A stretch of 64,000 nucleotides of DNA from Heptranchias perlo (taxonomy: Eukaryota), in contig NW_027138407.1 in NCBI RefSeq assembly GCF_035084215.1, forward strand, positions 1,488,001 through 1,552,000. The letters are read 5' to 3'. Positions 1-64,000 of this stretch are shown here, one piece after another. Below the pieces are notes generated by a model, which made no database searches, was not told the DNA's origin, and saw only the letters and a list, made by a program, of their open reading frames with translations. Positions within the stretch are counted from its first letter, which is position 1. The number at the start of each line of letters is the position of its first letter. The translations under genes and the position numbers were made by a program.

Positions 1-948
1 AATCTCGTCTGCACTTCCTCAAATATCTTACAATTTTCTGTCCAAAGATACCGCACTCCGAAATAATCCATTGTTCCTGAAGAACTCTGAGTGGTTTCTG
101 TGAGACGTGAGAATCGATGGCACAAGTCAAAGCTTTTTCATTCTATTTTTGCTGTAATGCGCTGGAGTTTAAAATAGTTTCAAATTATCACTGCAAAGAT
201 ATGATTTCTTCCTTCCTTTCTTCTTTCCTTCATTTTCATTTCTTCCAGTTACACCCTAAGATAAGATTAATTTATACAATCTAGAGAGACGTTTTACTTC
301 AAAGGGACAATAAAGTATTCCTGCACTTGAAGGCAAATTAAAATATATTCTATATTTTACATGCAAGATCAGTAATACGCGGTAGGTATCTACAGACCCC
401 TGTGTTGATTGTCTCGACAATTAATTATGTTGAGTCCGCTCTTTATTTGTAAATTAAATTCTGATGCCCAGTCTATATCTGAAGCGTCACGAGGGACATG
501 ACAAGTAGACATCTCTCTTCAAAGCTGCCGGTGTTACCACTGGATTTGAACTTGTACCAGTAAAGTGCTGATTTCAGTCATTCACTATTTCTAACCCAGG
601 AGCTTTGAACAGTGAACCCCTGAGTCCGCCCTTTGAGATGAGACAGCTTCTGAACGATGTGACCCGACGGATCTGCACCAGATCCAGGACTTTTACTTGT
701 ACATATTGTTCCTATTATCCATCCCAGTGATCTGCAAGTCGGAGCTAACAGGGGGCTGGAAATGTCTGAATTTGACCCTGGATTAAATGGTTGATAAATG
801 TCACATTTCCCAACACTGACAGCACTGACCTTAATTGTAGAAATCCGCTCGGAACAGGGTGTATTTTCGCATTAATCTCCTGTAAAATACTCTGGGATTC
901 AATCCCTGGTATTTTCCCGGATCCCACACTTGACGCCGACTTGTGCCC

Positions 949-987
949 TGTTTTTGTATGAGGCCCGAGGGACCGCTATTCACTGTG
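949..987 (-). promoter_or_regulatory. 23-RSS of V1
   Basis: CACAGTG (981-987), 23-bp spacer, ACAAAAACA (949-957) on the minus strand. Confidence 0.95.
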
Positions 988-1297
988 GGTCTCAGTGCAC
1001 AGTAATACACGGCGCTGTCTGTGATCTTCAAGCGTTTCACGGATAAGCGAAAAGTTCCTTGTGTCTGGTTGAGATTCGCTCGGAAGTGTTGAAAGCCTGA
1101 AGCCGTGTCGTTATACCCATAACTGTCGGCTCTGAGCATATACTGAGGGGCTCGGTGGTGATACTGGCGGTACCAGAATAGGCAATAGTTTGTAGCTGAG
1201 CCCGATACTGAGTAACTGCAGGTTATTGCTGAATCTGCATCCTCTTCTGATCCGACTCCTTGTTCTGACTGGGACACCGAGTCTCCGTTACTCATCT
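988..1297 (-). pseudogene. TCR alpha/delta V exon, divergent family A (V1); open frame but no leader exon (ORF/pseudogene)
   Basis: Ig-V motifs DSVSQ..C..LFWYRQ..DSAVYYCALR. Acceptor tgtttatttgcag precedes 1297 (phase 1). Canonical 23-RSS at 949-987. No leader or donor between 1298 and the CR1 fragment at ~1430. Confidence 0.8.
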
Positions 1298-1811
1298 CTG
1301 CAAATAAACAGTGGATACAAGGCGGGTTATACAGAGGGATAGACAGTGAATAGAGAAGGAGATAGGAGTTTGCATGAGAATTGGAGGATATTGTTGGAAG
1401 TTTCCAATTTAACTTTCATTGGAAAATGTACCCGAGGGAAGATGAGGAGAATTTGTTTTACGCAGCGAGTTGCAATGATCTGGAATGCACTGCATGAAAG
1501 GGTGGTGGAAGCAGATTCAACCGTAAATTTCAAAAGGGAACTCAACAAATACTTAAAGGGAAAATATTCATCGAGATATGGGAAAAGAGCAGGGTAATGG
1601 AACGAATTGGATAGCTCTTTTAAAGAGCCGGCACAGGCACGATGGGCCGAATCTCCTCCTCATGTGCTGGGCCTACTCTGATATATTATACTGTGATTTT
1701 ATGTCTGTCGGTGACGGTGCCTCTGTCTATCTGTCTGTCTTTCTTTATTTCTATCTACCTTTCAGTTCACTAGCGCACTAATTCAGTGAGAGGAAGTGAG
1801 AGGCCTTTGCA

Positions 1812-1850
1812 GGTTTTTGTACGGTCTGACTGCGCCTCTGTAACAGTGTG
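1812..1850 (-). promoter_or_regulatory. 23-RSS of V2 (representative of family B; other coordinates are in the V entries)
   Basis: CACACTG (1844-1850), 23-bp spacer, ACAAAAACC (1812-1820). Confidence 0.93.
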
Positions 1851-2288
1851 GGGCTCATCGCACAGAGATACACGGCAGAGTCAGAGACAAGAGCCCCGGT
1901 GATATTTAAAGGAACCATTTTCTTGGCTTTGTCCAAATTAGCAGAGAACCGGTCTGCGAAATCTGAAGACTTATCTCCCTGCCCCGAGCTGTATCTTTTC
2001 AGTAAATATCTCGGAGCTTCCCCGGGATACTGGATGTACCAGAAGAGAGTTGGGGCATTATCTGTTGTCGAGTAGCTGCAGTTCAGTATTACGGTCTGTC
2101 CTTCCTGAACCGTTAATTCAGGCGGATCCTGGGACACTGAGTCTGCGCCAATCGTTCCTGTAACAAAATACAGAATGCGTCAAAAGCCTGAGAGTAAGTA
2201 TAATCTATGAAACACACACTGACTATTGAAACAGAGACTCACCGGGCAGCACGATCATTATTATCAGTAAGAAACATGGGGAACGCAT
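1851..2288 (-). CDS. TRAV: TCR alpha/delta V segment V2 (family B)
   Basis: Leader 2243-2288 (MRSPCFLLIIMIVLP-G/gtgagt), intron 2158-2242, V exon 1851-2157 (C..LFWYIQ..DSAVYLCAMS), RSS 1812-1850. Confidence 0.9.
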
Positions 2289-2339
2289 GATGTGCAGTTT
2301 AGAGTTCGACAGAAAATAGCGGAATGCTTTCAATATGTT

Positions 2340-2490
2340 GACACTTCTGGTCTGATATTAAAGAGTAAACTGAGCTCAGGGGCAGGATTCACTCATTGGA
2401 AAACAGAGGGGCGTTTCCCAGGGACCGGATTGGCTGGTCTGTCAGAACTGATGCCAGCTGTGTACCAATCACAGTGATTTGAGGACTAAT
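2340..2490 (-). promoter_or_regulatory. Conserved family-B V promoter (repeated upstream of every leader)
   Basis: ~50-200 bp upstream of ATG: CCAAT boxes (attgg 2395-2399, 2429-2433; ccaat 2465-2469), E-box cagctg 2455-2460, GC box ggggcg. Conserved across units. Confidence 0.6.
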
Positions 2491-2499
2491 TAACCGACG

Positions 2500-2830
2500 G
2501 CTCTCTCCGAATGCTTTCCTTCCCTGTCTGTGTCTGTCTGTCTGTTTCATTTTCTATCTCTGTGTTTCTCTGTCAATCTTCCTGTCTCCCTCTCGCTTTT
2601 TCTCCCATTCTGTCTGCTTACCTCTGTGTCTCTATCCCCATACCGCACTCTATCTCTGTCTCTGTCTTTCTCCGTTTATCATTCTCTATATCTCCGTCAT
2701 TTCTATGCCTCTCTCTGCCTCAATCTCTTCTTCTCGTTCTCTCTCTAACTACAATTCGCACTCTCTTTCTCAGTCTCTCTCTCTCTCTCTCTCTGGCTCT
2801 CTATCTTCCTCTCGATCTCACTCTCTCTCA
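2500..2830 (+). repeat. CT-rich degenerate microsatellite / polypyrimidine tract (300-450 bp, upstream of every family-B promoter)
   Basis: (CT)n/(CTGT)n low-complexity sequence; source of many spurious S/L-rich ORFs. Confidence 0.9.
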
Positions 2831-3026
2831 TCAAGGTGACAAGCAAAAACTATCTGCATCAGGCTCGATCCCAGGTACCACGCAGTTCTCTCCAGTCTGA
2901 ACTCCAGAAAAAAGAGACTGCCTTTACAGGGCCTTGGATGGCAGACGCTAAAACAACAAAAGGAATCTCATCAGATGTTCTGGGGTTTCTTTTTCTGCCC
3001 ATTTGTGTCTCTCGAAACAATCATTT

Positions 3027-3061
3027 CCTGCAGATGGCGTTCAGAGAGCGCCCTCCTGTGG
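3027..3061. promoter_or_regulatory. Paired CTCF-like motifs (repeated in essentially every unit)
   Basis: CCTGCAGATGGCGTT (+, 3027-3041) and CCACAGGAGGGCGCT (-, 3047-3061), compared by eye with core CCASYAGRKGGCRSY. A weaker third copy is at 3282-3296. Confidence 0.6.
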
Positions 3062-3404
3062 ACAGCACAAGCCTCACACAGTTCATTGGAAATACAAACA
3101 AAACAGATATAATCACAAAGAGACAGAGAGATTAACAAACGCAAACACACACACATATATGAATATGCATACATGCAAACATAAACCCAGATGCACATAA
3201 TGGTTGATATCTTTGGAGATTATTGATCTGCATTCAGCTCCAAGTTGATAAAAATGACTGATTTTTAACAATTGATCAGAGAACGCCCTCCTGTGTATAT
3301 TATAATCCTCACATGCAGCACACAGACACAAACACGGACAGACGGACACTAACGGCTTGACTGCGCCTCTCACATGAAGAAAACGCAAAGACCAGCAATT
3401 ACAA

Positions 3405-3780
3405 AACTCATGAACGGTTTTGATAGTGTAAATAAGGAGAAACTGTTTCCAATGGTCGAAGGGTCGAAAACCAGAGGACACAGATTGAAGGACTTCTGCA
3501 AAATTGCCAGAGGCGACATCAGGAAATATTTCTTTTATGCAGCGAATTATAATGATCTGGAATGCACTTCCTGAAAGGACGGTGGAAGCAGATTCAACAG
3601 TAACTTTCAAAAGGGAATTCGATAAATAATTGAAGGGAAAATATTTAAAGGGCTTTGGGGAAAGAGCAGAGTAATGGGTCAAATTGGATCGCTCTTTCAA
3701 AGAGCAGGCACAGGCACGATGGCCGAATGGCCTCCCCATTTGCTGTACCTACTCTGATACCATGATACTATGATACTATG
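3405..3780 (+). mobile_element. CR1 LINE 3' fragment (ORF2 C-terminus + 3'UTR), co-amplified in every unit
   Basis: TRGH..K / FF.QRV..IWNALPE.VVEA.S..FK..LD.Y motif, gatgggccgaatggcctcct 3'UTR and (atactatg)n tail. Copies at ~1430, 5465, 8165, 10440, 13135, 15200, 17850, 20865, 23760, 27595, 29822, 32675, 35527, 38380, 41270, 44195, 46885, 48310, 51205, 53900, 55325, 58178, 61028, 63950. Confidence 0.88.
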
Positions 3781-3916
3781 TCTGTTGGTGCTTCTATATA
3801 TCTATCTATCTTTCTTTCTATCTACCTATCAGTTCACTAGCGCACCAATTCAGTGAGAGGAGGTGAGAGACCTAGCTGGTTTTTGTACAGTCTGACTGCG
3901 CCCCTGTAACAGTGTG

Positions 3917-4356
3917 CGGGCTCCATGGCACAGAGATACACGGCAGAGTCAGAGACAAGAGCCCCGGTGATATTTAAAGGAACCTTTTTGTTGCCTTTGT
4001 CCAAATAGGCAGAGAACCGGTCAGGGAAGTCTGAAGACTTATCTCCCTGCCCCGACGTGTACCTCCTCAGTAAATATCTCGGAGCTTCCCCTGGATACTG
4101 AATGTACCAGAAGAGAGTTGGGTCACTGTCTGTTGTCGAGTAACTACAGTTTAATATTACAGTCTGTCCTTCCTGAACCGTTAATTCAGGCGGATCCTGG
4201 GACATTGTGTCTTCGCCACACGTTCCTGTAACAAATTACAGAATGTGTCAAAAGTCTGGCAGCAAATATAACCCATGAAACACACACTGACCATTTAAAC
4301 ATAGACTCACCGGACAGCACGACCATTATTATCAGTAAGGAACACAGGGAGCACAT
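3917..4356 (-). CDS. TRAV: TCR alpha/delta V segment V3
   Basis: Leader 4311-4356, V exon 3917-4225 (3' end 2 nt longer), RSS 3878-3916. Confidence 0.9.
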
Positions 4357-5993
4357 GGTGTCCTGTATAAACTTCAACAGAAAATAGCGGAATGTTTTCA
4401 ATATGTTGACACTTCTAGTCTGACATTAACGAGTAAATTCAGATCAGGGGCAGGATTCACTTATTGGAAAATTAAGGGGCGTTTCCCAAGAATCGGATTG
4501 GCTGGTCTCTCTTAACTGATGCCAGCTGTGCACCAATCACAGTTAGTTGTGGACTAATTAAATGATGGCTCTCTCCTTCTGCTTTCCTTCCCAGTCTGTG
4601 TCTGTCTGTCTCATTTACTTTCTGTTTGTCTCTCTGTCAATCTTTCTGACTCCCTCTCGCTTTTTCACTCTTTCTGTCCGCTTAACTCTGTGTCTCTATC
4701 CCTATACCACACTCTGTCTCTATTTCCGTTTCTGTCCGTCTGTTTCTCTCTCGCTGTCTCTGACACTCAATTTCTCTGTCTTTCACAATTTCTGTCTGTT
4801 GCTCTGTTTTTCTCTTTCAGTTTCTATGCTTTCCTCTGCCTCAATATCTTCCTCCCTTTCTTGCTCTCTCTCTCTGACCCACTCTCTTACCATATTTCTC
4901 TCCCTCTCTCTCTTTCTATTTCTCTATCTCTATCTCTCTCTCCTTAAGGTGAAAAGTGAAAAAAGAAGCTGCCTTCAAAGGGCATGGGATGGGAGACGTT
5001 GAAACAGCAAACGGATCTCATCAGACGTTCCGTGACTTCTTTTTCATCCCATTTGTGTCTCTCCAAACAATCATTTCCTTCAAATGGCGTTCAGAGAGCG
5101 CCCTCCTGTGCACAGCACAAGCATCACGCAGGTCATTGGAAATACAAACACAACAGATTTGCACACAGTGTGACAGAGACATTAACACACACAAACACAG
5201 ACACACACACATTTGCAGATGCAGACACGACAAAATAAACCCAGTTACACAGAATGGTTGATATCTGTGGAGATTATTGATGTCCATTCAGCTGTAGATT
5301 GTGAAAAAAGACTGATCTTTAACATGTGATCAGAGAACGCCCTCCTGTGTATATTATAATCCTCACAGACAACATTCGACACACAGATACAACCAAGGAA
5401 AGACGGACACTATCTGCTTGACTGTGCCTCTCACATGAAGAAAATAAAAAGACCAGCCATTACATGATTCATGAACGGTTTTGATAGTGTAAATAGGGAG
5501 AATTTGTTTCCAATGGTAGAAGGGTCGGGAACCAAATGACACAGATTGAAGGTAATTCTCAAAATTGCCAGAGGCAACATGGGGAAACATTTTTTTACGC
5601 ATTGTAATGAATTGTAATTATGTGGAATGCACTGTCTGAAAGGGTGGTGGAAGCAGATTCAATAGTAACTTTCAAAAGGGAATTTGATAAATACCGAATC
5701 GGAAAATATTTAAAGGACTATGGGAAAAGAGCACGGTAATAGGACTAAGTGAGTAGTTCATTTAAAGAGCCAGCACAGGCACGATGGGCCGAATAGCCTC
5801 CTCATATGCTTTGCCTACTCTGATATTATGATACTCTCATATTATGTCTGTCGGTGCCGGTGCCTCTGTCTATTTAGCTGTCTATCTTTCTTTCTATCTA
5901 TCTATCAGTTCACTAGCGCACCAATTCAGTGACAGGAGGTGAGAGACATTTGCTGGTTTTTGTACGGACTGACTGCGCCCCTGTAACAGTGTG

Positions 5994-6431
5994 GGCTGCA
6001 TTGCACAGAGATACACGGCAGAGTCAGAGACAAGAGCTCCGGTGATATTTAAAGGAACCGTTTTCTTGGCTTTGTCCAAATTAGCAGAGAACCGGTCTGG
6101 GAAATCTGAAGATTTTTCTCCCTTCTCCGCGTTATATCTCTTCAGTAAATATCTCGGAGCTTCCCCGGGATACTGGATGTACCAGAGGAGGGCTTGGGCA
6201 GCGGATGCTGTCGAGTAACTACAGTTCAGTATTACAGTCTGTCTTTCCTGAACCGTTAATTCAGGCGGATCCTGGGACACTGTGTCTTTGCCACTCGTTC
6301 CTGTAACAAAATACAGAATGTGTCAAAAGTCTGGGAATAAATATAAACCATGAAACACACACTGACCATTTAAACATAGACTCACCGGGCAGAACGATCA
6401 TTATTATCAGCAAGGAACACAAGGAGCACAT
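5994..6431 (-). CDS. TRAV: TCR alpha/delta V segment V4
   Basis: Leader 6386-6431, V exon 5994-6300, RSS 5955-5993. Confidence 0.9.
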
Positions 6432-7602
6432 GGTGTCTGGTTTAGAGTTCGACAGAAAATAGCGGAATATTTTCAATATGTTGACCCTTCTAGTCTGATA
6501 TTAAAGAGTAAACTCAGATCAGGGGCAGGATTCACTTATTGGGAAACAGAGGGACGTTTCCCACTCACACGATTGGCTGGTGTCTCGGAACTGATGCCAG
6601 CTGTGCACCAATCACAGTTAGTTGTGGACTAATTAACTGACGGCTCTCTCCGAACGCTTTCCGTCCCTGTTTGTGTCTGTCTGTCTGTCTCATTTTCTTT
6701 CTCTGTGTCTCTCCGGCAATCTTCATGTCTCCCTCTCGCTTTTTCTCCCTTTCTGTCTGCTTACCTCCGTGTCTCTATCCCTACACCACACTCTCTCTCT
6801 CAGTCTCTGTCTTAATCCGCCTGTCCCCCTCCCTCTGTCTGGGAAACTCTATTTCTCTGTCTTTCTTTGTCTGTCCCTCTCCTTATCTCAGTCATTTCTA
6901 TGCCTCCCTCTGCCTCATTCTCATCCTCTCTTTCTCTCACTCGCTACCTTTCGCACTCTCCTTCTCCGTGTCTCTGTCTCTCTGGCTCTCTCTCTCTCTC
7001 TCTCTCCATCTTTCTCTCTCTCTCTATCCTTCTCTCTCTCACTCTCTCTCTTATTATGGTGACCAGTCTGGATCCCCGGTTTCACCGGGTTCTCCCCACA
7101 ATCAATGAGTTCCATGAATAGTCACCCAGTCTTCAGGTCACGGGGGACATGACAAGTAGACATATCTCTTCAAAGCTGCCGGTGGTACCACTGGATTTGA
7201 ACTTGTACCAGTAAAGTGCTGATTTCAGTCACTCACTATTTCTAACCCTTCGGATCCCAGGGGCTTTGAAGAGTGAAGTCCCTGAGGCCGCCCTTTGAGA
7301 TGAGTCAGCATCTGAACGATGTGACCCGACGGAACTGCACCAGATACAGGATTTTTACTTGTTCAGATTGATCCTGTTATTCATCCCACAAATCTGCAAG
7401 TCGGTGATAACAGGGGGCCGGAAATGTTTGAATTTGACCCTAGATTAAGTGGTTGAGAAATGTCACATTTCCCAACACTGACAGCACTGGCCTTAACGAG
7501 AGAAAACCGCTTGAATCAGGCAGGGAATAATCATACGGGGATGGAGATGAGAAAATGTATCAGGAATGGGGAATATTGTCGGTAGGTTCCAATATCACCG
7601 AC

Positions 7603-7648
7603 CTGTGATCAGGACAATAACCAGAGTCAGGCAGAGTTTCACCTCCAT
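7603..7648 (-). pseudogene. Orphan V leader exon (family A), intact copy
   Basis: ATG GAG GTG AAA CTC TGC CTG ACT CTG GTT ATT GTC CTG ATC ACA G/gtcggt = MEVKLCLTLVIVLITG, 46 nt, phase-1 donor. The downstream sequence resembles the V1 intron. Confidence 0.75.
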
Positions 7649-8692
7649 GATTCCAGTCTGAACTCCAGAAACACGAGTCTGCCTTTACAGGGCCTGGGAT
7701 GGGAGACGCTGAAACAGCAAACGGATCTCATCAGATGTTCTGGGATTTTTTTCCTGCCCATATGTGTCTCTCTGAACAATCATTTCCTGCAGGTGGCGTT
7801 CAGAGAGCGCCCTCCTGTGGACAGCACAAGCCGCACACAGTTCATTGCAAATACAAATGCAGCAGATCTGTTCATAAACACACACAGAGAGACATTCAGA
7901 TTAACACATACAAATACAGACACACACATATGCATACACGTTAACATAAACTCAGATACACATAATGGTTGATATCTGTAGAGATTATTGATGTGCATTC
8001 AGCTGTAAATTGTTGAAGATGACTGATCATTAAGAACTGATCAGAGAACGCTCTCCTGTGTTTATTATAACCAACACATACAGCATTCGACACACAGACA
8101 CAACGAATGACAGACGGACACTAACTGCTTGACTGTGCCGCTCACATGTAGAAAATGCCATTACATGAATCATGAGCGGTTTTGATAGTTTAAATAAGGA
8201 GAAATTGCTTCCAATGGTGGAAGGGTTGGCAGCTAAGGGACACAGATTTAAGGTGATCAGCAAAATTGCCAGAGGCTACAAGACGAATCATTTTATATGC
8301 AGCGAGTTCTTATGATCTGGAATGCACTGCCTGAAAGGGTGGTGGAAGCAGATTCAATCGTAACTTTCAAAAGGGAATTGGATAAATACCTAAAGGGAAA
8401 TTATTTAAAGGGTTCCGGGGAAAGACCTGGATAATGGGACTAAGTGGGTCGTTCTTTTAAAGAGCCAGCACAGGCAAGATGGGCTGAATGGCCTCCTCAT
8501 GTGCTGTGCCCACTCTGATGCTATGACAATGTGATATTATGTCTGTCGGTGCTGGTGCCTCTGTCTATCTGGCTGCCTTTCTTTCTTTCGATCTCTCGAC
8601 ATATCAGTTTACTCAGGCACCAATTCAGTGAGTGGAGGTGAGAGACCTTTTCTGGTTTTTGTACGGTCTGGTTGCGCACCTCTAACAGTGTG

Positions 8693-9129
8693 GACTGCAT
8701 GGCACACAGATATATGGCAGAATCAGAGACGAGAACTCTGGTGATATTTAAAGGAACCGTTTTGTTGGCTTTGTCCAAATTAGCAGAGAACCGGTCTGCA
8801 AAATCTGAAGACTTATCTCCCTGCTCCCCGCTATATCTCCTCAGTAAATATCTCGGAGCTTTCCCGGGATACTGGATGTACCAGAAGAGAGTTGAGAGAC
8901 TGACTGTTGTCGAGTAACTACAGTTCAGTATTACAGTCTGTCCATTCAGAACCGTTAATTCAGGCGGATCCTGGAACACAGAGTCTTTGCCACTCGTTCC
9001 TGTAAAAAAATACAGAATGTGTCAAAATCTGAGGATAAATGTAATCCATGAAACACACACTGACCATTTAAACATAGACTCACCGGGCAGCACGATCATT
9101 ATTATCAGTAAGGAACATGGGGAGCACAT
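8693..9129 (-). CDS. TRAV: TCR alpha/delta V segment V5
   Basis: Leader 9084-9129, V exon 8693-8999, RSS 8654-8692. Confidence 0.9.
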
Positions 9130-10947
9130 GGTGTGTGGTTTAGAGTTAGACAGAAAATAGCGGAATGTTTTCAATACGTTGCCACTTCTATTCTGATATT
9201 AAAGAGTAAACTCAGATTAGGGGCAGGATTCACTTATTGTAAAACTAAGGGGCGTTTCTGAGGGACCCGATTGGCTGGTCTCACAGAACTGATGCCAAAT
9301 GTGCACCAATCACAGTTAGTTGTGGACGAATTAACTGATAGCTCTCTCCCAACGCTTTTCTTCCCTGTCTGCCTGTCTCATTTTCGTTCTCTGTGTCTCT
9401 CTGTCAATCTGCCCGTCTCCCTCTCGTTTTTTCTCTCTTTCTCTCTGCTTACCTCTGTGTCTCTATCCACATATCCCACTCTGTCTCTGTCTCCGTCTTC
9501 ATCCGGCTGTCTCTATCCCTCTACCTGTGACACTCTATTTCTCAGTCTCCATTTCTGTCTCTGTTTATTACTGTCTTCATCTCTGTCAATTTCTATACCT
9601 TTCGCTTCCTCTCTTTCTCTCCCTTTCTGTCTGTCTCACTTTGTTTCTCTGTCTCTCTCTCTCGCTCTCTCTCTTTCTCTTTCTCTCTCTCTCAATCTTT
9701 CTCTCTCTCGCTCCCTCGTCTCCCAACATTAACAGAAATGACCTTAACGAGAGAAAGCCGCATGAATCAGCCAGAGAATAATCATCCGGAGATGGAGATG
9801 GGAAAATATATCAGGATTGGGGAATATTGTTGGAAGATTTCAATATCACCGACGTTTCTTCAGGACAATAACCAGAGTCAGGCAAAGTTGCACCTCCATG
9901 ATAGCAGTCTGAACTCCAGAAACACGAGACTGCAATTACAGGGCCTGGGATGGGAGACGCTGAAACAGCAAAGGAATCTCATCAGATGTTCTGCGATTTC
10001 TTTTTCTGCCCATCTGGGTCTCTCGAAACAATCGTTTCCTGCAGGTGGCGTTCAGAGATCGCCCTCCTGTGGACAGCACAAGCCTCACAGAGTTCATTGC
10101 AAATACAAATGCAACATATTTGCTCATAAACACACACAGAGAGATTAACACACACAAACACAGACAAACACACATATGCATACGTTAACATACGTTAACA
10201 CGTTAACATAAACCCAGATACATTTAATGGTTGATATTTGTGGAGATTATTGATGTCCATTCAGCTGTAAGTTGTTGAAGATGACTGATCTTTAACAAGT
10301 GATCAGAGAACGCCCTCCTGTGTATATTGTCATCCCCATATACAGCATTCGACACACAGACACAACCACGGACAGACGGACACTAACGGCTTGACTGTGC
10401 CTCTCACATGAAGAAAATGCAAAGACCAGCCATTACATGACTCATGAACGGTTTTGACAGAGTAAATAAGGAGAAATTGTTTCCAATGGTAGAAGGGTCG
10501 GTAACCAGAGGACACAGATTTGAGGTAATCTGCAAACTTGCCAGAGGCGACATGAGGAAACATTGTTTTACGCAGCGAGTTGTGATGATCTGGAATGCAC
10601 TGCCTGAAAGGGCGGTGGAAGCAGATTCAATAGTAACTTTCAAAAGGGAATTCGATAAATACCTCAAGGGAAAATATGCAAAGGACTATGGGGAAAGAGC
10701 AGGGTAATGTGACTAAGTGGGTAGTTCTTTTAAGGAGGAAGCACAGGCAAGATGGGCTGAATGGCCTCCTCATGTGCTGTGCCCACTCTGATACTATGAT
10801 ACGATGTCTGTCGGTACCTCCATATATTTAGCTATCTTTCTTTCTTTCTATCTATCTATCAGTTCACCAGCGCACCAATTCAGTGAGAGGAGGTGAGAGA
10901 CCTTTCCTGGTTTTTGTACGGTCTGACTGCGCCCCTGTAACAGTGTG

Positions 10948-11385
10948 GGCTCCATGGCACAGAGATACACGGCAGAGTCAGAGACGAGAACCCCGGTGAT
11001 GTTTAAAGGAACCGTTTTCTTGGCTTTGTCCAAATTAGCAGAGAACCGGTCTGGGAACCCTGGAGACTTATCTCCCAGCCCCGAGATATATCTACTCAGT
11101 AAATATCTCGGAGCATCCCCGGGATACTGGATGTACCAGAAGAGAGTTGGGCCACTGTCAGTTGTCGAGTAACTACAGTTCAGTATTACAGTCTGTCCTT
11201 CCTGAACCGTTAATTCAGGCGGATCCTGGAACACGGAGTCTTTGCCATTCGTTCCTGTAACAAAATACAGAATGTGTCAAGAGTCTGGCAGTACATATAA
11301 TCCATGAAACACACACTGACCATTTAAACATAGACTCACCGGGCAGCACGATCATTATTATCAGTAAGGAACATGGGGAGCACAT
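10948..11385 (-). CDS. TRAV: TCR alpha/delta V segment V6
   Basis: Leader 11340-11385, V exon 10948-11254, RSS 10909-10947. Confidence 0.9.
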
Positions 11386-12578
11386 GGTGTGTGGTTTAGA
11401 GTTAGACAGAAAATAGCGGAATGTTTTCAATATGTTGACCCCTCTCGTCTGATATTAAAGAGTAAACTCAGATCAGGGGCAGGATTCACTTATTGGAAAA
11501 CTAAGGGGCGTTTCGCAGGGACCGGATTGGCTGGTCTCTCAGAACTGATACCAGCTGAGCACCAATCACAGTTCGTTGTGGACTAATTAACCGATGGCTC
11601 TCTCCTTCCGCTTTGCATCCCTGTCTGTGTCTGTCTGCCTGTCTCATTTTCGATCGATGTGTCTCTCTGTCAGTCGTTTTGTCTCCCTCTCGCTTTTTCT
11701 CTCTTTCTGTCTGCTTACCTCTGTGTCTCCAACCCTATACCCGTCCCTGTCTCTAAATCGATCTTCGTCTCTGTCCGTCTGTCTCTCTCTCCCTGTCTGT
11801 GACACTCTATTTCTCTGTCTTTCTCGATTTCTGTCTGTTACTCTCTGCATCTCTTTCAGTTTCTAAGCCTCTCTCTGCCTCAATCTCTTCCTTTCTTTCT
11901 CACTCATTCTCTCTCTCTCTCTGTCCCACTCTCTTTCCCTGTCTCTCTCTGGATCTCCCGCTTTCTTTCAATCTCTCTCTTTCTCTCTCTCTTACTCTCT
12001 CGCTCTCTCTCATTAAGGTGACAAGTGAAAAATATCTGAAACAGTCTCGATCCCCGGTACCACGGATTTCTCTCCACAATCAATGAGCTCCATTAATAGT
12101 CACAGTCTTAAGGTCACCAGGCGCATGACAAGTAGACATCTCTCTTCAAGGCTGCCGGCGCGACCACTGGATTTGAACTTGTACCAGTAAACTGCTGATT
12201 TCAGTCACTCACTGTTTCTCACCCTTGGGTTCCCAGGAGCTTTGAAGATTGAAGCCCCTGAGGCCGCCCTTTGAGATGAGACAGCATCTGAACGACGTGT
12301 CCCGACGGATCTACACCAAATACAGGCCTTTTACGTGTTCAGATTGATCCTGTTATTCATCCCAGAGATCTCCAAGTCGGTGCTAACAGGGGGCTGGAAA
12401 TGTCTGAATTTCACCCTGGATTAAGTGGTTGAGAAATGTCACACTTCCCAACACTGACAACACTGACCTTAACGAGAGAAAACCGCTTGATTCAGGCAGG
12501 GAATAATCATCCGGAGATGGAGACGAGAAAATGTATCAGGATTGGGGAATATTGTTGGAAGTTTCCAATATCACCGAC

Positions 12579-12624
12579 CTGTGATCAGGACAATAACCAG
12601 GGGCAGGCAGAGTCCCACCTCCAT
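12579..12624 (-). pseudogene. Orphan leader exon (family A)
   Basis: MEVGLCLPLVIVLITG/gt, 46 nt. Confidence 0.7.
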
Positions 12625-13635
12625 GATCCCAGTCTGAACTCCAGAAACACGAGACTGCCTTTATAGTGCCTGGGATGGGAGACCGTAAAACAGCAAAAGG
12701 GATCTCATCAGATGTTCTTGGATTTCTTTTTATGCCCAAACAATCATTTCCTGCAGATGGCGTTCAGAGGGCGCCCTCCCGTGGACAGCACAAGCCTCAC
12801 ACAATTCATTGGAAATGCAAACACAACAGATATGCTCACAGAGAGACAGATAGATTAACACACAAACACACACGCACACATATGAAGAAGCATACACGCC
12901 AACATAAACCCAGATGCACATAATGGTTGATATCTGTGGAGATTATTGATGTGCATTCAGCTCCAAGTTGATAAAAATGACTGATTTTTAACAATTGATC
13001 AGAGAACGCCCTCCTGTGTATATTATAATCCTCACACACAGCATTCGACACAAAGACACAAACACGGACAGACGGACACAAACTGCTTGACTGCGCCTCT
13101 CACATGAAGAAAACGCAAAGACCAGCAATTACATGACTCATGAACGGTTTTGATAGTGTAAATAAGGAGAAATTGTTTCCAATGGTCCAAGGGTCGAAAA
13201 CCAGAGGGCACAGATTGAACGACCTCTGTAAAATTGCCAGAGGCGACATGATGAAATATTTCTTTTATGCAGCGAATTATAATGATCAAGAATGTACTGC
13301 CTGAATGGGTGATGGATGTAGATTCAACAGTAATGTTCAAAGGGGAATTCGATAAATACCTAAAGGGAAAATATTGAAAGGGCTTTGGGGAAAGAGCAGA
13401 GCAATGGGTCAAATTGGATAGCTCTTTCAAAGAGCCGGCACAGGCACGATGGCCGAATGGCCTCCTCATGTGCTGTGCCTACTCTGATACTATGAAACTA
13501 TGTCTGTTGGTGCCTCTTTATATCTATCTTTCTTTCTACCTACCTATCAGTTCACTAGCGCACCAATTCAGTGAGAGAAGGTGAGGGACCTTTGCTGGTT
13601 TTTGTACAGTCTGACTGCGCCCCTGTAACAGTGTG

Positions 13636-14076
13636 CGGGCTCCATGGCACAGAGATACACGGCAGAGTCAGAGAGAAGAGCCCCGGTGATATTTAAAGGA
13701 ACCTTTTTGTTGTCTTTGTCCAAATAGGCAGAGAACCGGTCTGGGAAATCTGAAGACTTATCTCCCTGCCCCGACGTGTACCTCCTCAGTAAATATCTCG
13801 GAGCTTCCCCGGGATACTGCATGTACCAGAAGAGAGTTGGGTCACTGTCTGTTGTCGAGTAACTACAGTTTAATATTACAGTCTGTCCTTCCTGAAGCGT
13901 TAATTCAGGCGAATCCTGGGACACTGAGTCTTCGCCACTCGTTCCTGTAACAAAATGCAGAATGAGTCAAAAGTCTGGGAGTAAATATTAACCCATGAAA
14001 CACACACTCATCATTTAAACATAGACTCACCGGGCACCACCATCATTATTATCAGTAAGGAACATGGAGAGCACAT
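13636..14076 (-). CDS. TRAV: TCR alpha/delta V segment V7 (close paralog of V3)
   Basis: Leader 14031-14076, V exon 13636-13944, RSS 13597-13635. Confidence 0.9.
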
Positions 14077-14633
14077 GGTGTCCTGTGTAAACTTCAACGT
14101 AAATAGCAGAATGTTTTCAATATGTTGACCCTTCTGGTGTGATATTAAAGAGTAAACTCAGATCAGGGGCAGGATTCACTTGTTCTAAAATTAAGGGACG
14201 TTTTCCAGGGATCGGATTGGCTGGTCTCTCTTAACTGATGCCAGCTGTGCACCAATCACAGTTAGTTGTGGACTAATTAAATGATGGCGATCTCCTGATG
14301 CTTTCCTTCCCTGTCTGTGTCTGTCTGTCTGTCTCATTTTCTTTCTGTGTGCCTCTTTGTCAATCTATCTGACTCCCTCTCGATTTTTCACTTTTTCTGA
14401 CTGCTTACCGCTGTATCTCTATCCCAATACCGCATTCTGTGTCCATTTCTATTTCTGCCCGTCTATTTCTCTCTCGCTGTCTGTGACACTCTATTTCTCT
14501 GTCTTTCACTATTTCTGTCTATTACTCTGTTTTTCTCTTTCAGTTTCTTTGCTTTCCTCTTCCGCGATATCTTCCTCCCTTTCTCGCTCTCTCTCTCTGT
14601 CCCACTCCCTTTCCATATTTCTCTCCCTCTCTT

Positions 14634-14669
<36 letters not shown>

Positions 14670-15717
14670 TATCTCTCTCATTAAGGTGACAAGTGAAAAA
14701 AGAACTTGCCTCTCCAGGGACTGGGATGGGAGACGTCAAAACAGCAAAGGGATCTCATCAGAAGTTCCGGGATTTCTTTTTCTGCCCATTTGTGTCTCTC
14801 CAAACAATAATTTCCTGCAGATGGCTTTCAGACAGCGCCCTCCTGTGGACAGCGCAAGCCTCACACAGTTCGTTGGAAATACAAACACATCAGATATACA
14901 CACAGAGAGACAGAGACATTAATACACACAAATACAGACACGCACACATTTGCATATGCATACATGACAACATAAACCCAGTTACACAGAATGGTTGATA
15001 TCTGTGGAGATTATTGATGTCCATTCAGCTGTAAATTGTTAAAAATGACTGATCTTTAACAAGTGATCAGAGAACGCCCTCCTGTGTATATTATAACCAT
15101 CACAGACAGAATTCGACACACAGACACAACCACGGACAGTCGCACACCAACGGCTTGACTGCCTCTCACGTGAAGTAAATGCAAAGACCAGCCATTACAT
15201 GACTTAAGGACGGTTTGGATAATGTACATAAGGAGAAATTGTTTCCAATGGTAGAAGGGTCGATAACATATTTAAGGTGAACTGCAAAGTTGCCAGAGGC
15301 AACATGAGGAAACATTTTATACGCATTGTAATGAATTGTAATAATGTGGAATGCTCTGTCTGAAAGGGTGGGGGAAGCAGATTCAATAGTAACTTTCAAA
15401 AGGGAATTCAATAAATACCGAAACGGAAAATATTTAAAGGTCTATGGGGAAAGAGTAGTGTAATGGTACTAATTGGACAGTTCTTTTAAAGATCCAGCAC
15501 AGGGACAATGGGCCGAATAGCCTCCTCATATGCTTTGCCTACCCTGATACTATGATACTGTGATATTATGTCTGTCGGTTCCGGTGCCTCTGTCTATCTG
15601 GCTGTCTTTCTATCTTTCTATCTATCTATCAGTTCACTTGTGCAACAATTCAGAGACAGGAGGTGAGAGACATTTGTTGGTTTTTGCACGGTCTGACTGC
15701 GCCCCTGTAACAGTGTG

Positions 15718-16155
15718 GGCTCCATGGCACAGAGATACACGGCAGAGTCAGAGACAAGAACCCCGGTGATACTTAAAGGAACCGTTTTCTTGGTTTTGTC
15801 CAAATTAGCAGAGAACCGGTCTGCGAAATCTGAAGATTTATCTCCCTGCTCCCCGCTATATCTCCTCAGTAAATACCGCGGAGCTTCCCCGGGATACTGA
15901 ATGTACCAGAAGAGAGTTGGGGCAGCGGATGCTGTCGAGTAACTACAGTTCATTATTATGGTCTGTCTTTCCTGAACCGTTAATTCAGGCGGATCCTGGG
16001 ACACTGAGTCTTTGCCACTCGTCCCTGTAACAAAATACAGAATGTGTCAAAAGTCTGGGAATAAATAGAACCCATAAAACACATACTGACCATTTAAACA
16101 TAGACTCACCGGGCAGCACGATCATTATTATCAGTAAGGGACACGAGGAGCACAA
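15718..16155 (-). pseudogene. TRAV: TCR alpha/delta V segment V8; leader start codon ATG>TTG (ORF/pseudogene)
   Basis: V exon 15718-16024 is open. Leader 16110-16155 starts TTG (plus-strand caa 16153-16155). RSS 15679-15717 has nonamer GCAAAAACC. Confidence 0.8.
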
Positions 16156-17293
16156 GGTGTGTGGTTTAGAGTTAGACAGAAAATAGCCGAATATTTTCAA
16201 TATGTTGACCCCTCTCGTCTGATATTAAAGAGCAAACTCAGATCAGGGGAAGGATTCACTTATTGGGAAACAGAGGGGCGTTTCCCACGGACACGATTGG
16301 CTGGTGTCTCAGAACTGATGCCAGCTGTGCACCAATCACAGTTAGTTGTGGACTAATTAACTGACGGCTCTCTCCGAACGCTTTCCTTCCCTGTCTGTGT
16401 CTGTCTGTCTCATTTTCTTTCTCTGTGTCTCTCTGTCAATCCTCCTGTCTCCCTCTCGCTTTTTCTCCCATTCTGTCTGCTTACCTCTGTGTCTCTATCC
16501 CCAAACCAGACTCTATCTCTGTCTCTGTCTTTATCCGCCTGTCTCCCTCTCTCTGTCTGGGACACCCTATTTCTCTGTCTTTCTCCGTTTGTCACTCTCT
16601 TTATCTCCGTCGTTTCTATACCTCTCTCTGCCTCAATCTCTTCCTCTCTTTCGGAATCTCGCTACAATTCGCACTCTCTTTCCCTGTCTCTCTCTTTCTC
16701 TGGCTCTCTATCTTTCTCTCTCTCTCACTATCTCTCATTAAGGTGGCAAGTGAAAAATATCTGAATCAGTCTCGATCCCCGTTACCATGCAGTTTTCTCC
16801 ACATTCAAAGAGCTCCATTAATAGTCACAGACTTAAGGTCACGAGGGACATGACAAGTAGACATATCTCTTCAAAGCTGCCGGTGGTACCAGTGGATTTG
16901 AACTTGTACCAGTAAAGTGCTGATTTCAGTCACTCACTATTTCTAACCCGTCTGATCTCGGGAGCTTTTAAGAGTGAAGCCCCTGACGCCACCCTTTGAG
17001 ATGAGACAGCTTCTGAACGATGTGACCCAGCGGATCTGCAACAGATCCAGGACATTTACTTGTAAAGATTGATCCTGTTATTCATCCCACAGATCTGCAA
17101 GTTGGTGCTAACAGGGGGCTGGAAATGTCTGAATTTGACCCTGGATTAAGCGGTTGACAAATGTCACACTGATAGCACTGACCTTAACTGGAGAAAACCG
17201 CTTGAATCAGACAGGGAATAATCATCCGGAGATGGAGATGGAAAACAATATCAGGATTGGGGAATAATGTTGGCAGTTACCAATTTCACCGAC

Positions 17294-17339
17294 CTGTGAT
17301 CAGGACAATAACAAGAGTCAGGCAGAGTCCCCCCTCCAT
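17294..17339 (-). pseudogene. Orphan leader exon (family A)
   Basis: MEGGLCLTLVIVLITG/gt, 46 nt. Confidence 0.7.
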
Positions 17340-18375
17340 GATTCCAGTCTGAACTCCAGAAAAAAGAGACTGCCTTCACAGGGCCTGGAATGGGAGACGC
17401 TGAAACAGCAAAAGGGATCTCATCAGATGTTCTGCCCATTCGTGTCTCTCCAAACAATCATTTCCTGCAGATGGCGTTCGGAGGGCGCCCTCCTGTGGAC
17501 AGCACAAGCCTCACACAGTTCATTGGAAATACAAGCACAACAGATATGCTCACAGAGAGACAGAGCGATTAACACACAAACACACACGCACACACATATG
17601 AAGATGCATACACGCCAACATAAACCCAGATGCACAAAATGGTTGATATCTGTGGAGATTATTGATGTGCATTCAGCTAAAAGTTGATAAAAATGACTGA
17701 TCTTTAACAAGTGATCAGAGAGCGCCCTCCTGTGTATATTATATCCATCACATACAGAATTCGACACACTGACACAACCCCGGCAGTCGGACACTAACGG
17801 CTTGACTGCCTCTCACTTGAAGAAAATGCAAAGACCAGCCATTACATGACTTATGAACGGTTTGGATAATGTACATAAGGAGAAATTGTTTCCAATGGTA
17901 GAAGGGTCGATAACCAAAGGACACATATTTAAGGTGAAATGCATAATTGCCAGAGGCAACATGAGGAAACATTTTTTTACGCATTGTAATGAATTGTAAT
18001 AATGTGGAATGCACTGTCTGAAAGGGTGGTGGAAGCAGATTCAATAGTAACTTTCAAAAGGGAATTCGATAAATACCGAAATGGAAAATATTTAAAGGTC
18101 TATGGGGAAAAAGTTTGGTAATGTTACTGATTGGACAGTTCTTTTAAAGATCCAGCACAGGGACGATGGGCCGAATAGCCTCCGCATATGCATTGCCTAC
18201 CCTGATACTATGATACTGTGATATTATGTCTGTCGGTGCCGGTGCCTCTGTCTATCTAGCTGTCTTTCTTTATTTCTATCTATCTATCAGTTCACTAGCG
18301 CACCAATTCAGTGACAGGAGGTGAGAGACCTTTGCTGGTTTTTGTACGGTCTGACTGCGCCCCTGTAACAGTGTG

Positions 18376-18815
18376 CGGGCTCCATGGCACAGAGATACAC
18401 GGCAGAGTCAGAGACCAGAACCCCGGTGATACTTAAAGGAACCGTTTTCTTGGTTTTGTCCAAATTAGCAGAGAACCGGTCAGCGAAATCTGAAGATTTA
18501 TCCCCCTGCTCCCCGCTATATCTCCTCAGTAAATATCTCGGAGCTTCACCGGGATACTGGATGTACCAGAGGAGGGCTTGGGCAGCGGATGCTGTCGAGT
18601 AACTACAGTTCAGTATTATGGTCTGTCTTTCCTGAACCGTTAATTCAGGCGGATCCTGGGACAGTGAGTCTTTGCCACTCGTTCCTGTAACAAAATACAG
18701 AATATGTCAAAAGTCTGGGAATAAATATAACCCATGAAACGCACACTGACCATTTAAACATCGACTCACCGGGGAGCACGATCATTATTATCAGTAACGA
18801 ACACGAGGAGCACAT
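18376..18815 (-). CDS. TRAV: TCR alpha/delta V segment V9 (missed by the ORF track)
   Basis: Leader 18770-18815, V exon 18376-18684 (KDSLSQDPP..STASAAQALLWYIQ..YLCAMEP), RSS 18337-18375. Confidence 0.88.
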
Positions 18816-19324
18816 GGTATGTGGTTTAGAGTTAGACAGAAAATAGAGGAATGTTTTCAATATATTGACCTTAAATCTGATATTAAAGAGCAAACTCAGA
18901 TCAGGGGCAGGATTCACTTATTGGGAAACAGAGGGGCGTTTCCCACGGACATGATTGGCTGGTGTCTCAGAACTGATGCCAGCTGTGTACCAATCACAAT
19001 TAGTTGAGGACTAATTAACTCTCGGCTCTCTCCGAACGCTTTCCTTCCCTGTCTGTGTCTGACTGTCTGTCTCATTTTCTTTCTCTGTGTCTCTCCGTCA
19101 ATCTTCCTGTCTCCCTCTCGCTTTTTCTCCCTTTCTGTCTGCTTACCTCTGTGTGTCTATCCCTACACCGCACTCTGTCTCTGTCTCTGTCTTAATCCGC
19201 CTGTCTCCCTCTCTCTGTCTGGGAAACTCTATTTCTCTATCTTTCTTTGTCTGTCCCTCTTCTTACCTCCGTCATTTCTGTGCCTCTCTCTGCCTCAATC
19301 TCGTCCTCTCTTTCTCTCACTCGC

Positions 19325-19455
19325 NNNNNNNNNNNNNNNNNNNNNNNNNNNNNNNNNNNNNNNNNNNNNNNNNNNNNNNNNNNNNNNNNNNNNNNNNNNN
19401 NNNNNNNNNNNNNNNNNNNNNNNNNNNNNNNNNNNNNNNNNNNNNNNNNNNNNNN
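19325..19455. other. Assembly gap (131 N) inside a CT tract
   Basis: Run of N. Confidence 0.99.
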
Positions 19456-21579
19456 CGATCCCCGGTTTCACTAGCTTCTCTCCACAATCAATGAGTTCCA
19501 TTAATAGTCAGAGTCTTAAGGTCACGAGGGACATGACAAGTAGGCATATCTCTTCAAAGCTGCCTCTCTCTGCCTCAATCTATTCCTTTCTTTATCGCTC
19601 TCTCTCTCTCTCCCTCTATCCCACCTTCTCTCTCTCGCTCACTCTCTCTCTCTCTCTGGATCTCCCTCGTTCTTTCTCTCTCTCTTTCTCTTTCTCTCTC
19701 TCTCTCTCACGCTTTCATTAAGGACTAGTGAAAAAATATCTGAATCACTCTCGATCCCGGGTACCACGGCGTTCTCTCCATAATTATTGAGCTCCATTAA
19801 TAGTCACAGTCTTAATGTCACGAGGGAGATGACAAGTAGACATATCTCTTAAAAGCTGCCGGCGGTACCAATGGATTTGAAGTTGTACCAGTGAAGTGCT
19901 GATTTCAGTCAGTCACTACTTCTAACGCTTCGGATTCCAGGAGCTTTGAAGAGTGAAGCCCCTGAGGCCGCCATTTCAGATGAGACAGCTTCTGAAGGCA
20001 GTGACCCGATGGATCTGCACCAGATCCAGGACTTTTACTTGTACAGATTGATCCTGTTATCCATCCCCGAGATCTGCAAGTCGGTGCTAACACGGGGCTG
20101 GAAATGTCTGAATTTGACACTGGATGAAGTGGTTGAGAAATGTCACACTTCCCAACACTGACAGCACTGACCTCAACGAGAGAAAACCGCTTCAATCAGC
20201 CTGAGAATAATCACCCGGAGATGGAGATGGAAAAAAGTATCAGGATTGGGGAATATTGATGGAAGGTTCAAATATCACCGGCCTATGATCAGGACAATAA
20301 CCAGAGTCAGACAGAGTTTCATCTCCATGATTCCAGTCTGAACTCCAGAAACACTAGACTGCCTTTGCCAGGCCTGCGATGAGAGATGCTGAAAGAGCAA
20401 AGGGATCTCATGAGATGTTCTGGGATTTCCTTTTCTGTCCTTTTGTGTTTCTCGAAACAATCATTTCCCGCAGATGGTGTTCAGAGAGCGCCCTGCTTTG
20501 GACAACCGAAGCCTCACAAAGTTCATTGAAAACACAAACACAACAGATATCGTCCAAACACACATGGAGAGACGGCGAGATTAACACACACAAATACAGA
20601 CACAGACACATGCATGTGCATTCACGTCAACATAAACCTAGATACACATAATGGTTGATATCTGTGGAGATTATTGATGTGAATTCAGCTCTAAGTTGTT
20701 GAAGATGACTGAGGTTTAACAAGTGATCGGAGAACGCCCTCCTGTGTATTTTATAATCCTCACATACAGCATTCGACACACTCACACAACCACGGACAGA
20801 CGGACACTAACGGCTTGACTGTGCCTCTCACATGAAGAAAATGCAAAGACCAGCCATTACATGACTCATGAACGGTTTTGATATTGTAACTAAGGAGAAA
20901 TTGTTTCCAATGGTAGAAGGTTCGGTAACCAGAGGACACAGATATAAGGTGATCTGCAAAATTGCCAGAGGCAACATGAGGAAACATTTTTTTATGCAGC
21001 GAGTTTTTATGATCAGGAATGCACTGCCTGAAAGGGCGGAGGAAGCAAATTCAGTGGTAACTTTCAAAAGGGAATTCGATAAATACTGGAAGGGAAAATA
21101 TTTAAAGGGCTATAGGGAAGGAGCAGGATAATGGGACTAAGTGGGTCGTTCTTTAAAATAGCCAGCACAGGCAAGATGGGCTGAATGGCCTCCTCGTGTG
21201 CTGTGCCCACTCTGATATTATGATGCGGTGATGTTATGTCAGTCGCTGCCTCTGTCCATCTAGATTTCTTTCTTTCGTTCTATCTCTCTACATATCAGTT
21301 TACTAGCGCACCAATTCAGTGAGAGAGCAGGGTAATGGGACTAATTGGTTCGCTCTTTTAAACAACCGGTATAGTCACGACGGGCGGAATGGCCTCCTCA
21401 TGTGCAGTGCCTACTCTCACACCATGATACTATGATACTTTGTCTGTCGGTGCCTCAATATATCTATTTATCTTTCTTTCTATCTACATATCAGATCACG
21501 AGCGCACCAATTCAGTGAGAGGGGTTGAGAGACCTTTGCGGGTTTTTGTACGGTCTGACTGCGATCCTGTAACAGTGTG

Positions 21580-22017
21580 GGCTGCATGGCACAGAGATAC
21601 ACGGCAGAGTCAGAGATAAGAGCCCCGGTGATATTTAAAGGAACCGTTTTGTTGGCTTTGTTCAAATTAGCAGAGAACCGGTCTGCGAAATCTGAAGATT
21701 TATCTCCCTGCCCGGTGCTATATATCTTCAATAAATATCTCGGAGCTTCCCCGGGATACTGGATGTACCAGAAGAGAGCGGGGTTCCTATCTGTTGTCGA
21801 GTAACTACAGTTCAGTATTACAATCTGTCCTTCCTGTGCAGTTAATTCAGGCGGATCCTGGGACACTGTGTCTTTGCCACTCGTTCCTGTAACAAAATAC
21901 AGAATGGGTCAAAAGTCTGGGAGTAAATATAATCCATGAAACACAAGATGACCATTTAAACATAGACTCACCGGGCAGCACGAAAATTATTATCAGTAAG
22001 GAACACTGGGAGCACAT
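21580..22017 (-). CDS. TRAV: TCR alpha/delta V segment V10
   Basis: Leader 21972-22017, V exon 21580-21886, RSS 21541-21579. Confidence 0.9.
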
Positions 22018-36202: not shown

Positions 36203-36640
36203 GGCTGCATGGCACAGAGATACACGGCAGAGTCAGAGACAAGAGCCCCGGTGATATTTAAAGGAACCGTTTTGTTGGCTTTATCCAAATTAGCAGAGAA
36301 CCGGTCTGCGAAATCTGAAGATGTATCTCCCTGCCCGGCGCTATATATCTTCAATAAATATCTCGGAGCTTCCCCGGGATACTGGATGTACCAGAAGAGA
36401 GCGGGGTTCCTTTCTGTTGTCGAGTAACTACAGTTCAGTAATAAAGTCTGTCCTTCCTGAACCGTTAATTCAGGCGGATCCTGGGACACTGAGTCTTTGC
36501 CACTCGTTCCTGTAACAAAATACAGAATGGGTCAAAATTCTGGGAGTAAATATAATCCATGAAACACAACATGACCATTTAAACATAGACTCACCGGGCA
36601 GCACGATCATTATTATCAGTAAGGAACATGGGGAGCACAT
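36203..36640 (-). CDS. TRAV: TCR alpha/delta V segment V14
   Basis: Leader 36595-36640, V exon 36203-36509, RSS 36164-36202. Confidence 0.9.
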
Positions 36641-39092
36641 GGTGTTTGGTTTAGAGTTCGACAGAAATAAACGGAATGTTTTCAATACGTTGACATTTCT
36701 CGTCTGATATTAAAGAGTAAACTCAGATCAGGGGCAGGATTCACTTATTGGACAACTAAGGGGCGTTTCCCAGGGACCGGATTGGCTGATCTCTCATAAC
36801 TGATACCAGCTGTGCACCAATCACAGTTAGTTGTGGACTAATTAACTGATGGCTCTCTCCCAACGCTTTCCTTCCCTGTCTGTGTCTGCCTGTCTCATTT
36901 TCTTTCTCTGTGTCTCTCTGTCAATCTTTCTGTCTCACCCTCGCTTTTTCTCTCTTTCTGTCTGCTTACCTCTGTGTCTTTATCCCTATACCACACGCTG
37001 TCTCTATTTCCGTTTATGTCCCTCTCTCTCTCTCTCTCTGTGACACTCTATTTCTCTGTCTCTTACTACTTCTGTCTGTTGCTCTGTTTTTCTCTTTCAT
37101 TTTCGATGGCTCCCTCTGCCTCAATCTCTTCCTCCCTTTCTCGCTCTATCTCTCTTTCTCTCTGTCCCAATCTCCTTCATTGTTTCTCTCCATTTCTCTC
37201 TTTCACTCTCTTCTCTATCTCTCTCTCATTAAGGTGACAAGTGAAAAATATCTGAATCAGTCTCGATCCCCGGTATCACGGAGTTCTCTCCACAATCAAT
37301 GAGCTCCATTAATAGTCACCCAGTCTTAAGGTAACGAGGGACACGACAAGTAGACAAATCTCTTCAAAGCTGCAAGCGCTAGCAATGGATTTGAACTTAC
37401 ACCAGTAAAGTGCTGATTTCAGTCAGTCGCTACTTCAAAACCTTCGGATTCCAGGAGCTTTGAAGAGTGAAGCCCCTGAGGCCGCCTTTTGAGATGAGAC
37501 AGTTTCTGAACGATGTGACCCAATGGATCTGCACCAGATCCAGGAGTTTTACTTGTACAGATGGATCCTGTTATTCATCCCAGAGATCTGCAAGTCGGTG
37601 CTAACACGGGGCTGGAAATGTCTGAATTTGACACTGGATGAAGTGGTTGAGAAATGTCACACTTCCCAACACTGACAGCACTGACCTCAACGAGAGAAAA
37701 CCGCTTCAATCAGCCTGAGAATAATCACCCGGAGATGGAGATGGGAAAAAGTATCAGGATTGGGGAATATTGATGGAAGGTTCAAATATCACCGGCATAT
37801 GATCAGGACAATATCCAGAGTCAGACAGAGTTTCACCTCCATGATTCCAGTCTGAACTCCAGAAACACGAGACTGCCTTTGCCTGACCTGCGATGGAAGA
37901 TGCTGAAAGAGCAAAGGGTTCTGATGTGATGTTCTGGGATTTCCTTTTCTCTGCGTTTGTGTTTCGCGAAACAATCATTTCCTGCAGATGGTGTTCAGAG
38001 AGCGCCCTCCTGTGGACAACCGAAGCATCAAAAAGTTCATTGCAAATACGAACACAACAGATATCTTCTGAACACACTTGGAGAGACAGAGAGATTAACA
38101 CACACAGATACAGACACAGACACATGCATGTGCAATCACGTCAACATAAACCCAGATACACTTAATGGTTGATATCTGTGGAGATTATTGATGTGCATTC
38201 AGCTCTAAGTTGTTGAAGATGACTGAGTTTTAACAAGTAATCAGGGAACGCCCTCCTGTGTATATTGTAATCCTCACATACAGCATTCGAGACACTCACA
38301 CAACCACGGACAGACGGACACTAACGGCTTGACTGTGTCTCTCACATGAAGAAAATGCAAAGACCAGCCATTACATGACTCATGAACGGTTTTGATAGTG
38401 TAAATATGGAGAAATTGTTTCCAATGGTAGAATGTTCGGTAACCAGAGGACACAGATTTAACGTGATCTGCAAAATTGCCAGAGGCAACATGAGGAAACA
38501 TTTTTTACGCAGCGAGTTTTTATGATCAGGAATGCACTGCCTCAAAGGGCGGAGGAAGCAAATTCAGTGGTAACTTCCAAAAGGGAATTCGTTAAATACT
38601 GGAAGGGAAAATATATAAAGGGTTGGAGGGAAAGAGCAGGATAATGGGACTAAGTGGGTCGTTCTTTAAAAGAGCCAGCACGGGCAAGATGGGCTGAATG
38701 GCCTCCTCATGTGCTGTGCCCACTCTGATATTATGATGCGGTGATGTTATGTCAGTCGGTGCCTCTGTCCATCTAGATTTCTTTCTTTCATTCTATCTCT
38801 CTACATATCAGTTCACTAGCGCACCAATTCATTGAGAGAGCAGGGTAATGGGACTAATTGGTTCGCTCTTTTAAACAGCCGGTAGAGGCACGACGGGCGG
38901 AATGGCCTCCTCATGTGCTGTGCCTACTCTCACACCATGATACTATGATATTATGTCTGTCGGTGCCTCAATACATCTATTGATATTTCTTTATATCTGC
39001 ATGTCAGATCACGAGCGCACCAATTCAGTGAGAGGGGGTGAGAGACCTTTGCTGGTTTTTGTACGGTCTGACTGCGATCCTGTAACAATGTG

Positions 39093-39521
39093 GGCTCCAT
39101 GGCACAGAGATACACGGCAGAGTCAGTGATATGAGCCCCGGTGATATTTAAAGGTACAGTTTTGTTGGCTTTGTACAAATTAGCAGAGAACCGGTCTGCG
39201 AAATCTGAAGATTTATCTCCCTGCCCGGACCTATATATCTTCAATAAATATCTCGGAGCTTCCCCGGGATACTGGATGTACCAGAAGAGAGTGTCTGTTG
39301 TCGAGTAACTACAGTTGAGTAATACAGTCTGTCCTTCCTGAACCGTTAATTCAGGCGTATCCTGGAACACTGTGTCTTTGCCATTCGTTCCTGTCACAAA
39401 ATACAGAATGGGTCAAAAGTCTGGGAGTAAATCTCATCCATGAAACACACACTGACTAATTAAACATAGACTCACCGGGCAGCACGAAAATTATTATCAT
39501 TAAGGAACACATGGAGCACAT
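39093..39521 (-). CDS. TRAV: TCR alpha/delta V segment V15 (CDR1 3 aa shorter)
   Basis: Leader 39476-39521, V exon 39093-39390, RSS 39054-39092 with heptamer CACATTG. Confidence 0.87.
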
Positions 39522-41984
39522 GGTGTGTGGTTTAGAGTTCGACAGAAAATAACGGAATGTTTTCAATACGTTGACACTTCGAGTCTGGTATTAAAGAGTG
39601 AACTCAGATCAGGGGCAGGATTCACTTATTGGAAAACTAAGGGGCGTTTCCCAGGGACCGGATTGGCTGATCTCTCATAACTGATGCCAGCTGTGCACTA
39701 ATCACAGTTAGTTGTGGACTAATTAACTGATGGCTCTCTCCCAACGCTTTCCTTCCCTGTCTGTGTCTGCCTGTCTCATTTTCTTTCTCTGTGTCTCTCT
39801 GTCAATCTTTCTATCTCACTCTCGCTTTTTATCTCTTTCTGTCTGCTTACCTCTGTGTCTTTATCCCTATACCGCACTCTGTCTCTGTTTCCGTTTCTTT
39901 CCCTCTCTCTCACTCTCTCTCACTCTCTCTCTGTGACACTCTATTTCTCTGTCTCTTATTACTTCTGCCTGTTGCTCTGTTTTTCTCTTTCATTTTCTAT
40001 GCCTACCTCTGCCTCAATCTCTTCCTCTCTTTCTCACTCTATCTCTCTCTCTCTGTCCCAATCTCCTTCTTTGTTTCTCTCCATTTCTCTCTTTCACTCT
40101 CTCTCTCTATCTCTCGCTCATTAAGGTGACAAGTGAAAAATATCTGAATCAGTCTCGATCCCCGGTATCACGGAGTTCTCTCCACAATCAATGAGCTCCA
40201 TTAATAGTCACCCAGTCTTAAGGTAACGAGGGACACGACAAGTGGACAAATCTCTTCAAAGCTGCAAGCGCTAGCAATGGATTTGAACTTACACCAGTAA
40301 AGTGCTGATTTCAGTCAGTCACTACTTCAAACCCTTCGGATTCCAGGAGCTTTGAAGAGTGAAGCCCCTGAGGCCGCCTTTTGAGATGAGACAGTTTCTG
40401 AACGATGTGACCCGATGGATCTGCACCAGATCCAGGAATTTACTTGTACAGATGGATCCTGTTATTCATCCCAGAGATCTGCAAGTCGGTGCTAACAGGG
40501 GGCTGGAATTGTCTGAATTTGAAACTGGATGAAGTGGTTGAGAAATGTCACATTTCCCAACACTGACAGCACTGACCTCAACAAGAGAAAACCGCTTGAA
40601 TCAGACTGAGAGTAATCATCCGGAGATGGAGATGGGAAAATGTATCAGGATTGGGGAATATTGATGGAAGGTTCAAATATCACCGGCCTATGATCAGGAC
40701 AATATCCAGAGTCAGGCAGAGTTTCACCTCCATGTTTCCAGTCTGAACTCCAGAAACACGAGACTGCCTTTGCCTGACCTGCGATGGAAGATGCTCAAAG
40801 AGCAAAGGGTTCTGATGTGATGTTCTGGGATTTCCTTTTCTATCCGTTTGTGTTTCGCGAAACAATCATTTCCTGCAGATGGTGTTCAGAGAGCGCCCTC
40901 CTGTGGACAACCGAAGCCTCAAAAAGTTCATTGCAAATACGAACACAACAGATATCTTCTGAACACACTTGGAGAGACAGAGAGATTAACACACACAAAT
41001 ACAGACACAGACACATGCATATGCAATCACGTCAACATAAACCCAGATACACGTAATGGTTGATATCTGTGGAGATTATTGATGTGCATTCAGCTCTAAC
41101 TGGTTGAAGATGACTGATGTTTAACAAGTGATCAGAGAACGCCCTCCTGTGTATATTGTAATCCTCACATACAGCATTCGACACACTCACACAACCACGG
41201 ACAGACGGACACTAACGGCTTGACTGTGCCTCTCACATGAAGAAAATGCAAAGACCAGCCATTACATGACTCATGAACGGTTTTGATATTGTAACTAAGG
41301 AGAAATTGTTTCCAATGGTAGAAGGTTCGGTAACCAGAGGACATAGATATAAGGTGATCTGCAAAATTGCCAGAGGCAACATGAGGAAACATTTTTTTAT
41401 GCAGCGAGTTTTTATGATCAGGAATGCACTGCCTGAAAGGGCGGAGGAAGCAAATTCAGTGGTAACTTTCAAAAGGGAATTCGATAAATACTGGAAGGGA
41501 AAATATATAAAGGGCTATAGGGAAAGAGCAGGATAATGGGACTAAGTGGGTCGTTCTTTAAAATAGCCAGCACAGGCAAGATGGGCTGAATGGCCTCCTC
41601 ATGTGCTGTGCCCACTCTGATATTATGATGCGGTGATGTTCTGTCAGTCGGTGCCTCTGTCCATGTAGCTTTCTTTCTTTCGTTCTATCTCTCTACATAT
41701 CAGTTCACTAGCGCACCAATTCATTGAGAGAGCAGCGTAGTGGGACTAATTGGTTCGCTCTTTTAAACAGCCGGTAGGCGCACGACGGGCGGAATGGCCT
41801 CCTCATGTGCAGTGCCTACTCTCACACCATGATACTATGATACTATGTCTGTCGGTGCCTCAATATATCTATTTATCTTTCTTTCTATGTACATGTCAGA
41901 TCACTAGCGCACCAATTCAGTGAGAGGGGGTGAGAGACCTTTGCTGGTTTTTGTACGGTCTGACTGCGATCCTGTAACAGTGTG

Positions 41985-42413
41985 GGCTGCATGGCACAGA
42001 GATACACGGCAGAGTCAGAGACATGAGCCCCGGTAATATTTAAAGGAACCGTTTTGTTGGCTTTGTACAAATTAGCAGAGAACCGGTCTGCGAAATCTGA
42101 AGACTTATCTCCCTGCCCGGAGCTATATATCTTCAATAAATATCTCGGAGCTTCCCCGGGATACTGGATGTACCAGAAGAGAGTGTCCATTATCGAGTAA
42201 CTACAGTTCAGTATTACAGTCTGTCCTTCCTGAACCGTTAATTCAGGCGGATCCTGGGACACTGTGTCTTTGCCATTCGTTCCTGTAACAAAATACAGAA
42301 TGGGTCAAAATTCTGGGAGTAAATATATCCCATGAAACATAAAATGACCATTTAAACATAGACTCACCGGGCAGCACGATCATTATTATCAGTAAGGAAC
42401 ACGGAGAGCACAT
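41985..42413 (-). CDS. TRAV: TCR alpha/delta V segment V16 (short CDR1)
   Basis: Leader 42368-42413, V exon 41985-42282, RSS 41946-41984. Confidence 0.9.
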
Positions 42414-43583
42414 GGTGTGTGGTTTAGAGTTCGACAGAAAATAACGGAATGTTTTCAATATGTTGACGCTTCTCGTCTGGTATTAAAGAGTAAACTCAGA
42501 TCCGCGGCAGGATTCACTTATTGGAAAACTAAGGGGCGTTTCCCAGGGACCGGATTGGCTGATCTCTCAGAACTGATGCCAGCTGTGCACCAATCACAAT
42601 TAGTTGTGGACGAATTAACTGATGGCTCTCTCCCAACGCTTTCCTCCCCTGTCTGTGTCTGTCAGCCTCATTTTCTTTCTCTGTGTCTCTCTGTCAATCT
42701 TTCTGTCTCCCTCTCTTTCTCTGTTTCTGTGTGCTTAGCTCTGTATCTTTAATCGTATACCGCACTCTGTCTCTATTTCCGTTTCTGTCCCTCTCTCTCT
42801 ATCTCTCTCTGTCCGTGACACTCTATTTCTCTGCCTTTCACTAATTCTGTCTGTTACTCTGTTTTTCTCTTTCAGTTTCTATGCCTCCCTCTGTCTCAAT
42901 CTCTTCCTCCCGTTCTCGCTCCAAATCTCTCTGTGTGTCCCAATCTCTTTCTTTATTTCTCTCCCTCTCTCTCTTTCTTTCTCTCTTTCACTCTCTCTCT
43001 CTCACTCTCTCTATCTCTCTCTCATTAAGGTGACAAGTAAAAAATATCCGAATCAGTCTCGATCCCCGGTATGACGGAGTTCTCGCCACAATCAATGAGC
43101 TCCATTCATAGTCACCCAGTCTTAAGGTCACGAGGGACACGAGAAGTAGAGAAATCTCTTCAAAGCTGCCGGCGGATTTGGACTTGTACCAGTAAAGTGC
43201 TGATTTCAGTCAGTCACTATTTCTAACGCTTCGGATCCCAGGGGCTTTGATGAGTGAAGTCCCTGAGGCCGCCCTTTGAGATGAGACAGTTTCTGAACGA
43301 TGTGACCCGATGGATCTGCACCAGATCCAGGACTTTTACTTGTACAGATTGATTATGCTCTTCATTCCAGAGGTCTGCAAGTCGGTGATAACAGGGGGCT
43401 GGAAATGTCTGAATCCGGCACTGAACTAATTGGTTGATAAATGTCACATTTCCCAACACTGACAGCACTGACTTTAACGAGAGAAAACCGCTTGAATCAG
43501 CCTGGGATGAATCATCTGGAGGAGAAGATGGGAAAATATTTTCGGATTGGGGAATATTATTGGAAGGTTCCAATATCACCGAC

Positions 43584-43629
43584 CTGTGAACAGGACAATA
43601 ACCAGAGTCAGGCAAAGTTTCACATCCAT
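43584..43629 (-). pseudogene. Orphan leader exon (family A)
   Basis: MDVKLCLTLVIVLFTG/gt; duplicate at 50593-50638. Confidence 0.7.
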
Positions 43630-44700
43630 CATTTCAATCTAAACTCCAGAAAAAAATGAGACTGCCTTTTCGATGCCTGCGATGGACGACGCTAAAAGAG
43701 CGGAGGGATCTGATCAGATGTTCTGCGATTTATTTTTGTTCAAATCAGCCTCGATCGCCAATATCACGGGGATTTGTGTCTCTCTGAACAATCATTTCCT
43801 GCATATGGCTATCAGAGAGCGCCCTCCTGTGGACAGTACAAGCCTCACATAGTACATTGCAAACACAAACACAACAGATACACTCATAAACACACACATG
43901 GAGACAATAAGAGATTAACACACAAATACAGACAAACATACATTTGCATACACGCCAACATAAACACAGATGCACATAATGGTTGATATCTGTGGAGTTG
44001 ATTGATGTGCATTCAGCTCTAAGTTGTGCAAAATGACAGATCTTTAACAAATGATCAGAGAACGCCCACCTATGTGTACAAGAATCCTCCCACAAAGCAT
44101 TCAACACACAGGCACAACCACGGACAGAGAGGCACTAACTGCTTGATTGTACCTCTCACATCAAGAAAATGCAAAGACCAGCCAAAATATGACCCATGAA
44201 CGGTTTTGACAGTGAAAATAAGGAGAATTTGTTTCCAATTGGAGAAGGAGCGGTAACCAGAGGACACAGATTTAAGGTGATCTGCAAAATTGCCGGAGGC
44301 GGCATGAGGAAACTTTATTTTTACGCACCGGGTTGTAATGATCTGGAATGCACTGCGTGAAAGGGTGGTGGAAGCAGATTCAATGGTAACTTTCAAAATG
44401 GAATTCGATAAATACATAAAGGGAAAATATTTAAAGGGATATGAGGAAAGCGCAGGGGAATGGGAATAATTGGATAGTTCTTTTAAAGAGCCAGCACGGG
44501 CAGGATGGGCTGAATGGCGTCCTCATGTGCTGTGCCTACTCTGAGACATTATGTCTGTCGGTGCCGTTGGCTCTGTCTATCTGGCTGTCTTTCTTTCTTC
44601 CTATCTACATATTAGTTCACGAGCGCACCAATTGATTGAGAGGAGGTGAGTGACCTTTGTTCGTTTTTGTACAGTCTGACTGCGTCCCTGTAACAGCGTG

Positions 44701-45138
44701 GGCTTCATGGCACAGAGATACACGGCAGCGTCAGAGATAAGAGCCCCGGTGATATTTAAAGGAACCGTTTTGTTGGCTTTGTTCAAATTAGCAGAGAACC
44801 GGTCTGCGAAATCTGACGATTTATCTCCCTGCCCGGAGCCATATATCTTCAATAAATATCTCGGAGCTTCCCCGGGATACTGGATGTACCAGAAGAGAGC
44901 GGGGTTCCTTTCTGTTGTCGAGTAACTACAGTTCAGTATTACAGTCTGTCCTTCCTGAACCGTTAATTCAGGCGGATCCTGGGACACTGTGTCTTTGCCA
45001 TTCGTTCCTGTAACAAAATACAGAATGGGTCAAAAGTCTGGGAGTAAATATTTCCCATGAAACACACACTGGCCATTCAAACATAGACTCACCGGGCAGC
45101 ACGATCATTATTATCAGTAAGGAACATGGGGAGCACAT
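44701..45138 (-). CDS. TRAV: TCR alpha/delta V segment V17
   Basis: Leader 45093-45138, V exon 44701-45007, RSS 44662-44700 (CACGCTG / ACAAAAACG). Confidence 0.87.
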
Positions 45139-47559
45139 GGTGTGTGGTTAAGATTTCGACAGAAAATAGCGGAATGTTTTCAATATGTTGACGCTTCTGG
45201 GCTGGTCTTCAAGAGTAAACTCAGATCAGGGGCAGGATTCACTTATTGGAAAACTAAGGGGCGTTTCCCAGGGACCGGATTGGCTGAACTGCCATAACTG
45301 ATGCCAGCTGTGCACCAATCACAGTTAGTTGTGGACTAATCAACTGATGGCTCTCTCCCAACGCTTTCCTTCCCTGTCTGTGTCTGCCTGTCTCATTTTC
45401 TTTCTCTGTGTCTCTCTGTCAATCTTTCCGTCTCACTCTCGCTTTTTCTCTCTTTCTGTCTGCTTACCTCTGTGTCTTTATCCCTGTACCGCACTCTGTC
45501 TCTATTTCCGTTTCTTTCCCTCTCTCTCTCTCTCTCTCTCTGTGAGACTCGATTTCTCTGTCTCTCACTAGTTCTGTCTGTTACTCATTTTTTCTCTTTC
45601 AGTTTCTATGCTTCCCTCTGCCTCAATCTCTTACTCCCTTACTCGCTCGATCTCTCTCTCTCTCTCTCTGTCCCAATCTCCTTCTTTGTTTCTCTCCATT
45701 TCTCTTTCACTCTCTCTCTCTATCTCTCTCTCATTAAGGTGACAAGTGAAAAATATCTGAATCAGTCTCGATCCCCGGTATCACGGAGTTCTCTCCACAA
45801 TCAATGAGCTCCATTAATAGTCACCCAGTCTTAAGGTGACGAGGTACACGACAAGTAGACAAATCTCTTCAAAGCAGCCGGCGGTACCAATGGATTTGAA
45901 CTTACACCAGTGAAGTGCTGATTTCAGTCAGTCACTACTTCTGACCCTACGGATTCCAGGAGCTTTGAAGAGTGAAGCCCCTGAGGCCGCCATTTCAGAT
46001 GAGACAGCTTCTGAACGATGTGACCCGATGGATCTGCACCAGATCCAGGAGCTTCATTCGTACAGATTGATCCTGTTATTCATCCCAGAGATCTGCAAGT
46101 CGGTGCGAACAGGGGGCTGGAAATGTCTGAATTTGACACTGGATGAAGTGGTTGAGAAATGTCACATTTCCCAACACTGACAGCACTGACCTCAACGAGA
46201 GAAAACCGCTTGAATCAGACTGAGAGTAATCATCCGGAGATGGAGATGGGAAAAAGTATCAGGATTGGGGAATATTGATGGAAGGTTCAAATATCACCGG
46301 CCTATGATCAGGACAATATCCAGAGTCAGGCAGAGTTTCACCTCCATGCTTCCAACCTGAACTTCAGAAACACGAGACTGCCTTTGCCTGACCTGCGATG
46401 GAAGATGCTGAAAGAGCAAAGGGATCTCATGAGATGTTCTGGGATTTCCTTTTCCATCCATTCTTGTTTCGCGAAACAATCATTTCCTGCAGATGGTGTT
46501 CAGAGAGCGCCCTCCTGTGGACAACCGAAGTCTCACAAAGTTCATTGAAAACACAAATACAACAGATACCTTCTAAACACACCTGGAGAGACGGAGAAAT
46601 TAACACACACAAATACAGACACAGACACATGCATAAGCATACACGCCAACATAAACCCAGATACAAATAATGGTTGATTTCGGTGGAGATTATTGATGTA
46701 CTGTCAGCTCTAAGATGTTGAAGATGACTGATCTTTAACAAGTGATCAGAGAACGCCCTCCTGTGTATATTATAATCCTCACACACAGCATTCAACACAC
46801 AGACACAACCACGGACAGACGGACACTAACGGCTTGACTGTGCCTCTCACATGAAGAAAATGCAAAGACCAGCCATTACATGACTCATGAACGGTTTTGA
46901 GAGTGAAAATAAGGAGAAATTGTTTCCAATGGTAGATGGGTCGGTAACCTGAGGATAACAGATTAAAGGTGATCTGAAAAATTGCCAGAGACAAAAAGAC
47001 GAAACATTTTTTACGCACCGAGTTGAGATGATCTGGAATGCACTGCCTGAAAGGGTGGAGGAAGCAAATTAAATAATAACTTTCAAAAGGGAATTCGATA
47101 AATACTGGAAGGGAAAATATTTAAAGGGTTACAGGGAAAGAGCAGGATAATGGGGCTAAGTGGGTCGTTCTTTAAAAGAGCCAGCACAGGCAAGATGAGC
47201 TGAATGGCCTCCTCATGTGCTGTGCCCACTCTGATATTATGATGCGGTGATGTTCTGTCAGTCGGTGCCTCTGTCCATGTAGCTTTCTTTCTTTCGTTCT
47301 ATCTCTCTACATATCAGTTCACTAGCGCACCAATTCATTGAGAGAGCAGGGTAATGGGACCATTTGGTTCGCTCTTTTAAACAGCTGGTAGAGACACGAC
47401 GGGCGGAATGGCCTCCTCGTGTGCTGTGCCTACTCTCACACCATCATACTATGATACTATGTCTGTCGAAGCCTCAATATTTCTATTCATCCCTCTTTCG
47501 ATCTACATATCACATCACTAGCGCACCAATTCAGTGAGAGGGGGTGAGAGACCTTTGCT

Positions 47560-47593
47560 GGTTTTTGTACGGTCTGACTGCGATCCTGTAACA
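47560..47593 (-). pseudogene. Orphan RSS remnant; V gene, promoter and CT tract deleted
   Basis: Nonamer 47560-47568, full 23-bp spacer and 2 nt of heptamer, then joined to tttcccaacactg of the intergenic module. Confidence 0.85.
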
Positions 47594-48986
47594 TTTCCCA
47601 ACACTGACAGCACTGACCTCAACGAGAGAAAACCGCTTGAATCAGACTGAGAGTAATCATCCGGAGATGGAGATGGGAAAAAGTATCAGGATTGGGGAAT
47701 ATTGATGGAAGGTTCAAATATCACCGGCCTATGATCAGGACAATATCCAGAGTCAGGCAAAGTTTCACCTCCATGTTTCCAGTCTGAACTCCCGAAACAC
47801 GAGACTGCCTTTGCCTGACCTGCGATGGAAGATGCTGAAAGAGCAAAGGGTTCTGATGTGATGTTCTGGGATTTCCTTTTCTCTGCGTTTGTGTTTCGCG
47901 AAACAATCATTTCCTGCAGATGGTATTCAGAGTGCGCCCTCCTGTGGACAACCGAAGCATCAAAAAGTTCATTGCAAGTACGAACACAACAGATATCTTC
48001 TGAACACACTTGGAGAGACAGAGAGATTAACACACACAAATACAGACACAGACACATGCATGTGCAATCACGTCAACATAAACCCAGATACACTTAATGG
48101 TTGATATCTGTGGAGATTATTGATGTGCATTCAGCTCTAAGTTGTTGAAGATGACTGGTGTTTAACAAGTGATCAGAGAACGCCCTCCTGTGTATATTGT
48201 AATCCTCACATACAGCATTCGACACACAGACACAACCACGGACAGACGGACACTAACGGCTTGACTGTGCCTCTCACATGAAGAAAATGCAAAGACCAGC
48301 CATTACATGACTCATGGACGGATTTGATAGTGTAACTAAGGAGAAATTGTTTCCAATGGTAGAAGGTTCGGTAACCAGACGACACAGATATAAGGTGATC
48401 TGCAAAATTGCCAGAAGCAACATGAGGAAACATTTTTTTATGCAGCGAGTTTTTATGATCAGGAATGCACTGCCTGAAAGGGCGGAGGAAGCAAATTCAG
48501 TGGTAACTTTCAAAAGGGAATTCGATAAATACTGGAAGGGAAAATGTTTAAAGGGTTATATGGAAAGAGCAGGATAATGGGACTAAGTGGGTCGTTCTTT
48601 CAAATAGCCAGCACAGGCAAGATGGGCTGAATGGCCTCCTCATGTGCTGTGCCCACTCTGATATTATGATGCGGTGATGTTATTTCTGTCGGTGCCTCTG
48701 TCCATCTTGCTTTCTTTCTTTCGTTCTATCTCTCTACATATCAGTTCATGAGCGCACCAATTCATTAAACAGCCGGCATAGTCACGACGGGCGGAATGGC
48801 CTCCTCATGTGCAGTGCCTACTCTCACACCATGATACTATGATACTTTGTCTGTCGGTGCCTCAATATATCTATTTATCTTTCCTTCTATCTACATGTCA
48901 GATCACCAGCGCACCAATTCAGTGAGAGGCGGTGAGAGACCTTTGCTGGTTTTTGTACGGTCTGACTGCGATCCTGTAACAGTGTG

Positions 48987-49424
48987 GGCTGCATGGCACA
49001 GAGATACACGGCAGAGTCAGAGACAAGAGCCCCGGTGATATTTAAAGGAACCGTTTTGTTGGCTTTATCCAAATTAGCAGAGAACCGGTCTGCGAAATCT
49101 GAAGATGTATCTCCCTGCCCGGTGCTATATATCTTCAATAAATATCTCGGAGCTTCCCCGGGATACTGGATGTACCAGATGAGAGTGGGGTTCCTTTCTG
49201 TTGTCGAGTAACTACAGTTCAGTGATACAGTCTGTCCTTCCTGAACCGTTAATTCAGGCGGATCCTGGGACACTGTGTCTTTGCCACTCGTTCCTGTAAC
49301 AAAATACAGAATGGGTCAAAATTCTGGGAGTAAATATAATCCATGAAACACAACATGACCATTTAAACATAGACTCACCGGGCAGCACGATCATTATTAT
49401 CAGTAAGGAACATGGGGAGCACAT
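48987..49424 (-). CDS. TRAV: TCR alpha/delta V segment V18
   Basis: Leader 49379-49424, V exon 48987-49293, RSS 48948-48986. Confidence 0.9.
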
Positions 49425-62171: not shown

Positions 62172-64000
62172 GGTGTGTGGTTTAGAGTTCGACAGAAAAT
62201 AACGGAATGTTTTCAATATGTTGACGCTTCTTGTCTGGTATTAAAGAGTAAACTCAGATCAGGGGCAGGATTCACTTATTGGAAAACTAAGGGGCGTTTC
62301 CCAGGGACCGGATTGGCTGATCTCTCAGCATTGATGCCAGCTGTGCACCAATCACAGTTAGTTGTGGACGAATTAACTGATGGCTCTCTCCCAACGCTTT
62401 CCTCCCCTGTCTGTGTCTGTCAGCCTCATTTTCTTTCTCTGTGTCTCTCTGTCAATCTTTCTGTCTCCCTCTCTTTCTCTCTTTCTGTGTGCTTACCTCT
62501 GTGTCTTTATCCCTATACCGCACTCTGTCTCTATTTCCGTTTCTGTCCCTCTCTCTCGATCTCTCTCTGTCCGTGACACTCTATTTCTCTGCCATTCACT
62601 AATTCTGTCTGTTACTCTGTTTTTCTCTTTCAGTTTCTATGCCTCCCTCTGTCTCAATCTCTTCCTCCCCTTTCTCGCTCCAAATCTCTCTGTGTGTCCC
62701 AATCTCTTTCTTTATTTCTCTCCCTCTCTCTCTTTCTTTCTCTCTTTCACTCTCTCTCTCACTCTTTCTATCTCTCTCTCATTAAGGTGACAAGTAAAAA
62801 ATATCCGAATCAGTCTCGATCCCCGGTATGACGGAGTTCTCGCCACAATCAATGAGCTCCATTCATAGTCACCCAGTCTTAAGGTCACGAGGGACACGAG
62901 AAGTAGAGAAATCTCTTCAAAGCTGCCGGCGGATTTGAACTTGTACCAGTAAAGTGCTGATTTCAGTCAGTCACAATTTCTAACGCTTCGGATCCCAGGG
63001 GCTTTGATGAGTGAAGTCCCTGAGGCCTCCCTTTGAGATGAGACAGTTTCTGAACGATGAGACCCGATGGATCTGCACCAGATCCAGGACTTTTACTTGT
63101 ACAGATTGATTATGCTCTTCATTCCAGAGGTCTGCAAGTCGGTGATAACAGGGGGCTGGAAATGTCTGAATCCGGCACTGAACTAATTGGTTGAGAAATG
63201 TCACATTTCCCAACACTGACAGCACTGACTTTAACGAGAGAAAACCGCTTGAATCAGCCTGGGATGAATCAGCTGGAGAAGAAGATGGGAAAATGTTTTA
63301 GGTTTGGGGAATATTATTGGAAGGTTCCAATATCACCGACCTGTGAACAGGGCAATAAGTAGATCAGGCAAAGTTTCACGTCCACTATTTCAGTCTAAAC
63401 TCCAGAAAAAAAGAGACTGTCTTTAAGGGGCCTACGACGGAAGGCGCTAAAACAGCGGAGGGATCTGATCAGATGTTCTGCGATTTATTTTTGTTCAAAT
63501 CAGCCTCGATCCCCAATATCACGGGGATTTGTGTCTCTCTGAACAATCATTTCCTGCATATGGCTATCAGAGAGCGCCCTCCTGTGGACAGTACAAGCCT
63601 CACACAGTTCATTGCAAATACAAACACAACAGATACACTCATAAACACGCACATGGAGACATTGAGAGATTAACACACACAAATACAGACAAACATATAT
63701 TTGCATACACGCCAACATAAACACAGATGCACCTAATGGTTGATATCTGTGGAGATGATTGATGTGCATTCAGCTCTAAGTTGTGCAAAATGACAGATCT
63801 TTAACAAATGATCAGAGAACGCCCACCTATGTGTACAATAATCCTCCCACAAAACATTCAACACACAGGTACAACCACGGACAGAGAGGCACTAACTGCT
63901 TGATTGTACCTCTCACATCAAGAAAATGCAAAGACCAGCCAAAATATGACACATGAACGGTTTTGACAGTGAAAATAAGGAGAATTTGTTTCCAATTGGA

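Follow-up and report, generated by a model that had tools for sequence, protein, structure and literature searches.

A repeated orphan leader exon of a second TCR alpha/delta-type V family in a shark V array, probably a passenger relic

The window analysed here is a 64,000-nucleotide stretch of Heptranchias perlo DNA (C240:1488001-1552000, on one contig of a 3.25-Gb genome), in which the V exons lie on the minus strand. It contains an array of 21 V exons of one family, B (V-B), and a single exon of a second family, A, named V1. A domain search placed the domains of family B and of V1 in the V-set, and the PDB matches of single V domains were for the most part TCR alpha chains. The V domain is thus closest to TCR alpha/delta and carries a 23-nt RSS spacer, which was found in 48 of the 49 V-B of the locus. 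The closest database relatives of V-B were skate and Mustelus proteins (53-56% identity), one of which has an MCSLLCLL leader matching that of V-B. From the V-set domains, the TCR alpha matches, the 23-nt spacers and these relatives, we infer that the array is a cartilaginous-fish TCR alpha/delta V region. A C1-set search of the same contig returned four matches, forming two putative exon pairs at C240:1058314-1105300 (1.06-1.11 Mb).

Family A splits into an intact subgroup A1, which includes V1, and a subgroup A2. V1 and the features of one repeat unit are given below.

988-1408, minus strand: V1, family A (A1); exon 988-1297 open, RSS 949-987, intron cut at ~1408, no leader
5955-5993, minus strand: V-B RSS, CACACTG-23-ACAAAAACC, serving the V-B exon at 5994-6300
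5994-6300, minus strand: V-B exon, open; its acceptor at 6300 is the candidate target of the 7603 orphan, 1302 nt apart
6386-6431, minus strand: own leader of the next V-B gene, 46 nt, phase 1, GTGAGT donor; 85-nt splice in RNA contigs
7137-7520, minus strand: V-A 3' flank, A1-like, homologous to window positions 486-858
7209-7228, minus strand: conserved 20-mer in the flank, candidate element (P = 0.002, column shuffles)
7513-7523, minus strand: deletion junction, approximate; here the A2 intron (at +81) and the A1 3' flank both have the hexamer CCTGTT
7521-7602, minus strand: 5' part (~82 nt) of the 128-nt V-A intron, without acceptor, from alignment to intact A genes
7603-7648, minus strand: orphan family-A leader exon, 46 nt, MEVKLCLTLVIVLIT plus a phase-1 G, donor CAG/GTCGGT
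7649-7860, minus strand: family-A upstream region, A2-like, a putative promoter, with the proximal CACAGGAGGGCG motif at 7808-7819
8049-8060, minus strand: distal copy of the CACAGGAG-type motif, from the conservation profile
8230-8530, plus strand: high-copy retroelement fragment between V-B and the A upstream region, with a translated tail

The V-B heptamer is CACACTG in 42 of 49 copies of the whole locus, and A1 genes use the consensus CACAGTG. The retroelement fragment is presumably CR1, a label taken from its translated tail, and a paralogous segment of it reached very high depth in the RNA contig mapping.

An earlier, sequence-only reading of the window had pointed to a minus-strand, 46-nt, leader-like exon here, and this is present at 7603-7648 with a phase-1 G and a GT donor. 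It has the length and phase of the true leaders, as had been said, the A orphan and the B leader both being 46 nt long and in phase 1. The proposed matches to V1 were also recovered: the flank at 486-858 aligned to 7137-7520 with 87.5% identity (E = 3e-136), and intron positions 1353-1408 matched the orphan intron remnants at 75-80% (best E = 5e-7). Given these two alignments, the orphan module is not a chance resemblance.

V1 is leaderless, and therefore proof of the leader's identity needed paralogues outside the window. Seven complete family-A genes, all outside the window, have this leader, a 128-nt intron, an open V-A exon and an RSS. RNA evidence came from three assembled contig sets of one sample, none of them on record as RNA; in run X1, one contig joins the A leader to V-A, skipping 128 nt with GT..AG ends (CT..AC as mapped). 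The relatives of V1 therefore carry the same leader, as the earlier reading had supposed. Since seven intact genes share it and an RNA contig splices it to V-A, the orphan exon (46 nt, 7603-7648) is identified as the genuine leader of another TCR alpha/delta-type V family, A. Its intact paralogues are TCR V genes, with a leader exon spliced to a V exon. The 7603 module has neither V exon nor RSS and is a remnant, not a V gene, because a 485-nt gap has taken acceptor, exon and RSS.

The idea that the exon is a chance open reading frame or an assembly artefact, unrelated to V leaders, retains practically no probability. The leader recurs in seven intact genes and is spliced in RNA, its junction is common to 39 diverged copies, and the upstream modules are 87% alike on average (37 orphans aligned, leaving aside two with a LINE upstream and two A3 genes). 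These observations refute it, and nothing was found in its favour.

Orphan leaders number 39 in the 420 kb examined (C240 1.01-1.04 plus 1.26-1.65 Mb), 21 of them within the window. Six of 61 matches of the leader pattern search were dropped as non-leaders, and partial leaders at C240:1337518 and 1561499 are excluded from the 39. Genome-wide, all 40 scored matches (of 65 candidates) sit on the contig of the window. Besides the copy at 7603, the window holds the following.

9854-9899, minus strand: exon end AAC/GT; core ends LKK
12579-12624, minus strand: GT donor; Pro in core
17294-17339, minus strand: GT donor; above a V-B (acceptor 16024) whose own leader starts with TTG
20283-20328, minus strand: GC donor; without Asp
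23152-23197, minus strand: copy without in-frame ATG; twin at 63341
25433-25478, minus strand: copy with a 1-nt deletion, separated from its own upstream region by a 1.58-kb LINE piece at 25481-27060
29241-60491 (span), minus strand: 11 copies with GC donor and Asp in core; exon ends 29241, 32092, 34945, 37797, 40688, 46302, 47729, 53317, 54744, 57596 and 60446
43584-43629, minus strand: GT donor, MDVKLCLTLVIVLFT; twin at 50593-50638

The five GT-donor copies named in the sequence-only reading are all present, but not all of them encode MEVKLCLTLVIVLITG as claimed: 12579 has MEVGLCLPLVIVLIT, 17294 has MEGGLCLTLVIVLIT, and 43584 and 50593 have MDVKLCLTLVIVLFT. Its decaying copies are likewise all there, but the list missed four, at 9854, 23152, 25433 and 63341. 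Together, the 21 orphans comprise four intact copies, one with Pro in the core, 12 with a GC donor, one with AAC/GT and three without start or frame. Their proposed position upstream of most family-B genes is correct, as they lie 0.85-1.6 kb above 18 of the 21 V-B exons of the window. Three further units, near 2891, 4958 and 14707, retain the upstream region alone and have lost the leader; V-B is open there.

The LINE piece at 25481-27060 (1.58 kb) contains a reverse-transcriptase frame (Pfam RVT_1, E = 2e-36) and a short A tail. It was inserted directly upstream of the orphan ATG, and near full-length copies (92-99%) occur elsewhere in the locus.

Global alignment of the module with an intact A gene gave a single 485-nt gap, which begins near intron position +82 and ends roughly 90 nt past the RSS, with identities of 81% before and 85-93% after it. 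The distance from the donor to a landmark in the flank was 112-113 nt in all 28 orphans (of 39) where the landmark was found, versus 598-599 nt in 7/7 intact A1 genes; for the remaining 11 orphans, the four displayed all had the same junction followed by a second deletion. All orphan copies found thus trace to one junction, at which acceptor, V exon and RSS went missing, a net 485 bp. A germline deletion made by RAG was considered and rejected, because the right break lies some 90 nt past the nonamer and not at the heptamer. Undeleted versions of the unit survive: between C240 1.31 and 1.35 Mb the array alternates A and B, with A intact, pseudogenic or deleted, and the distance from leader A to the V-B acceptor is 1737-1795 nt in four intact cassettes versus ~1270-1325 nt in singly deleted ones. 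An ancestral cassette of two V genes, A plus B, had been proposed from the window, and such cassettes do exist elsewhere in the locus.

The sequences 5' and 3' of the junction have their closest relatives in different A subgroups. On the 5' side, the 150 nt upstream of the orphans were closer to A2 in 37/39 copies and the intron in 39/39; the tree placed orphans with A2 (support 100/98), and forcing them with A1 was rejected (p-AU 2.5e-7). On the 3' side, the flank adjoining the junction was closer to A1 in all 38 orphans compared, with identities of 0.88 to A1 and 0.75 to A2, although forcing orphans with A2 in the flank tree gave a borderline p-AU of 0.046 with two outgroups and 0.287 with one. 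Both sets of trees used 12 representative orphans of the 39 (11 in the flank trees). At the join, the A2 intron and the A1 flank both contain the hexamer CCTGTT, in the same register. Running against a mosaic, the leader exon itself was closer to A1 in 35 of the 39 orphans, which may reflect drift among the A2 pseudogenes. We read the junction as a probable mosaic that took its 5' side from the A2 pseudogene subgroup and its 3' flank from the intact A1 subgroup. An earlier proposal that about 490 bp were deleted before amplification agrees with the net 485-bp loss and the shared junction, but the event was probably a join between two paralogues and not an excision inside one gene, because of this grouping of its two sides.

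A single microhomology join between two paralogues is the simplest reading. The break would have joined an A2-type intron to an A1-type 3' flank at a short CCTG(TT) microhomology, and the real loss was perhaps several kb, including an already dead V. The A2-type parent would probably have been dead beforehand through the TAA at V codon 12, which is present in 6/6 A2 exons and in 2/2 A3 exons. The same outcome would be expected from a short deletion that came after an earlier crossover within the lost 485 nt. The A2 pseudogenes (C240:1312340-1347986) have, besides the codon-12 stop, a ~290-nt inverted 3' flank in all five, of the six, in which the flank was found.

After the junction formed, the orphan leaders accumulated damage. 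Of the 39, 26 lack a start, a reading frame, a GT donor or an AG exon end, 11 are intact and two have Pro in the core. The copies are related to each other, so their counts are not independent; on the trees the lesions fall into at least six separate lineages, a minimum read from clades, and the GC-donor lineage alone has 14 copies. This is the largest recent expansion, and 13 of its 14 members have Asp in the hydrophobic core. GC donors can function where the rest of the splice site is strong; the GCCGGT donor of these copies is not a strong site. As for V-B, all 49 exons are open, own leaders are intact in 46 of 49, and the ratio of N to S alleles in the exon is 0.68 (p = 0.003). For leaders the same ratio was 0.93 in the working B leader and 1.53 in the orphans (p = 0.42); the test is without power and cannot decide on orphan use, because working B leaders also give about 1. 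Variability of the orphan leader was 0.70 variant alleles per site, versus 0.86-1.06 in its surroundings, a ratio that resembles that of the working B leader. Fisher's test gave p = 0.02 against all non-coding sequence and 0.12 against intron plus flank, and 15% of 46-nt windows vary as little. Two orphans with a LINE upstream were excluded from the variability and N/S alignments.

Leader identity, one common junction with a net 485-bp loss, amplification and many later lesions are established for this module. We read it, with a probability of about 0.63, as a family-A leader with its upstream region and half an intron that has been copied together with the adjoining V-B gene and is likely a functionless passenger. 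Unequal crossing-over would have spread the unit of V-B plus relic because V-B copies were favoured, and the A leader, no longer needed, would decay. Against this reading stand the 11 of 39 leaders that are intact, the lower variability of the leader and the conserved short motifs in the module.

The intact leaders bear on a different proposal, in which they would be working alternative first exons, their in-frame splice to V-B giving a second signal peptide and a second 5' end. Once the V-B below had rearranged, the promoter would become active, and the orphan donor, for want of an acceptor of its own, would splice onward. We regard both the use and this mechanism as unlikely. The anatomy is suitable, in that a leader of another family lies upstream, a few kb off, with the same length (46 nt) and phase; both introns are in phase 1, as had been noted earlier, so an orphan-to-V-B joint would be in frame. 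Judged from sequence, a second promoter and leader for V-B, or germline transcripts, are structurally possible. Between the 7603 donor and the 6300 acceptor, a crude scan found no polyA hexamer and no rival acceptor-like site, and 11/39 orphan leaders are intact. In contrast, the paths from 43584 and 50593 hold an acceptor-like site and polyA hexamers, and those from 12579 and 17294 each have one additional acceptor-like site. Also telling against this use, 46 of 49 V-B have their own leader, with the own-leader splice seen in RNA; the largest recent expansion has a GC donor with Asp in the core in 13/14 copies; and the orphan upstream region is just ~70% like that of expressed A1 genes.

The case of 17294 is suggestive, as the V-B at 16024 is open, has a TTG in its own leader and lies 1270 nt below this GT-donor orphan. 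An exonless V remnant co-opted as a second promoter and signal-peptide exon for the V-B family, with 17294 rescuing an ATG-less V-B, is an improbable arrangement. The V-B leader in question (16110-16155, minus strand) has TTG for ATG, and an in-frame ATG is also absent downstream of the nearest upstream stop; the V exon that belongs to this leader is open.

In run X1, the joint of B leader to V-B was found in three contigs in one mapping and in two in another, and that of A leader to V-A in one contig. Among the joints listed, none led from an orphan donor into a V-B acceptor; contigs of one sample drop rare forms and show presence, not absence, so this blank is given no weight. One contig runs unspliced through the donor over 7588-7719, with 15 differing letters. 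A joint at 406-2945, from a V-B exon to the B leader of another unit, was read as cross-mapping of paralogues. Among V-B proteins, 0 of 3 matches (123 candidates) had an A-type leader; all were genomic predictions or short contigs and are uninformative on this point. At L087:4654-4895, a spliced contig of an intact A1 gene extends ~196 nt above the ATG, and this extension suggests a long 5' UTR for that gene.

The conserved motifs bear on another reading, in which the peptide is irrelevant and the module is retained for DNA elements that help open or loop the neighbouring V-B for recombination. The elements would be two CACAGGAGGGCG-type upstream sites, the flank 20-mer and possibly an active promoter. 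The CACAGGAGGGCG-type motif lies about -171 and -412 from the ATG and is found once or twice in nearly every unit, including units without a leader. Its proximal copy has 14 summed differences versus a mean of 47 per 12 nt, which places it in the lowest 1% of windows by summed differences and 20% by allele count; the distal copy is within the lowest 1-8%. The 20-mer at 7209-7228 has 10 alleles versus ~25 expected (P = 0.002, column shuffles). However, the flank with the 20-mer is deleted in about one third of the copies (depth 38 to 25), where V-B is still open, the choice of windows followed inspection of the profile, and column shuffles take no account of relatedness or gene conversion. Considering that the motifs were picked post hoc and that the flank is lost in a third of copies, they are leads only, and we hold this reading to be doubtful. 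The 20-mer is near-invariant across orphan and A1 flanks and partly retained in the inverted A2 flanks, and the CACAGGAGGGCG-type motif (7808-7819, 8049-8060 and paralogues) also precedes intact A genes. The CACAGGAGGGCG-type motif and the 20-mer may resemble CTCF sites; the title of one paper reportedly links CTCF to Tcra recombination.

V1 is the mirror image of the orphan leaders. At 949-1420 (minus strand) it has an open exon and a consensus RSS but neither leader nor upstream region, its intron ending at ~1408, where it abuts a V-B 3' flank. The nearest phase-1 donor is that of the B leader at 2243-2288, 945 nt above the V1 acceptor, so that V1, too, might borrow a leader, although the interval contains an AATAAA and other acceptors.

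Leader borrowing is known from mouse TRBV12-2 (Vb5.1) and TRBV13-2 (Vb8.2), where Chou et al. in 1987 reportedly found the leader of the former spliced onto the latter. A recent account counts 46,029 of 69,248 TRBV13-2 transcripts with the TRBV12-2 leader (10.64898/2026.01.30.702900), a precedent in favour of such use here. In both loci two V families are interleaved, and a leader of one lies upstream of a gene of the other with a phase that is compatible. In mouse, on that account, an intact gene donates the leader, and chimeric mRNA has been measured and is abundant, whereas here the donor is exonless, two thirds of the copies are damaged and the likeness is one of anatomy.

The array also resembles the human and bovine TRB loci, for which duplicated multi-subgroup units, later deletions and V relics are described (PMC2685407); in both cases a tandem block of several V subgroups shows later deletions and birth-and-death evolution. 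Unlike the relics described there, the module is a clean leader plus upstream region, without V exon and RSS, present in 39 copies, with a junction that seems to link two paralogous subgroups. For cartilaginous fish, an account of TCR alpha/delta V genes describes 17 germline segments (PMC5931798). The genes here share its organisation of leader, short intron, V exon and 23-spacer RSS, whereas the accessible portion of that account is silent on intergenic leader relics. A literature search, with subscription shark-TCR papers outside its coverage, did not turn up a description of either this shark array or amplified orphan leaders. In the present locus a two-subgroup block is tandemly repeated, undeleted versions are present, and a disabling lesion is shared with further decay on top. 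Our best reading is that the module belongs to a type already known, the V relic within a duplicated homology unit, and that it also has the anatomy for leader borrowing.

The relic records the growth of a TCR V array in a cartilaginous fish: of two families that alternated, one was lost through a junction that probably joined paralogues, and the unit was then copied dozens of times. For annotation, orphan leaders should neither be counted as genes nor be paired with V-B by default. If intact leaders did splice to V-B, the array would amount to a natural experiment on leader borrowing in many copies, in which intact, GC-donor and leaderless units lie next to each other and serve as internal controls. 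It would then be a repeated, dedicated form of a phenomenon that in mouse, in the source cited above, is abundant but limited to TRBV12/13.

Elsewhere in the locus, at C240:1328641-1328851, a tandem pair of B leaders lies above a single V-B exon, and the nearer of the two begins with GTG.
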